Shown in pieces: positions 1 through 64,000 of a stretch of 64,000 nucleotides of DNA. The stretch's first letter is position 1. The number at the start of each line of letters is the position of its first letter. The stretch is from a virus (Duplodnaviria; Caudoviricetes): the IMG/VR virus record IMGVR_UViG_3300042462_000200, positions 1,874 to 65,873 of that record; one strand, 5' to 3'. A program made the translations under genes and the position numbers. Under the pieces are notes generated by a model. That model made no database searches and was not told the DNA's origin. It worked only from the letters and a program-made list of their open reading frames with translations.

Positions 1-368
1 ACAACCATTCCTTTTGTCATGCCAATGCCAGAAGCTAGCGCAGCACTAGATAGCATAGAGCCACCTTTAAATCCTGCTAGCATTGTCGCAGGACTGGCAA
101 GCATAGCTGATTTATAACCAATCGATGCGCCTACAGATGCTGCTCCGATTCCAGTTGATACTTTACGTTGTCTACTAAGAACACGCTGGCCTTGTGCTTT
201 ATTAGCAGTACCTAAAGTTTTATTAGCATGGTTTTGTGCAACCATACCAGCTACTAGAGAACCAGGTACACCAAATAAGCCACCAATAGTACCTACAGTA
301 GCCCCACCACGTGCACCTTTAGCATTTTGGTTGCCTTTAAGTGCCATACTTCTTCTTACACTTTTCAT
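1..368 (-). CDS. Gly/Ala-rich putative membrane or virion protein (3' end outside window)
   Basis: ATG at 368, 2 nt after the portal stop; open to the window edge: MKSVRRSMALKGNQNAKGARGGATVGTIGGLFGVPGSLVAG..., with glycine-zipper-like segments. Not in the ORF track. Confidence 0.6.
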   Translation of the reverse strand, partial: MKSVRRSMALKGNQNAKGARGGATVGTIGGLFGVPGSLVAGMVAQNHANKTLGTANKAQGQRVLSRQRKVSTGIGAASVGASIGYKSAMLASPATMLAGFKGGSMLSSAALASGIGMTKGMV

Positions 369-370
369 AA

Positions 371-1963
371 TTACTCCTTAGGCGCAGAGGCCTTTCCAGT
401 TGCAGCTGCCTCAGTTTGTAAGGCATATTGATCATTGTATTTAGTTGCAGCAGGGATAATTTGCTGATCATTATTAACTTCTGCTAATGCTTCTTCATCG
501 TCATACTCAGCATTCAGAATATCATTGGCTTTCAACATTTGTAACCAAACAGATCTTGGCAATAAGCCGCCTTGATACCATTGAGTAATTAGGTTTAGCC
601 AATCAGCACCTAATGGGACTGGATCAAAGTCTGCAGATAGTTCAAATGTAATATCACAAGCTTTACAATCTAAATTATAACGCCAGTTAAGCATCAGACA
701 AATAACTTGCTTCATTGTATTTGATATTTTAGTACTTAAAACAGCTAATTGTGCTGTTTGAGAAGCATTACGTATTTCTAATGCAACACCAGATTGTTCA
801 TTTTCTGTAGTTAGCATCCTAATGCCAAGCTTAGCCATTTCATCCATAGTAGATGCAATAGCCGCCTGCATATCTGCTAACGCTGCTGTAGGCGTTTCTA
901 GTACAGTAGCAGTATCGCCCTGTCTTAATCTTATCCAAGCACCTAATCCAGAATTTACAATATCCTCAAATTCTTCGTCTGACATATCAGATGCAATAAC
1001 AGGTGTATACGTAGAAGCACCATATAACAAATGATTACGTCTACTAATTTTATTGTACAAGCTAATTTCCTTGTCAACAATAGGTGCTAACAAAGGTGTT
1101 ACAGGTGTGATATTGCCGTTCAAAGGCCATGCAGGTATATGGGTTAGCTTTTCACCATTAGATAGAATACTCTCTAAAACAGCTACTAATTGAAAACCAC
1201 CTGAAGGTAATAGACGATCGCCTCTACTGGCAGCATCGCCTGGTTTAATTGTTTGGTCACCATTATCTGCAATTGTACCTGCATATACTCTAATTCTATA
1301 CTCACCATTCTCATCTAGTTCATGCACCCAAACAGCTGGTACACGGGTAGCATGAAATTCATTTACACTATAATCATCCATATAGCCTTTTACAATTACA
1401 CGATTTAAAACTGTTTTACCAAACATATTAGTAGTGGTAGACCAATTAATAATTGTTTCAGCTTTTTGTAAAATAGGATATGGCTTAATTTGATCTTTAA
1501 CTTCTTTATCTAGTGCATCTGGATTTTCTATATTAGGATAATCTACAAATACCCATGCTCTAGACGTCTGCACTTCTTCCCATAAAATATCATCTAAGAA
1601 AGCTACAAGAGTACAATCATCTCTGCCAATATTATTAGTAAGCCAGTCTAATGCTTCTTCAGGTGCATTATCAGGTAACTCAATAATAGGTGGTTTTCTC
1701 AACATGCCGCCTACTAACATTTTAGCAAACTGTGCTGTAATGCCTGGCAACTCTGCTTCTGCTTTATAGAACTCGTACTGTCTAACGCTCATGGAAGGGG
1801 AGAATGGTAACAATAGATTTGTCATTCTAATTAAATCTAAAGAGCTATCAATCTCTTTAACTGCACGTTCACCGTTACAAACAGCGCGACTTTTGGCCCA
1901 AGAAGATATAAAATGAAGGTACGTCTGGCAAGGATCTGCTACTGTTTTAACGACGCCTGTCAT
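371..1963 (-). CDS. Portal protein (DUF4055-type)
   Basis: 530 aa; LLPFSPSMS..YEFYKAEAELPG, RAWVFVDYP, ESGVALEIR-like motif and size match DUF4055/SPP1-like siphophage portals. Confidence 0.8.
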   Translation of the reverse strand: MTGVVKTVADPCQTYLHFISSWAKSRAVCNGERAVKEIDSSLDLIRMTNLLLPFSPSMSVRQYEFYKAEAELPGITAQFAKMLVGGMLRKPPIIELPDNAPEEALDWLTNNIGRDDCTLVAFLDDILWEEVQTSRAWVFVDYPNIENPDALDKEVKDQIKPYPILQKAETIINWSTTTNMFGKTVLNRVIVKGYMDDYSVNEFHATRVPAVWVHELDENGEYRIRVYAGTIADNGDQTIKPGDAASRGDRLLPSGGFQLVAVLESILSNGEKLTHIPAWPLNGNITPVTPLLAPIVDKEISLYNKISRRNHLLYGASTYTPVIASDMSDEEFEDIVNSGLGAWIRLRQGDTATVLETPTAALADMQAAIASTMDEMAKLGIRMLTTENEQSGVALEIRNASQTAQLAVLSTKISNTMKQVICLMLNWRYNLDCKACDITFELSADFDPVPLGADWLNLITQWYQGGLLPRSVWLQMLKANDILNAEYDDEEALAEVNNDQQIIPAATKYNDQYALQTEAAATGKASAPKE

Positions 1964-1964
1964 A

Positions 1965-2150
1965 TCAGCCTCTTATAGCTTTATTAAAGTTTTCCATTGT
2001 ACCTTCAAATCTTTCGCCAGATACAGGGTTGTAGCCAACAATAGTGTCGTCTTTAGCACTTAATTCCCAATTAGATGGTACTTGGTTAAAGAATGGTGTA
2101 AACTCAACTTTAGCAACTGCTACTGCTTTTGGTTCAATTAATTCGCTCAT
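1965..2150 (-). CDS. Hypothetical protein
   Basis: 61 aa; overlaps the endolysin stop and ends 1 nt before the portal start. Confidence 0.55.
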   Translation of the reverse strand: MSELIEPKAVAVAKVEFTPFFNQVPSNWELSAKDDTIVGYNPVSGERFEGTMENFNKAIRG

Positions 2151-2602
2151 TTGGTAAGTCCTAAAAATTTATTTGATTCACGTTTACGTCTATTGGTTAA
2201 GCCTTCAACTACTTTGCCTTCGTCTCTATTCCATCTGAGGAATTGGGCAGCAACCTGTTCTTTTGGTGCACCAGCATTTAAAAGACGTAGTAGAGTAGAT
2301 TTCTTAAAAGCAGGGCCACCAATATTATAGGTTAATTCGACTAATGCATCGAATTCGTTTTGGGTTAAAGGTACAGTAACAGACTTGTCTACTGCGCTTA
2401 CGTATTGCTTAAGGGTAACTTTGAAAAGTTGTAACGCTCGTTCCTTAGTAATGGGAGCGTCCTTCATAGTAACTTTGGTACCATTTTCATAGAAAGTACT
2501 ACCAAAGCCAATAGTAGGGACGCCCTCACCATCTGGATACGGTTGCGATCTAAACCCTTCAGAACCTTTTAAGTCTTCTGCGCCTTTATCGCTAAGTTCC
2601 AT
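2147..2602 (-). CDS. Endolysin, GH24 phage lysozyme
   Basis: EG..(x8)D..GVPTIGFG catalytic E-D-T pattern, LTQNEFDALV, YNIG, STLLRLLN, GLTNRR..E. Confidence 0.95.
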   Translation of the reverse strand: MELSDKGAEDLKGSEGFRSQPYPDGEGVPTIGFGSTFYENGTKVTMKDAPITKERALQLFKVTLKQYVSAVDKSVTVPLTQNEFDALVELTYNIGGPAFKKSTLLRLLNAGAPKEQVAAQFLRWNRDEGKVVEGLTNRRKRESNKFLGLTK

Positions 2603-2604
2603 AA

Positions 2605-2763
2605 CTATACCGCTGCAACAATAACGCCAATAGCAACTTCTTTTGCTACTTCTTGTACATCAGGATTAGTCACAACTTTTTCTGCAACGTCTGCTGCTTC
2701 GTGTACAGTGTGATTAATAGCTTTTCCTGCATCTTTAAATGCTTTATCTAAAGTATTCTTCAT
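2605..2763 (-). CDS. Small amphipathic protein (52 aa), possible lysis accessory
   Basis: MKNTLDKAFKDAGKAINHTVHEAADVAEKVVTNPDVQEVAKEVAIGVIVAAV; ATGA-coupled to the upstream ORF and stops 2 nt before the endolysin; below the ORF-track cutoff. Confidence 0.55.
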   Translation of the reverse strand: MKNTLDKAFKDAGKAINHTVHEAADVAEKVVTNPDVQEVAKEVAIGVIVAAV

Positions 2764-2891
2764 GATACAGCATCCGCGATAGTGTCGATTGTTACATCAA
2801 CAACTGTTTCTACGATATCGTGAGGTGCTAAAGGTACAGCTACCTCTACTACTGTTTCTACTGCATCTTTTAAATCGTCTAAAAATGACAT
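2760..2891 (-). CDS. Small acidic/Val-rich protein (43 aa)
   Basis: MSFLDDLKDAVETVVEVAVPLAPHDIVETVVDVTIDTIADAVS; ATG at 2891 preferred to the track start, which lies in a hairpin-rich intergenic stretch. Confidence 0.5.
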   Translation of the reverse strand: MSFLDDLKDAVETVVEVAVPLAPHDIVETVVDVTIDTIADAVS

Positions 2892-3075
2892 ATTAAACCC
2901 CGGGGTTTTGTTAGGTAGAAACCGCCCAACTCGGTTCGTGAGGGAAGACCCCTCAATTCTGTGCAATATAATTGCGTTATTATTTATTCAAAATCGGTTA
3001 CTAATTTCCATGAAATAGTTTCTTCATCCCAGACATACTGATTGCTATCTATTGGGTACGCTCTGGAAGGCATAG

Positions 3076-3222
3076 CTAATCCTCTTTCTTTTCTTCAGTT
3101 TGACTATCAGTTTGCTGTTTTAAATCAACAAGCAGGGGGTATGCACCGGACGAAGTTGGAAGTTGACCTAACGTACCTAATATTGCATTTGCTGATTCTT
3201 CAGATAAATTCCAAGTAATCAT
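3076..3222 (-). CDS. Small hypothetical protein (48 aa)
   Basis: MITWNLSEESANAILGTLGQLP...; TAATG-coupled to the upstream gene; resembles small proteins that follow fibre genes. Confidence 0.55.
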   Translation of the reverse strand: MITWNLSEESANAILGTLGQLPTSSGAYPLLVDLKQQTDSQTEEKKED

Positions 3223-3527
3223 TAGTTGCTCCAAGGTGTGCCGTTAGATAGTACGATTTGTTTGTTTTCAATATGAGCCGCTAATTCCGAATCTGCTAAC
3301 GCTTCAGACTGTGTACCCACTAACTTTTTAATCCATGCAATAACATCTGCTTTTGATAGTTTATCGTAATCAATGACTGTGCCTTTAGGTGCAGGTAAGC
3401 CTGTGATCGAGTTAACCGTTACGCTGTCTGTGCCGTTTGATGCTGTGATTGTAAATTGCACTTGGTTCACAATACCGTTTTGGTCGCGTTGCAAGTTAGT
3501 TGGTTCGTATGTGTATGTTGTTGTCAT
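3222..3527 (-). CDS. Fibre-associated small protein
   Basis: MTTTYTYEP...IDYDKLSKADVIAWIK...GTPW, a pattern often seen downstream of phage fibre genes; AAGGA RBS before the ATG at 3527. Confidence 0.6.
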   Translation of the reverse strand: MTTTYTYEPTNLQRDQNGIVNQVQFTITASNGTDSVTVNSITGLPAPKGTVIDYDKLSKADVIAWIKKLVGTQSEALADSELAAHIENKQIVLSNGTPWSN

Positions 3528-3537
3528 GAGTATTTCC

Positions 3538-4869
3538 TTAAGTGATTGTTTGCCATGCCGCACCAGAGTACACGCAAAGTTTACTTAATGTTGTATCAAA
3601 AACCATCAACCCTGCCGCTGGAGAGGATATAGCGTTTTTCTGCGTAGTTGTCATATTAGGCATTCTCACGCCTTTTGTCGTTGATTGCACATCAAGAATC
3701 GCTGAGAGATTTGGTGAGGTTGTACCAATTCCAATATTGCCAGACGATTCAATACGCATACACTCTACAGCTGCTTGCCCGTTCGCATTTGATGCAAAGA
3801 CCAAGTTGTTTCCGTTTTGCCCAACCCCTGTAGTTACTGCACCGATATATGAGTATCTATTGTCTTCGGTATCATTTGCGCTATTTATAAATGCCAGCAC
3901 GCTGCCAGTATTTGCTCCGCTAACTCTATTTTGAAACTGACCGAGTATTGTCAAAGCGTTCGCATCGCTACGAACATGTAACTTTGAGCTGGCTAGACTT
4001 GTACCAATCCCCAAATTCCCAGCCAAATAGTTACCTGCCGTTCCTGCCATATAGAGATTGTATCTACCTGTACCAAACGGTATATTACCAACAAAACCCC
4101 AATTGTTGCTTGTCGCACCTATGAGTGTTTCATTTACTTGAAAACCATATTGGCTAGTAATTGACGAACCTGCACCAATAACACCTTGTGCTGCCACGAA
4201 GTTAATCGCATTAGCTAGAGTAAACGCACTAGCCGCAGTCGTAGTTGTACCGCGAAATATGTTATAATCACCTGTGACATCTGCCGCTACCACAGGAGCG
4301 GAAAGAACACTAAAGCCATTTACTGCTCCGGTAATAAGCCCTGTCCCAGCTATAGTCAATCCACGCCCAGCAGACGGAATTACGTTTACCCCAATTCGCC
4401 CTGCACTATCAATCCTCATGCGCTCAGTTGCGCTAGTTAAAAAAGTAATTGACGCTGTATTAGCAGATTGTAATTGAAGTTCTCCTGTTCCAGTGTTTAT
4501 TATTTGGAAAGCTCCGTTAGCACCAGTACCTCTAATAATTCGGGTTTCATAATCTGCGCCAGAAGTTGAATGGACGTCAATATATGACGTTCCATCTCCA
4601 GTTCTATTGCCACCCAATTCTATACCTGCTGCCCCTGTAGTAACGCCAATTCCTGTAGATATTAATGCTCCTACAGTAAGGTCGCCAGCCAAATAGTTAT
4701 CAGCCGTTCCCGAAGCATAAATATTATAGCCACTGTTTGCAGTAAGGTTAATTGCACCCGTCATTGTGCCGCCAGTGGCAGGTAAAACATAATTAGCATC
4801 TAAATAAGCCAACTCACCTAAATCCGCATTGGTGGGTACTTGATCAGGATCTGTACCGATTAACATCAC
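3538..4869 (-). CDS. Fibre/spike protein
   Basis: GGTMTG, ERMRIDSAGRIGV, GNLGIGT, SAILDVQSTTKG..PNMTTTQKNAI..PAAGLMVFDTT fibre repeats. Confidence 0.8.
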   Translation of the reverse strand: MMLIGTDPDQVPTNADLGELAYLDANYVLPATGGTMTGAINLTANSGYNIYASGTADNYLAGDLTVGALISTGIGVTTGAAGIELGGNRTGDGTSYIDVHSTSGADYETRIIRGTGANGAFQIINTGTGELQLQSANTASITFLTSATERMRIDSAGRIGVNVIPSAGRGLTIAGTGLITGAVNGFSVLSAPVVAADVTGDYNIFRGTTTTAASAFTLANAINFVAAQGVIGAGSSITSQYGFQVNETLIGATSNNWGFVGNIPFGTGRYNLYMAGTAGNYLAGNLGIGTSLASSKLHVRSDANALTILGQFQNRVSGANTGSVLAFINSANDTEDNRYSYIGAVTTGVGQNGNNLVFASNANGQAAVECMRIESSGNIGIGTTSPNLSAILDVQSTTKGVRMPNMTTTQKNAISSPAAGLMVFDTTLSKLCVYSGAAWQTIT

Positions 4870-5189
4870 TCACCTGCCCATATTCTATAAGGGGTTGTCG
4901 GTGCTGTAATTAACGGCAATGCAGATTCTTGTTCAGATGTTAAATCAGCTTTAATATTAACATGCCATCCGTCAATGGGCAGCATTTCAGGATATTGCAG
5001 GTTATCTTCAGTACGTAATACTTGACCTGTTGGTTTATAGATTAAGCCAATTACGTCTGTAGTAATTTTTGTAATAAATTGGGTATCACTTTCTGTACCC
5101 CAAACTGGTTCAATAGTTGCTAAGCCTAATTCTAAGAACTTAGCTGTGAACTCAGCTTCATTTGTGAATTTTAAAAAATAGTTTTTCAT
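4866..5189 (-). CDS. Fibre-associated protein (GWHVN motif)
   Basis: YFLKF..EAE...DGWHVN...P.TPYR.W; pattern typical of genes after TFTRAS-type spike fibres; ATGA overlaps on both sides. Confidence 0.6.
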   Translation of the reverse strand: MKNYFLKFTNEAEFTAKFLELGLATIEPVWGTESDTQFITKITTDVIGLIYKPTGQVLRTEDNLQYPEMLPIDGWHVNIKADLTSEQESALPLITAPTTPYRIWAGE

Positions 5190-7273
5190 GTTGTTGTGAG
5201 TCCTTGAAGTTCAGTGTTGCTGAGACGTTTCGGGTAATAGGCTAGTTTGGCGATGTGACCGTTTAAATACAAATTACTGAACCATGAGCCAAGCGAAGCT
5301 TGATTGGTTTGCGGAACAGTTCCACTTGAGTCAGATAAAACAGAAGAACCGCTATAAGAAACACTAAAGTCATTAACTTTATATCCCCCAGCAAAATCAA
5401 ATGTAGGCGATGACGTTACATTTAAATTAGCTTGATTTATAGAGTTAGTATTTATTTCAAATTGAGAAAGATTGTTATTCACGTAAATGTTAATAGAGTT
5501 GGTATTAGTACCATTATTCATACTAGCAATGAAATTCGCTCCTTTAAATAAAGAATCGGCTTTAGCAAACACCGTCCCCTCGTCTTGTCTATACCAACTT
5601 GAAAAGTTAGTCCCAGTAATAACAGCATTATCCGCTGGACGAGTTGCCGCTGATGAGCTAGATACATCTGCAGATCTTGTTCCTTGTGCTGAGGTTGTTG
5701 GAATGTAACTAGTGGCTGTATTTCCGGTTTCTAGTTGTGCGCCCCATATATAAGATGTACCATTTTCAGTACCAACTCCAAATCCTATTGAGCCATCACC
5801 TTGGTTTCTGACGTCTAGGGTTGCAAAAACATTTCCTGTAGAATTATTAGCAACTGTTACAGAGAATCTATACCAGCCATTGCCAACAGGAATAATTGAG
5901 GAACCCAAAACGGAGGCTCTGTTGCCTATAGCCAAATCAGACCACCGTACCGCAGCCATCCCAGTATATACCGGCGTAGATCCTAAAACAAAGGCTATAC
6001 TAATACTAGTATAGGGCGCTGTGCCTTGTTTTACGTATATACTAAAGGTATATATTGAAGAATTATTTGCAATTGCGACATCTTGTCTACGAGGACTATC
6101 TGATGTATTTGTATGGGCAAGCGTATCTGCTGTCATTGTACCGTCTGGCGAGATAGCTGTATTATTTGTGACTGTAAGACCGCCAACAGGCGAATACCAA
6201 ACATTTGATTGATCTTCACTATAAGTCAGCAAATTAGTCGAAGCAGGCTCTAATAATAACTTAGGTGATAACGCTAAATTTAATGGGTTGTAATTATATC
6301 TAGCTACATTAGTCGCAGCAGATTGAATTAAACCGTTTGAACCAATGAACGTACCGGTTGACGCACGGGAAGTAAAGGTATCGGCGGAAGGGATATAGCT
6401 TGTAGCAAATGCGCCTTGTTCTAGTTGTGCGCCCCAGATGTATAAGCCGGACACTCCATCGCCTGTATAGACATTAGTAGTTCCGTTAAATAATTGAACA
6501 CTAAGCTGTGCGTTACCGGTTCCGGTTGCAGTTGCTGTAACAAAACAGCGATACCATCCGTTCCCGACAGATATCATTGAAATAGTTGGAGAGCCTAGAT
6601 ATGCGGCAGCTGCCTTAGTGGTAAGGTTGTATTTAGCATATTGATATCCAGAAAATCCAGTAGTAATGTCAAACCCTATAAGTGCTTCAGCCTTTTCGCC
6701 GCCTTTCATATAAAATGAAGCAGTATATGCATTTCCGCTAACTGCATTAAAAGGATAAACAAGATAGTGCGCTCCGTTACTCGTATCTTCTACATGCTTA
6801 TCAGCCGTCATCGTCCCATCTGGTGCAATAGCAGCATTTGCAGTTATTGTAGAATTACCTTTAATCCAAGTCGCATTGTCAAAATTCTCACTATAACTCA
6901 GCAAATTAGTGCGTTGTTCTTCAATCAACAAGCCTAGCGATTCACCCGTAAGCGGATTATGATCAAAGCGAGCTTCATTACTGGCAGCACTTTTAATTAA
7001 TCCATCGTAACCAGTATAAGTTCCAATGCCACCACGTGTAAATGTGATACGTGGATCTAAAGTTTTACTATTAGCGAAATCTAATAATAGACTAGGTCTG
7101 ATAGTTGCTCTACCTGATCTAGCTAATGCTGAATTCTTAATATCACCTGTTGTAACAGTACCAAGTGTATCGATCTCTGTATTACCCCTGAAGTAATCAG
7201 CGTCTTCATATGCCATTGTACCTAAGTCGGCATTTGTGGGGGTTTGGTTTGGTTTATTTCCTATTAATCCCAT
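5186..7273 (-). CDS. Spike/fibre protein with two CBM-like domains and a LamG-like C-terminus
   Basis: ITFTR, GLLIEEQRTNLL, APDGT, GNGWYR, WGAQLE.G..ATSYIP repeated twice; C-terminal LAYYPKRLSN.ELQ. Confidence 0.8.
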   Translation of the reverse strand: MGLIGNKPNQTPTNADLGTMAYEDADYFRGNTEIDTLGTVTTGDIKNSALARSGRATIRPSLLLDFANSKTLDPRITFTRGGIGTYTGYDGLIKSAASNEARFDHNPLTGESLGLLIEEQRTNLLSYSENFDNATWIKGNSTITANAAIAPDGTMTADKHVEDTSNGAHYLVYPFNAVSGNAYTASFYMKGGEKAEALIGFDITTGFSGYQYAKYNLTTKAAAAYLGSPTISMISVGNGWYRCFVTATATGTGNAQLSVQLFNGTTNVYTGDGVSGLYIWGAQLEQGAFATSYIPSADTFTSRASTGTFIGSNGLIQSAATNVARYNYNPLNLALSPKLLLEPASTNLLTYSEDQSNVWYSPVGGLTVTNNTAISPDGTMTADTLAHTNTSDSPRRQDVAIANNSSIYTFSIYVKQGTAPYTSISIAFVLGSTPVYTGMAAVRWSDLAIGNRASVLGSSIIPVGNGWYRFSVTVANNSTGNVFATLDVRNQGDGSIGFGVGTENGTSYIWGAQLETGNTATSYIPTTSAQGTRSADVSSSSAATRPADNAVITGTNFSSWYRQDEGTVFAKADSLFKGANFIASMNNGTNTNSINIYVNNNLSQFEINTNSINQANLNVTSSPTFDFAGGYKVNDFSVSYSGSSVLSDSSGTVPQTNQASLGSWFSNLYLNGHIAKLAYYPKRLSNTELQGLTTT

Positions 7274-9337
7274 TTAGCCTCCTGTAAGTGATTGTAGTTC
7301 TGCATTTGACAGACGTTTAGGGTAATATGCTAGTTTGAGTATGTGTAAGTTTTGAGTAGGCCCAATTAACATTCTACTCATACCTTGTCCAACTGCAGCA
7401 GACGTATCAGTTTCAGTTGTGCTACCAGAAACTGAAAGTGCAATGTCATTAGTTGCGTATGCAAGTGCGCATGATATTACAGTTTGTGATGTAACAGCAG
7501 CTCCATTTAAATCCCATTGAGAAACACTGTTATTAAATCCGTACGAATCAATAAATGCGCTGCCACTACCGCTCACATATCTTAATGAAATAAATGCACC
7601 GCCTGCAGCCGTATCTACCCATGCTATAGTCGAAACCGATACTGCAGTAGTAGTTGACATTAATCTTGAAGTTGCATGCAATGTGCCTTGATCTTGTCTG
7701 TACCAATTTAAATCTGTCATCACAGCATTATCAGCCAATCGCGTATATTGCCCCGATGAACTCACATCGGCACTACGAGTAACTTGGCTAGAAGTTGTTG
7801 GGATATAACTAGTGGCTGTAGTTCCTACTTCTAGTTGTGCGCCCCATACATAATAGTTACCAACACCAACTCCGCCCAATCCCCAATATTCTGACTGTAT
7901 TCTGCAATTTAATAAATAAGCACCTGCAAGTGTGTTTTTAAGGGTCACTGATATTCTATACCAATTGTTTGGATATGGTGTAATAGAATAAGTCCCATCT
8001 CCCCAATACGCTACACTTCCATCTGTATTTAATGTCGCACCTGATGAAGGCCAAGATGTACCGTTATAATATCCCATCCATACAACAGGCTTTGTAGCTG
8101 TCCCGGCTTTAACAAAACATGAAAAAGTTCTAGTTATTCCATCATTGGCCGTTATACTAAGATTTACTGCAATATGCCCCTCAACTGTTGCACTAGTGTC
8201 TGTAATCATATCAGCTGTCATTGTACCATCTGGTGCAATAGCAGCATTAGGTGTTACAGACACATTTGATGCCTGCCAGCTGGATGCATTATCAAACTGT
8301 TCACTATATACCAATAAATTAGTCGCAGCAGGCTCAAGTAACAACTTAGGCGCCAATTTCAAATTCATTGGATTATAATCATATCGCGCAGTATCAATAG
8401 CTGCAGTTTTAACTAATCCATCAGATCCAGTATATGTAGCGGTAGATGCGCGTGACGTGAATGTATCACTTGAAGGGATATAACTAGTTGCAAATGCGCC
8501 TTCTTCTAATTGAGCACCCCAAATATAAACACCAGATTTACCATCGCCTGCATAAACAGCTTGGGGGGTTGCTCCTGTGGCTAATTGTAGTCTAAATAAA
8601 CCTGTTCGAGTAAGTGTTCCTGTATATGACGCAGAAATTCTATACCACCCATTTCCTACAGGTATTACACTTGGATTAATTAAGTATGATTGAGTTCCTG
8701 CCGCCAAAGCACCTGTTTCAAGATCTACAATATAATCTAAATCTGGATTTGAAAGAGCTGTTCTAAGTCTAATAAATTTAGCTCCGGCATTTTTAGCGTA
8801 AACACTCATTGTGTATGTTGTGCCACTAATAATGGACGGTACTATATAATCAACATAATGTTCACTATTTGTAGTTGTTTCTGCTAATAATTTAGCCGAA
8901 TATGTGCCATCTGGCGCAATAGCAATATTTTGTGAAATAAATGCGTTCCATAGCAGCCAACTAGCGCTATCAAACTGCTCACTAGATGGCAATAAATTAG
9001 TACGTTGCTCTTCAATCAATAATCCCAAAGACTCTTTAGTAACCGGATCATGGTCGAAACGTGGTTTACCCGCCTCAACTCTCTCGAGCAATCCATCAGC
9101 ATTATATCTAGTACCGATGGACGCTCGTGTAAATGTAATTCTCTTATCTAATCTCTTAAGATTAGAAAAATCTAACAACAGACTAGGTCTAATGCTACTT
9201 TTAGTATTCTCAATATTAACGGTTACATTATCGACTGCATCTTTGAGGTTAATGAAGTTAGTGTCTAACTCTGTATTTGTTAATGTTGAATTCTTAGCAT
9301 ACGACCCTGTCTGACGAGTGACAATATTGACGGCCAT
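7274..9337 (-). CDS. Spike/fibre protein, paralogue of 5186-7273
   Basis: Same repeat architecture; different N-terminus (K.S.LT..ELD.NF..L). Confidence 0.8.
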   Translation of the reverse strand: MAVNIVTRQTGSYAKNSTLTNTELDTNFINLKDAVDNVTVNIENTKSSIRPSLLLDFSNLKRLDKRITFTRASIGTRYNADGLLERVEAGKPRFDHDPVTKESLGLLIEEQRTNLLPSSEQFDSASWLLWNAFISQNIAIAPDGTYSAKLLAETTTNSEHYVDYIVPSIISGTTYTMSVYAKNAGAKFIRLRTALSNPDLDYIVDLETGALAAGTQSYLINPSVIPVGNGWYRISASYTGTLTRTGLFRLQLATGATPQAVYAGDGKSGVYIWGAQLEEGAFATSYIPSSDTFTSRASTATYTGSDGLVKTAAIDTARYDYNPMNLKLAPKLLLEPAATNLLVYSEQFDNASSWQASNVSVTPNAAIAPDGTMTADMITDTSATVEGHIAVNLSITANDGITRTFSCFVKAGTATKPVVWMGYYNGTSWPSSGATLNTDGSVAYWGDGTYSITPYPNNWYRISVTLKNTLAGAYLLNCRIQSEYWGLGGVGVGNYYVWGAQLEVGTTATSYIPTTSSQVTRSADVSSSGQYTRLADNAVMTDLNWYRQDQGTLHATSRLMSTTTAVSVSTIAWVDTAAGGAFISLRYVSGSGSAFIDSYGFNNSVSQWDLNGAAVTSQTVISCALAYATNDIALSVSGSTTETDTSAAVGQGMSRMLIGPTQNLHILKLAYYPKRLSNAELQSLTGG

Positions 9338-9338
9338 A

Positions 9339-9803
9339 TTAGAGTACCTGTAGTTTCCATGTCACTGTTAAAGTATCTGCAGCGCCTTTGTTAATAACAC
9401 TAAATACGGTACGTGCAATCATATCATTTGCTGTAGTTGTAGCGGCATTAAATAAACCTGCTTCAGTAATAGCGCCTGTAGCGACTCCTGCCCCAAATGT
9501 GGTAGCTACTGAAACAGTATCATTGGTAAGGATTGTGGTAGACGCAGCAGGAGCACTAGAAGCGACACGTGCGCCTAGGGCTGCAACTAAGGCTGTATCT
9601 GTAGCTGTAACAGCTGTTGCTCCTGTGCCTACACCAACCCAACCAATAGCTGATGGTGCGCCAGTAGCTAATAATCTTTGGGCGATATAGCCTTTACCGA
9701 TATTTACAATCGTATTACTTGTGCCACTTTGTTTAACATTACCATTTTCATCTCTAAGCTCGAACTCTACGTAGCCTTTAGCTTGAATTTGTTCTGAAAT
9801 CAT
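9339..9803 (-). CDS. Virion structural protein (collar-fibre-like)
   Basis: GVGTG.TA....DTAL...GAITEAGLFNA...M.AR.VF..INK...DTL.VTW pattern; located in the fibre cluster. Confidence 0.6.
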   Translation of the reverse strand: MISEQIQAKGYVEFELRDENGNVKQSGTSNTIVNIGKGYIAQRLLATGAPSAIGWVGVGTGATAVTATDTALVAALGARVASSAPAASTTILTNDTVSVATTFGAGVATGAITEAGLFNAATTTANDMIARTVFSVINKGAADTLTVTWKLQVL

Positions 9804-9814
9804 TTTGTCTTCCT

Positions 9815-11134
9815 TTAGTATAAAGTTCCTACATACATAGGCGTAACGTAGTCATTTGCTACATAATTATTAAAGTACATTGAAATCGAATCGGAGCATC
9901 CAATTGTTTCAATAGTTATTTTGTTTGGATTTAATAATATAGAATCCGAGTTGGATGATGTATCTGCGAATGGACGCGAAAGATTTAATAATATATTGTC
10001 ATTACTTGATAGGGTTTCTATAATATTCTTATTAACATCATACTTAATTACATCAGTACCAGCTAAGGTATCAGCAATAATTCTGCTTGCGGAAAATTGT
10101 ATCGAAATATTATCGATAGTAGTACTTGTGTCACTTTTTGATGTACTAATATTACTACTAACGCTATCAGATGTGCTGGTCGAATCATTTATGAATTTGC
10201 CAATATCATTTTTAACTGTATCCGCAGTAGAAAGGGTATCTGAAAATACTTTTCCTAATACAAATGAAATTAAATCACTAGAATTTAATGTATCAATAAA
10301 ACCTCTAATGAATGATAATAATGTAATTACACTATCTCCAATACTTGCAGTATCTGCAATATTTTTACTTACATTATAATTAATTGCATCAGTATTTGAA
10401 ATATTATCTTGAATATTTTTACCAATAGCATTTACAGAGTTATCGCTTGCGCTACATGTTTCATTAAAGTTTTTACCAACGCCTGTCACCACCTGATCTA
10501 GTACTGGAGATAGGGTATCCGTAAATACTTTACCTACGTTATTAGAAATAATATCTGATAAATTAAAATCATCGTTATCATTCGCATAGACTATTTCCAT
10601 TAACGCGTCGCTGAATGAAAATTGATCAACAATAATTTTACTAAATGCTTTAGAAATAGTATCAGTTGGTGCAAATGTTTCGATAGGAATAGCTTTAGAT
10701 ATACCTAAATCAACAGTATCTTTAGTAAGAAAATCAGCTAGATAAGGGTCTTCTGCGTAACCGGATTCAAAGTAATCGAAGTTACCATGTTCCTCTTTAA
10801 CTATGTTAATATCTTTAGCAATTATTTCACTGACACTAACAGTGTCTAATGTAATTTTACCTATAGCTAATACGCTAAGATCACTAGCAGTGAAATTATC
10901 AACAGGGATAGACCGTGTTACATCTAAAGATACTATTTCACCAATATTGATATTTTCTTCAAGAGCCTCATAATACCCGCCATATCTGACAGGATCATTA
11001 ATATCATAAATAAAATCAGCAGATGTGAAAGCTGATTCTGTTATCGCAGTCGCTACTGTATAGTTAGTGGCTAAGGATTTCTGTGTTACGTTAGTTGTTA
11101 GCTTACCATAAATTAAATTAGTTTTTAATTTCAT
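9815..11134 (-). CDS. Repeat-rich putative virion protein
   Basis: Tandem ~19-aa D/S/T/I/K repeats (..GK.F.D....D..). Confidence 0.6.
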   Translation of the reverse strand: MKLKTNLIYGKLTTNVTQKSLATNYTVATAITESAFTSADFIYDINDPVRYGGYYEALEENINIGEIVSLDVTRSIPVDNFTASDLSVLAIGKITLDTVSVSEIIAKDINIVKEEHGNFDYFESGYAEDPYLADFLTKDTVDLGISKAIPIETFAPTDTISKAFSKIIVDQFSFSDALMEIVYANDNDDFNLSDIISNNVGKVFTDTLSPVLDQVVTGVGKNFNETCSASDNSVNAIGKNIQDNISNTDAINYNVSKNIADTASIGDSVITLLSFIRGFIDTLNSSDLISFVLGKVFSDTLSTADTVKNDIGKFINDSTSTSDSVSSNISTSKSDTSTTIDNISIQFSASRIIADTLAGTDVIKYDVNKNIIETLSSNDNILLNLSRPFADTSSNSDSILLNPNKITIETIGCSDSISMYFNNYVANDYVTPMYVGTLY

Positions 11135-11721
11135 ACGTCAGGTACAAGGTCAGTAAGGCTATATAAAAGCTCTACTGTACCTCTTACTGGTTTCCATGTT
11201 CTAACAAAATTAGATGGATTAGCCGGTTCTGTAACTCTTAATTCAAAGAATCCATATACAGGGCTATCTACTGTTGGACTCTTTTCCCATCCTGTAGATA
11301 TTGTACTAGGGAATCTGATGCTAATATCATTTAAATTAATATTTAACCATTTAGTAGATATTGCACTTGGAGTTTCATTGCCTGAAAGTAGTAAGAATTT
11401 ATAATAGAGGCCGTTGTATAAAACTACATCATCGTAATTATATGTATTTGTCGATACCCAATTAGTTGGTGTACGAGGCCTGACAACAGTTAGTGGTGTT
11501 TGAACACCATTTAACTTGATAGTCAATGGTGCTTCTGTTTGCCCATCTACATTTAAGGCTTCTAATAAAACAGCTTCAAATGTATAAGCAAGAGATGCAT
11601 CAGTAATAAAATTAAGTGTAATAGGAAATTCGAGTTGTTCACCTTTAACGAATGACCATAAAACACCACCACCATCTGTAATTAGATCATCTGTTGCACT
11701 ATTAAATTTGGATCTAGCCAT
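11131..11721 (-). CDS. Putative virion structural protein with a CBM5/12-like insert
   Basis: W.....Y...DVVLYNG..Y segment inside a 196-aa ORF coupled to its neighbours. Confidence 0.5.
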   Translation of the reverse strand: MARSKFNSATDDLITDGGGVLWSFVKGEQLEFPITLNFITDASLAYTFEAVLLEALNVDGQTEAPLTIKLNGVQTPLTVVRPRTPTNWVSTNTYNYDDVVLYNGLYYKFLLLSGNETPSAISTKWLNINLNDISIRFPSTISTGWEKSPTVDSPVYGFFELRVTEPANPSNFVRTWKPVRGTVELLYSLTDLVPDV

Positions 11722-12082
11722 TGCCCCTCCAATCTGTCTTATCAGCTTTTCTTTCTAGTTTATCGAGTATTTGATCTAATTTCTTTCCCAGGCTTTCACC
11801 TAGGGTTTTAAGATCTTCTTTACGAGCATATTGCGTAGCCATTTGAGTTTCTAAATCTTCTAACTTATCTAACTTTTTAGAGATATCTTGTAGCTGTTGA
11901 TTAAGTTCGACTTTCTTCACATAATCGTTAGCAATAAGGATTTTAACATCACTAATAGCCTTTGCAACAGAATCGTTATCTGCTTCTAACTTATTAAACT
12001 TAGACATAAGTAGCCCCAATGCGGCTGTGGCAATCGTGCCTCCAGCACTCAATACGACATTTACCCAATCTTGTGCTTCCAT
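11714..12082 (-). CDS. Single-TM coiled-coil protein (holin/hemolysin-like)
   Basis: AAGGA RBS then MEAQDWVNVVLSAGGTIATAALGLL; duplicated YVKKVEL/YARKEDL coiled-coil unit; the track start overlaps TerL and is unlikely. Confidence 0.5.
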   Translation of the reverse strand: MEAQDWVNVVLSAGGTIATAALGLLMSKFNKLEADNDSVAKAISDVKILIANDYVKKVELNQQLQDISKKLDKLEDLETQMATQYARKEDLKTLGESLGKKLDQILDKLERKADKTDWRGNG

Positions 12083-12092
12083 TTTATTATCC

Positions 12093-13052
12093 TTAAAAGT
12101 TGAAACCACGAGAAACCCGTTTCCCGCCCGTTTGTATTGGATAGAGGTATTCTGTGGCATATCTAATACCATCAGAAAAATGCTCTATACCTTCCGACTT
12201 ATCAATAGTCGCTATATCTAGATTACGGTCAGTCCATTTTGTTCTCTCTAATGATAAAATGGTACCGCTACATTTTGGATGCACATACAGGTCTATTTTA
12301 CCTGATGCGGTTTGTAACTTACGATTAACAGCTGCAACACTATCAACAATAGGAGGAGCTGCTCTATGCGCTTTACAAATAATCCCATTGGATTCTAGTA
12401 TACTGAAATCCGTTCGTCCCACCGGCGCAGAAGTCTTTCGAGATCTTCCTGATGGATCTGGGTATGCATAGATTTTGTGCCCTTCAAATTTGGTCTTAAG
12501 AGCGATAGCGAGGGCTTCAGTGTCTGGGTGTCCTTGCATCTCATCGATAAACTGCATCTGATGACCTCTGAGTGCGAATACACTAGAACATTGTCGCATG
12601 ACGTTAAAGTCGATACAGACATGTACATCTTCTCCTGGTTCAAAGTATTTTAAATGCCCATCTACATGTTTCTTTCTATCGAAACAATAAAAGACACTAT
12701 TACCAGATTCTGCAAATGAAGCCATATACTCTGATGCCCATGTTACAGGATCTAACTTATCCCTCAGTTTTTCAATTTCAACAGGATCTAAGAAAGGTGA
12801 CTGTAAATAATCATATTGCCAGAATCCCCAATCAGGATCAGACTCATGATACATACACATCTCATGAAAGAAGTTGTATCCTTTCGGTGTACTAATAAGT
12901 AAAGCTCTTCCAGGTGATTTAGCACCAACAGCTAATGCCCTTCTATTGCTCCAACGAGTTGCAATAGTAGGCTGTATTACGGACTGCCATGCCTCCTCAG
13001 CACTAATGCCTTTAGTACAAGAAGAGACTTCGTCCCAGACAACGAAGTATGC
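12093..13052 (-). CDS. terL: Terminase large subunit, exon 2
   Basis: Walker B YFVVWDE, ISTPKGYN, nuclease CIDFN, YPDPSG, HFSDGIRY; joins exon 1 in frame after splicing (442 aa total). Confidence 0.92.
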   Translation of the reverse strand, partial: AYFVVWDEVSSCTKGISAEEAWQSVIQPTIATRWSNRRALAVGAKSPGRALLISTPKGYNFFHEMCMYHESDPDWGFWQYDYLQSPFLDPVEIEKLRDKLDPVTWASEYMASFAESGNSVFYCFDRKKHVDGHLKYFEPGEDVHVCIDFNVMRQCSSVFALRGHQMQFIDEMQGHPDTEALAIALKTKFEGHKIYAYPDPSGRSRKTSAPVGRTDFSILESNGIICKAHRAAPPIVDSVAAVNRKLQTASGKIDLYVHPKCSGTILSLERTKWTDRNLDIATIDKSEGIEHFSDGIRYATEYLYPIQTGGKRVSRGFNF

Positions 13053-14000
13053 CATTGTGTTCAACAAAGGTCGTTAATCTCTGCCAGTTTTCTTTGCCGA
13101 TTTGTTAGTAGTTAATCCAAGTTTTACCTTGGCGTATTTGGTTTATTGTGCCTCTTGCAACATTAAAATGACGTCCTATTTCCGCATCATTTTTACTATC
13201 CTTAAACATTTGTCGAATAGTAGGAATGTCCGTTGGTGATAATTTCTTAACAGGATTAGCGGATAATAAAGGCAATGGATATGTAGCTATATGTTTCCAT
13301 ATCTTACCTAAACGGATACTGCTTATAGTACCTGAAGAAATATTATATTCATTGGCTAAAATATAATCAAGTTCACCATTTATCATCCTAGCTCTAATTG
13401 TAATAACATCATCTTCTGATAATCTGCGATTAGGTCTTAATAATCCTGTATCATATGCATGTTTAATATTCTCTGAGCCTGTCACCCACTCTAAGTTAGT
13501 TACATAATTATTTTGTTTATTACCATCAATATGATTAACTTGTGGCTTACCCTCTGGATTATCAATAAACAATGCTGCAACTAATCTGTGGACTCTGTGT
13601 CTTTCTCTAATACCATCATAAAATAGATCTACACATAAATAGCTTCTATTATTAGGAAATGGTTTTAATAATTCGTTATTTGAATTATAAATATTACCAA
13701 AATTGCTTATAGTATATTGTGTATCTTTAAATCTTTTAAATTCTTCTTTCATTGTAAATTTCACATGTACTCGGCAAAGTACTTCTATATATTACTATAT
13801 AGATCAGACTATATCTTAACATAATAAATTATGTCTTCCGCTTTTCGAGATCACTTGACCTCTATGAATTTCATCATCTGTTCTAGATGGTATATTCTAG
13901 TCGTTGAACCTTCAAAGTCTTCCCAGACTAGGCTTGGCTGCTGATTGTCCTTAAAGAGGAGTTTCCAGCAATTAACGGAATTTTACAAGGGCACTTGTTT
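13053..14000 (-). mobile_element. Group I self-splicing intron in terL (948 nt)
   Basis: 5' splice site after U in P1 (AAGGGU/GCCCUU, U-G wobble); P AAUUGCUGGAAA (13962-13973), Q AAUCAGCAGC (13937-13946), R GUUCAACGACUAGA (13896-13909), S AAGAUAUAGUC (13807-13817); P3 UUCCG/CGGAA; terminal G at 13053; splicing restores ERMRGKG-AYFVVWDE. Confidence 0.95.
13105..13764 (-). CDS. Intron-encoded HNH homing endonuclease
   Basis: Y.ISNFGNI (NUMOD4-like), VHRLVA..FI, VNHIDGNKQNN..NLEWVT..EN (HNH_3), two C-terminal HTH-like repeats. Confidence 0.92.
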   Translation of the reverse strand: MKFTMKEEFKRFKDTQYTISNFGNIYNSNNELLKPFPNNRSYLCVDLFYDGIRERHRVHRLVAALFIDNPEGKPQVNHIDGNKQNNYVTNLEWVTGSENIKHAYDTGLLRPNRRLSEDDVITIRARMINGELDYILANEYNISSGTISSIRLGKIWKHIATYPLPLLSANPVKKLSPTDIPTIRQMFKDSKNDAEIGRHFNVARGTINQIRQGKTWINY

Positions 14001-14369
14001 ACCCTTACCACGCATACGTTCAACCGATTCGTACGAGAGTAGTATTAACTCTACATTACTAGGAAATAAGAACCGTCCTGTATCGCGAGATGCTTTAATT
14101 GCATAATGCTCCATCCCAAGATCATAATGGATTAGCGGATAATAAATATCTTTTACCTGATCAAAGGTAGGAGCAATAATATATACCTTTTTATTAGGCA
14201 CATTAGCTGGTAATTCGAGTAGTTCGAACACAGCAGATATAGCAGCTACAGCAGCCTTATAGGACTTGCCCCAGCCACGAGCACAACACACAGTGGCATA
14301 TCTAACACTACGCTCAATAAATAAAGCACGATAAATTTCTGATTGTGCTGGATGTAATTCAATGGCCAT
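14001..14369 (-). CDS. terL: Terminase large subunit, exon 1
   Basis: LHPAQ Q-motif, Walker A CARGWGKS, IIAPTFDQ; ends ...ERMRGKG at the intron. Confidence 0.92.
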
Positions 14370-14541
14370 GAATAATCTCCAAGGCATCCGCTAATAATCT
14401 TAATAACGTAATGGCCATTACTAGTACTATCCAGCTGGATGTACTGAGCCATATACTTGATAGTACAATAATTATATTGAGGAACATACTTGGTACCATA
14501 TATAAAGAAAAGAATTTAAGACGCAAATAGAGAGCATCCAT
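14359..14541 (-). CDS. Small hydrophobic hypothetical protein
   Basis: 60 aa with two hydrophobic stretches, between terS and terL. Confidence 0.3.
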   Translation of the reverse strand: MDALYLRLKFFSLYMVPSMFLNIIIVLSSIWLSTSSWIVLVMAITLLRLLADALEIIHGH

Positions 14542-14607
14542 TTAAGGGCACGATCAGTTACTTCAGGCACATAAAGAGAATAAGCAATAAAAGACATATA
14601 GTACAAA

Positions 14608-15003
14608 CTAATCGCTATCAGTAGATATGTCATGTGTCTCTCCTATGACGTATTGATCGCCTTCTTTGTTTAAATTAATAATTAATGGTACACGTTCTTG
14701 TGTTGTGTCATCATGTAGTTCAGGCACTCTACCGTACCCGTATCGAAGGAGCTTTTCACCGATTGTAGTTAACTTATCGTAGAGATTCATATGAACCTGC
14801 TGGTCATATGTACGTACTTTGCCAGTAGATGTCAAAGGTACAATAATATTGGCTCTCCAATCATTATAGAATTCTATTTGTTGCTCTATCTCACGATATT
14901 TAGTAACTAATTCCACGATCGGATCGAATCTCAACTCATTAAGTTTGTGTACAGCCGCATGACCTCCCTTCTTTATTTGATGGATTCTTGTCATTGCATT
15001 CAT
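14608..15003 (-). CDS. terS: Putative terminase small subunit
   Basis: 131-aa helical protein directly upstream of terL; FDPI..LV and LLRYGY.RVP motifs. Confidence 0.6.
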   Translation of the reverse strand: MNAMTRIHQIKKGGHAAVHKLNELRFDPIVELVTKYREIEQQIEFYNDWRANIIVPLTSTGKVRTYDQQVHMNLYDKLTTIGEKLLRYGYGRVPELHDDTTQERVPLIINLNKEGDQYVIGETHDISTDSD

Positions 15004-15066
15004 ACAAACCTCTAGTTTTTCAGTAAGATAGCACTTTTCGTAGTACTATTCTTTATTTTTAAAATA

Positions 15067-15083
15067 AGGGTTAATTTAACGGG
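15067..15083 (-). promoter_or_regulatory. Motif A copy (CCCGTTAAATTAACCC)
   Basis: Invariant 16-mer seen five times, always intergenic; this copy is upstream of terS. Confidence 0.7.
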
Positions 15084-15147
15084 TTCCATTAAAGGTACCT
15101 TTTAAGTATATTATTATAATAAGAATTATAATTCAGGGGGGACGTAA

Positions 15148-15164
15148 AGGGTTAATTTAACGGG
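15148..15164 (-). promoter_or_regulatory. Motif A copy
   Basis: Invariant 16-mer; flank AGAATTATAAT.CAGGGGGGACG shared with the 38857 copy. Confidence 0.7.
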
Positions 15165-15166
15165 GT

Positions 15167-15394
15167 CTAGTCATCGTACGGAATCAATTCCCATTTATGA
15201 TCCGTTCTAGCCTCAAACTCTTTACGCGCTTTGTATGCTTTATGTGGGCACTCAAAAGAGCCAATATATTTCTTTTCAATTCTAAACTTTTGTACTATTC
15301 TAGTATCTGCTATCCACTTGCATCTTTTAGTATGCCAAAAGACTCCCTTATAAGGAGACGTAATATCACCATCTTTACTGTGTTCTGAGACCAT
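15167..15394 (-). CDS. Stand-alone AP2-domain protein
   Basis: S.YKGVFW....KWIA.......YIGSF.....A.KAR..FE AP2 signature; no HNH domain. Confidence 0.7.
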   Translation of the reverse strand: MVSEHSKDGDITSPYKGVFWHTKRCKWIADTRIVQKFRIEKKYIGSFECPHKAYKARKEFEARTDHKWELIPYDD

Positions 15395-15530
15395 TGTTAA
15401 AGAATTCTCCGTATAGCGATTCTACCCAGGCCAAATGAGCTTCATATTCATTATCAAACTTACCGATATAATAAGTTTTATTATGGTACCTTATTTGGGC
15501 TATCCAAATTTTGCGTGTTTTATGGCTCAT
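15375..15530 (-). CDS. Stand-alone AP2-like protein (51 aa)
   Basis: AAGGA RBS; MSHKTRKIWIAQIRYHNKTYYIGKFDNEYEAHLAW...YGEF; below the ORF-track cutoff. Confidence 0.6.
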   Translation of the reverse strand: MSHKTRKIWIAQIRYHNKTYYIGKFDNEYEAHLAWVESLYGEFFNNGLRTQ

Positions 15531-15547
15531 ATAATATCCTTAAAGCG

Positions 15548-15627
15548 AAAAAAAAAATAAGGGGGAATCCCTCCCTACCCTCCCAAATGAACACCCGAAG
15601 GCATCCAAATGAGAGAGTAGAGAGGAG
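15548..15627 (-). terminator. Long cUUCGg hairpin followed by a U-run
   Basis: ~27-bp stem with many G-U pairs that form only on the minus-strand RNA, then U10. Confidence 0.75.
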
Positions 15628-15631
15628 TTAA

Positions 15632-15997
15632 TTAATTAGGAATTAGATTGCGCGAATCATCGCCTGATACGTCAGCATAGATATGACCTTCAATTGTAAA
15701 GCTTTCACAATGCGCATTATTTTTATTAATATTACGCACAGCTAAAATAGGGTATCTAACGTTACCTTCACAAATACTAACAATTGTATATTTAGTACCT
15801 ATACCATCTTTAACGGTCTCACCTAAGCTAAACTTAGGGACTAGCCTTAATTCTCTAAGAGAGTACCATGCAGCAGAAGAAGATGAATCTTCTTCTTTAA
15901 ACACACACAAATAAGTTGAAAAATCAGGCGTTTTGTCAATATACGCAATTACGCCTTTCTCATCTTCTTTATTTAAAATTACGTCGCCAACTCTCAT
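15632..15997 (-). CDS. Hypothetical protein, repeated ~60-aa domain family
   Basis: C-terminal half has G..Y.I....YPI...F..EG....NL, shared with neighbouring genes. Confidence 0.6.
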   Translation of the reverse strand: MRVGDVILNKEDEKGVIAYIDKTPDFSTYLCVFKEEDSSSSAAWYSLRELRLVPKFSLGETVKDGIGTKYTIVSICEGNVRYPILAVRNINKNNAHCESFTIEGHIYADVSGDDSRNLIPN

Positions 15998-16368
15998 AGT
16001 ACTTCCTCAATTAAATCAAAAGATGCAAAACTACAATCGTGATGATAATGGCCTGTAATACTGTACCAACTGGCACATTCTTTTTTATCCTCTCTAAACA
16101 CACCTAAACAAGGCATCTGGTCATTCTCATCAGAAGCAATATAAACAATTCTAACAATTCTGCCTGCACGATCTTTATAGAGATGATTAGGTTCTAATCT
16201 TACTGGCATTAAGATATCAGCACCTGCAACACTCTTACCATTGAGTCGATACCAATGTAGGTCTCCATTAAATAGGTTAACACCTACCAGTCTATCATCC
16301 TGTTCATGCACAGTTTTAATACGATGATTGTTAGAATCATAATAAACTTTATCTAATTGTAGCATCAT
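15994..16368 (-). CDS. Hypothetical protein, two copies of the ~60-aa domain
   Basis: YKDRAGRIVRI...PCLGV...WY..TG...DLIEE. Confidence 0.65.
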   Translation of the reverse strand: MMLQLDKVYYDSNNHRIKTVHEQDDRLVGVNLFNGDLHWYRLNGKSVAGADILMPVRLEPNHLYKDRAGRIVRIVYIASDENDQMPCLGVFREDKKECASWYSITGHYHHDCSFASFDLIEEVL

Positions 16369-16559
16369 CTTAGTCCCATTGCAATTTCAATTTTAGCTAG
16401 ATCTTCATCATTTAACAAATAGGTTGACCAAGCATTAACCTCATCATATGAAATCCTTACAGAGAAATTCTTTCCACATTTTGAAATACATACTTCTGAT
16501 ATTCTATCAAGGTTAATCAATACATTAGTCCCTTGATCTGTGACTTTTATAAAGTTCAT
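16365..16559 (-). CDS. Hypothetical protein
   Basis: GGAG RBS then MNFIKVT...INLDRI. Confidence 0.5.
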   Translation of the reverse strand: MNFIKVTDQGTNVLINLDRISEVCISKCGKNFSVRISYDEVNAWSTYLLNDEDLAKIEIAMGLR

Positions 16560-16560
16560 T

Positions 16561-16872
16561 TTATTTTCTCCCCGCATCAATAATTTCCATATAAGGATTG
16601 TATTCACTCTCTGCAATAATCTCAAACTTACGATTATCTAGAAATTTAATTGTGGCAAATGTATTACTAAATACCTTGGACATACCTTTCGGCAAATATC
16701 CAATAAACACAAATTTATCTACTTCATGATCCAATGCTAATACCTTAACAGCATTTGGATCAAACTCATTCTTAGGCTCTCTTTGGAGTAATCCTAAATT
16801 ACCAGCTTGTATTCTATAATAAAACTGTTGAACACCTTCTGGCCTAAATGTGATACCTACTACCGAGTACAT
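16561..16872 (-). CDS. HIRAN-domain protein
   Basis: VVGITFR, LQREPKNEFDPNAVKV, IGYLPK. Confidence 0.85.
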   Translation of the reverse strand: MYSVVGITFRPEGVQQFYYRIQAGNLGLLQREPKNEFDPNAVKVLALDHEVDKFVFIGYLPKGMSKVFSNTFATIKFLDNRKFEIIAESEYNPYMEIIDAGRK

Positions 16873-17040
16873 AATAATTTCCCAAATCTATGTGTTGTTG
16901 CAAGTCCACCGAGAATATCATGTCGCTTCTCAGTAATTAATTGTACTTTACACTTACCTTTGCCTATCCACTTGACATCAGCATGTGCTGTTGTAATACA
17001 TAAAATAAATAGTAATAGTAGTTTGATAATATTCTCCGTT

Positions 17041-17070
17041 AAAAACCCCTCAACCATAAAGGTCAAGGGG
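17041..17070 (-). terminator. Intrinsic (T7 Tphi-like) terminator
   Basis: CCCCUUGACC-UUUAU-GGUUGAGGGG-UUUUU. Confidence 0.75.
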
Positions 17071-17083
17071 TCTTATTAATTTA

Positions 17084-17659
17084 TTATTGTGCAGCGCGTT
17101 TTGCTAATAATGCTTCTACAGCATCTGGGCCTTCTGCAGTTGCAGCTTCCATTTCAGCTTTTTCAGCACGCCATTTAGCTAAACCAGCAACAGCTTTTTC
17201 TGATACTTCACGTTTCTCAACGCCAGCTTTATAGCCTTCTAATACTGCTTTTTGGTTTTCTACTACCCAACCAGCTAATTCAGCATTTTCAGAAGCTTTA
17301 AAGATAATGCTAGTAGCTTCAGTAGTCTTTTCTTCTGGTGACATACGTTTAACGGTAGGCCATCTGAATGATTCACGAACAGCTTCTAAGTTATCGAACA
17401 AGAAGCCTGATGTTAACTCAGCCAATGCCTTATCTAATTTAGCATAGTCAGATTTAGTTACACGTCTAATTGTACCGGTTTCGAATGCGGCTTCAACCAC
17501 TTCCTGATTTTCAACTAACCAACCGGATAACTCTTGATTGTTATTTGTTAAGTCTAGGAATGCTTTCAAGATCAAAGGACGACGAATGAACGCTTGTGCT
17601 TCTGCTTTACTTGCAAAGATTTTTCCATCAATAACGAAAGCTTGTTGAATTTGTGACAT
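17084..17659 (-). CDS. Hypothetical protein, probably highly expressed
   Basis: 191 aa with strong codon bias and TTGGAG RBS; sits alone between a motif A copy and a terminator; internal repeat ELSGWLVENQE/ELAGWVVENQK. Confidence 0.75.
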   Translation of the reverse strand: MSQIQQAFVIDGKIFASKAEAQAFIRRPLILKAFLDLTNNNQELSGWLVENQEVVEAAFETGTIRRVTKSDYAKLDKALAELTSGFLFDNLEAVRESFRWPTVKRMSPEEKTTEATSIIFKASENAELAGWVVENQKAVLEGYKAGVEKREVSEKAVAGLAKWRAEKAEMEAATAEGPDAVEALLAKRAAQ

Positions 17660-17720
17660 GATAATACTCCAATAATAAAATAATTAAATATGTGTGTTTT
17701 CTATCTTCGTTTTTGAAAAT

Positions 17721-17737
17721 AGGGTTAATTTAACGGG
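17721..17737 (-). promoter_or_regulatory. Motif A copy
   Basis: Invariant 16-mer; downstream flank similar to the 15067 copy. Confidence 0.7.
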
Positions 17738-17786
17738 GTTGGACACACGCGTTAAAACCAACACCCGTCAAAGGGTACAAAATTTG

Positions 17787-18458
17787 CTACAGAGTGACGC
17801 GCTCTGCGCCGACTGCCGCAGGGTCTGGCTGGTGTAATGCCCTGCCCACGGTTGCCACGCCTGCCCCTGCCTGCGCGGGAAATTCGATGCCTGCCGTCCA
17901 GTTTTGAAGCGGTGTGAAATCGATGTCTAGGCACGACTGTTCATTTCCGACTTGATAAAAGCCGCCTTCAACACTCCATGTAGATGACTTCCATTCACCA
18001 TCTGAAAGGTATGCGCCATGTATTTCATTAGGGTACCTTTCGTATATCTTAATAGGAGTACCATTACGTGCACGCAAATGATCAGTAGATACTTTTACAA
18101 GATCTAAATTACCCTCACAGCATATATCATAAATCCCCTCTTCTGTCCAGCAACGTAAATCCCAAGTATCATTTCTTTGGGAAAGGCCGACAATCGGGTA
18201 ATCCCTACTAGGAGCCCTAGCAATAATTACTACTTTAGTTCCGCCTTTTGTTAAATAAGTTGCATTCAAATCAAACATATAAATCTCCTCAACTAAGTCG
18301 TTAACATGATTAGGGTGGTTTCTCAGGTATATACCTTCAGGTGTATATGAGCAGTCTTGGCTATCAATAAAAGGATATATCTCTCCCCCAAGCTCTTCTA
18401 CAATCTCAATTATAGAGCCTTTACGATTTTTGTATTTACCGCCTACTTTTAATTTCAT
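17787..18458 (-). CDS. Hypothetical protein, three copies of the ~60-aa domain
   Basis: KYKNRKG..YP..YTPEG..DLVE / YLTKGG..YPIVG..WTEEG..DLV / RARNG..IHGA..WSVEG..LDI. Confidence 0.7.
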   Translation of the reverse strand: MKLKVGGKYKNRKGSIIEIVEELGGEIYPFIDSQDCSYTPEGIYLRNHPNHVNDLVEEIYMFDLNATYLTKGGTKVVIIARAPSRDYPIVGLSQRNDTWDLRCWTEEGIYDICCEGNLDLVKVSTDHLRARNGTPIKIYERYPNEIHGAYLSDGEWKSSTWSVEGGFYQVGNEQSCLDIDFTPLQNWTAGIEFPAQAGAGVATVGRALHQPDPAAVGAERVTL

Positions 18459-18652
18459 TTTCTTACCACCCCTTGCGCTGGATCAGATAACTCTACTAAT
18501 TCGTAGATGTGCTTTCCATCGATGATTACACCACCGATGTTTGTTTGGTGTACTAAGCGATAGCCATCATAGCTAAAGCTAGTAACAATCATTGATATTG
18601 CAACAGCTATCATAACCCCTATTGCAAATGCCATTACTTCTCTGTTTGTCAT
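18455..18652 (-). CDS. Small single-TM protein
   Basis: N-terminal hydrophobic helix; ATGA-coupled. Confidence 0.55.
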   Translation of the reverse strand: MTNREVMAFAIGVMIAVAISMIVTSFSYDGYRLVHQTNIGGVIIDGKHIYELVELSDPAQGVVRK

Positions 18653-18861
18653 ACCCGCTCCACTAAGTCTAAATCATTGTCAACTACTTCTTCATCGCAA
18701 ACACCGTTAAGTCTCCAACGCTCATCAATCCACTCTTGGTAGTCTGTATCAAAGTACCTACCTAACACTGGATAATCAGTCTTAACTGATGTGATGATTT
18801 GATTTATTTCAACTTTGAAGCCACATCGCGTTTTGTACTTCTTTTGTATTTCGATTTTCAT
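18649..18861 (-). CDS. Hypothetical protein, one copy of the ~60-aa domain
   Basis: KKYKTRCGFKVEI...YPVLG...W..NG...DLDLVE. Confidence 0.65.
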   Translation of the reverse strand: MKIEIQKKYKTRCGFKVEINQIITSVKTDYPVLGRYFDTDYQEWIDERWRLNGVCDEEVVDNDLDLVERV

Positions 18862-18864
18862 AAC

Positions 18865-19020
18865 CTACCCCGGTGGATTACATTGATAGCATTGACATCT
18901 CTTATCATAGCTGTGTGGCCCTGTGATACAATCACCATCCTCTTCCCAATTCTGTTCTTCTGGTTCGGGTGAATAGTCTAGTTCTTGAGCTTCAGTTAGT
19001 CTGCCTCTATAAAATGTCAT
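18865..19020 (-). CDS. Small acidic Cys-containing protein (51 aa)
   Basis: MTFYRGRLTEAQELDYSPEPEEQNWEEDGDC...CQCYQC; fills the gap between genes. Confidence 0.4.
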   Translation of the reverse strand: MTFYRGRLTEAQELDYSPEPEEQNWEEDGDCITGPHSYDKRCQCYQCNPPG

Positions 19021-19030
19021 ATCTTATCTC

Positions 19031-19321
19031 TCAGTAAATTTCTGTGTTAAGAAGATTTGTTAAGTGATCACTTTCTACGGCACCGTGCAGGGTGCCATAA
19101 GATGGAAAGTAGCCTGTCAGGCTACAAGTCCCTCCACCTTCAAAGTAGATGCTTTCATTAGAGAAATTGAAGCCAATTATCGTCTTCGGCCCTCTTCTCG
19201 CGGTTCCCCATGTCTGGCCTATTGCGAATTCAGTCCCGTTTACACGAATGCGTTTCTTTGACTTATGAATCTCCAATTCACCACCAAGACGATGGTAACG
19301 TTGCCACTCTTGATCACTCAT
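19031..19321 (-). CDS. Hypothetical protein
   Basis: 96 aa; C-terminus weakly resembles the ~60-aa domain. Confidence 0.5.
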   Translation of the reverse strand: MSDQEWQRYHRLGGELEIHKSKKRIRVNGTEFAIGQTWGTARRGPKTIIGFNFSNESIYFEGGGTCSLTGYFPSYGTLHGAVESDHLTNLLNTEIY

Positions 19322-19462
19322 GTCTCATCTCTCCACTCTGGTCTTTCAAATCAGCAACTGCATGTTCTAATTGTCTGATGTACACGTACACATCGTACGG
19401 TACTTTGAAATGCGCAAGTTTACGCGTCTTTAAATCGGGGATTGCTACATAGTATGAACCTG

Positions 19463-19639
19463 TCACATGTCCTCCTCGTCATCCCATTCATCTTCATCAT
19501 CGTCAATCCAATCTTCATCATCATCGAATCTTAATGGTACATAATTTTCCTGTTCGTCTAGTAAGCCTTCCCATTCTTCTAGCCAGGCTTCATAATGTTC
19601 TTGTTCTTTATCTCTTTTTTCTTGTTCAGTTAGTTTCAT
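19463..19639 (-). CDS. Hyper-acidic small protein (58 aa)
   Basis: GGAGG RBS, ATGA-coupled; 28 of 58 residues are D/E. Confidence 0.55.
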   Translation of the reverse strand: MKLTEQEKRDKEQEHYEAWLEEWEGLLDEQENYVPLRFDDDEDWIDDDEDEWDDEEDM

Positions 19640-19833
19640 TTTAATGCCCCTCCTACTAAGGCCTTTTTACGAAGTTCAACATAACGTTGTCTTTGGTGTT
19701 TAAGCTCTGCATTAAGCTCTTTAATTGCATACCTAGCATCAAGTATCTCTAGAGCTGCATGCCCTAATATATTGTCTAAGTCAGCAGGCTGGTCAAAGCC
19801 TAATAAGTCTACTAATTCATCAAAATTACTCAT
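19636..19833 (-). CDS. Hypothetical coiled-coil protein
   Basis: 65 aa, coupled to both neighbours. Confidence 0.5.
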   Translation of the reverse strand: MSNFDELVDLLGFDQPADLDNILGHAALEILDARYAIKELNAELKHQRQRYVELRKKALVGGALK

Positions 19834-20462
19834 GGTCTCACATCCATTAGTGCTAGTTCTCTAATATCATCTCTTAGGTCTTGTACTACATTTTCAGCTA
19901 AGACATGCCCAATATAAACACCGTTTACAGATACCTCATCAATATCTCCTGTCATACAGTCTAAAATTACATCAAAAGGTACACCGTTGTAATCAAGCCG
20001 TATAGGTGCGCCTCTGAATGCGTTATAAGCTGTGTACTGATTTTGTAATAAATGTTCAGGTACAACATCACGTCTATTTACATTTCTGTACTTAGCATCT
20101 TCTAGCGTTGTTGGAAAGAATTTAAACTCAACGCTATAGTCTGCTCTGATCAACCGTTGCATTAAAGGCTGCAGTTTGTTATAGTTAAGGTTTGTATCTG
20201 CAAAGATTATATTACTACCCTCATATAATGCAGCTTCAATAAGCTCTTCTCTACGTCGATTGCATGTGTTCTCCATTGTTTCGAAATCCCAATGCTCCCA
20301 CATATTATCCTCTGCAGGGTCGTATTCCTTAACATTGAGGATGAGATGCGTACGTCTAATAACATCTCTATCGATTACACGCCACGCGTCTTGATGAGAC
20401 CATGCCCAAGTTGACTTGCCTGAACCACTAATACCTACTGTAAATATTGCTTGTTTACTCAT
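19830..20462 (-). CDS. Polynucleotide kinase-like P-loop kinase (AAA_33)
   Basis: GISGSGKSTWA, IDRDVIR, DTNL, RN..R...VP lid, as in the T4 PseT kinase domain; no HAD phosphatase motif. Confidence 0.8.
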   Translation of the reverse strand: MSKQAIFTVGISGSGKSTWAWSHQDAWRVIDRDVIRRTHLILNVKEYDPAEDNMWEHWDFETMENTCNRRREELIEAALYEGSNIIFADTNLNYNKLQPLMQRLIRADYSVEFKFFPTTLEDAKYRNVNRRDVVPEHLLQNQYTAYNAFRGAPIRLDYNGVPFDVILDCMTGDIDEVSVNGVYIGHVLAENVVQDLRDDIRELALMDVRP

Positions 20463-20586
20463 TTCATTAAATCCTGATATAAGTGTTTAATAGAATATAC
20501 TGCAAACCCAACTGAAATTACTGATAATGCTACTACACCAACTGTCATTGCAAGCTCCAGAATAAATTGTAATACTTCACTTTTCA

Positions 20587-21900
20587 TCATACAAGTTCCT
20601 TTAATGTTTCTAAAGTGTCTGCAGTGTCTTTATCATATCGACGTTCTACAAACTTAGGTTCAAACAAACTATACTCACCCTTCTCATTAGTGATCACGGA
20701 TGAATACGTTACTTCAATGATAGCATACATCCAGCCATCATAATTTTGGTGGATTTCCCACGTTAATTCATTGGTAAGATTACCTACGTTAACTATAAGT
20801 TGTCCATCTTCTGTACTACATTTAAGAGAGCCAAATGTATCAGCATTCTCTCCTGTGCCTGGATTAAAATCAATTACTCTCAATTCACAATGTAACTCTT
20901 TTTTAAACTTAACAATCTCTTTACTAACACCATTCTTCCAAACAGCTCTGTAAGACTTTAATACAGTACCTTCCTTACCTTGCTTAGCTAGCTCTACAAA
21001 GTGATCTTCAGCTTCTTGTAGTGTTGTAACTAACTTAGATGGAATTGCCTTAACATACTTCCGATCATAGTTATTAATAGATTGATACCTATCTATATAC
21101 AGGGTATGGTCTATATTCTTTCTGATAGATGTAATTGGTACAATATCCCAATAATAAAATACGGGATATTCTCCATTTTTAAATTCTCCGCCTAGGTTGA
21201 CACGTCTTAAAACACCATTACTAGTTTTACGTTCTAGCGGTACACCATTGACCTCTACAATCAACTCACCATGTGTTTGGTATCCTTCCTTGATTACACC
21301 AAGCCCTTCTGCTTGTATTAGGAGTTCTCTATAAGAATCAAAAGGCATCTCTTGGTACTTACGGCTTAGCATTGTAATGGCTGAACCCTCTATAGTAATG
21401 TTTACAAATAGGCCATCAGCCTTTTCCTGACTAAATGCAGGGAAATGAAACTCATCCATTTTAACATGTTTAGGTAAGCTACATCTCATATAAGCTGCTA
21501 CAGGTATTAGGCCAGGAACAGCTTTGTTAATAGTCTTAGCATCAAAGCCTGCCCTGAGATCTTTTTCTAAAATACCCCTTAACACTGCCTCAGAGCCGTT
21601 ATACAGCTTTCCCATTGTAGCTAATAAGGTTTCAATTGCAAGCTTACCTGTTACATATCTTTGGCTTAGCAAGTCGAGCAGACCCCATGTATCATAATCA
21701 AATGACTTCAGTAAGCCAACCTTATGTGAGACACTGGGCACTTTACGTATACCAAATGTAATAAATGGGTTGTACGCATATACAATTACTTTCTCAAATT
21801 CATCATCTTGTAAGTAAAATTCCAACATTTCTATCTTAGCATTCTTAGAAGGCTCTGCTGCAATACCCTGTAAGCATTCGTATATTTCATCTGTGTTCAT
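20587..21900 (-). CDS. ATP-dependent DNA ligase
   Basis: Motif I EKADG, HGEL, EGTVLK, KFK, SLFEPKFVERRYDK; GGAG RBS supports the ATG at 21900. Confidence 0.92.
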   Translation of the reverse strand: MNTDEIYECLQGIAAEPSKNAKIEMLEFYLQDDEFEKVIVYAYNPFITFGIRKVPSVSHKVGLLKSFDYDTWGLLDLLSQRYVTGKLAIETLLATMGKLYNGSEAVLRGILEKDLRAGFDAKTINKAVPGLIPVAAYMRCSLPKHVKMDEFHFPAFSQEKADGLFVNITIEGSAITMLSRKYQEMPFDSYRELLIQAEGLGVIKEGYQTHGELIVEVNGVPLERKTSNGVLRRVNLGGEFKNGEYPVFYYWDIVPITSIRKNIDHTLYIDRYQSINNYDRKYVKAIPSKLVTTLQEAEDHFVELAKQGKEGTVLKSYRAVWKNGVSKEIVKFKKELHCELRVIDFNPGTGENADTFGSLKCSTEDGQLIVNVGNLTNELTWEIHQNYDGWMYAIIEVTYSSVITNEKGEYSLFEPKFVERRYDKDTADTLETLKELV

Positions 21901-21913
21901 AATACTCTCCGTT

Positions 21914-21939
21914 AAAAAGGGAAGACCGAAGTCCTCCCT
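21914..21939 (-). terminator. Intrinsic terminator with UUCG loop
   Basis: GGGAGGAC-UUCG-GUCUUCCC-UUUUU. Confidence 0.8.
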
Positions 21940-22079
21940 ATGATTAATTCCAACAAATATATGTGTTCTTAAACCAGTAACCAAAAGAGAACTTCATTTG
22001 TACATACCTATACGTACGATACAATTCTCTTAACTGCTTACGTCTTTGTTGGCTATCACCTTTTAATGTTACTTGTACT

Positions 22080-23789
22080 TCACCCGTGGCATGAGAGACA
22101 CTCATCTTTATTAGTCCTTGCACCATTAGTAGTGCGAATATAATACAATGATTTAATACCTTCTAGCTCAAATGCTTCTTGATGTATTTCAGAGATATAC
22201 TCTTCAGTTTCATCAGCATCAAAGAAGAGATTAATAGATTGACCTTGATCAATATAAGGCTGTCTAGCTGCTGCTAGTTTCAAGATACTCTTTTGGTTAA
22301 TTTCAAATGCAGTTTTAAATACATCTTTTTCATGGTCACTGAGCCAATCAACATGCTGGACAGAGCCATTATTTCTGATGATATCCTTAAGAGTTTTTTG
22401 CACATCAAGACCAGCTTCTACAATTAAGTGCATCAATGCAGGTGATGATCTTCTCATCTTACCGCCTGCAGTGTTTTGTACAAATGCATTCTTATAAATA
22501 GGTTCAATACCTTGAGATGTACCGCCAGCTATTAAAGAGCTAGATAAGTTTGGTGCAATAGCCATTCGATGTGTATTACGAATGCCAAGCCCTAAGCACC
22601 ATTCAGGTTCACCCCATACGCTAGCCATCCATTTAGATGCCATTAGAGATTGAGTATTAAGGTATTTGAACATTTCTTGGCTAACCAAGTGAGCATCAAA
22701 GCTTTCAAATGCAATGCTGTGTTCTTGTAAGTAGCTATGAAAGCCTAATAAGCCTAAACCTAATGCTCTAGACTTTTCAGCAAACCTTACAATACGCTCC
22801 ATGCCTGGTTTTTCTTTACCAATACGAATTTGATCTTCATTAACACAATCAAGAAACACAGTGGCATTAAAGACCGCGTCTGGTACAGCTTTCCACTCAT
22901 CATACTTAGCAGCATTCATTGACGATAATACACAAGAGAATGTATACTCTTCGTTTTCATGGATACCACTAAACAGGGCAATCTCAGTACATAGATTAGA
23001 AGCTTTAACTTCTAGGTCTCTACGTCTATATGAATGTGGCAAAGCTCTCTTTACTTTGTCTGCAAAGAAGAAATAGCCTTTACCAAGCATTCTTAGCTTC
23101 ATTGCCTTCTGGTAACGCCTTGTAGCATCTTTGTCCCCTGCGTTAAGTCTGCGTACAAAATCATCTGAAATGCACCAGCCAACATTAGCATCATCAGGGA
23201 AATTAAGTATATGTGTAGCCAGTTCATCAAAGTCTCCATGTTCAATATCTAAATAACCTGCCCAAGCACCTCTACGTTGAGAGCCTTGACTAATGTCTTG
23301 TGCTACTTTAACAAATCCTTTAAATACTGGTAACACACCTGAAGCAGATCCGGCCACACCAGAAATAGCGGCACCACGTTTACGAATATTACCAAGATAA
23401 TTACTAGTACCATATCCCTGCTGCGAGAGGACTGCGGCTTCTTGTTGCTTGGCATAGAAGTCAAATACTGAATCCTGGACTGTACTTCCGGAACATGAAA
23501 CCGGACATCCGTTACCCGTGCCCATATTGGCACAAACAGGCGTAGAAGGTATAAGCCAGCCTTTCCAGAGAAGTTCGAAGAATTTTTCTTCCCAAGCTGA
23601 TTGATTATCTGTGTAAGAAGCCGCGTGCTTAGCAATACGACGATAGATCGACAGTAGATCTGGATATTGTTCAGATACATATTTTTCCTTTAGTAGCTGC
23701 CAGCTATTGGTAATAATCCACTCAGGAAGTTTTCCTTCTTTTTGTAGACGTTTTCTTTCAATACTTAACTCACGATAAATACTGGTCAT
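22080..23789 (-). CDS. nrdA: Ribonucleotide reductase class I alpha subunit (no ATP cone)
   Basis: PVSC, SQGSQRRGA, SNLCTEI, AIAPN.SSS, DQGQSINLF, KSLYY, C-terminal CLSC. Confidence 0.95.
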   Translation of the reverse strand: MTSIYRELSIERKRLQKEGKLPEWIITNSWQLLKEKYVSEQYPDLLSIYRRIAKHAASYTDNQSAWEEKFFELLWKGWLIPSTPVCANMGTGNGCPVSCSGSTVQDSVFDFYAKQQEAAVLSQQGYGTSNYLGNIRKRGAAISGVAGSASGVLPVFKGFVKVAQDISQGSQRRGAWAGYLDIEHGDFDELATHILNFPDDANVGWCISDDFVRRLNAGDKDATRRYQKAMKLRMLGKGYFFFADKVKRALPHSYRRRDLEVKASNLCTEIALFSGIHENEEYTFSCVLSSMNAAKYDEWKAVPDAVFNATVFLDCVNEDQIRIGKEKPGMERIVRFAEKSRALGLGLLGFHSYLQEHSIAFESFDAHLVSQEMFKYLNTQSLMASKWMASVWGEPEWCLGLGIRNTHRMAIAPNLSSSLIAGGTSQGIEPIYKNAFVQNTAGGKMRRSSPALMHLIVEAGLDVQKTLKDIIRNNGSVQHVDWLSDHEKDVFKTAFEINQKSILKLAAARQPYIDQGQSINLFFDADETEEYISEIHQEAFELEGIKSLYYIRTTNGARTNKDECLSCHG

Positions 23790-24786
23790 TTTTCACCTTC
23801 CATGTAAATTTAGTTTCAGTCCAATTACGCTTATAGTCGTTGCCCATTGCAATGAATGTATCATGCAAAGTACTACTTTCAATATCGTCATAGAACCAAT
23901 CAGCGATTGGGTTATACTTTGGATCAAATAAAACCTTAGCGCCTAGCCTTGTTAAACATAGATCAAGTCTACTTTGTACAAAGTTTTCTAACATTAAAGA
24001 TGTAATACCTTCAATCGGTCCAAACTCAAACATCTTCTTGATAATATCTCTTTCATTCTCTGCAATAATCCATGCAGTTACTTCTAGATCGTTGTATAAA
24101 ACTTCCAAATTAATGTACTCTTCAGGATCATTAAGGGCTTCATGCAGTGTTGTATTAAAGATCCAGGCACCCGTTCTAGCATGAATGTCCTCATCAATAG
24201 CACTAAAATTAATCCCAGCATTGATATTCTGGAATTTGTTTTTACCGTCTGAATTAAAATGTTTCAAGAAAGCAAATGATGAATATAAGACTGCGCCTTC
24301 AATCATACTGAAGATTGCTACTGATGTTAACTTATCCATTGTAGTTTCATGTTTAGAGACTACACGTTCCATCCACTCTAGCCTTTCAGCAAGAATTACG
24401 TCTTCTTGATAGGAATTCATAAACTCATCGGTATTTAAACCTAATAGTTCATTTATTTTGAAATAAAATGGAGCATGGATATTCAATTCAGTCATTGCAT
24501 GCACAGATGCAACTCTTTGTACGTCTGGTCTTGGAAAGAACTTAGGAATATAATCTCGCCAATAATTGTTACCGACATGGATTTCATAGTGTACAAAGAT
24601 CTTTAATGTATTGACAATCCCATAGTACTCTGCCTCTGTGCAATTAGTTCTTAACTCATGGATATCTTTTTCAACTTCTATCTCGTGCGCAAACCATGCA
24701 ATTTCCGCTTGCCTGATTGCAAACTCTACTGCAGCTGGATAGTCTACACCATAGGATTCTCTAGGTGTTAATATTTGTGCTGTCAT
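23770..24786 (-). CDS. nrdB: Ribonucleotide reductase class I beta subunit
   Basis: W...E..VEKD, ELNIHAPFY, IEGAVLYSSF, DEDIH metal-ligand motifs. Confidence 0.92.
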   Translation of the reverse strand: MTAQILTPRESYGVDYPAAVEFAIRQAEIAWFAHEIEVEKDIHELRTNCTEAEYYGIVNTLKIFVHYEIHVGNNYWRDYIPKFFPRPDVQRVASVHAMTELNIHAPFYFKINELLGLNTDEFMNSYQEDVILAERLEWMERVVSKHETTMDKLTSVAIFSMIEGAVLYSSFAFLKHFNSDGKNKFQNINAGINFSAIDEDIHARTGAWIFNTTLHEALNDPEEYINLEVLYNDLEVTAWIIAENERDIIKKMFEFGPIEGITSLMLENFVQSRLDLCLTRLGAKVLFDPKYNPIADWFYDDIESSTLHDTFIAMGNDYKRNWTETKFTWKVKNDQYLS

Positions 24787-24795
24787 TTATATTCC

Positions 24796-26418
24796 TTATA
24801 CTAATGTAATAAAATCGTCTAGGCCAAAGTCACTAGCTCTTAATCTTCCTGTTTCATGTACGTAATCAACGCCAGGTATTGAACCAGTCAGTCCCGTGAA
24901 TCTACTTTTTAAAACTCGCATATTAATATGATTTCGAACTGATTCATCATCATTTGACATGTCTCTTGAAAAAGCTACAATCTCCATTGATACTTGCTTA
25001 ATAGAGCCTGAGCCTTTAATATCATCTAGAGAAGGTAATTGACCCTCTTCAAACGATTTCTTACCTGTTGGTGTTTTTCTTAAGTGTGATATTAAGCATA
25101 GCCAGACAGGATACTTATTTACTAACCTCAATAAGTCATTCATCGTTCTATCAATAGCTTCATTACCTTGTAAGCCATCAACACCTTCAGATACTAGAAT
25201 TGTTATGTGATCTAGGATGATATAACGGCATCCCGATAAGCACATATATTCTAATTTATCCATTAATGACGTATCATCCATAGAGCCTTGATGATCAAGC
25301 ACCATGATTCTGTCATCTCCAAATACACTATCAAAACCGCATTTCAAATCATCTACAGACAGCTCTTCATTGGCTGGATTTCTACTAATAGCCATCCCTG
25401 CTAATTTACGTGCTGTCTCTGCTGGTGGTTCTTCTAATGCTACAATACCAACCATTGTATCTTGCGTAGACACTAGATGTAATGCAATTTCTCTGGTGAT
25501 TGTAGACTTACCAGAGCCTGTACCTGAAGTGAATAGAGTTATTGTGTGCTCTCTCATACCTTTCAGTTTAGTATTTAAGCCACTTAAACAATTTGGATAC
25601 GGCACAACAGGAATTGAATTGTATTCAACCATTGCCTGCCATAACTCATCTCTACGCATAATACCAGAAGGTACATACTTAGCAGCTTCAAAGATACACA
25701 TCATCAATGCATTACCACCCTTTTCAAGTAGTAATTGATTGGGGTCTTTAACAGGCAGCTTTGTTAGACGTACCTTATCAACACCAATAATCTTAGTAGC
25801 CTTTTCTGTAGCTTCCTTACCTGCATCATCATTATCAAAGCATAAAACAACTTCATTAAATGATCTAATCCACTCTCTATTTTCTAGAAGAGCTTTTGTA
25901 CCTGTTGCAGATGACATTGAAACTACTGGATAGACCTTACCGTACTTTTCAAATGCTGCTTGTGCAACTGACATTGCATCAATTTCACCTTCAGTAATGA
26001 TTAATCGCTTTCCATCTCCATTGAATTTTTCTTGACCAAATAGTTTATTTGTATTTGGACCAACCCAAGTAAATGTCTTAGGCAATGCTCTCATTTTATA
26101 AGAGTCACCGTATGGATAGAAATGTCCATCGACTTCTCCATCCTCACCAAAGCGCATTTTAACACCAAAGAATTCTGTTATATCCTTAGATATCTTTCTT
26201 TCTTTGATTGCAGTAGACCTCAATGTACTAATGTCTACATGAGCTACTTTACTCGTAACCGCTGGAACTGTACCTTTAAAGTCTGTTACCATTGCTGTAT
26301 CCGGTTTAAATGATGTACCACAAGAAAAACAATGACTCTTGCCATCTGAATAAAGTGCTCTTGCATCTGAAGAGTTACACTTTGGGCAAGATGTTTTACC
26401 AATCTCTCTGCTCGTCAT
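24796..26418 (-). CDS. T7 gp4-like primase-helicase
   Basis: Zn finger CPKC..CFSC, TOPRIM TEGEIDA/FDND.AG, Walker A SGTGSGKST, LDHITI, SHLRK, KGSGSIKQ. Confidence 0.95.
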   Translation of the reverse strand: MTSREIGKTSCPKCNSSDARALYSDGKSHCFSCGTSFKPDTAMVTDFKGTVPAVTSKVAHVDISTLRSTAIKERKISKDITEFFGVKMRFGEDGEVDGHFYPYGDSYKMRALPKTFTWVGPNTNKLFGQEKFNGDGKRLIITEGEIDAMSVAQAAFEKYGKVYPVVSMSSATGTKALLENREWIRSFNEVVLCFDNDDAGKEATEKATKIIGVDKVRLTKLPVKDPNQLLLEKGGNALMMCIFEAAKYVPSGIMRRDELWQAMVEYNSIPVVPYPNCLSGLNTKLKGMREHTITLFTSGTGSGKSTITREIALHLVSTQDTMVGIVALEEPPAETARKLAGMAISRNPANEELSVDDLKCGFDSVFGDDRIMVLDHQGSMDDTSLMDKLEYMCLSGCRYIILDHITILVSEGVDGLQGNEAIDRTMNDLLRLVNKYPVWLCLISHLRKTPTGKKSFEEGQLPSLDDIKGSGSIKQVSMEIVAFSRDMSNDDESVRNHINMRVLKSRFTGLTGSIPGVDYVHETGRLRASDFGLDDFITLV

Positions 26419-26896
26419 AAGGAATATACCCGCTTGAAATTAAATTCAGTCTACTTATATGCTCATTCGTAACGTCTTCACTAATCTTCCATGTGATTTC
26501 TTCTATCCTTTTATTGTACACTTCTTCTCTGAGCGGTGCTTTTATACTGACCAGCGACCATGTTTCGGCCCAAGCGAGTCCACTTTTTGTCTTGTATTCG
26601 CCCAAGCAGATATACATAAATTCTTCTGCTGGTCGTTCTTTGAGGTGAGCTGCAATTGTTGAACTACTACTCTTGTATCTCTTCCAATCAGACTCTCGTC
26701 CGAAAGTAGCCTTACCAGCACTTCTGTAATTCTTCTTCCCGATGTAAAATCGTTTAAGAACTTTATCATAGATAGCATATATAAATCCCACATACGCTGT
26801 ACCCTCACTCATTTGTTTAAAATATCTCCAGTGTCCATTAGAGAATTTACTAATAGAAACTGGAGCCGCTGCAGGAACGACTCCTTCAAATTTCAT
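26396..26896 (-). CDS. GIY-YIG (Seg-like) endonuclease
   Basis: GFIYAI....RFYIGKK, ESDWKRY.SS, E...YN. Confidence 0.75.
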   Translation of the reverse strand: MKFEGVVPAAAPVSISKFSNGHWRYFKQMSEGTAYVGFIYAIYDKVLKRFYIGKKNYRSAGKATFGRESDWKRYKSSSSTIAAHLKERPAEEFMYICLGEYKTKSGLAWAETWSLVSIKAPLREEVYNKRIEEITWKISEDVTNEHISRLNLISSGYIPYDEQRDW

Positions 26897-27678
26897 GTAC
26901 CTAACATTTCCTTAGCCAATGGCCATTCATCCAAGCTGAAGTAGTCTTCAGGCCAACGCCATAGATGAATAAGTTTTCCTGTAAGTGTAAGCTCTTCATG
27001 CCATTTGTCACCATACGCTTTAATATATTCATCAATTACTACTTCTTGAAAGGACTCGAGTGTTGTGCAATCCTTTAAAGCCTTTGCAGACTTTACAGGT
27101 CCCATTTTCCAGATACCTGGTATACTATCTACAGCATCACCCATTAGTAATTGTTGATGATAAGACATTAATGCTTCATGCTCAGTAACAGTACTAATTT
27201 GTTTAGTCTTTAAATGATAGTGCTTACCAGAGATCATCTTTAAATCTTTGTCTGTTGTACATACAATAAAATCTTTACCTTCTGCACGTAATTCTTCTGC
27301 CCACATTCGAATATAGTCATCAGCTTCACAGCCAGTAGAGGGTACAGCCATTTCTAAACTTAGTGCTACGTCTTTAATGCCATCTGCATAGTATTTAACA
27401 CCACCTGAATTACGTTTGGATTTATAGAATGGATCTACTTCATGTCTAAAGTTACCTTTACCCCGTAATACAATTCTAGCCTCTTCTGCAAATACGTTTT
27501 CGCTAACTTCTCTAAGATCTCTACAAAAATTTTTAAAAATCTCTGCTTTGTACTGAGCTTCCTCTTCAGCTGTATAACTTGTATTACCGTCATCATCGAG
27601 GTTAACAATTGCACTCTGCTTCTCTCTATTGAAACAAACAGAATAAGTTAAACCATCCGCATCGATTAGTGCTATCAT
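26893..27678 (-). CDS. 5'-3' exonuclease (T7 gp6 / FEN-like)
   Basis: LIDADG, NFR...YK..R, EADD, DKDL, GD.VD.IPG...GP. Confidence 0.92.
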   Translation of the reverse strand: MIALIDADGLTYSVCFNREKQSAIVNLDDDGNTSYTAEEEAQYKAEIFKNFCRDLREVSENVFAEEARIVLRGKGNFRHEVDPFYKSKRNSGGVKYYADGIKDVALSLEMAVPSTGCEADDYIRMWAEELRAEGKDFIVCTTDKDLKMISGKHYHLKTKQISTVTEHEALMSYHQQLLMGDAVDSIPGIWKMGPVKSAKALKDCTTLESFQEVVIDEYIKAYGDKWHEELTLTGKLIHLWRWPEDYFSLDEWPLAKEMLGT

Positions 27679-27968
27679 TTTCCTAAAACTCCCATATCTT
27701 GTGACAAAATCATACGCATTTCTGTTTTGGCTATCTTATCTCTTATGTGAGATTTCATATCGCAATTTAGTCTAATATTACACTCACTAGCCAGCATAAT
27801 AAGAATAGCTTGTACATCAGCTAATTCATTCTTTAGCTTTTGCTTGTTACTATGTTCGTATTCTTCACACTGATGATCCAGTGTGAATCTAATACACTTA
27901 GAAGCTTCTTGTGCAGCTTCTGATAACTCTTCCATAAGGCATACTAATAAATATTGTTCTGAATTCAT
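27675..27968 (-). CDS. MazG-like NTP pyrophosphohydrolase
   Basis: LMEELSE..Q..SK..R and ELADV. Confidence 0.75.
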   Translation of the reverse strand: MNSEQYLLVCLMEELSEAAQEASKCIRFTLDHQCEEYEHSNKQKLKNELADVQAILIMLASECNIRLNCDMKSHIRDKIAKTEMRMILSQDMGVLGK

Positions 27969-29917
27969 CAATGTGTCTCCAACCAATTATCTCCAAAGGA
28001 ACCAGAGCCATCCATAATACTGACTCCAAATAATTTAGGGCCTTCTTGGAAAGCCTTAATGCCAAGCTCTACTGCACGTTCTGCATACTCTTCTGGTACC
28101 ATTAATTGGAATTCATCATGGTACATAATTAAAGGTTGATACGGAATTTTCTCTTCTTTAAGATACTGTTGTACTAGCATGCAAGCTGCACCACAAGTAA
28201 TCTTCTCTGCGGATTGCAAGAGATACACTAATAGTTTATGAAAGGAATCTACATATACTCTATTATGTGCTAGGCTAGGGATATACCCAAGTCCTCTTTG
28301 TTTCGTTTTACCAAAGATAGCTTCAAGTTTGTCTAAGAGTGCCTTGAATCCTGGCACAGCTTTAATAAACTCTTTTTTAACTTTAGCACCCTTTGTATCA
28401 TTCATTTCACCATTAAACATGTAGCTCCAAAGCTTACCACCTGACGCGCCAAACAAGAAAGCGTATAATACACGCTTAGCACAATTTCTTCTTCTTAATG
28501 CTAAATTCTCTTCTAGCGTATGTTTATCATCTGCTGTCACGCCTTGTTTAGTCCAGTAATCATTCCAATCTATATTAATTGTTTCTTTCAGAATACGATT
28601 GAGAGTGTCTGCATTAAAAGTATGGATATCACCATTAAGTAGAATATCTGTAAAGCCTTCATCTTCTAGGAAATGTGCTAGACCTCTAGCTTGATTACCA
28701 GCGCTATCGCAGCCTACTACTTTCCAACCAGGAATACACTTAAACAATGCTCTCATTTGTTTCCCGTATGGAGCATCAGGGCTAGGAATGTTAACAATAA
28801 TACTATGACGTGAACGCATACTAGGGGTTCCGATAACCATACAGTCCCCATGAAGTCTACCATTGTCATCTACATTCTCCAACCACGTTTTAACGATTGA
28901 GTGTCTTGCCTTTTCAGTTAAGTAATTACTATACAGCTTACCATCACCACCTAAAAATTCTAAACTATCTTCAGTAATCTTAGGTGTTGTTCTTTCACGC
29001 TTTAAATCTTCAGTTAACTTGTAGTTCCAATCTGTTGGTTTCCAACCATGTCTATACAAGAATACTTTTACATCAGTTACAGAATTAAGGCTAAGAGGTT
29101 CAATAGTAATACGGCAGTACTCGCCATCAACAATTCTATCTTCAGGTTCAAAGCCACTCCAAGGATTGACATCAAACCATCTAGCTGTATGCGCATCATA
29201 GCTACCATCCTTTTTGTACTTAGGCTTTTTGGCTTCTACTATGCCAAACTTCTTATCAACAGCAACCACCTTAAGGCCTAGTTTCTTATTCAGAATCTCA
29301 TAAGTACTATTCATCTTGGCTTCGAGTTCATTATAAAGCTCATAAGCTTTATTTGTATCAAAAGGCCATCCATGAAGACTAGCTTCAGCACACCACTTAG
29401 CTACAGCGTGTTCTACCTTAATATATTGTGTCAAGAGTTTAAATTGTTCTGGATACTTCTCTTCACCTTTCTTAAGTTCATCTCGTAAATCTTTTAGGAT
29501 TCTGAAGTTAACCTCTACGTCATTTTCGCAATACTCAGCCATAGTTTCTGAATACTGTGTCCAATCCTCAAATTCTTGTTTAGGATAACCTAGATGTTCA
29601 CCCCATACTTTTAATGAGTGTCCTTTCTCTCCAAAACGTTTGTAGTCTAATACTTGAGAAAGAATTAATGTATCAACTATTTTAGTCTTCTCAGGTACTT
29701 TGTATCCAAACAATTTCTCTAGCACACAAATATCATAACCAATTATATTGTGTCCAATCAGTTGGTTAGCATTATTAAATAGAGTTTTCCAACCGAAGTC
29801 TCCTTCTAAATAGCGTGTTTTCTTTCCTGTACTTAGATCCTTAACGACCATAATCCACATACGTGTTACATTAGGTAAGAGACCATCTGTCTCTACATCG
29901 AATATATAATTCATCAT
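27968..29917 (-). CDS. polA: Family A DNA polymerase (T7-like, with 3'-5' exonuclease)
   Basis: ExoI FDVETDG, ExoII GHNIIGYD, ExoIII YCENDV; motif A GCDSAGNQAR, GDIH, motif B AKRVLYAFLFG, motif C YHDE. Confidence 0.95.
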   Translation of the reverse strand: MMNYIFDVETDGLLPNVTRMWIMVVKDLSTGKKTRYLEGDFGWKTLFNNANQLIGHNIIGYDICVLEKLFGYKVPEKTKIVDTLILSQVLDYKRFGEKGHSLKVWGEHLGYPKQEFEDWTQYSETMAEYCENDVEVNFRILKDLRDELKKGEEKYPEQFKLLTQYIKVEHAVAKWCAEASLHGWPFDTNKAYELYNELEAKMNSTYEILNKKLGLKVVAVDKKFGIVEAKKPKYKKDGSYDAHTARWFDVNPWSGFEPEDRIVDGEYCRITIEPLSLNSVTDVKVFLYRHGWKPTDWNYKLTEDLKRERTTPKITEDSLEFLGGDGKLYSNYLTEKARHSIVKTWLENVDDNGRLHGDCMVIGTPSMRSRHSIIVNIPSPDAPYGKQMRALFKCIPGWKVVGCDSAGNQARGLAHFLEDEGFTDILLNGDIHTFNADTLNRILKETINIDWNDYWTKQGVTADDKHTLEENLALRRRNCAKRVLYAFLFGASGGKLWSYMFNGEMNDTKGAKVKKEFIKAVPGFKALLDKLEAIFGKTKQRGLGYIPSLAHNRVYVDSFHKLLVYLLQSAEKITCGAACMLVQQYLKEEKIPYQPLIMYHDEFQLMVPEEYAERAVELGIKAFQEGPKLFGVSIMDGSGSFGDNWLETH

Positions 29918-29925
29918 AGCCTCGA

Positions 29926-29960
29926 ATAAAAGGCGCTCCGTATTAAACGAAACGCCCTTT
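29926..29960 (-). terminator. Putative intrinsic terminator
   Basis: AAGGGCGUUUCGU..ACGGAGCGCCUUUU hairpin between the DUF3310 gene and polA. Confidence 0.55.
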
Positions 29961-29965
29961 TGTTG

Positions 29966-30466
29966 TTAAATTGAAGATATAATATCTTCGACCTCATCTA
30001 CCATGATTGGTCTGCCTGAAACCTTATACGCAATCAAGTAGTTTAAATACCATCGTGCTTTAAGTAACTCTTGTACTTCATCATCCTTTTGACCATTGCG
30101 ATCAAGGTATTTTCTAATTTGCATTTCTACAGCACCAGAAAATATTTTAGGATCTTTTAGCGTAGGGATACGGCTCATAGTATCAATCCACTGGAATTCC
30201 TCTACGTAGCCTTTATAATGTTTTGGATCTACAGCTTGTACAATTTCAGACTTTGGAAGCCAATGACAGCGATTAAGCATTTCGCGCCAAGCTTCATAAT
30301 CCTCTCTGATTACTAAAGCACCTGCCATAGTATCGTCTTCACTGCGAGTAGCTCTTATATGTCCAAAATCACCCATAATAGCGTTAATAGGTATTAGATT
30401 GAAATCAGAATACTGAGAGCCTTCACTGCCATCTTCATTAATAACTGTATAGAGATAGCGTGACAT
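29966..30466 (-). CDS. DUF3310 (T7 gp1.7-like nucleotide kinase) protein
   Basis: VDPKHY, KYLDR.G.K....QELLKARWYL. Confidence 0.75.
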   Translation of the reverse strand: MSRYLYTVINEDGSEGSQYSDFNLIPINAIMGDFGHIRATRSEDDTMAGALVIREDYEAWREMLNRCHWLPKSEIVQAVDPKHYKGYVEEFQWIDTMSRIPTLKDPKIFSGAVEMQIRKYLDRNGQKDDEVQELLKARWYLNYLIAYKVSGRPIMVDEVEDIISSI

Positions 30467-30936
30467 TAGAATACATCCCCATCTTCATACTCAATAGCAG
30501 CCGGAGGGAAATCACCAGACTTTTTAGGTGTATACTCAATTAACTTGACAATTTGTATCGCCATTAATAGATAACTTATTGCAGGCTTACCAGCTTTATT
30601 TACGTATTCCCGTTCAAATAATCTGACATTTACGATACTACCATTACCAATATTATCTTTTGGCAATGGATTATCGTCCATATCTACAACACTAATAGGT
30701 GTGCTAGGCTCTCCCGTAAACTTTGTTACATTCTTGCCTACGTTAAATTTCCAAGCTATCTGACCTTCATTAGTTGTAAATGGAGTAACTTTAATCCCCA
30801 TATTTGCAATTTCTTTTGCTTGTGTCTCTTTTTTAGTCACTAGCATAGCAGACCATTTAGGTTTACTTGGATCATAATTATTTTTACCTTTTACAAGGTT
30901 TGGGTGGTGTATTTCCAAATTATATAAATTTGCCAT
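30466..30936 (-). CDS. Single-stranded DNA-binding protein (T7 gp2.5-like)
   Basis: IGNGS.VNV, L.AIQIVKLIEY, acidic C-terminal tail ending in Phe (EYEDGDVF). Confidence 0.8.
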   Translation of the reverse strand: MANLYNLEIHHPNLVKGKNNYDPSKPKWSAMLVTKKETQAKEIANMGIKVTPFTTNEGQIAWKFNVGKNVTKFTGEPSTPISVVDMDDNPLPKDNIGNGSIVNVRLFEREYVNKAGKPAISYLLMAIQIVKLIEYTPKKSGDFPPAAIEYEDGDVF

Positions 30937-30965
30937 TTTTAAATCTCATGTATAAATGTTTAGAA

Positions 30966-30982
30966 GGGGTTAATTTAACGGG
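30966..30982 (-). promoter_or_regulatory. Motif A copy
   Basis: Invariant 16-mer directly upstream of the SSB/replication operon. Confidence 0.7.
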
Positions 30983-30984
30983 GT

Positions 30985-31356
30985 CTAGCAATTCGAAAGA
31001 TCAATACTTTCGGACACATGATCGTTAAGGTCTGCAATTGCAGGTGGTATATAATAAATAGCACCTCCTAAATCAGAAGTAACATTCATGACTTTTACCC
31101 AGTCACCTGCAAATCTCTCAGCCATGTCAAATGAACCTGGCATAGTAAGTAATGTACCATTTCCATGATCTAAGTCATATACTTCGATACTTTCTAATTC
31201 TGCTTCTTCTTCAAGGATGTATACGTTACCACCTAGTTCATCCATCAGCTCATGGTGACTTGCTAGGTCACTGATAAAAGGTTTTAGATCATCAAGTACA
31301 TCTTTATAACTTCCGGGTAATATACGCACATCATAAACGGTTTTCAAGACTAGCAT
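30985..31356 (-). CDS. Acidic hypothetical protein
   Basis: 123 aa with AGGAG RBS. Confidence 0.6.
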   Translation of the reverse strand: MLVLKTVYDVRILPGSYKDVLDDLKPFISDLASHHELMDELGGNVYILEEEAELESIEVYDLDHGNGTLLTMPGSFDMAERFAGDWVKVMNVTSDLGGAIYYIPPAIADLNDHVSESIDLSNC

Positions 31357-31645
31357 GTAGCTTCTCCTTAAATTGGATAATTTTAATTGCAGTTAACTTA
31401 TAATTATCTGCTTCATGATCTTCAGGCATTCCTATTATAGCCCCAAGTAAAGTTAATAAGTGTAATAGCTCAAGGCTTTCATCGTTAGTGAAGGCTGTCA
31501 TCAGATCTTTTACCTAGTGTTGTTAAAATTAATCGTGCTTCTAACTCAGCACAATGTTCTTTGTATCGCATAAGCTCTTGTAGAACTTTGCCTAATCGAT
31601 ACGTAGCTAGTACAGCGTAGGCAATTATGATATAGTCCCACGCAC

Positions 31646-31915
31646 TCATAGCGCTAATGCCATGACTTGATCTACTGTTAAATACAAAGGCTTTGCTACT
31701 CTATCAGCTTCTACCATTTTATCAAGCTCCCTTCTGGCTTTTATTGCTGTAGCATACGGATGATCTACATCAGGGTCTCGGAGAGCCCTATCGAACATGT
31801 CGCCATTAGCCAATGTGAAATCTTCTGTACCCCACGTAGCATCCATGTATTCTTCAAAATCATTCCCTTCTGAATATAGTACATATTGTACTGTTGCATA
31901 TAAATCTTCGTACAT
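31646..31915 (-). CDS. Hypothetical protein
   Basis: 89-aa ORF in operon context. Confidence 0.55.
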   Translation of the reverse strand: MYEDLYATVQYVLYSEGNDFEEYMDATWGTEDFTLANGDMFDRALRDPDVDHPYATAIKARRELDKMVEADRVAKPLYLTVDQVMALAL

Positions 31916-31923
31916 AAAATATC

Positions 31924-32298
31924 CTAATAGAAAACTAAGTCATCAATTCTAACCAACGGTACATTAGTTTTGAATCGCCTGCCTAATTGCCAGTTATTAA
32001 AATGCTTATACTTACCTCGTAATAAAGGTGTTCTAAGCTGTTTGAAAAGCATTTTTCGCGCCAGCTTCTGCTGATGCTCAAAAACTTCAACGTCCGCCGG
32101 ACTCTTAGGATTTGGTATCTTAACACCTTTCCTAGCCCAAGAGAACAGCCCTTTCTTTTTCAATGTGTCATACATAGTTTTGCCATTCTCTGTATTCTCC
32201 ATCAATACTTGACCGACACCTAGCATGGCATCGGACGTTTGGTTTCTAGCCTCGAAGTACATTGCAGCAACGAGACATAGTGTTGGTGTCATTAACAT
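31924..32298 (-). CDS. Cell-wall hydrolase, SleB/Hydrolase_2-like
   Basis: CL..AMYFEARNQ....GVGQV..N, FSW, I.D.VFY. Confidence 0.75.
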   Translation of the reverse strand: MLMTPTLCLVAAMYFEARNQTSDAMLGVGQVLMENTENGKTMYDTLKKKGLFSWARKGVKIPNPKSPADVEVFEHQQKLARKMLFKQLRTPLLRGKYKHFNNWQLGRRFKTNVPLVRIDDLVFY

Positions 32299-32321
32299 GA
32301 CGACCTCCTTCTGTCAGTTGT

Positions 32322-32348
32322 GGGTAGTTAAGAAGCATACCCAGGCTT
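32322..32348 (-). ncRNA. H-type pseudoknot element, copy 2
   Basis: AAGC-CU-GGGUA-U-GCUU-CUUAAC-UACCC; same layout as 37129-37157 with compensatory changes. Confidence 0.55.
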
Positions 32349-32355
32349 TTAAAGA

Positions 32356-32826
32356 TTAATATTGTGAAATGTAAGCAAGCCAATTACTATCTTCAACGCT
32401 ATCAATGCGCCATGTTGTTGTAGTGCCATTTGGTAGCACAACACGATAATGTAAATAGAAATCTCTAATTGTATTATCATCTTGCAGTATTTGCACTTCA
32501 GCACTAAGTCCTGTCCCTTTACCTACTACAGTAGAGTACGACACATCAAACACAAAGCCTACATCATTTGTAGCTAGGTGATGTTTATAACAAGTACCAT
32601 TAGCTAAGATTTCTCTTAGGTACATATTAATCACATTATTAACATATGCTAAGACTTCTGTAGAGAACTTTTCTGTTGCTGGCTCTCTTGTGTATGTCAT
32701 AGCCTTATTAATAATCTCAACTACAGTTTCTTCTGGTCCCGAAGCAGCTGCATTTAAGAAAGCTGGATTAGCCACTCCCGTTGAACCTGATTCAATTTTG
32801 TGTAAAGGTGTTCTTAAGATCTTCAT
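32356..32826 (-). CDS. Hypothetical protein
   Basis: 156 aa, GGAG RBS, ATGA overlap. Confidence 0.6.
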   Translation of the reverse strand: MKILRTPLHKIESGSTGVANPAFLNAAASGPEETVVEIINKAMTYTREPATEKFSTEVLAYVNNVINMYLREILANGTCYKHHLATNDVGFVFDVSYSTVVGKGTGLSAEVQILQDDNTIRDFYLHYRVVLPNGTTTTWRIDSVEDSNWLAYISQY

Positions 32827-33029
32827 GACAATTCTCCTCTGGTTAATAAATAATGTGCTTCTCCTGGCAGGTTTGCAAAACCAGTAAGAGAAATAATTTC
32901 AGCTACCCTCCATCCGGCTTTTAGCATTTCATTGAGTTGCTCTATATGCTCTGGATTACCCTGTACGACAAGAAGTATTCTATCTTGTGGCTCTTTATTA
33001 ATACCGCCTGTAAACATTGTTAAAGCCAT
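32823..33029 (-). CDS. Hypothetical protein
   Basis: 68 aa; LNEML..GW.V motif. Confidence 0.55.
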   Translation of the reverse strand: MALTMFTGGINKEPQDRILLVVQGNPEHIEQLNEMLKAGWRVAEIISLTGFANLPGEAHYLLTRGELS

Positions 33030-33352
33030 TTTAATTCCTCACTTCTATAGCCATACCAGCGATGTATGGGCGTTAAGGGAACACTAAGAAAACGAATTAT
33101 ATCTGTTTGCAAAACTGTAGGCTGTGGCTTACGCGGCAGTCTTCTCTTGTAGTTACCAGCAGCCTGTAGATCAGATAGCTTAAATAAACCTGCAAAATTC
33201 TTACCAACCTTTTTAAACTGATAAGGTCTGACACCTATCAAGGTTAACCTGTGACTCAATGTTTGATAGCATACTTCAAACTCGATACTCTCTAAATACT
33301 CACGAATTGTCATTAGCTGCATTCTTAAACCTCTATGCGAAAGCATATTCAC
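33020..33352 (-). CDS. Basic hypothetical protein, possibly DNA-binding
   Basis: MTIREY...V.YQTL..RL helix-turn-helix-like start; K/R-rich; directly after RNAP. Confidence 0.45.
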   Translation of the reverse strand: MNMLSHRGLRMQLMTIREYLESIEFEVCYQTLSHRLTLIGVRPYQFKKVGKNFAGLFKLSDLQAAGNYKRRLPRKPQPTVLQTDIIRFLSVPLTPIHRWYGYRSEELKWL

Positions 33353-35552
33353 TTTCTAAAATTAAATTAACATCCAGTTCGCCCATATCTAAATAACTTA
33401 GATCACCATTGATATTATCGATTAGGGGGAACAAAGGATTTTCTTGGTAAAGCTCGACAAAAGTATCACGCACACATTTATATAGCTTAGGCATATCTGC
33501 AAGCAGGCATCCATAAGAATCATGTATAGTCGTAATGGGAAAATCACACTTAACTGTTGTCATTGCTAAGTGCGCTGCATCCAATGAATGGATTACATTT
33601 GGTGCTGCTCCTTGAGACTGCTTTCCTTTTGAGGGTACTTGATCCTCAATAAAACATATATGTAATTGTAGATCATTTCCAAAGTATCCCGTGGTTTCGC
33701 TTCTAGTACCAATTCTAGGGCCCCATTGGATATGTATCTTTTTAGTACGACCTTCTGTGTAATTTTGTACTACAGGGAAATTTGTAACAGGTACTGTCCA
33801 TTCTAAGAATTTACCTTTCTTCTCAGCAGCTGCTCCAGCTTTCTCAAATACTTCTAATAGCATCATAGGCCTTTGCAAAGATTCTTTAGCATCTTCAAAT
33901 ACTAACCTCCCCATCCATGATGCCCATTTATGTTCCATATTCATTAACAACTCTATACCATGCTTCTTAGAGTCATCAATTTGTTGCTCTGACAAGCCAT
34001 AACCTGAACCTCCATACGGTAACGTCATTACATTTCTTTTAACAATTTTTCTACGTTGCTTGCTATCTTTAATTCTATGCCAAAATACTGGAGAAGCCTT
34101 TTCACCGACATCTGTCCATTTTGTTTTGTATGCTCTTATCTGTGACACTAATTGACTACGTAACTCTGATTTAGGTTCAGCAGCGACAATCTTTCTTTTT
34201 AACGCTATTAATCCATCAATAAACTCTTCGCACTCTAGTACTAAACTTGGTGACATTGCATTTACAATAGTCGAGATTTTACTCCATACATGATTAGCTA
34301 CGTATGCATATAGATCTCCAGGCATCTCTAGTGGTACTAAATTAACATACGGTGCTGTAATTTCGTCTCTAGTAAGAGCACTTAGATGCTGTGAGCCATT
34401 AGTAGAACCGTCAATGAAACACTCCACGTGAGACTCATACTGAAGATAACTAGAGCCCATACTTAACGCGTTCTTAAGCTCAATACAGGCAGCTAGGAAT
34501 TGCCAAGGCTTATCAGCTTCCATCCAGCCTTGATTTAATTTAGGTGAGAGTGCATACGCTGTTAATATTTCTTCATTGTCTAGTACCCATTGATATCTAT
34601 CTTTTAGTGGTATTTTATCTGTCTTAGCACCATCTTCTCTGCCTGAACTACCTGCCCAATTACTAGCAATTGATACACATAACCAAAAGAACCCATCTTG
34701 TCCAATAGCTTTCTTATCTTGACGCATTAAGAGACCCTTTGCAATATCAGAAGATTGTTCATGTAGATACGCTGTAGTTGGGTATTTACGACCTCTGAAG
34801 TCTAAATAGTACAAATGATAGAAAGGAATATCAGTAAACTTGTCTGCAATACTAAGAATAGCTTTAGTCTCTCTTAGTTTAGTTGTACGTGCCTGTGGAT
34901 TATGCTGTTCCCAAATATCGCTGAATGCTTCTGTTTTATTACTCAAGGCCCATTTAGCCACATTATAGACTTCTTTGTTAATTAACCAACCTACTCTTTG
35001 ACTTCTATTAATAGATTCAAATACAATTGGATGTGTTTCAGGTGTTAAGCTTTCTGCTACAACTCTTGATTGTGTCTTAACTAATACGGCACCTGCCTCG
35101 TGTCTAAAGCTTGTCCAATTTGCATATGGTGTTGCTGAGGGTAGTTTGCCTTTACCGCCTTGTCTTGATACTGTTTCCCATAGCTCCTGCATACTCTTTT
35201 CATCTACGACTTTAACTACGTATGTACCATGCCCATTAGCTGCACTAGTCATTACTATCTCTGTAAGGCCTAATTCTGCAAATGAGTATAAAATAAAAGC
35301 ACCACATCTAGCTGCTGTAGCTGAATCCTTCTTTTCGCCTTTTCGCATATTGTGACCAATGGCACAAATTACTTCTGACATTATAATTTCCTTGTCAGAA
35401 CCCTTTTTGGGTCTTGTGTACAAATATGTATTTGCAATAATCTCATCTAGATGCTCTTCTATCTCAAGCTTCTTTAAAAACTTTATTGGAGATTGGGGTG
35501 CAATTTCTACAGCAATTCTTGTACGTAAAGACTTTAATAACTTATTCCGCAT
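33333..35552 (-). CDS. Single-subunit (T7/T3-type) DNA-dependent RNA polymerase
   Basis: DFRGRKY, PWQFLA.C.E, motif A DGSTNGSQH, motif B RKIVKRNVMTLPYG, APNVIHSLDAAHL, motif C IHDSYG. Confidence 0.97.
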   Translation of the reverse strand: MRNKLLKSLRTRIAVEIAPQSPIKFLKKLEIEEHLDEIIANTYLYTRPKKGSDKEIIMSEVICAIGHNMRKGEKKDSATAARCGAFILYSFAELGLTEIVMTSAANGHGTYVVKVVDEKSMQELWETVSRQGGKGKLPSATPYANWTSFRHEAGAVLVKTQSRVVAESLTPETHPIVFESINRSQRVGWLINKEVYNVAKWALSNKTEAFSDIWEQHNPQARTTKLRETKAILSIADKFTDIPFYHLYYLDFRGRKYPTTAYLHEQSSDIAKGLLMRQDKKAIGQDGFFWLCVSIASNWAGSSGREDGAKTDKIPLKDRYQWVLDNEEILTAYALSPKLNQGWMEADKPWQFLAACIELKNALSMGSSYLQYESHVECFIDGSTNGSQHLSALTRDEITAPYVNLVPLEMPGDLYAYVANHVWSKISTIVNAMSPSLVLECEEFIDGLIALKRKIVAAEPKSELRSQLVSQIRAYKTKWTDVGEKASPVFWHRIKDSKQRRKIVKRNVMTLPYGGSGYGLSEQQIDDSKKHGIELLMNMEHKWASWMGRLVFEDAKESLQRPMMLLEVFEKAGAAAEKKGKFLEWTVPVTNFPVVQNYTEGRTKKIHIQWGPRIGTRSETTGYFGNDLQLHICFIEDQVPSKGKQSQGAAPNVIHSLDAAHLAMTTVKCDFPITTIHDSYGCLLADMPKLYKCVRDTFVELYQENPLFPLIDNINGDLSYLDMGELDVNLILESEYAFA

Positions 35553-35631
35553 TATGATTCCTAGGTAGTATTAAGGTTAAAAGGATAAACATCGTAAATG
35601 TTTCAATACGAATGCCATTAAATAAAATTAA

Positions 35632-35724
35632 AGCACATAACAGAATCGAATCCTGTAGAATATTCTTCATAGCTGTCCTAGTAGGCTACAAAGATTCGAT
35701 GCCCGAAGGCATCAGTTATGAGCT
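35632..35724 (-). ncRNA. Structured RNA element in the RNAP leader (function unknown)
   Basis: Outer stem AGCUCAUAAC/GUUAUGUGCU encloses GAUGCC-UUCG-GGCAUC and GAAUCUUUGUAG/CUACAGGAUUC. Confidence 0.45.
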
Positions 35725-35752
35725 AAGGTTACAAAGTTTGCAGTTTGAAAGA

Positions 35753-35809
35753 AAAAAAAAAATAAGAGAGAAAGCCCTCCCCAGCTCCCGAAGGAGCCAG
35801 AGAGGGTTT
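35753..35809 (-). terminator. Long cUUCGg hairpin plus U-run at the end of the early region
   Basis: CCCUCUCUGGCUCC-UUCG-GGAGCUGGGGAGGG then CUUA and a long U-run; same design as 15548-15627. Confidence 0.75.
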
Positions 35810-35812
35810 GTT

Positions 35813-36130
35813 TTACACAGTTTCTATAAATCTTGGTTTGTACCTATTAACCAAGGTTAAAAGCCTTGGAATTTTTTCCTTTAACACATAAAATGGTATT
35901 GGAATTGTTCCTGTTAAATCTGCTACAGCTACTACATCTGCGAAGTCCCATCCGAAACCACACATGAATTTTTCTACATCTTCCATTACAACCAATTGAC
36001 TTGCGTCAACTTCACGCACCGTTTGTCTATATACTAATGGAGATAAGAATAGATCACCAGGAGCTTCTTCATTTAAAACCTTTTCAGTTGCAACTGGATA
36101 GAAACCTTGAAGTCTTATATTAGCTACCAT
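35813..36130 (-). CDS. Early-region hypothetical protein
   Basis: 105 aa, GGAG RBS. Confidence 0.55.
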   Translation of the reverse strand: MVANIRLQGFYPVATEKVLNEEAPGDLFLSPLVYRQTVREVDASQLVVMEDVEKFMCGFGWDFADVVAVADLTGTIPIPFYVLKEKIPRLLTLVNRYKPRFIETV

Positions 36131-36293
36131 TTGTAAATCTCCGTGTCAATTCAGATACTTGGTACCCTATGATTAGCAATAATACAGCGATTAATAATAA
36201 CGCTACTTTGTAAAGAAGCGCACCTACATACAACATTGTAATTGCTACTAAAATAGTTAGCAATGTATAGAAAGCAAATTTTAATTTCATAAA

Positions 36294-36551
36294 TCACCAA
36301 AAAACTGAAGGATGCATGATTGCATATACTAAGTTACAACCAGAAGTTATAACAATTGATACCCAGAAGATCAATTCCCACAAGTTGATAACAACAATGT
36401 GCGCATGATTCTTTCTGGCTTGACGTACTTTGAAGTAACCAACAATGGTTAATGCAAACGTTACAATCATAATTAAACCCATAGGGCTTAACAGTGTTTC
36501 CATAAAGATTTCAAATGGAGACATGAACAAGTGTGAAATAAAAGTAAACAT
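36294..36551 (-). CDS. Early-region membrane protein
   Basis: Two hydrophobic helices, GAGG RBS. Confidence 0.55.
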   Translation of the reverse strand: MFTFISHLFMSPFEIFMETLLSPMGLIMIVTFALTIVGYFKVRQARKNHAHIVVINLWELIFWVSIVITSGCNLVYAIMHPSVFW

Positions 36552-36562
36552 AATAATATCCT

Positions 36563-36883
36563 CTATGCGAAATCTTCGCCATTAAATTTTCGTTGTAGTT
36601 TTTCGATCTGCTCTTCAAGATCTTTAGCTTTTTGATTAGCTTCTTCTGTTGGGATTTCAAACGTAGGCTTTCCGCCAATGTTGATTGTAAAGACAGGCGT
36701 TTGAAGCACATTAACCATCTCATTAAGAACTTTGAGCAGTCTTTGTACATTGGCTTTGTCTCCAGCCTTCTCGCTCTCTTCTAACTGTCTTTCCATCTCT
36801 TTGACAGCTTCATAGCTCATATCCGAAATATTAAGCCAAGCTATAATTGCATCGTCAACCTTTTTCAGCAGTTTATTAAGCAT
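36563..36883 (-). CDS. Early-region coiled-coil protein
   Basis: 106 aa; overlaps the upstream stop. Confidence 0.55.
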   Translation of the reverse strand: MLNKLLKKVDDAIIAWLNISDMSYEAVKEMERQLEESEKAGDKANVQRLLKVLNEMVNVLQTPVFTINIGGKPTFEIPTEEANQKAKDLEEQIEKLQRKFNGEDFA

Positions 36884-37052
36884 GACGTTCTCTCGCTAAT
36901 CTTTCAAGTTTCATTACTAAAGCTTTCGCTTCAAGCTTAGCTACTAGCTCATCAGCAGCCTGTTGATCTTCTCTCCAAGCATTTAAAAGCTCTCTAGCTT
37001 CATCAGTTGTTTTTCTGTCAGTTAAGAAATAATCTTTAATTTTACTAAACAT
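36876..37052 (-). CDS. Early-region small protein downstream of the ribozyme (58 aa)
   Basis: TTGGAGTATTACC-ATG RBS cassette places the start at 37052 (MFSKIKDY...). Confidence 0.6.
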   Translation of the reverse strand: MFSKIKDYFLTDRKTTDEARELLNAWREDQQAADELVAKLEAKALVMKLERLARERHA

Positions 37053-37071
37053 GGTAATACTCCAAATAATT

Positions 37072-37128
37072 AAGTGTTTCGGTTCTTTTGAACCATCATC
37101 AGTATGGGATACACATCCCTTAGACACT
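37072..37128 (-). ncRNA. Type III hammerhead ribozyme
   Basis: AGUGUC^UAAGGGAU-GUGU-AUCCCAUA-CUGAUGA-U-GGUUC-AAAA-GAACC-GAAACACU: intact CUGAUGA/GAAA core, three stems, GUC cleavage triplet; predicted cut between 37123 and 37122. Confidence 0.85.
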
Positions 37129-37157
37129 AAGCAGTTTAAAGACCTGCTCAGGTCTTT
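37129..37157 (-). ncRNA. H-type pseudoknot element, copy 1
   Basis: AAAGAC-CU-GAGCA-G-GUCUUU-AAAC-UGCUU, directly 5' of the hammerhead. Confidence 0.55.
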
Positions 37158-37159
37158 TG

Positions 37160-37306
37160 TTAGCATTTAAGCTTAGCTTGCATTTCAGCTAGCATTTTAG
37201 CAAACTCTTTATCACCATCCAATGCTTTGATTCTAGCATCGTGTTCAATTTTCATTGCTAATAATTTTGCATCAACAGATGCTTGTGCTGCTTGTACTGG
37301 GTTCAT
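37160..37306 (-). CDS. Early-region small helical protein (48 aa)
   Basis: TTGGAGTATTATC-ATG RBS cassette; MNPVQAAQASVDAKLLAMKIEHDARIK...; below the track cutoff. Confidence 0.6.
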   Translation of the reverse strand: MNPVQAAQASVDAKLLAMKIEHDARIKALDGDKEFAKMLAEMQAKLKC

Positions 37307-37339
37307 GATAATACTCCAAAGTTAGTTGTTGGTACTATA

Positions 37340-37576
37340 TTATACATTGACATACAGTTGAACATACTCGCCCAACTCACGTTCTTCTAGGCTCACGATG
37401 TAGACAGACTCTTCTCTGCCTTCTATAAGACGCGCGATAGTTGCTGCCGCACCAGTGAGAAATGCAATCCCATTCAGTACGTGCCCTTTTACTTGTTCAT
37501 TTTCGAATACTACGGTGCCAGCCTCTGTAGTTCTAGTTATTGAAAATGTGTTATTGAATAATTTAATTGTGTTCAT
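37340..37576 (-). CDS. Early-region hypothetical protein
   Basis: Same RBS cassette; downstream of a motif B copy. Confidence 0.6.
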   Translation of the reverse strand: MNTIKLFNNTFSITRTTEAGTVVFENEQVKGHVLNGIAFLTGAAATIARLIEGREESVYIVSLEERELGEYVQLYVNV

Positions 37577-37616
37577 GGTAATACTCCAAATAGTTAGTTG
37601 ATTGAGGTACCTTATT

Positions 37617-37646
37617 GTACTTCATATAAGATACCATTATTCCCGC
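37617..37646 (-). promoter_or_regulatory. Motif B copy (GCGG-N8-GTATCTTATATGAAGTAC)
   Basis: Identical 18-mer plus GCGG at fixed spacing, seen three times, each upstream of an RBS. Confidence 0.7.
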
Positions 37647-37649
37647 GTT

Positions 37650-37847
37650 TTACAAAGACTCCCCATGCAGATGGGGCTGATACTCCCGGTGACCTGCACG
37701 TCCTCCGCATCCATCGCAGGACACATAGACTTCTGATAGAGTACCATTACGGTACACATTTAAAGAACAGTCTTCTACATCTAAGACTGCCGTCATAGGA
37801 CTGCCACAATCGTAGCACTCACCATAGGGTTGTGATAGAATAATCAT
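37650..37847 (-). CDS. Small Zn-ribbon protein
   Basis: CYDC...CDGC; GAGG RBS. Confidence 0.55.
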   Translation of the reverse strand: MIILSQPYGECYDCGSPMTAVLDVEDCSLNVYRNGTLSEVYVSCDGCGGRAGHREYQPHLHGESL

Positions 37848-37885
37848 TTTAAATTCCTCTTTAAAGTTAGTTGGGGTACCTTATT

Positions 37886-37915
37886 GTACTTCATATAAGA
37901 TACCCCCTTTTCCGC
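37886..37915 (-). promoter_or_regulatory. Motif B copy
   Basis: Same motif as 37617-37646. Confidence 0.7.
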
Positions 37916-37919
37916 GTTT

Positions 37920-38078
37920 TTATTTATAAGATTTTGTCAATCTTGTGCGATCCCACTTACGCACTCGTGTATACAATCTGTATTGCTCGCAGTCATCTGC
38001 AAACACATTATACAAAACATATACACAAAAGAACCCTACAGCTAGCATAGCTTCTATAAAAGGAATCCAATCGTTCAT
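37920..38078 (-). CDS. Small single-TM protein
   Basis: MNDWIPFIEAMLAVGFFCVYVLY...; ATGA-coupled. Confidence 0.45.
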   Translation of the reverse strand: MNDWIPFIEAMLAVGFFCVYVLYNVFADDCEQYRLYTRVRKWDRTRLTKSYK

Positions 38079-38374
38079 AATACTAATAATCCTTGTTGAT
38101 AGAGGTGTCCCTCTGTTAATACATTTAATTTGTAAACATCTATTTCCAGCAGCTCTAATAATGCTGTGAACGACTCTAGCCGTTGGCCATCCCAATGTAC
38201 ATGATTCCAGCTATACTGGTAATTAGCGCCAATTTTAAGACGTGCCTCAGCACTATCTAGTAGTGAGATACATTCATTATAACATTCTGACTCAAATATT
38301 TCATACTCGAAAACACTGTGTGCTCTTACTCTTACATCCGTTACCATGTCAACTATAAACATTACTGTACTCAT
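38075..38374 (-). CDS. Early-region hypothetical protein
   Basis: 99 aa, TAATG-coupled. Confidence 0.55.
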   Translation of the reverse strand: MSTVMFIVDMVTDVRVRAHSVFEYEIFESECYNECISLLDSAEARLKIGANYQYSWNHVHWDGQRLESFTALLELLEIDVYKLNVLTEGHLYQQGLLVL

Positions 38375-38769
38375 TATTTAATCCCCTGTTCTTTAAGCCA
38401 TTTCTTAATAGCTTTCTTATCTTCAAAGTTAGCAACGACGCCCGTCAAGTCTTCATATACAGTATACAAAGTATAAGTACAATCAATATTCTGTATAAAC
38501 CTGCTGTAAGCTTCATGTCCGTTGTGTCTAATAGTCATTGTAGCTGGCACATAATAATGATCAGCCCAGGGTCTCCATTGAAACAACGAATCATTTTCCT
38601 CTAAAGATTTCCAAAGGAATTCTTCTAAAGACTTGTATTCTAAGGTTGTATACATATTAAACCACTTGTGTGATCTCCACACAGGTAAAAACTCAGCCAT
38701 GTCTGCAACGATATTGCCATAAACAACAGCAACTGTTTTACGATCTTTTGTAGCAATTAATCTTAACAT
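38374..38769 (-). CDS. Early-region hypothetical protein
   Basis: TTGGAG RBS supports the ATG at 38769 (MLRLIATKD...). Confidence 0.6.
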   Translation of the reverse strand: MLRLIATKDRKTVAVVYGNIVADMAEFLPVWRSHKWFNMYTTLEYKSLEEFLWKSLEENDSLFQWRPWADHYYVPATMTIRHNGHEAYSRFIQNIDCTYTLYTVYEDLTGVVANFEDKKAIKKWLKEQGIK

Positions 38770-38793
38770 AATGTATCTCCAAAGGTTATTATA

Positions 38794-38823
38794 GTACTTC
38801 ATATAAGATACTATTATTTCCGC
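38794..38823 (-). promoter_or_regulatory. Motif B copy
   Basis: Same motif as 37617-37646; about 35 nt downstream of a motif A copy. Confidence 0.7.
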
Positions 38824-38856
38824 ATTATTAGAATTATAATACAGGGGGGACGGAGA

Positions 38857-38873
38857 AGGGTTAATTTAACGGG
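38857..38873 (-). promoter_or_regulatory. Motif A copy
   Basis: Invariant 16-mer at the head of the early region. Confidence 0.7.
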
Positions 38874-39040
38874 TTTGTTGTGCGTAAAAAACGGGTAGCA
38901 ACCAGCCACAGAACTACCCATTCTGCAACCAGAAACCACCCGTCTTGCCCCGCAACTGCCGCCCCGATCCCTCAGCCATGCCCCACGCCACGCGTGCCAC
39001 AGGCGACCAGTTTGCAAATCTGCCCCTCTCTGCCCCGTTT

Positions 39041-39559
39041 TCACTGCCCCATGCCTTCCGTGATGGTCTGAGGCCGGACGGCACGTCTGCCCCCGCTACT
39101 GGCCAAATAATGGGGGGTTTTGCGTAGCATCAGTGTACCGCGTTCTAGCCAGCCTTCTTGCGCTAAGATTCGATTAAAAGCACTCTTACTCGTAAGTATG
39201 GAATTTGTCACAACCAACTCAATTCCACGAGATGCCGCATAATCATACAAATCTTCATGTATATCCAATAACGCAGTAATAGCAGACTTACCCTTAAGTA
39301 CACATTGGTAACTAAGTACAGATAAGCACTGTCGTGAATTATATAAATATACATTATTCAGCCCTGCAGCCATCCAACCAACTGCTTTACCATCTTTTTC
39401 TATTACCCTAAAATACTCTTCTTTAGTTAAATTGGAGATTGCAGTTAATACATGCTCCTCATCTAAGCTAAATTCTGGTATCTTGCTTTGTAATGAACAC
39501 TCTAAGCCAATTTTATAATATTGTCTAAGTTCACTGTATTTTAATTTACGTATTATCAT
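39041..39559 (-). CDS. GNAT-fold-like protein
   Basis: MIIRK start, FRVIEKDGKAVGWMAA beta-hairpin, A..RG...V and ..IL...GW pattern; ATG lies after the terminator. Confidence 0.45.
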   Translation of the reverse strand: MIIRKLKYSELRQYYKIGLECSLQSKIPEFSLDEEHVLTAISNLTKEEYFRVIEKDGKAVGWMAAGLNNVYLYNSRQCLSVLSYQCVLKGKSAITALLDIHEDLYDYAASRGIELVVTNSILTSKSAFNRILAQEGWLERGTLMLRKTPHYLASSGGRRAVRPQTITEGMGQ

Positions 39560-39563
39560 GTAT

Positions 39564-39590
39564 AAAAAGGCCCCAACCGAAGTCAGGGCC
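39564..39590 (-). terminator. Intrinsic terminator with UUCG loop
   Basis: GGCCCUGAC-UUCG-GUUGGGGCC-UUUUU after phoH. Confidence 0.8.
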
Positions 39591-39600
39591 AATCTCCTTT

Positions 39601-40269
39601 TTATAAGTAAGCTTTCACAATATCTTTACAGATACCACTGCGTACAATATCATCCACATCAAAGGTAACAATACCAACCTTATTGATACCTTGTAGCCTA
39701 ACAATAGCATCAGCTAATCCTGAGTTACCTTTAATATCTTTCTGTTGTATATCACCATCAATAACAACCTTGGTATTTTCACCAATACGTGTTAAGAACA
39801 TCTTCATTTGAGCAGGCGTACAATTCTGAGCTTCATCTAATAGTATGAATGAATTCTCAAATGTACTACCTCTAATAAATGCTAATGGTCTTGCTTCAAT
39901 TATTTTACGTTTAAACAGGTAGTCTGTAAACGAATGACCTAGTCTTTTATTCAATATATCTTTTATTGGATCAATGTAGGGAGCATACTTTTCTTCTAGC
40001 TCTCCAGGTAAGAATCCAAACGATTCACCAGCTTCTACTGCAGGTCTTGTCACAATTATTTTTGATATTCGTTTACTTTGTAGTAATTGTGCAGCATACG
40101 ATAATGCTACATATGACTTTCCAGTACCGGCAACTCCAACACCAAATGTTATTATATTTGATTTGATGGAATTTAAATATCGTTTTTGTGCATCTGTTAA
40201 AAGCTCTAAGGCTTTTTCACCAGTAGGTTCAATAGTGTTTTCTTGAGTACGTCTAGGTTTTTTCGCCAT
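39601..40269 (-). CDS. phoH: PhoH-like ATPase
   Basis: G.AGTGKS, TRPAVEAGE..GFLPG, PLAFIRGSTF, LDEAQN, MFLTRIG, GD..Q.D, DIVRS. Confidence 0.97.
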   Translation of the reverse strand: MAKKPRRTQENTIEPTGEKALELLTDAQKRYLNSIKSNIITFGVGVAGTGKSYVALSYAAQLLQSKRISKIIVTRPAVEAGESFGFLPGELEEKYAPYIDPIKDILNKRLGHSFTDYLFKRKIIEARPLAFIRGSTFENSFILLDEAQNCTPAQMKMFLTRIGENTKVVIDGDIQQKDIKGNSGLADAIVRLQGINKVGIVTFDVDDIVRSGICKDIVKAYL

Positions 40270-40270
40270 A

Positions 40271-40453
40271 TTATTCAGGATCCTTTGAAGTTACGTGTCC
40301 ACCGCCTAAAATGGCAACAGATAACGCTAATATACCGTCCATTTGTTCTGGTGATAACTCTACTATTTTAAAAGCGCTTAATGATGCTAAAGTAGAGGAT
40401 ATAATACCGAACCAAGTAGATGGTTCTTTTAGTCTAGCTATTAGATAATTCAT
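40271..40453 (-). CDS. Putative holin
   Basis: 60 aa; RLKEPSTW.G motif plus two TM helices. Confidence 0.65.
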   Translation of the reverse strand: MNYLIARLKEPSTWFGIISSTLASLSAFKIVELSPEQMDGILALSVAILGGGHVTSKDPE

Positions 40454-40964
40454 AAAATGACTCATAAGTTGGTAATCCATTAATAAAATCTTCATTAGAA
40501 GGTGCTGTGTTATTAGCTAAAGCTATTTTTAATTCTTCTACTGAAATTCCCCACAACGTATCTCGCCATGCATTAAAAGCAATACTTTCAGCTTTCCATG
40601 CAGGTACAGCACTATTTGCATAAGAACAAGCATCGACTATATTATCATAATCATATTCTTTAGCCTTATCTTGTAATAAATGCTCTATAGCTGGAATAAA
40701 ATCAGATAATTCGGGTTCTTTTATTTTACTTTCTGCAAATACATTTCCATTTAATTTAAATACAGGAATTCCTGTATCTAAAAATATTTGATGTATATCT
40801 AATTCTACACTAATATCAATTCCAGTTATTTGATCTTCAAGACCACTACAAGGCCCCCAATCAATATCTGTTGTAATAACAGGCGCATCGCCATAAATTA
40901 TATGAAGATATTTTATCAAATCTTCAACATGTATTTTATCATTTGGATAAACTAAATATATCAT
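40434..40964 (-). CDS. Tail-fibre assembly-like protein
   Basis: AKEYDYDNI..ACSYANS......E..AF.AWRD..W....LP C-terminal domain, after the fibre gene. Confidence 0.65.
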   Translation of the reverse strand: MIYLVYPNDKIHVEDLIKYLHIIYGDAPVITTDIDWGPCSGLEDQITGIDISVELDIHQIFLDTGIPVFKLNGNVFAESKIKEPELSDFIPAIEHLLQDKAKEYDYDNIVDACSYANSAVPAWKAESIAFNAWRDTLWGISVEELKIALANNTAPSNEDFINGLPTYESFYELSNS

Positions 40965-40967
40965 AAA

Positions 40968-42707
40968 TTAACCATAACTATTATTAAAACAAGGATAAAA
41001 GCCATCGTCCATGCCCCATATTATATACCTATAATAAGTATTTGCACCAGCGCCCTGATTTGCTCTTGATAGTAACTTAAGAGTTAAACTACCATCAATT
41101 AGTAACAATTGTATTCTACTACCTGCAGCGAAATTAGTACCATCTGTAGTATCAGTGCTGATGTATGTAGTTGACATATATGCAGGTAAACCGCCTTTAT
41201 TCTTAAATAAAACTTCTCCTGCCATAAATGCCGAATTAGCTGAAGAAGTTGTGTAAGTGGCATTTTCATAATATCCTACAACTTGAGCAAATACTCTAAA
41301 AGCTCCTGCAGAATATGCGCCTATATTTATCTCAGTTGTGATAGTACCTGCAATAGCCTGCGTTTGTCTTAACTTCCCTTCTAACAAACATGGAAAATTA
41401 TATGATGTTCCAAACTTATTAAGTACTGCATTTCTAGGATAAGTTACGAGGCCATTATCATCTAATGTAAACGTTTCAACACTACTTGAATTAAATCCTT
41501 TAATACCGTAGGTAAAGCCTAAATTACCCATTTTGATACGTTCAACACCCGCTGAATATGTACTTATTTTAGGTACACTTGGATTTATTAAAATACCACT
41601 GGAATTACTATCTGGATTTTTATTTGCATCAAGAGTGAGACTACCGACTTTAACTACATCAGTGACAACTAATGCGCCTGTATTAGTTGTAAATGCCGCT
41701 AATGTATCTACCTTTAAATAGCTTAAATATGCATCACCCCATGTAGTTACTCCTGCAGCAGTAGTAATACCATCACATTGCCATTGTATTTTAATTGTTG
41801 TACCGTTTACCGTAACAGGCATTTGGTACCAAGTATCGACAGCTGTACCCGAATTTGTAATTGCACTATAATTTACAGTTGGTTTACCAGGTTGAGTACT
41901 TGTTAAAGTACCGCGATATACACGTACTGCTGAATCACCAGGATCTCCTTTAATGCCTACTCCTAGATCTCCTTTTTCACCTTTTATTAAAGCTGCTGCA
42001 CTCCAATTACCATATGTCGTAACAACATTAGTGGTGGCATTCAATATATTTACTTGAATACTCATCCATCTAGCAGTTGCCGTTCCATTTAATTTCCAAT
42101 CTGTTGTGTCTGCTGTAATATTATTGGCAGGTAATGCAGGAGCCGTTGCACCTGTAGCTGCGCTAAAAATATATCTTATATTACTTCCAGCGCCTGTAGC
42201 ACCTTTCGAAGACAGTAATGTCCACCATGTATTTGAAGCAGTTGCAGAGGTTGCAGGCGGTGCATTATTTTCAGTGGCTACAATACATGCCCATGAATCG
42301 CCATTAGCTGTTGATACAATATCGCCCACTACATAATCTTCTCCAGCTGAGTAAGGGCCTTTAGGCATGTTACGTGTTGCCCCTGCCTGTACACCGATAT
42401 CAGAAGCTTGCGTTATAAGACTTGATAAAGAAGTCCATTGTGGGCTTAAATACTTGTGAAAGATTTTAACAATAGGAGGTGCACTTGAAGTATCTATCCA
42501 TTGCTGGCCTTCTATCGGATTAGAGGGCGCTGTTGTGCCTGAGGCTGTAGGTCTATCGGATATAATCCAAACATCACCTGCCCATGTAGCAGTAGCCCCC
42601 GCAGGTATTATCTGCGGAGAGCTTGCCAACAAAGGATTAGTATCTGTAACTGGACTACCACTTGTATTTACCCACGAATCTCCGACCATTATATAGTCAG
42701 TTGTCAT
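40968..42707 (-). CDS. Tail fibre / receptor-binding protein
   Basis: P.NP..GQ.WIDTS, CBM-like Y.VGDIV, collagen-like KGEKGD, YLKVDTL.A. Confidence 0.7.
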   Translation of the reverse strand: MTTDYIMVGDSWVNTSGSPVTDTNPLLASSPQIIPAGATATWAGDVWIISDRPTASGTTAPSNPIEGQQWIDTSSAPPIVKIFHKYLSPQWTSLSSLITQASDIGVQAGATRNMPKGPYSAGEDYVVGDIVSTANGDSWACIVATENNAPPATSATASNTWWTLLSSKGATGAGSNIRYIFSAATGATAPALPANNITADTTDWKLNGTATARWMSIQVNILNATTNVVTTYGNWSAAALIKGEKGDLGVGIKGDPGDSAVRVYRGTLTSTQPGKPTVNYSAITNSGTAVDTWYQMPVTVNGTTIKIQWQCDGITTAAGVTTWGDAYLSYLKVDTLAAFTTNTGALVVTDVVKVGSLTLDANKNPDSNSSGILINPSVPKISTYSAGVERIKMGNLGFTYGIKGFNSSSVETFTLDDNGLVTYPRNAVLNKFGTSYNFPCLLEGKLRQTQAIAGTITTEINIGAYSAGAFRVFAQVVGYYENATYTTSSANSAFMAGEVLFKNKGGLPAYMSTTYISTDTTDGTNFAAGSRIQLLLIDGSLTLKLLSRANQGAGANTYYRYIIWGMDDGFYPCFNNSYG

Positions 42708-42709
42708 AA

Positions 42710-45700
42710 TTATACTCTAGTTGGAATTGTCGTTGATTTAATTAATTTTTTATCGTATGGACTAGCTGTTTGCCATTTCTCTGTTGTAGCGTATCTGTAA
42801 GAATATACAGGTAAATTTTGAGGTGACACTGTCTTGGCTTTAGCTAGTTTCAAATAATATAATTCAGTACTTGGCGCAGTGTTACTGGTACTGACTGCAT
42901 TTGTATTAAACACTTTAAACGGAACCCATCCGCCATTTTTAGCAAGATACAATTTATATCCACCATCAATTATATCTGATGTTAAATACAAGTTACCCTC
43001 TAATACACTAGCAGGCTTAGCATTATCAGGCCCTATCTGTAATTTTTCAGCTACTGTAGCTGATGTCCATATGCCTAAGTTGTCATCAAAGGTTACAGTA
43101 TCTCCAGCTTTAACACCAGAGATATCTTCTCCAGCTGTATTCTTCCAATAGAAGCCAGAATGGTTTGGAACAGGCTCTACTGCACTAATTACTGTTTGCG
43201 TAATACCCTTAGTCTTTGCCTCGTCAGCTGTTATAGCTTCCCAGTTAGTACCGTTAAAGACTGCAGTCACAAAGCCTTCAATGCCTGAGATAGTAGCAGT
43301 ATTAGTATTTAACCAATAATCGCCAATAACAGGAGTAGCAGGTGCTGATGTACCTTGAGTATCGCGTCTAGAATATTTTTGGCCACTTGTAATGGCCAAT
43401 GTATAAGTATCATTAAACACAATAGGAGTATTAGCAATCATAGTAATACGATTCTTAATCACACTAGTCTTGTAATTAGTTTGATAAACACTTGGCGATA
43501 TAATATGATAAGGGATAACACAAAAGTTATAGAAATTCTTTAAGTCTTGAGCACTAAGTCTAAAACTTCTTTCACTAGGTTTTACGCTAAAGAATCCGTT
43601 GGTGGCCAATTTATCTACAGCAGGCTTTGCTATATTAGCTTTACCCCCTGTTTGAAAGTCTACTAAGAACCCATCAAGTAATGCCTCATTCCCTGTATAC
43701 GTCCAAGATACAATAACATCAACATTTGTACTGTTACCCTCAAATGTTATTGGAGTTGCACTAAAAGTTACACCAGTTAGCGGATCTATCTTACTCATAT
43801 TATCTTGGTTTGATAATACAAAATCAGCCACAACATTAGAAAAACTAATATTTTGGTTGTTGTAAGCTATAGAACCATACATCACAGGCGTTGTCATTGC
43901 TTGATATAAAGCCGCATTTGCATGACTTCTCAACGGAGCTGCTTCAGCTGTTGTTAAGAAATACCTGAGATTTGCTTTCTTACCTGTTGTAAATTTCTTT
44001 CTTGGTGCTAAATACAAATCGTAAAACTGTTTAGTACTTACTTCTCTATATGGAAAAATAAATACAGTGCGATACATATCTGCAGCAACACTAGGAAATA
44101 CCACTGAGTGCGAAGTAAGAACAGTGGGCAATGCATTACCATCCAGCTCAATAAACTTGGCTAGTGGATTTATCATCATATCCGCGTACTTAGGTACGGC
44201 AATAGTACCATTTGTTTTACTCTCAGCCATTAGCAAACAAAAGCCATCAATAGAAGCAGCTTCAGGAATCCCTGTATAATCATAGTTAAAAGTAAATACA
44301 ACATCAACATTACCATTTGCATACGTTTTATTTGTATCGTAATACAAAGACATTGTAGCAGGCAAAACTGTAATAGGCACTATTGAGTTTGCATTTTTAG
44401 CATTAAAATCAGCTACACTTTCATATAGTGATGTTGTAGAAACAGTGTTTCCATTGTCTAACAAAATACTATTTGCAGCAATTGTAATAGCATCTGTATA
44501 ATTGCTAAGTGATAGATTCTCATGTGTTCTATAAACGCTTGACACAACATACGTATTAAGTTTCTTACTTGTATTATACACAACATTTGCAGCTGTTACA
44601 TTTTTCTTAGTAACAACTCCACTAGAAACTTCTCTGAACCCAACTATAAACATTGTACGGTGAGTTCTAGCTTTTGCGTCACTTACTCTGACATAGTAAT
44701 TCTTAACTTGGTAAGAATCTACAACAAAGCTTTTAGCATCAATTATAATTTTATATGGATCATCATAGATTTGCTGCGCTGTAGGTGCTACTATAGGCAG
44801 TGATGCTTCTGCAACCTCACGTTGTACTAGCCAAAACCCATCAATAGAGTTATCAAGGCTAGCTGCTTGGTTAGTCGTTGGATTTGGGTTCTGATCCTTA
44901 AAGTGTACTATGTAATCAATATTACCATTTTTATTTAATGTACTATCATATGTAATTACAGGAACATTTGCGCCCGGGTTATAAGGAGCCAAAGGTACAT
45001 TAACACTGCGATCATTAACTGTTTGAAAGTTAATAGATACATCATAAATATCTGAAGTGGTAATAGTATTTGTACCCACTTTAAACTGGTCACCGGCTAA
45101 TGTTATGAATTCTTTCCATCTCTCAAGTGTAGCTGTTGTGTTTAATTTAACAATATCAGTAGCAAAGAAATATGTTGTACTTAAACCTTTCTTTATAAAC
45201 TTCTTGAAGTTAACTTTGTTAGCTCCAACACCATAAGCAGGTGCCTTATCATAAGTTGCCTTATCAACAACCCTATACGCAAATAAGTAAATATTACGAT
45301 ACTTGGTTGCCTTGCGCTCATCAAAACTAGCACTATAGTTTCTAACGGCAGATACATCAACATTAGTATGGCTGTTGACATCAATAAATATAGTTCCTAG
45401 GTCTGTTGCCATTACATCAGGCGCTAACGCTTTGATACTACTGCTTAATGCAGAATCCGAAACAAGCTCTAACATTGCAAATCCATCTATATCTTCGACA
45501 GGCTTTGCTGCGTCATTTGTAGGAATACTAAAATTTACTACAAAATCTACGTTACCAGACGAAGAAGAAGTATCGTCATAGACAATTCCTGGCGTTGCAA
45601 ACGTAGGCACTAATAAACTTTTTACAGAAGTATTATTCTTACTATTAAAGTCTTGTATATTGGCAGACATATCTGATAAAGCAAACAATGTACCGTCAGC

Positions 45701-48700
45701 AGATGCTATCTTAGCATTAAGTATAATAGAATCTGTATATCTAGATAAGTTAGTAGGACTGTGACTAGCCGCTACATTTGAAATTAACCAACCTTGTGTA
45801 CCATTCTTAAGCACATTATTAGGAGCTGTAATCAGTGCTGCATTATATGTGTTTATACCAATATTTCTATAGGCAAATACAAAAGCACATACATACCGAT
45901 TTGTACCTAGGTTTGTAATAAGAAGTGACGTAGTACCTTTTGGTAGTATTTTCTTTGTGCTAGATTGTAAGATCTCTTGTGCTGTTAAGGCATTTTGAGA
46001 ATTAGCACGGGTTTCTGTATAGCATACCACATAGCCATCGTAATCTACGAATCCAGCCTGAATAGACCATACAATAGTCCCTTCTGTTGTGCCATCATCA
46101 TTTTGGTCAGCGACATATACTATTGGAGAGGCTGCAAATACAGGACTAGGAATTGAACTAGTATTAGAGCTATTATCATTCTTATCATTGTCAATCGCCT
46201 TTTTCAAATCATCATACATTTCTGTAGATAACTGCGTATATAGTTTTTGGATCTTAGCTGGAGTATTTGTTATAATATTTCCATTAAAATCTTTTACTAC
46301 AACTGAAAATGTTACTGTAGCAACCTTTGTCTTATCCGAAACACCAAGGTAATCTGCAAATGAAACTTGACCTGTATTACTTACAATAGGTGCAAGAGTT
46401 GTATTAGTAAGATTACTAGGCACTGCTGATAAGTTATAAGTACCATTTGCGCCTACACTGGTTGTAAGAGTTGTAGCTGTATACGTAAGCTCTTTATTAC
46501 CTAACAATACTTTTAAAGTAGTGCCACTACCTGTCATTACAATAGTACCATCAGTAGCACTTGGTAAGATTTGAAATGAATTCCCAATATCTAATTGTAC
46601 AGTTGGATTATTCTCTTGTACACCTAAGATTGTAACTGTATCTGCTGCAATTAGTTTATTAAGCTCTTTAACTTCTACCTTTAGTGTTTGTGGCATATTT
46701 TTAAAAGCCACATCAGGGGTATATTGGAATGTATTGTTAACACCTGTTTTCTCAACGCTATTTACATAATACTTAAATGTATATGGAGTGAGATCAGTAA
46801 CACTAAGTGTAGTAGTAAAAGCAATTCCGTTAGCATCGCTCGAGGCAATGGCACCTTCTGCTGTATAGTTAATATAATACTTATCACTATTACTTGATAG
46901 CTTTGCAGTAATTACATCTGCGCCTGCTACAACTATAATTTTAACCTTAGCAGTTAATGTACCATAAGTTACTATAGCATATATGTTTGAAGATGTAGTG
47001 CTTATAGCTGTAATCGAAATACCCGTAGTTGTTATAGTGGCAGTACAATCAGTTCCAACAACTGTGTATGCACCTGTAATTGGCTTAGCAATACCAGCTT
47101 CATAGTATGTTAATACTAATGGGATGCTATAGGAATCTGTAATGACTGATTTATTTAAAATTACATTATCATCACTTAATAAAATTCTTGGCGGAGAGTT
47201 AATGCCATTGAAGATTGGAATTGTCAAATAGTCTGTATAATCATAAGGATCATTCGGCTCATCTATATCCGCTTCAAGGGTTGGCAACATAATATTAACA
47301 GCAATCTTTAGTGTATCGCCTGTAAGCACTGTTGGCAATGTATACGTAACACTGGCTCCTGTGAGAGCTGTGTTTTGTACGCCATTTATATACCAAGCAT
47401 AGACTAGACCTGCAGGTGCATCATTAGCTACTACAGCAGTTAATACTATAGATTTCTTTTGAGTTACATTTTCTCCTGTAAATAGAACACTAGTATCAGA
47501 AGCTAATGAAAGAATAGACTTTGTAAGACCCAGCGTGTGAGCACCTTCTAGTATACTATAGCTTGGCGCACTCCATTGATCTGTTATTGAATACACTCTA
47601 ACTCTAAACACTCCATACTTATAAGCTGTTGGAGGTACTTCGTAAAATGTAAGACTACTACGTGGCGCTAATACCGTAAAGTTTAATTCACCATTTGCAT
47701 TTAGGTTGGTAGGCTCACCGTCTTCATCCAAGGTATCTGAGTAACATGCGGAATACTCGTAGCTAGCTGCTAAGTATCTATTTTCAGCTTGAACATAAAG
47801 TGTTCCTGGACTACCTGTTGTTTGATTCTGTTCAGCTGTGAAGTAAAAATAATTAGTATTAGTAACTACTGTGTTGTAAATTGGAGAAGGTTCGTTATAG
47901 TTAAAGTTAGGAAGATTAACGCCTTGCGTATACAAAGCCGTACTTAAATACGTTGCAGAGATTGAACAAATATTATTATCGTCTAATGCACTAGAAACTA
48001 CCTTAAGTGGAATAGGACTTGTTGTCCAATCCAATGTAGCGGACTTTAATGTAAATACATCTCCTGGCTCTAAATACATATTCTTCACTAAGTATTTAAA
48101 ATTAACTCGATAACTGTATCTACTTTCTCTAACTAACTCTTCTGCTCTTAACCATGCATGGTAGATAGTACTAACGCCTGGTAGCGTAAAGTCACCTTCG
48201 AAAAGCGCACCACCATCTTTAGCCTTAAGCTCTTCATGTAAAGTATTTGCAGCAAGGAGTGTATCCTTTGCGTAAGCATCTGCTATTACGAAACTTTTAT
48301 AATATTCACGCCCTGTTTGCCATAATACTGTACCGCCTGTACTATAGTCTACAAAGCTAATGCCATACACAACTCCGGAAGATGGGTTATAATTTGCAAA
48401 TCTACGGTAATTAAATGTATTGATAGCGCTGTTACGATTTTTCCAGTAGTAACCCGTATCTCTTGTGTAAGTCACTTCTACTCTAAGAAAGTATTCCTGA
48501 TCCTGAGATAGCGTTAAATTTTGTTGAGCACCTCCACTATCTACTAATCGCGTTGCACCGCATAATAACGTACTATTAGCATACCCAATATTTACAATAC
48601 TTGAGCCTGGCTTGATATTATAAGAGCCTGGGTGCGCAGGATTAAACATATCTGAGACTCTATTCCAAAACCATGGCGCACGTGCCTTATTACAAACAAA

Positions 48701-50263
48701 TAATAATGTATCTACTCTACCAGGTTCTTTCGGATATTCTCTATAAACCTTGACATTATTAATACTGGCTGTACACACAGCTTCAATACAATAACTCCCA
48801 CTTCTGTTTAGCACATGAAATCTGTAGCTATCTGTATGTGTTCCCGCTGTTTTGTTGAGACCTGCTACACCAAATTGTGTAAACATCTCTGGAAAAGCAT
48901 ATTTGCTAAAGTCTTTACCTGTCTTCTTGCCGTCTTGCCACTGCGATTCCCATTTATAAAAAGAGGCTACAGGATTAATAGTAATTTCAGATGTTGCAGA
49001 AATTGGTATCTGAGCATCTTCATACAGCACTGGCCACGACACAACATCTTCTTTAAAATTTCTAGCTTCATTTTTGAAATGAACAGTTACTTTATTTAAT
49101 TTGGTAGAAGCATCTGGCCATATTATTTCAATATCCTGCGACATAATTAAGTCGTCATCAGTCAATGCAGCAACTGTACTACCATTCTTTGCAATCAAGT
49201 TTTGTAGCATTGTACTACTAGTTGCTCTAACTAGATTCAGGCTGTATACGCCACCAGACCAAACTAGCATTGCCCCTGACATTGTTGTCAGAATAGTTTC
49301 AATATTCTCACGCAAAGGTTTTGAAGTATCTAATGTTATATTACACTCAAAAGTCTTACGCTGAACTGGAACACCTGCACTTCCATTAATCTTACCACCA
49401 ATTATAAACTCAGCATTCGTTCCATCAGCTTTCTTTAGAGGTGTATCACATATTGCTGCAGCTTCTATGAAACTTTTAATATTAAGTTCAAAGTTCTCAT
49501 CAACACCTTTTCCATAGGTCGTGTTAGTAAGGTAATCTAATAAACACCATGCAGGATTATTTGAATAAGTCTTAGCACCATCTTTTTGTGGAATGCCATT
49601 AGCATTTAAATACCATTTTTGAACCTTTAAACCCTCAATTAGAAAAGTAACTTCAGGTATATTAGACCATTGAGGAAAATACTCATCTAATTTAAAAGTA
49701 CAATGAGCATAAGCAAGGCCTGTAAAGAAGTCAGTAGGCTTCTTAGCATTCGGATGCACCGCAGTTCCCTCAGTACATACATCAATCTGCCAAGAGGCTT
49801 CAGGCAATCCGCCAGAAATTTTGGTTGCTAGTTTGTGTGCAGAGTTGTCATTTCTGTAGGCAACGTTAGGGTTGTCGGAAGGCTGATCATCAATCAAAAT
49901 ATCAATTACTTGGTTGATAGGTGCATGACCGATTACGACTTGTGTTGTAAGTACAGAATTCTTAGGAGATACGCCACTAGTTGTTAATAGCGCATTTGCG
50001 GCAGCGCCCACAGGGTCCATTCTTTTAGCAAAGCTAGGAGGTAATGGATAATTTCTATAGTGTGTTGAAATATGGGCATCTGACCTGATACCTACAACCT
50101 TGTTACGACCATACGTAATTGGCACAGGACTTGTAGTACCGGTTGAAGTAATATCAACACCCGGTGTCTGTCTCATCGCTTCTGGAGGAGGTGCTGGAGG
50201 CTTAGGTTTATTGACAATTGTATAAATCATTATACCTAATTGAAATAAAAATTCAAGTGTCAT
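42710..50263 (-). CDS. Tail tip / central fibre (lambda J-like)
   Basis: PVPITYG, YSNNPAWCLLDYL....YG.G, SF..AA.ICD, LEPGDV; C-terminal Ig/FN3-like repeats. Confidence 0.88.
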   Translation of the reverse strand: MTLEFLFQLGIMIYTIVNKPKPPAPPPEAMRQTPGVDITSTGTTSPVPITYGRNKVVGIRSDAHISTHYRNYPLPPSFAKRMDPVGAAANALLTTSGVSPKNSVLTTQVVIGHAPINQVIDILIDDQPSDNPNVAYRNDNSAHKLATKISGGLPEASWQIDVCTEGTAVHPNAKKPTDFFTGLAYAHCTFKLDEYFPQWSNIPEVTFLIEGLKVQKWYLNANGIPQKDGAKTYSNNPAWCLLDYLTNTTYGKGVDENFELNIKSFIEAAAICDTPLKKADGTNAEFIIGGKINGSAGVPVQRKTFECNITLDTSKPLRENIETILTTMSGAMLVWSGGVYSLNLVRATSSTMLQNLIAKNGSTVAALTDDDLIMSQDIEIIWPDASTKLNKVTVHFKNEARNFKEDVVSWPVLYEDAQIPISATSEITINPVASFYKWESQWQDGKKTGKDFSKYAFPEMFTQFGVAGLNKTAGTHTDSYRFHVLNRSGSYCIEAVCTASINNVKVYREYPKEPGRVDTLLFVCNKARAPWFWNRVSDMFNPAHPGSYNIKPGSSIVNIGYANSTLLCGATRLVDSGGAQQNLTLSQDQEYFLRVEVTYTRDTGYYWKNRNSAINTFNYRRFANYNPSSGVVYGISFVDYSTGGTVLWQTGREYYKSFVIADAYAKDTLLAANTLHEELKAKDGGALFEGDFTLPGVSTIYHAWLRAEELVRESRYSYRVNFKYLVKNMYLEPGDVFTLKSATLDWTTSPIPLKVVSSALDDNNICSISATYLSTALYTQGVNLPNFNYNEPSPIYNTVVTNTNYFYFTAEQNQTTGSPGTLYVQAENRYLAASYEYSACYSDTLDEDGEPTNLNANGELNFTVLAPRSSLTFYEVPPTAYKYGVFRVRVYSITDQWSAPSYSILEGAHTLGLTKSILSLASDTSVLFTGENVTQKKSIVLTAVVANDAPAGLVYAWYINGVQNTALTGASVTYTLPTVLTGDTLKIAVNIMLPTLEADIDEPNDPYDYTDYLTIPIFNGINSPPRILLSDDNVILNKSVITDSYSIPLVLTYYEAGIAKPITGAYTVVGTDCTATITTTGISITAISTTSSNIYAIVTYGTLTAKVKIIVVAGADVITAKLSSNSDKYYINYTAEGAIASSDANGIAFTTTLSVTDLTPYTFKYYVNSVEKTGVNNTFQYTPDVAFKNMPQTLKVEVKELNKLIAADTVTILGVQENNPTVQLDIGNSFQILPSATDGTIVMTGSGTTLKVLLGNKELTYTATTLTTSVGANGTYNLSAVPSNLTNTTLAPIVSNTGQVSFADYLGVSDKTKVATVTFSVVVKDFNGNIITNTPAKIQKLYTQLSTEMYDDLKKAIDNDKNDNSSNTSSIPSPVFAASPIVYVADQNDDGTTEGTIVWSIQAGFVDYDGYVVCYTETRANSQNALTAQEILQSSTKKILPKGTTSLLITNLGTNRYVCAFVFAYRNIGINTYNAALITAPNNVLKNGTQGWLISNVAASHSPTNLSRYTDSIILNAKIASADGTLFALSDMSANIQDFNSKNNTSVKSLLVPTFATPGIVYDDTSSSSGNVDFVVNFSIPTNDAAKPVEDIDGFAMLELVSDSALSSSIKALAPDVMATDLGTIFIDVNSHTNVDVSAVRNYSASFDERKATKYRNIYLFAYRVVDKATYDKAPAYGVGANKVNFKKFIKKGLSTTYFFATDIVKLNTTATLERWKEFITLAGDQFKVGTNTITTSDIYDVSINFQTVNDRSVNVPLAPYNPGANVPVITYDSTLNKNGNIDYIVHFKDQNPNPTTNQAASLDNSIDGFWLVQREVAEASLPIVAPTAQQIYDDPYKIIIDAKSFVVDSYQVKNYYVRVSDAKARTHRTMFIVGFREVSSGVVTKKNVTAANVVYNTSKKLNTYVVSSVYRTHENLSLSNYTDAITIAANSILLDNGNTVSTTSLYESVADFNAKNANSIVPITVLPATMSLYYDTNKTYANGNVDVVFTFNYDYTGIPEAASIDGFCLLMAESKTNGTIAVPKYADMMINPLAKFIELDGNALPTVLTSHSVVFPSVAADMYRTVFIFPYREVSTKQFYDLYLAPRKKFTTGKKANLRYFLTTAEAAPLRSHANAALYQAMTTPVMYGSIAYNNQNISFSNVVADFVLSNQDNMSKIDPLTGVTFSATPITFEGNSTNVDVIVSWTYTGNEALLDGFLVDFQTGGKANIAKPAVDKLATNGFFSVKPSERSFRLSAQDLKNFYNFCVIPYHIISPSVYQTNYKTSVIKNRITMIANTPIVFNDTYTLAITSGQKYSRRDTQGTSAPATPVIGDYWLNTNTATISGIEGFVTAVFNGTNWEAITADEAKTKGITQTVISAVEPVPNHSGFYWKNTAGEDISGVKAGDTVTFDDNLGIWTSATVAEKLQIGPDNAKPASVLEGNLYLTSDIIDGGYKLYLAKNGGWVPFKVFNTNAVSTSNTAPSTELYYLKLAKAKTVSPQNLPVYSYRYATTEKWQTASPYDKKLIKSTTIPTRV

Positions 50264-50895
50264 TATTTCCCCCAGTGAAGTTCAGTACTTCTTGCAGACA
50301 CATATACATTTTCTGCACATGTATCTTGGCTATTTCGCTCTTTAATTTTAGGATCAGAAAAGTAAATACCATTCTTTTGGTCTAATCCGTACATAGGAGA
50401 GCCTGCTGTTAATTTAATCATAGATTCACCAATCTCATCAGTACGTCTGATATTTGTCACTCCGTTAACTCTTCCAGAGTATATTGTTAATATGTTTTCA
50501 GGTGAAACATTAATATCACCATTGGCTGTGAATATAGCAGATACTTTTAAATGGTTACCTACCAATCCCCAATCATGCGCAGCAATAGAAAGTATAACAC
50601 TATCTGTTAATGTGATGGTATATAGCTCTCTATCAACAGAGGTAGAAAGCTTAGGTGCTTGAATACCAATCAAAGATCCATCAGCTAAGAATTCAATTTG
50701 ATTTAGCGGCAATCCAGCTCCATCAGTTACTGTTGTAATAGGAAATATAGAAGCCTTAGGTAGCGTCATGTTACTGAAATGGGAAGTAGAAGCATATATC
50801 AAATTACCTGTAGTGCCTAGTAAGGACACTAGAATAATAGAATAAGCTCCAGGTGTATCTAACATTTGTCTACTGTGTTCTGAAAGGACGATCAT
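50263..50895 (-). CDS. Tail tip / hub protein
   Basis: Lies between Dit and J; IYSGRV, C-terminal WGK. Confidence 0.6.
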   Translation of the reverse strand: MIVLSEHSRQMLDTPGAYSIILVSLLGTTGNLIYASTSHFSNMTLPKASIFPITTVTDGAGLPLNQIEFLADGSLIGIQAPKLSTSVDRELYTITLTDSVILSIAAHDWGLVGNHLKVSAIFTANGDINVSPENILTIYSGRVNGVTNIRRTDEIGESMIKLTAGSPMYGLDQKNGIYFSDPKIKERNSQDTCAENVYVSARSTELHWGK

Positions 50896-51533
50896 TGCAA
50901 TGCCTCTATTAATTTGACTGTACCATTATCCATGAGAATACCATCTTGATAAACCATACCTTGTACAGTATCGGTATCGTAATAACATTGCATTTCTACA
51001 CCTACGTATCTTAATTTAACCCCAGTTTCAGTAGTTTTACGCAATTCTGGATATAATTTAACTGTAATTGGGTTTATAGAATTTTTAACTGTATTCTCCA
51101 TTACCATATAAACTTTAAGATCATCACTTAATGTTACAAGAGTTCCTTTAGTTAATGATACTGAATTAGCTGCAGAAATAGTTACCTCACCATGGCCGTC
51201 TACATTTGCGCGAGATAAAATAAGAGTTTCCTTAACATTATTAATTGTATGTGTCGCTCTATCTTTTTCTATTACCCCAATATTCTGAGGTACCTTTATT
51301 TTAAATTTTGTATGATGCCCTTTCGTTACCATATTCACAAAGAGTTCTTCTGCCGTAGCATTAAGAGGTCTCAGGTTGGAAGTTAATTCCCAACGCTGAG
51401 CGCCCCGTTTAGTTGTTCTTCGCTGCAAGGAAAGGGTATCACTTGTGAAGACCGGCTGATTACTAACAAACGTCATTGGCGTGTTGAAGTTAGCAATTAC
51501 ATTTCCGTCATCATTCATGATACCGTAGTTCAT
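50892..51533 (-). CDS. Distal tail protein (Dit, T5 pb9-like)
   Basis: Directly after the TMP; AQRWEL, KVYMV, YPELR, C-terminal LIEAL. Confidence 0.7.
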   Translation of the reverse strand: MNYGIMNDDGNVIANFNTPMTFVSNQPVFTSDTLSLQRRTTKRGAQRWELTSNLRPLNATAEELFVNMVTKGHHTKFKIKVPQNIGVIEKDRATHTINNVKETLILSRANVDGHGEVTISAANSVSLTKGTLVTLSDDLKVYMVMENTVKNSINPITVKLYPELRKTTETGVKLRYVGVEMQCYYDTDTVQGMVYQDGILMDNGTVKLIEALQ

Positions 51534-51535
51534 AA

Positions 51536-54500
51536 TTATCCTTTATAGTTTTGCTCTTTATTATGAGTGTTAACACCTGATGCAATAGAAGGAATCATTC
51601 GATACACTTCATTGCGTGTTTGTCTGGAAATATCTCCAGTAATGCTTAAATTTACTATGGTGCTTTTACCTGCTTTTGAAGAGGTAGATAGTTGTTTCCC
51701 TAATGGTGCTGAAGGCACTGACATAATAGCTGCTGATGCGTCACCTACAGAACCCCCTACAGCAAACTTATGGAACTGCTTACCATCGTTAATTGCAGAA
51801 ATAAGATCCATATGCTTAGAAGCTGCTTTAGCATTAATTACAAATTCACCATTAGATAGCATTGTGGGAATAGAGTCGGAAGTGCCTGTGCCTGGTCCAG
51901 TGATAAAACCACCTGTAGCTGCCACTTGCCAAGCGGTTCCACCTACACTTGTCCCACTGGTAGGTGAAGCACCTGTAGAGCCACCTGAAGATCCTGCACC
52001 ACTTTTAAACATCCCTAAGAAAGATGAGCCTAATCCTGCCCAGTTGATGTCACCACCGCTTGAAAGAGCTTGTAGTGCATTACCAATAGAGCCTAAGAAT
52101 GTTTGTAATGGTTTAAATATCTCATCCCATTTGATAGTTTCAAAGCCAGTTTTTACACTATCAGTTACACTAGCAGACATATCAGTAGCTTCTGGCGTAG
52201 TAACGGCACCTGCATCAGAAGCTGGTACACCCTTACTTTCTCCGGGTTGTGTACCATCTCTTGGGCCACCCATACCAAATAGTCCGCCAAGCTTAGATAT
52301 ACCGCCTTTAGCTAGATTGAATAAGCCAGTACCGCCTGCTGCTAAAAACTTAGTTGCTGCTCCACCTTTGCCAAAGCCTAAGCCTTGTGAAACACCACTA
52401 GTAATAGAGTTCATTGCGTTATCAGCAACAGAACTGAACATTTTCTTTTTGAATGTTCCAAATACTCCACCACCTTGTGAACTGTCTCCAGACAATACAC
52501 CTTTAAATGCATCTCTAAAGCCACCGCCAATACCACTAGCATTTGCTTGGCCTGCTTCTTCAGCCGCCTTGGCATCTTCAACAATAGCTTCACCCATGTC
52601 TTTAAGCGCACTTGTTAATTTCTCAACCTTACGTTGTAAATCCGCTGTCGCTTCATTACGCGATTTGGCCATGTTAAGTTCTTTTTCAGCATTTAACAAG
52701 TCATCGGTCATTAGCTTAGCTTGATTCAATTGCATCTCATTAAAGTATGCTGTAACATCTTCGCCTATCTTGCCAAACCTACCTACATACGCTTGTCTGT
52801 TACCGCCAGTGCCTTTATTAAATTGTTCAGCACTAATGACAGGATTAACCTTAAGAGGCGTTTTAGCCGCAACACCTTCTGTGAATGCTTTTAACATCTC
52901 AAAGTAGTCAGTGATACTTTGTTGTAGGTCTGGCGTTGGTGCTGCTTCAAATTGCTGTTGAAGTTCTAATATTTTAGTGTTTAATTCAGTTGCAGACATT
53001 ATCTGAGTAGCATCCATTTGAGACACTACATCTTTACCTAATTTAGCACCATGTTGTGTTAACATTTCTGCAGGTGTATTTAAAGTAGGATTTAACTTAT
53101 TAATAGCTAAGTCTAGATTATATGCATCTAATGGCTTTTGCATATTAAGTTGTTTCAACTTTAATAATGAATCTGCAATGTACTGCTTGCTAAGTTCACC
53201 TTGCGGTGCTTGTAGTTGCTCTACAGGTTTTGATACGGCATCTGCAATAGGCTTGGCTATGCTCTCTCTTACTGCACTTTGAGAAGGTGCTGTAATTGGT
53301 GCAGATTTAGGGGCACGTCCAGTTGCTAATGTAGTCATAAACTCATCAGCTTTATCTTGACCTCCTCCCCGCTTAGCACCTGTTGGGCCAACTGCAAATG
53401 CTCTAAATGCATCACGAACAGTACCAAACGTTTTCATATTTAAAGATAAATATTGTGCAATGCCTTTTATTGTAGACGCAGGATCTGTCTTATCAATTCC
53501 AAGTGTCTTAGCAGTAATATCATTAAATTGACCTAAGCCAAATGAAGTTTCTTTATAGCCTGGTTTTGGAGTAATACCTGACTTAATATTTAAGCCACGA
53601 GATTCATGCTCAATAGCAGCCTTAACCATGTCTACTGTTACGTTTGGAAATTCTTTTACTGCATCTTGTATTAACGAATCCCACCGCTCTACATCAGGTC
53701 TGAATTTAGGCTTAGGCGTATTAGCTGACCAAGGAATATCCTTAGCCATTTCAGCTAATGAAGTTACACCGCTTCGTGGACCTTTAGCTAATTCAACAGC
53801 TTGCTTAGACGCTTCTTTGAAAGGTGTTGATACTTCAGTCACCTTACCCTTAGCAGCTTCTAGATTCATCTTAGCAGCTTCTAACTGCGTATCAGCAGCT
53901 TTTAGTTGAAGATCTACAGGAGATGAAGTTAATTTTTCATACTGTTTTAACTGATTAGTATCAAAAGATTTTATTAACTCTTCCATCATTTGATCAACTG
54001 GCAAACCCTTATTCATGATATTAGTTTGATTTTCAGTTAATCCATTTAAACCTTGAATAGCTGTTAATGCTGTCAAATCAGATGCTTGCTTAGAGTACTG
54101 ATTACGAGTACCTTTATCCATCATTTGAAATTGAGACTGAGTAAATCCAAAATTAGGTGCTATGGATTTGATTTTGTCAAAAGCAGACTTCATGCCATCT
54201 GTTAAACTTTCTCTAGCATTCTTTCTAAAATCAGCAAAGAATTTCAAGTATGTGCCTGTATTTTGAAGACTATCCAATACCTTAATAATACTCTCAGCTC
54301 TAACACTTAAGAATCCTTGCTCCATTTCTTTTGCAAGTTCTGTTTTAAGGCTTTGAGCAACAGTTACTAGAGTACGGGTTAAAGAAGCACCTAGAGACAC
54401 AAAATCAATATTACTAAAGCTAACACCAAATGCCTCATTGACAGAACCAATCTTATCTTGGAAACTAGCATACTGATCTCTAACTGAACTTAATGCTTCC

Positions 54501-57500
54501 TCTGTTTTAGCAATTTCTTTATTAATTGCAATAAAGGCTTCAGGAGAAGTTGGCTGTTCTAAATCATGCTTAAGATCTTTAATGTAGTTGCTAAGCTTAA
54601 TTACATTTTGTACAATTGCAGGCGGTAATAGATTTAATTTACTAGCACCACTAAAATTAACATCAGCCAGTGATTGCATCATTCCTGCACCTGTTTTGGA
54701 TGCAGCATTACGAGATGCTTGATAACGAGCTTCAGCTTGATCTGCCAGTGCTTTGAAATACTCTGTTAATGTATCTGCGTTAGCATTTGAACCGTCTAAG
54801 TCTAATTTAATTTTGGCTAAGTTTAATTCAGCCGCTTTTAAATTATCTACATCTGCTTGTGAGATTAATGATAACTGAGCCCCTGTAAGATTAGTTCCGA
54901 TACGCGCTTGAAGTTCAAAAGAAGGTCTTCCAAAACTAGCACCTAATGCGGCTCTCTTTCCTGAAATTTGTTCATTTAATTTCTCTTGCAGCTTAGCTTG
55001 ATAAGTGGCATCACTAATGGTATTCTTGTTCACCTCAAGATACGTATCAATCTCTTTGATCTTTTTGTAACCAGCTTCTAACGAATCTAAGACCTCTGTA
55101 CTAATACCAGGAATTAAACTTTGATCAAGGCCCATTGACTCTGCCATGGCGCCGCGAGATTTAAACTCAGGGATTGTCATGCTAGCTGTCAGTGCAGCTT
55201 TACGTTGTTTTAAAGCTGGCAATTTATCGTACTGTTGAGTAGCCATAGCACGGTCAATATCAGCAGCAATATCATCAGCTTGTTGTAGTAAACCTGCAGC
55301 TACATCGGCACCAAATGTATTATACAAATCGCCAATATCGATATTAAGCTTATTAGCAACATCCGCCATTTGTCCTGGTTTTGTTTTAACATTACCCCAA
55401 AGCTCTTTACGTAACTGGTCACCAAGATCAAAAGACTCAGTGAGATTCTTCATGTACTTATCAAAATACTCAAAATTATCAGCGTTATAAACTGCTAATT
55501 TCTGTTTGTATTCAATACGAAGTTTTTCCATTTTAGCTTGTTGTGCTTTAGCATCTAGCATTGCTAATGCTGGCTTAACAGGCTCTTCCATCTGGATCTT
55601 AGTGGCTTCTCTCTTAGCTTGAATTAATGCAGCTTGAGTAGAACCTAGCTTATTATTTGCAAATTCTTCTTCAAGTGTTTTAATAACAGTTTCTTGGTTC
55701 TTTTTACGGGTCTGCCAGAGGCGCATATCACCTTGGTATACCATTGTCTCATGCTTATTTTGTGCAGTTTCTTTTACAAAATCTTGAGGTATTGAATCAG
55801 GATTTACAGGTCTAACTGGCTTATTTAAAAAGTCTTCACGCTGTCTTTTTAATTCAGTCATACGTGCTAATACAGGGCCTGATATATTTTCAGGTAATCC
55901 TGCAGCTGCCTTGCCTGCACCTAGTCCTAGCTCTTCTGCCATCTTAGGTATTACAGGAGATGCATACTTATAAGACTGTACAGAATCTTCTTTAAGTCTT
56001 TCTTTTTGCTTAACAACTTCTTCAATATTAAGAATAATATCATTCTTAGCTTTTATATCAAATACACCTTCAAGACTTTTAGAAAGTCTTTCAGCAGCTT
56101 CACCAAGCTTTTCCATTCGATTAACAGCAGTGTCACTATTAGCAAATATTTTATTAGTGTCTAATTTACTTTCAACACCTTTCATGTCAAACTTGCTAGC
56201 AATAGAACTTATTCTGCCTGCAAAAGATTGAGCAGCTTTCATGATAGTACTATAACGCACAATATCTTCTGCAGTTGATTTATACTCTGCACGAAGCATT
56301 TTCATTTGTGCAATTAGCTTAGGGTCTGGAGCAGCATTTTCCCATATTTTACCGTTAGGATGTTCCCAGAACCAATACTTATTTTCATTTATTTGCTTAG
56401 TTAAGGCTATAATCTCTCTACCAGTATCTTTGAGATGTGCCATCATCTTAGGGCCAACAGGACCAAGATTATCAAAGCCTTTTGTAAGTTGTGCTAATTT
56501 AGCTGTTTCAGCATCTAATGGAGAATAATTTGCATTATAAGTAGTATCTCTAGAAAGAGAAACTGCATCTCTTTGACTTTTAAGGTCTAGTCTAGCGGCT
56601 GATGTTTGGTTCCATGGCATTCTACTAGCTATAGACAATTGCTTTAGTTTGACTTCAAATTCAGCATCTAAAGCTGCTTGTGCGCCTTGCTTCTGTAACT
56701 GCCCCCATAGAGTATCTGGACGATACCTTTGAGCTTGGGTTAAATTCTTTCCAAAGTCTTTAAATACAAAAGGAGTAGAAGCAGAAGCGGCGTCAACACG
56801 AGCTGCAGTAGCTTTTACTTTCTTCTGTAATAGATCTCTTTGATCCTGAGTTAACCCTGATATATCCCAATCTGCTTTTGCATCTCTAATAGCTTGTGCC
56901 AAATCTTCTGTGGCTTTTGTTACAGCTTCTTTGGAAGAGTCAGAAGCTAATGCAGCACTAATAGGATCAATTTTATAATCAATCTTGATACCCATTGTTG
57001 CAGCTGCTTGTAAATCGTCTAGACGTAATCCAGTTCTAAAGTCAACAGGATTAGGTTTCATACCAAATAAAGTACGAGTCTTTTCAATTACTTCATCTAA
57101 GTCTTGTGATAATGAGCTACTATCACTGCCAAATAGCCATACATAAATTATACCAGCGGCAGTTAAGGCTAAACCTACCCAACCTAGTGTCATAAGTCTT
57201 GTACCAACAGCCAAGAACTCAGTGATACCTGTCATAATTGATTCAGTAAACTTAAAGGCTAATAAAGCACCCGCAAGTCCACCTATCATAGCCATGTCAT
57301 CGCCAAATTGACCACCTGCCCATGCGCCTGCAAAGGCACCTGCAGCAGCTAATCCTAATGGTGCAAACATTAATAAGATTCTAGCGGATAATACACCAAT
57401 AGCTTGCATAATCGTACCGCCAGTAAATGCTGCAGTAATAGCAGCAGGAATTACCGTCAATCCGTCTAAAATAGGGTAAATAAATGCAGCAATTGCAGTA

Positions 57501-60500
57501 AAGCCTAACACAGACATTGCTGAGAAATCTGCAAATCCAATAGCCTCTGCAGAAAACGCTCCTAACAATCCAACAGCCATTGTTATGCCCAAGGTTCTCA
57601 TTGCGCCCGCTAAAGCTGCTGTTGCTTGAAGTCTCATAATAATTGAGATAATAGTATCTTTAAGTGCAAAGCCCATTGTTAAACCTCTATTGAGGTTTAT
57701 ACCAGCCCACCAGCCTGCTTTGAGCAATAGTGCGCCTGCTGCTAAAACTTCTACAGGACTAAACAATGCTGCAATACTAAATAAAGCTTTACCTGAAAAT
57801 ACTAATAAGTCTCCAGCTAATAACATAAGTGTTTTACGTACATTTGTACTAAACAACATTAAAGCTGCAGTGACTGCTGTTAGAGCAGCATATATAGAAA
57901 CTTTAAAGTTTACGCCAAGCATTCCTCCAAAGTCAATTGCATCAAGCTTATCCTTCAATCCTCTAAAATAGCCTATAATATCAATATTAGCAATATTATC
58001 AGTTAAGTTTTCAAAGAAACCTTTGTTACTTTCTTCTCTAAAGGATTCAGCAGCATCAGCTGATTTGCTAAATAAAGAAGCAATTAGTCCAACAAGTATT
58101 AAAATTCCTGGTCCACCTAATAACATCCTTGTCAATGCAGCGATCCAGCCGCCCATAGCAATACCTGCAGCTCTTGCAGTCATTATAAAGCTTACAGCAG
58201 CTGCTTTCATAGCACTAATTGCAGCTACAAAAGATTGTGCTAACGGTGCAAAAGAATATGAGGCTGCAGTAATTGGACCAAAGATGCTTAAGTAAAAGTT
58301 TCTAAAGAATCTAAGGATATTGCCAGAAAAGCCTGTAACAGCTATCCATCTACTAAAATATTGTGCCCAACTCGATAATGATGCTGCAAAGAACATTTCG
58401 GTCATCGCAGCAACACCTCTAAAGAAGTTTCTGAAATTACGAATACCAGCCATTAGCATTGGACCAAAAGCACCGCCAGCTGCAATACTAGAAGCCAATC
58501 CTGCTGTTGCAGTAAACTCTGATAGTATGCCTACAATATTAGCACGAACTAGCATACCTATTTTAGCAAAGCCAGCTAAACCGCCTTTACCAAATATTGC
58601 AAAATAGATTAAACCGCCGTTAATAATTAAAGCAGTAAGACTAGAATCATTATACAATGCATCAAAAGCACCTGATAGAGATGCTATCAACCCTATTATA
58701 GGAAGGAAATGCCAAGCTCTACCTGCTCCAAATAATAGCCTAGAGACTAAACCACCACCGCCTCCAAAGAAGTTACCAAGAATTGTCATTCTTGCCATAA
58801 AAGCCGTTATCGCATCAGTATAAAAGCCAAATGTTGCCAGGATGCCTAGTATACCTCTGCCAAAGAATATAGCGCCTACAAGACCTAAAGGGCCAGCCAT
58901 GCCAAAAGCACCGGCTATTCCGAAAAGAGCTTTAAACGCCCATCCAATGATAGGTAATTGTTTTAAGAATTCTTTTGTAAATTCGCTAATAAAGCCAAGA
59001 AACGAGCTGACAAGCAATGGCATATTAGCAAGGAATGATGCAAAAAGCTTTCCAGCTGCTGCGCCTAAATTATTGCCTAGGCCAGCTAAAAGACTTGCGT
59101 CACCTAAGTCTCTGCCAATTGTTTCTGCAAACATTGTAGCGCTTTGAATCGAAGCTGAAATTAAGGCTGCTTCAAGTAATAATGCAAAATTGCCAGAAGG
59201 TAAGAACATTCCTACAAGAATCGCACCAACACCTGCCGCTATTGCCTTGAATAGTAAAGGGAAATCATCTTTAAATTTATCAAACGTTTTAACAAAGCTA
59301 TCATACACACCTTCAAACTGTACCTTAGCATCATCTATATTTATTGGTATTTTAAATGAGACTGATTTAGGCTCTATATTAAGCTTAACCATAGCATCAT
59401 TAAATGCTGTAGTAACGGTACTGGCAATAGTTTTAAATAACGCAATTACACTATCTCTAAAACGTATAAGGCCAGGAGAAGCCTTTTCCCAAAGAGATTT
59501 GGAAGTATCTATAATACTATCAATTGTATCAGTCCACCACGAGTGGCCGATAACCGCATCCCATATTTTAAAGAAGATATTAATTACTTTATCTTTAAAG
59601 CTATTCAAGTACTCGTAAATACTGTCTAAATCACCTACCTTAAGGGTAACTGAATCTACCAAATTTGCAACGCCATCAGCAAGCGAACTAGTAGCAGAAG
59701 CAGCACTACCTAAAGCTTTGGCTACTTTATTAAAGATTAGTACTAGTTGATCTGGTAACTTGGTCAACTCTCTAATAATAGGCTTAACAAACTCAGCACC
59801 AATTTCAAAACCGTCAGCAAGCACTGACATTGAGTCTTTTATGACACTCTTGAGGCCATCTAGAGTTGTTAATAACGCTTTTCTAGCTTTAGGGTACAAA
59901 TCTTTAATCTTATCAATAACAGGCATAATAAACTTATCACTAAGTTTTATTCCCTTATCTAACAGATCCCCAATACTTTTTACACTATCTACAATTGCAG
60001 TTTCTACTTTTCTAAATAAAATCTTAGTATCAGTTGCAGGATCTGTGTGTTTAAGCACAAATTTAAATACTGTAAACTTACGTATCAAATCATCTAGAGG
60101 TTTTTGGGAACCCTCTGGAATCTTCCAAGAAGAAAATACTCTATAAAATTCTTGGCCAAGGGCTGTAACAACTTGTGTCAAAGGTTGCATATACGATTTG
60201 ACACGTATAATTGCTTCTTTTAATTGTACATCAAAATCAGCTGCAAATACTCTAATGCCACTGGTTTTTGTGCCTAAGCCAGATGTTAGTTTAGAAACAG
60301 CTTTTGCAAGGTCTTGAGAGACGCCTAATCCCTTATCTAATTCAAAGGCAAACCGTTTAGCGCCTTCAAAGCCAGCTTCCATTGCATTACCTAGCGTTGG
60401 ATTAATAGCTTTGAATTTCTCATTAATATAATCGGCTTGTTTTAGTAATGAACTGAAAACTACTGAAGTTGTTAATTTACCTTGTTCAGCAATTCCTTTT

Positions 60501-61483
60501 AATGCACCTACAGAAACGTGTAAAGACCGCGCAAGTGCGTCTGCAATAGCAGGTGCTTGTTCTAGCACAGAATTAAGCTCTTCGCCGCGTAGTGCCCCAG
60601 ATGAAAGACCTTGATTCAACTGCATCATTGCCGCTTTAAAGCCTTCTGACGAGCCACCAGACAACGCCTGCGATTGCTGTAACACCTTAGTGACTCTGAA
60701 CAGTTGCTCACTAGTTGCCCCAACGTCTTTCATAGCACGCCCAACACCGGAGAAAGCATCTGCAGTAGATGCATAAGTGGTGCGTGTTTCTGCAGCAACC
60801 TTTAATAGTGCTTGTTGTGCTTCTGAAAATGCAACAGTACGCCCTGTTACCATTGCAATCTTAGATTCTATTTCAGTAAAAGATGATGTAATATCTGATA
60901 ATGACTTTACAAACATTCCAATAGTAGCAATAGAGCCAAAAGCGGCAATTGCAGTGCCAATAGAACCGACAGCACTTGTAATATTGCCTGAGATACCTGT
61001 AATACTTTTATTTATATTTAAGAGACTACTTTCAGTATCTCTGAGGTCTTTCTTAGAAATACCCTCTGACATTTGTTTAGAAATCTTTTTAGATGTTCTA
61101 TCAATCTCAGATGAAAAGCTCTTTAATGCAGCATCGTTAGGTTTTAACGTAATCTCATTAAAAGCCTTCTCTACTCGCTTACCTGCCATCTCTGCGGATA
61201 CACCAATATTAACAAATTCTTTTGAATATCGGTTATCTACACTAGAAGAACCTTTAAATAACTTATCAGTGCTGCTTTGCAACTTATCAATTTTAGGTGA
61301 TAAATTATTTAAAGCTTTCTCTGTCTTGTCTAGTGGAACTTCCTTTTTGAGTGATAGATTTTCTAAACCCTTATCAACAGCCTTAAGACTTGCTGTGATA
61401 TTTCGTACTACATCGTTTAATCGTTCTAATGAAGTCTCTGCTTGGGATACCTTCGCTTCGACTTCGATGACTATACCTGACAT
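51536..61483 (-). CDS. Tape measure protein with a lytic transglycosylase domain
   Basis: QLNQGLSSGALRGEELNSVLEQAP tape-measure motif, long TM-rich region, SLT motifs AAIEHES / GLGQF / AQYL, C-terminal ATGG.I.GPGTGTSDSIP.MLSNGEFV. Confidence 0.93.
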   Translation of the reverse strand: MSGIVIEVEAKVSQAETSLERLNDVVRNITASLKAVDKGLENLSLKKEVPLDKTEKALNNLSPKIDKLQSSTDKLFKGSSSVDNRYSKEFVNIGVSAEMAGKRVEKAFNEITLKPNDAALKSFSSEIDRTSKKISKQMSEGISKKDLRDTESSLLNINKSITGISGNITSAVGSIGTAIAAFGSIATIGMFVKSLSDITSSFTEIESKIAMVTGRTVAFSEAQQALLKVAAETRTTYASTADAFSGVGRAMKDVGATSEQLFRVTKVLQQSQALSGGSSEGFKAAMMQLNQGLSSGALRGEELNSVLEQAPAIADALARSLHVSVGALKGIAEQGKLTTSVVFSSLLKQADYINEKFKAINPTLGNAMEAGFEGAKRFAFELDKGLGVSQDLAKAVSKLTSGLGTKTSGIRVFAADFDVQLKEAIIRVKSYMQPLTQVVTALGQEFYRVFSSWKIPEGSQKPLDDLIRKFTVFKFVLKHTDPATDTKILFRKVETAIVDSVKSIGDLLDKGIKLSDKFIMPVIDKIKDLYPKARKALLTTLDGLKSVIKDSMSVLADGFEIGAEFVKPIIRELTKLPDQLVLIFNKVAKALGSAASATSSLADGVANLVDSVTLKVGDLDSIYEYLNSFKDKVINIFFKIWDAVIGHSWWTDTIDSIIDTSKSLWEKASPGLIRFRDSVIALFKTIASTVTTAFNDAMVKLNIEPKSVSFKIPINIDDAKVQFEGVYDSFVKTFDKFKDDFPLLFKAIAAGVGAILVGMFLPSGNFALLLEAALISASIQSATMFAETIGRDLGDASLLAGLGNNLGAAAGKLFASFLANMPLLVSSFLGFISEFTKEFLKQLPIIGWAFKALFGIAGAFGMAGPLGLVGAIFFGRGILGILATFGFYTDAITAFMARMTILGNFFGGGGGLVSRLLFGAGRAWHFLPIIGLIASLSGAFDALYNDSSLTALIINGGLIYFAIFGKGGLAGFAKIGMLVRANIVGILSEFTATAGLASSIAAGGAFGPMLMAGIRNFRNFFRGVAAMTEMFFAASLSSWAQYFSRWIAVTGFSGNILRFFRNFYLSIFGPITAASYSFAPLAQSFVAAISAMKAAAVSFIMTARAAGIAMGGWIAALTRMLLGGPGILILVGLIASLFSKSADAAESFREESNKGFFENLTDNIANIDIIGYFRGLKDKLDAIDFGGMLGVNFKVSIYAALTAVTAALMLFSTNVRKTLMLLAGDLLVFSGKALFSIAALFSPVEVLAAGALLLKAGWWAGINLNRGLTMGFALKDTIISIIMRLQATAALAGAMRTLGITMAVGLLGAFSAEAIGFADFSAMSVLGFTAIAAFIYPILDGLTVIPAAITAAFTGGTIMQAIGVLSARILLMFAPLGLAAAGAFAGAWAGGQFGDDMAMIGGLAGALLAFKFTESIMTGITEFLAVGTRLMTLGWVGLALTAAGIIYVWLFGSDSSSLSQDLDEVIEKTRTLFGMKPNPVDFRTGLRLDDLQAAATMGIKIDYKIDPISAALASDSSKEAVTKATEDLAQAIRDAKADWDISGLTQDQRDLLQKKVKATAARVDAASASTPFVFKDFGKNLTQAQRYRPDTLWGQLQKQGAQAALDAEFEVKLKQLSIASRMPWNQTSAARLDLKSQRDAVSLSRDTTYNANYSPLDAETAKLAQLTKGFDNLGPVGPKMMAHLKDTGREIIALTKQINENKYWFWEHPNGKIWENAAPDPKLIAQMKMLRAEYKSTAEDIVRYSTIMKAAQSFAGRISSIASKFDMKGVESKLDTNKIFANSDTAVNRMEKLGEAAERLSKSLEGVFDIKAKNDIILNIEEVVKQKERLKEDSVQSYKYASPVIPKMAEELGLGAGKAAAGLPENISGPVLARMTELKRQREDFLNKPVRPVNPDSIPQDFVKETAQNKHETMVYQGDMRLWQTRKKNQETVIKTLEEEFANNKLGSTQAALIQAKREATKIQMEEPVKPALAMLDAKAQQAKMEKLRIEYKQKLAVYNADNFEYFDKYMKNLTESFDLGDQLRKELWGNVKTKPGQMADVANKLNIDIGDLYNTFGADVAAGLLQQADDIAADIDRAMATQQYDKLPALKQRKAALTASMTIPEFKSRGAMAESMGLDQSLIPGISTEVLDSLEAGYKKIKEIDTYLEVNKNTISDATYQAKLQEKLNEQISGKRAALGASFGRPSFELQARIGTNLTGAQLSLISQADVDNLKAAELNLAKIKLDLDGSNANADTLTEYFKALADQAEARYQASRNAASKTGAGMMQSLADVNFSGASKLNLLPPAIVQNVIKLSNYIKDLKHDLEQPTSPEAFIAINKEIAKTEEALSSVRDQYASFQDKIGSVNEAFGVSFSNIDFVSLGASLTRTLVTVAQSLKTELAKEMEQGFLSVRAESIIKVLDSLQNTGTYLKFFADFRKNARESLTDGMKSAFDKIKSIAPNFGFTQSQFQMMDKGTRNQYSKQASDLTALTAIQGLNGLTENQTNIMNKGLPVDQMMEELIKSFDTNQLKQYEKLTSSPVDLQLKAADTQLEAAKMNLEAAKGKVTEVSTPFKEASKQAVELAKGPRSGVTSLAEMAKDIPWSANTPKPKFRPDVERWDSLIQDAVKEFPNVTVDMVKAAIEHESRGLNIKSGITPKPGYKETSFGLGQFNDITAKTLGIDKTDPASTIKGIAQYLSLNMKTFGTVRDAFRAFAVGPTGAKRGGGQDKADEFMTTLATGRAPKSAPITAPSQSAVRESIAKPIADAVSKPVEQLQAPQGELSKQYIADSLLKLKQLNMQKPLDAYNLDLAINKLNPTLNTPAEMLTQHGAKLGKDVVSQMDATQIMSATELNTKILELQQQFEAAPTPDLQQSITDYFEMLKAFTEGVAAKTPLKVNPVISAEQFNKGTGGNRQAYVGRFGKIGEDVTAYFNEMQLNQAKLMTDDLLNAEKELNMAKSRNEATADLQRKVEKLTSALKDMGEAIVEDAKAAEEAGQANASGIGGGFRDAFKGVLSGDSSQGGGVFGTFKKKMFSSVADNAMNSITSGVSQGLGFGKGGAATKFLAAGGTGLFNLAKGGISKLGGLFGMGGPRDGTQPGESKGVPASDAGAVTTPEATDMSASVTDSVKTGFETIKWDEIFKPLQTFLGSIGNALQALSSGGDINWAGLGSSFLGMFKSGAGSSGGSTGASPTSGTSVGGTAWQVAATGGFITGPGTGTSDSIPTMLSNGEFVINAKAASKHMDLISAINDGKQFHKFAVGGSVGDASAAIMSVPSAPLGKQLSTSSKAGKSTIVNLSITGDISRQTRNEVYRMIPSIASGVNTHNKEQNYKG

Positions 61484-61497
61484 CCTGTTTCTCCATT

Positions 61498-61540
61498 AAA
61501 AACCCCTCCACTAATACCATAAGGTAATAATAAAGGGGTG
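61498..61540 (-). terminator. Tphi-like terminator/attenuator before the TMP
   Basis: ACCCCUUUAUUAUUACC-UUAU-GGUAUUAGUGGAGGGG-UUUUU. Confidence 0.65.
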
Positions 61541-61543
61541 TTA

Positions 61544-61840
61544 TTAGTTTGTAGGTGTAACAATAACACCATTAGAGTCTACTTGACTGTGTTCTAATAA
61601 TGTTCGTTCAATGAAGTACGCAGGAGCTTGTTTACTACTGCCTGAATTCAATTCACTGATATACTCAACATCATTAATTATTTTTCCATTCACATTTTGC
61701 CAACCATCTCTAGCGTGACCAGTGTCTACAGGAGTGGCAGCTTTTAATGCTTCTACTAAAGTATCTACAGTATCATTTATAACAACTTGTGCTTTTGCCT
61801 GTAGAATTTCATTTAGATTTAAAGTAACTTTGATACTCAT
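61544..61840 (-). CDS. HK97 gp10-like tail completion protein
   Basis: TPVDTG.AR.GW, NDVEYI..LN.GSSKQAP..F. Confidence 0.8.
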   Translation of the reverse strand: MSIKVTLNLNEILQAKAQVVINDTVDTLVEALKAATPVDTGHARDGWQNVNGKIINDVEYISELNSGSSKQAPAYFIERTLLEHSQVDSNGVIVTPTN

Positions 61841-62187
61841 TTTAGTACCTCTCCCCCAGACGCTTTCATTAGTTGCTGGAAGAATCCTGAGCGTTTGAAG
61901 TTACTTGAATCAAACTCGCCTTCCTCTTTATTGCCTTTAGATTTTGGATTGTAAATAGCATCTAATGAAGTAAACAGTTGCCAAGGTTTTTCCTTGACAC
62001 CCTGTACTTGTATAAGCTTAGCTGCTCTATCATCTGCACGCCATTCTACAGGTCTCTGTTCCAGATAGTCAAACCAACCTAGTAGTTCTTCATATGTCAT
62101 CTGTTCATACACCTGATAGACTGGCATCTTCAAATGAAAAGCCAATTCAAAAATAGCTAGTTCATCTGAACTTAAGCTGACTTTCCC
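61837..62187 (-). CDS. Tail assembly chaperone, frameshifted C-terminal part (gpT-like)
   Basis: -1 frame is open from the GGGAAAG slippery site: VSLSSDELAIFELAFHLKMPV...MTYEELLGW. Confidence 0.8.
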   Translation of the reverse strand, partial: GKVSLSSDELAIFELAFHLKMPVYQVYEQMTYEELLGWFDYLEQRPVEWRADDRAAKLIQVQGVKEKPWQLFTSLDAIYNPKSKGNKEEGEFDSSNFKRSGFFQQLMKASGGEVLK

Positions 62188-62489
62188 ACTTCTTGACCTA
62201 GTCCAGAATACTTCATAATTTCATTAGATAGTCGTGATAACTCATCCATTGGAAAATTATCAAAATCATTATCATCTAAATCAGTGCCACCTTCAACAGC
62301 AGAACAAATAACAGTCTTCAATAACTCTAAGCCTGCGTTTTCATCTTTTTCTGCGTCTTTAGCTTTTGCTTGAATTGCTAAAACTTCAGCAACAGTTAAC
62401 TTAGAGATTTTAACATCTCCGCCTAAGAACTTAACTGTTTTGGTCATACGTTGACCAACAAGTGCTTTAATACCTTTTGCTTCTGACAT
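62172..62489 (-). CDS. Tail assembly chaperone (gpG-like)
   Basis: Between tail tube and TMP; ends GGA AAG TCA GCT TAA. Confidence 0.8.
   Translation of the reverse strand: MSEAKGIKALVGQRMTKTVKFLGGDVKISKLTVAEVLAIQAKAKDAEKDENAGLELLKTVICSAVEGGTDLDDNDFDNFPMDELSRLSNEIMKYSGLGQEVGKSA
62181..62187 (-). other. -1 programmed ribosomal frameshift site G GGA AAG
   Basis: Same heptamer as lambda G-T; -1 frame continues into the 61837 ORF. Confidence 0.85.
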
Positions 62490-62490
62490 G

Positions 62491-62706
62491 TTACTTACCT
62501 TTATTAATTTTGCGCTCATCTAATTGTGCTCGCATTTGATGTAAAATTGAGAGAGTTTCGAAAGCCTCTGTTTTCTTTGCAGCTGACAAAGAATCATCTT
62601 TCGTTCTTTCGAATGTTTTATTAATACTTATATCTATGCTTTTCAACATATGCTTGACTGTAATACCAATTACATATTCCAAGCTAAATGGTTTATCAAA
62701 GTCCAT
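62491..62706 (-). CDS. Hypothetical protein in the tail operon
   Basis: AAGGA RBS then MDFDKPFS... Confidence 0.55.
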   Translation of the reverse strand: MDFDKPFSLEYVIGITVKHMLKSIDISINKTFERTKDDSLSAAKKTEAFETLSILHQMRAQLDERKINKGK

Positions 62707-62786
62707 AATCATCCTTAAATATAAAGACGGCCTTGTTGTTTTAATTGCTCCAGCCGTTAAGCATTCCATATAGGAAATAAGGTAGA

Positions 62787-63557
62787 TTAATCTACAGTGA
62801 AGGCACCATAAACATCTGATTGTACAGCAATTGTTAATTTAGCTGTAATTGCATCAGTTAAACTTGGTGTTACTTCTAACGCTTCCATTTTGCCTAAGAA
62901 GTAATAACTTGTATTTTCTACAGCAGCTAATGGAGTAGAGCCGTCATCAGCAATAGAATCATCAGTAGCAGTACCAGCAGTACCTACAGTTGCATTATAG
63001 CCATCTGGTTTAGTGTCTAGCAGTGTAAATCTGAAAAGATATACACGACCATCACCAACCTTTGCAAACGATGCAATTGGAGTTACATCTGTGCCACCAT
63101 TTAGTGTGTTATTTGCCCATAGCGCAGGTACATAATTAAGCGTCAATTCCATAGTAGGAGAATCGGCTTGCCCTTGAATTTGCAATGAGTTCTTTTTACC
63201 GTAGTTAGGAACTTTTACAATATTGGCAGGTGTGCCAATAGCAGGAAATTCTTTAACGTGACGAATTCTAATATAGTTTTTAGTATTAGCATAAGTTAGT
63301 GCTGCTTCTCCAGAAATAGAAACTTCCTTAACAAACAAGCCAGTTGCATTGCCAGCGGGTAGCGTATTTATTAGAGCCGTATTTGCTGCGCCTAATCCGG
63401 TGCCACCTGGAATACTACTAATAGTTGCAATAGTTTTTTCCATTTCAGCAAAAGTGACTTCGTCTGCACCACCATATTCTGTTGCCGTGCCTGTTGCTAA
63501 TAAAGATACTGAGAGATCTGCGAAACGTGCAGCACCCAAAGATTTAATATGTGCCAT
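62787..63557 (-). CDS. Major tail (tube) protein, copy 2
   Basis: KEFPAIGTPANIVKVP.YG...QIQGQADSPTMELTLNYVP; upstream of the chaperones and TMP. Confidence 0.8.
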   Translation of the reverse strand: MAHIKSLGAARFADLSVSLLATGTATEYGGADEVTFAEMEKTIATISSIPGGTGLGAANTALINTLPAGNATGLFVKEVSISGEAALTYANTKNYIRIRHVKEFPAIGTPANIVKVPNYGKKNSLQIQGQADSPTMELTLNYVPALWANNTLNGGTDVTPIASFAKVGDGRVYLFRFTLLDTKPDGYNATVGTAGTATDDSIADDGSTPLAAVENTSYYFLGKMEALEVTPSLTDAITAKLTIAVQSDVYGAFTVD

Positions 63558-63566
63558 GTCTGCTCC

Positions 63567-64000
63567 TTAAGCTGAGTATGCGCCAACAATTGAAGATTGA
63601 ACAGAGATTGTTAATTTCGCTGTCATTGCATCGGTCAAGCTAGGGGTTACTTCTAAGGCTTCTAATTTACCCAAGAAATAATAGCAAGAGTTCGGTGTAC
63701 CGCCAAAACCATCCTTAAGGTCAACAGCGCCTGCAGTTAAGGCAGGAGCTTTAGATAATAAAGCAAATCTAAACAAATAAATTTTCTTATTAGAAACTTT
63801 AACTGCGCCTCCAGTTCCGGTAACAACGTTACCAGCCCATTCTGAAGGTACATAGTTTAATGTAATCTCCATTTGCGGTGCATCAGCTTGGCCTTGGATT
63901 TGGAAAGAAGTTTCTGAACCGTATTCAGGAACTTTTACAATGTTAGCTGGAGTACCAATAGCTGGAAACTCCTTAATATTACGAATTTCAACAAAATCAG
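63567..64000 (-). CDS. Major tail (tube) protein, copy 1 (5' end outside window)
   Basis: Frame is open to the window edge: ..EIRNIKEFPAIGTPANIVKVPEYG..QIQGQADAPQMEITLNYVP..LEVTPSLTDAMTAKLTI. Confidence 0.8.
   Translation of the reverse strand, partial: DFVEIRNIKEFPAIGTPANIVKVPEYGSETSFQIQGQADAPQMEITLNYVPSEWAGNVVTGTGGAVKVSNKKIYLFRFALLSKAPALTAGAVDLKDGFGGTPNSCYYFLGKLEALEVTPSLTDAMTAKLTISVQSSIVGAYSA

Follow-up and report, generated by a model that had tools for sequence, protein, structure and literature searches.

In phage T7, the early mRNA is cut between the early cistrons by RNase III, a host protein that acts on a double-stranded hairpin, leaves a 5'-phosphate and a 3'-OH, and gives the upstream piece a folded 3' end. 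Phage RNAs can also cut themselves. Hammerhead ribozymes have been known in phages since 2011, and in the sections of Perreault et al. (2011; PMC3088659) that concern phages they are described from intergenic regions of phages (PaP3, Bcep176) and as flanking genes in prophages, and are reported to cleave polycistronic RNAs of about 2 kb in vitro; the hammerhead of halovirus HF2 lies 13 nt before an early gene, and a transcript 5' end maps no more than 3 nt from its cleavage site. Their role is still called elusive in the part of PMC13725137 that deals with them. Here, we describe an uncultured phage in which a hammerhead between two small genes is directly preceded by a 27-nt H-type pseudoknot, and we propose, with a probability of about 0.7, that this cassette is a cis-acting RNA-processing element that splits an early phage message. 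The hammerhead is a further case of the known phage hammerheads, and the new part is the pseudoknot module together with its fusion to the hammerhead.

The window, that is, the whole 64,000-nt stretch of DNA analyzed, was taken from a 65.9-kb viral record and contains a gene for a single-subunit RNA polymerase (33333..35552, minus strand). The phage, which encodes its own RNA polymerase, has a genome of about 78 kb; the complete genome of a 98%-identical relative is 78,236 bp long and has terminal repeats. With the polymerase of the window, 62 related loci were retrieved from viral contigs, and the RNA polymerase of locus L001 is 98% identical to that of the window. The nearest cultured relatives are the roseophages DSS3_VP1 and DSS3_PM1, with 33% polymerase identity, and no DNA similarity to positions 36000-38500 was detected among cultured phages. 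The cassette (Table 1) lies among a group of short ORFs on the same strand, upstream of the polymerase gene, and ten neighboring small ORFs gave no significant match to a Pfam or PHROG family. Three promoter-like repeats of ~56 nt each are located on the same strand upstream of the cassette; with the polymerase gene downstream, this arrangement fits an early operon transcribed by the host polymerase. Four metatranscriptome runs compared with positions 36000-38500 yielded contigs of relatives only, none of which spans 37063-37178; one contig begins at 37062 and another stops at 37179, and such assembled contigs carry no information on RNA ends.

Table 1. Coordinates of the cassette and its flanking genes in the window (ribozyme and pseudoknot parts are listed 5' to 3' along the minus-strand RNA).
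Feature	Position	Strand	Sequence or remark
Upstream 48-aa ORF	37160..37306	minus	stop UAA 37162-37160; no Pfam or PHROG family
H-type pseudoknot, 27 nt	37129..37155	minus	directly upstream of hammerhead
S1	37155-37151 with 37144-37140	minus	AGACC with GGUCU
S1 extension in window copy	37157-37138	minus	AAAGACC/GGUCUUU; begins 2 nt past stop
L1	37150	minus	U
S2	37149-37145 with 37133-37129	minus	GAGCA with UGCUU
L3	37139-37134	minus	UUAAAC
Type III hammerhead ribozyme	37073..37128	minus	Rfam RF00008 match, model R1, covariation, shuffle control
Stem III	37128-37124 with 37077-37073	minus	AGUGU with ACACU; 5 pairs
Cleavage triplet	37125-37123	minus	GUC; C17 = 37123
Predicted scissile bond	between 37123 and 37122	minus	
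Stem I	37122-37115 with 37110-37103	minus	UAAGGGAU with AUCCCAUA; 7/8 pairs, one A.A
Loop 1	37114-37111	minus	GUGU
Core	37102-37096	minus	CUGAUGA
Extra U, after A9	37095	minus	U
Stem II	37094-37090 with 37085-37081	minus	GGUUC with GAACC
Loop 2	37089-37086	minus	AAAA
GAAA	37080-37077	minus	GAAA
Ribosome-binding site	37060..37063	minus	GGAG; 7-nt spacer to ATG 37052
Downstream 58-aa ORF	36876..37052	minus	MFSKIK...; start ATG 37052-37050; homologues in L001, L081

A sequence-only reading of this region had assigned a complete type III hammerhead to the minus strand, followed by a strong ribosome-binding site and a start codon, and every part that it named was recovered at the same place, including the GGAG and ATG 37052. 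Helix III is open, with both the 5' and 3' ends of the ribozyme lying in it. The core nucleotides C3-U4-G5-A6-N7-G8-A9 and G12-A13-A14 are present, the latter as GAA 37080-37078, and align to the RF00008 consensus; in the N-U-H triplet, U37124 (U16.1) pairs with A37077 (A15.1), and H17 is C. The G10.1-C11.1 pair is also present, yet A9 does not adjoin it owing to the inserted U, a departure from the canonical junction. Comparison with the Rfam hammerhead models, a check suggested by the same reading, was favorable in part: a permissive scan of 36950-37250 (301 nt) gave a full-length match to RF00008 (Hammerhead_3), with 27.7 bits and an E value of 5e-4, which lies under the gathering score of 48.5 bits. 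A default Rfam scan therefore misses the element and reports solely a group I intron in the window. Thus, the window copy shares with RF00008 and with the phage hammerheads, as presented in PMC3088659, the catalytic core, the three-helix junction and the open helix III, and differs from the RF00008 type III family in its score below the cut-off and in the extra U after A9. A custom motif scanner found one site in the real window against 0.12 minimal sites per dinucleotide-shuffled window, and stems of the length seen in the window occurred in 0 of 60 such shuffled windows.

Upstream of the polymerase gene, the scanner also picked up hammerheads in L001, L002, L003, L005 (two) and L013 (two). 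A covariance model (R1), built from four relatives with the window left out, was run against 663,724 bases and retrieved the window hammerhead with 43.2 bits (E 8.8e-9), no other position of the window being matched at E up to 10; it detected no hammerhead in the loci L006-L012 and L014-L018. With further lineages supplied by later-fetched loci, 15 distinct members were aligned. Standard pairs fill 95.5% of the 223 cells, and all three helices covary, with both-sided changes at 12 of the 15 pairs; the observed values were reached in 0 of 500 shuffles, and pairing fell to 31-50% when the partners were slid by 1-3 columns. The core is unchanging in all 15 members except at N7, the U16.1-A15.1 pair is likewise kept in 15/15, and H17 is C or A throughout. 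Most members also conserve the loops, with GUGU as loop 1 and an A-rich tetraloop as loop 2. The lengths run from 49 to 54 nt, with differences that are not multiples of 3, and the reading frame is therefore not conserved. Covariation in relatives, which the sequence-only reading had named as a check, was thus clearly observed, and of the two outcomes that it had set against each other, conservation of the frame or of the core and stems, the relatives show the second. These results support the assignment of the window element, at the level of sequence comparison, as a genuine type III hammerhead.

A start codon follows 14-27 nt after the hammerhead in 13 of 14 cases. One or two hammerheads are present per genome in the four records searched, and genomes with two have them at most ~550 bases apart. 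The genes flanking the cassettes differ between genomes, and each of two downstream gene families keeps a hammerhead of different sequence across genomes (window and L081 for one; L005, L078 and L089 for the other). In its intergenic location within a polycistronic phage transcript and its closeness to the next start codon, the window copy resembles the phage hammerheads as they are presented in PMC3088659. The pseudoknots described there join loop I to the tail of stem II and are distinct from the upstream pseudoknot of the window.

The hairpin loop of S1, UGAGCA, has six bases, of which five (GAGCA) can pair with the UGCUU located downstream. The bare H-type topology was found at 29 generic sites in the window and at 16-30 in shuffles, which is not significant; since it is common by chance, the pseudoknot is validated solely by comparison with other sequences. 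The window holds one exact copy, and matches with 2-3 mismatches were at the chance level there (8 found, 3.7 expected). In the hammerhead alignment, the pseudoknot precedes 10 of the 15 members, 1-4 nt ahead of stem III; it is absent before the hammerhead of L002 and the second ones of L005 and L013, and degenerate versions stand at two others.

Viral contigs were scanned three times with the consensus NNNCC-U-GRGYA-GGNNN-NUAAAN-UGCYY, another part of it being left free each time, and bacterial and archaeal genomes were scanned once as a background. With S1 fixed and the tail free, at least 46 viral loci were obtained, most of which, judged by eye, carry the tail NUAAANNGCYY; also by eye, the loop purine follows the tail pyrimidine (GAG with CUC or CUU, GGG with CCC). 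With the loop and tail fixed and S1 free except for its closing pair, all five S1 pairs were formed in 84 of 121 among the viral matches listed, the fully paired ones showing 17 distinct S1 stems and G.U pairs consistent with this strand alone, whereas in the background of 596 Gb of bacterial and archaeal genomes S1 was fully paired in 12 of 122 among the matches listed. With S1 and UAAA fixed and S2 free, five S2 pairs were formed in 30 of 108 among the matches listed, compared with ~0.7% expected, and the paired variants included GAGUA/UGCUC, GGGUA/UGCCC, GGACA/UGUCU and AAGUA/UGCUU. S1 and S2 are hence each supported by covariation in independent scans, in agreement with the earlier proposal of an H-type pseudoknot abutting the hammerhead 2 nt past the stop of the 48-aa ORF, and the geometry, with its 1-nt L1 and 6-nt L3, is compatible with both helices forming together. 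Rfam 15 gave no family-consistent match over 37129-37155 at E up to 10, its overlaps with the pseudoknot being at the chance level (tsr26 on the other strand, E 3.2; RT-14, E 7.3), and word searches of open-access main text found no description of the module. As far as these comparisons go, the pseudoknot is a separate, reusable module of a large, uncatalogued phage RNA family.

Among the matches listed, the pseudoknot is common in viral contigs and near background in bacterial genomes. A BLAST search with the cassette against cultured phages gave matches to the pseudoknot part alone, in Acaryochloris phage A-HIS1, the crAss-like phages cr7_1 and cr124_1, Anoxybacillus phage A403, two Cylindrospermopsis phages and four Lactobacillus helveticus phages (including phiAQ113). 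In each of the three cultured-phage records inspected, the match falls between genes, on the coding strand; in phiAQ113 and A403, it follows the portal and minor-head genes, precedes the scaffold and capsid genes, and is followed by a U-run. A census of partners was carried out with 73 unique, strictly paired copies. The next element was a hammerhead in 9, a U-run within 14 nt in 14, a ribosome site with a start codon within 45 nt in 16, a GIR1-like RNA in 1, and another element in 33, including G+C-rich terminator-like hairpins, tandem copies and further conserved RNAs. A tRNA directly after the pseudoknot in L131, a candidate noted by eye, was dismissed, as ARAGORN found none. With respect to the gene upstream, 70 copies had sufficient sequence on that side, and 45 of them lie 0-12 nt past an ORF that is 35 or more codons long, compared with 138 of 1400 random positions in the same loci; the distance from the stop codon ranges from 2 to 40 nt, with a peak at 5-9 nt (38/70) and no 3-nt periodicity. 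A stimulator of stop-codon readthrough or frameshifting was rejected on account of this lack of periodicity and of a UGA that the window frame meets three codons past the stop.

What these copies have in common is a location immediately after a stop codon and immediately before an element that generates or marks the end of an RNA. Because of this position, we favor, as a conjecture, a pseudoknot that serves as a compact 3'-end cap and insulator right behind the terminating ribosome. Against a cap stand the 16 of 73 copies located directly before ribosome sites, where such a role fits less well. A broader proposal, which we put forward tentatively and as a whole rate as rather less than an even chance, is that the pseudoknot represents a new and very widespread class of viral RNA module, a universal, factor-independent cap occurring in dsDNA phages of cyanobacteria, Firmicutes and Bacteroidota and in tombus-like RNA-virus contigs. 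According to this proposal, it would be teamed with interchangeable end-makers, namely type III hammerheads, U-runs and GIR1-like lariat-capping ribozymes, would resist 3'-5' exonucleases, and would shield the downstream device from the terminating ribosome.

In the literature searched, no paper on lariat-capping ribozymes of phages or RNA viruses came up, and PMC13725137 contains neither the word lariat nor GIR1. In some small viral contigs, the pseudoknot occupies the 5' edge of a full-length match to GIR1 (RF01807); the matches scored 58.6, 42, 31.5 and 27 bits, all below the gathering score of 100, with the core words conserved. In L072, the order is a polymerase-like ORF (open at its 5' end), the pseudoknot, the GIR1-like RNA, and an ORF with a viral coat S domain (34.2 bits, cut-off 23), and in both L072 and L160 a start codon lies three bases after the CAU equivalent to the lariat-forming CAU of GIR1. 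The GIR1-like core word occurs in at least 120 contigs of 1.2-6.2 kb, and a relaxed form of the pseudoknot lies upstream in only 8 of 119 GIR1-like loci. The window itself contains no GIR1-like RNA.

Small H-type pseudoknots are also found in the preQ1-I riboswitch and the ToxI antitoxin RNA. Both resemble the present pseudoknot in size and in having an A-rich linker that could lie in the groove of S1. Membership in either family was rejected on architecture, as the present module has no unpaired loop residues for a ligand pocket like that of preQ1-I, and occurs in single copies, not as the tandem 36-nt repeats by a toxin gene that characterize ToxI. The class 3 xrRNAs of plant viruses, as outlined in the descriptions available in PMC6299227 and PMC12397905, have P1 and P2 helices with conserved internal loops L1 and L2B and block the 5'-3' exonuclease Xrn1. 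On those descriptions, the likeness lies in a small viral element whose hairpin loop pairs downstream, which is often intergenic and upstream of a coding region, and for which a role in stopping an exonuclease is proposed. The window pseudoknot differs in its single 5-bp stem, in the use of the whole 6-nt loop, in its length of 27 nt, and in that it would face 3'-5' enzymes; with one stem and no internal loop, it was not assigned to class 3 as defined there.

In the processing pathway that we propose, the pseudoknot would fold 2-5 nt past the stop of the 48-aa gene as the minus-strand transcript emerges, and the type III hammerhead would fold next and cut itself after C37123. The upstream RNA, carrying the 48-aa gene, would end with the pseudoknot followed by AGUGUC and a 2',3'-cyclic phosphate. 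The downstream RNA, the message of the 58-aa gene, would begin at U37122 with a 5'-OH and open with two folded hairpins, stem I and then stem II, 21 nt before the start codon; because U37122 is the first base of stem I, the 5'-OH would be buried in a hairpin. RNase E recognizes unpaired 5' ends that bear a monophosphate, and stable structures hold up 3' exonucleases, so that both cut ends would presumably be poor entry points for nucleases. A polycistronic early message would in this manner be divided into units with their own end structures and, presumably, their own stabilities. What the comparisons show is a non-coding cassette with two conserved, covarying RNA structures; self-cleavage in the cell, protection of the ends and an effect on expression are inferred. 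By analogy, the cassette may stand in for the RNase III processing of T7, with which it would share a cut between early cistrons and a folded 3' end on the upstream piece. The parallel would be functional only, since the window element is predicted to be a self-cutting RNA that leaves a 5'-OH and a 2',3'-cyclic phosphate, unlike the protein-made ends of T7, and no long hairpin of the RNase III type was found at the cassette.

The hammerhead of the window has weak points, namely its sub-gathering Rfam score, the extra U, the A.A mismatch in stem I and a stem III of 5 pairs. One might therefore regard it as an inactive look-alike, a relic killed by the extra U, the mismatch or a competing hairpin, and the low score and the competing fold (see below) are in line with such a view; we nevertheless consider it very improbable. 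The hammerhead of L001 is identical to that of the window. The extra U recurs in the unrelated, independent L089 lineage with a different stem II, and L100:1082-1134 is nearly identical to the window ribozyme but lacks it. In its account of this position, the review PMC3705267 treats an extra residue after A9 as a tolerated variant and cites De la Pena and Flores (2001) for an extra A that slows trans-cleavage only moderately and a U that raises the rate 3-4-fold in one viroid hammerhead, which upholds the tolerance assumed at the outset. The chance that the stretch is instead the N-terminal coding part of a 96-aa ORF (36876..37166) is, in our estimate, close to nil. The frame is indeed open from ATG 37166, and the ORF list runs it across the hammerhead, an overextension already suspected by the sequence-only reading. 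However, the 58-aa protein has homologues in L001 and L081, both beginning at the corresponding Met behind their own hammerheads; the conserved N-terminus, MF(S/N)KIK, lies at ATG 37052 behind GGAG; and L081, with a different hammerhead ahead of the homologous gene, has three stops in the same frame upstream of that Met. The 96-aa ORF is thus an artefact, and these comparisons, with hammerhead lengths that do not differ by multiples of 3, support a non-coding cassette and ATG 37052 as the real start.

The competing hairpin bears on how the cleavage might be controlled. Folded alone, the hammerhead sequence adopts the hammerhead structure as its minimum free energy (MFE) fold, at -14.2 kcal/mol. 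With the upstream element included, nested folding of 37157-37073 prefers, at -29.4 kcal/mol, a hairpin of GACCUGAGCAG with CUGCUUAG-GUC, in which the 5' strand and loop of S1 pair with the tail, the stem III strand and GUC, thereby hiding the cleavage site, whereas the S1 hairpin together with the hammerhead gives -20.8 kcal/mol in an energy model that cannot score pseudoknots. The cassette could accordingly be imagined as a regulated switch, in which a pseudoknot permitting the hammerhead alternates with a long hairpin swallowing the 5' strand of stem III and GUC, and cleavage and downstream expression are controlled by a factor or by whether the upstream ORF is translated. A ribosome occupying the stop codon, which lies 2-5 nt before the pseudoknot, would unfold S1, and the peak of pseudoknots 5-9 nt past the stop would fall about at the entry channel of a terminating ribosome. 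A similar competitor is seen in L089, L115 and, partly, L013, that is, in 4 of 9 cassettes with the window included. The extended competitor is absent from the other 5, however, whose MFE structure is the hammerhead fold, and the compact intergenic regions of phages would by themselves place any element near a stop codon; with the limits of the energy model also taken into account, a switch seems to us unlikely. In the window copy, the competitor may mean that cleavage is either regulated or strictly co-transcriptional. We also considered, as a family feature, a hairpin that would form after cleavage and end flush at the 3' side; it can be drawn for the window, L089, L115 and, in part, L013, and was discarded because 5 of the 9 cassettes lack it. 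Also rather improbable is a selfish or neutral modular cassette that spread by recombination at gene boundaries and cleaves with little benefit to the phage. Near-identical pseudoknots do lie between unrelated genes and in very different phages, and the cassette is missing from some relatives (those loci in which R1 found nothing), but compensatory changes keep the core and stems across lineages, a constant spacing of 14-27 nt separates the hammerhead from the next start codon, and the same downstream family keeps hammerheads of different sequence, as already shown for the two gene families. We therefore retain the cis-acting processing element as the preferred reading of the cassette.

The hammerhead lineage, characterized by loop 1 GUGU, an A-rich loop 2 and the upstream pseudoknot fused to it in most members, offers a clean testable case, having a fixed place in the early operon, a constant distance to the start codon and a defined partner. 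The partner pseudoknot, a 27-nt element that has covarying stems and near-invariant loops and is missing from Rfam 15, is the more interesting part. Its presence in cultured phages (phiAQ113, A403 and A-HIS1) makes its function testable at the bench. Natural ribozyme insulators already serve RNA engineering, and the pseudoknot would be a useful part for that purpose, should it prove to be a minimal cap that insulates or resists exonucleases. If the broader proposal of a widespread cap teamed with interchangeable end-makers is true, the cassette of the window would be one instance of a modular viral RNA punctuation.

The pseudoknot, a 27-nt phage RNA motif with no Rfam family that precedes the hammerhead in the window, was found to be followed directly on its 3' side by other conserved RNAs in several comparison loci on other contigs (L065, L082, L092 and L107; L126, L197, L198 and L220; and L212, L373 and L111). 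One group of these following RNAs is about 80 nt long and is carried by contigs of 43–174 kb, while GGUGGUGGG.GGCGAAAA is present in another group; those scanned gave no Rfam match at E values up to 0.5. Tandem copies of the pseudoknot, spaced by 6–30 nt, also exist. No pseudoknot accompanies the second hammerhead of L013; this ribozyme is preceded by a G+C-rich hairpin and a U-run, resembling an intrinsic terminator. Thus, a different structured element occupies the slot upstream of the ribozyme there. In L259, a 19-kb genome-bin contig of an uncultured gammaproteobacterial MAG, a hammerhead of the window's family (54.8 bits with R1, a covariance model built from four relatives excluding the window) was also found directly after a pseudoknot-like element; L259 probably represents either a prophage or a contig of phage origin that was binned together with the bacterial genome.

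The GIR1 lariat-capping ribozyme gave full-length matches with conserved core words on small viral contigs (1.2–6.2 kb), scoring from 58.6 down to 27 bits against a gathering score of 100, and a GIR1-like core word occurs in at least 120 contigs. In L072, an RNA-polymerase-like ORF comes first, then the GIR1-like RNA and then a coat-protein ORF, which matches the Viral_coat S domain with 34.2 bits; in both L072 and L160, the lariat CAU is followed 3 nt later by a start codon. The only lariat-capping ribozymes known come from the twin-ribozyme introns of a few protists, and a literature search found no paper on such ribozymes in viruses.

Within the window, a group I intron, scoring 85.7 bits in Rfam against a gathering score of 50, appears to interrupt a terminase-large-subunit-like gene, a name given by eye on the basis of a Walker-A-like GWGKS. 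The intron carries an ORF of 219 aa in which an HNH-like motif is present.

Coordinates of the RNA elements, ORFs and candidate signals
Feature	Position	Strand	Remark
GIR1-like RNA	L134:143-333	-	sub-threshold
GIR1-like RNA	L160:169-331	-	sub-threshold
GIR1-like RNA	L181:293-557	+	sub-threshold
GIR1-like RNA	L072:610-751	+	sub-threshold
GIR1-like RNA, further loci	L458-L577		
Region of second hammerhead of L013	L013:4700-4810		
Group I intron	13785-14042	-	
ORFs at intron	13983..14387, 13105..13764, 12093..13067		
~56-nt repeat, three copies	37596-37651, 37865-37920, 38773-38828	gene strand	upstream of hammerhead cassette
GGGTTAATTTAACGGG repeat	15050-15083, 15116-15166, 17704-17737, 30949-30982, 38824-38874		minus strand CCCGTTAAATTAACCC
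Strong terminator-like hairpin	35806-35775	-	14 pairs, 9 G-C

The three ~56-nt repeats, 68–100% alike, may be tandem early promoters; metatranscriptome contigs of relatives, compared with positions 36000-38500, accumulate at two of them. The repeated GGGTTAATTTAACGGG is a candidate promoter that the phage's own RNA polymerase would recognise. The terminator-like hairpin separates the last small early ORF from the RNA polymerase gene. To express the polymerase, transcription starting at the early promoters would have to read through this hairpin.
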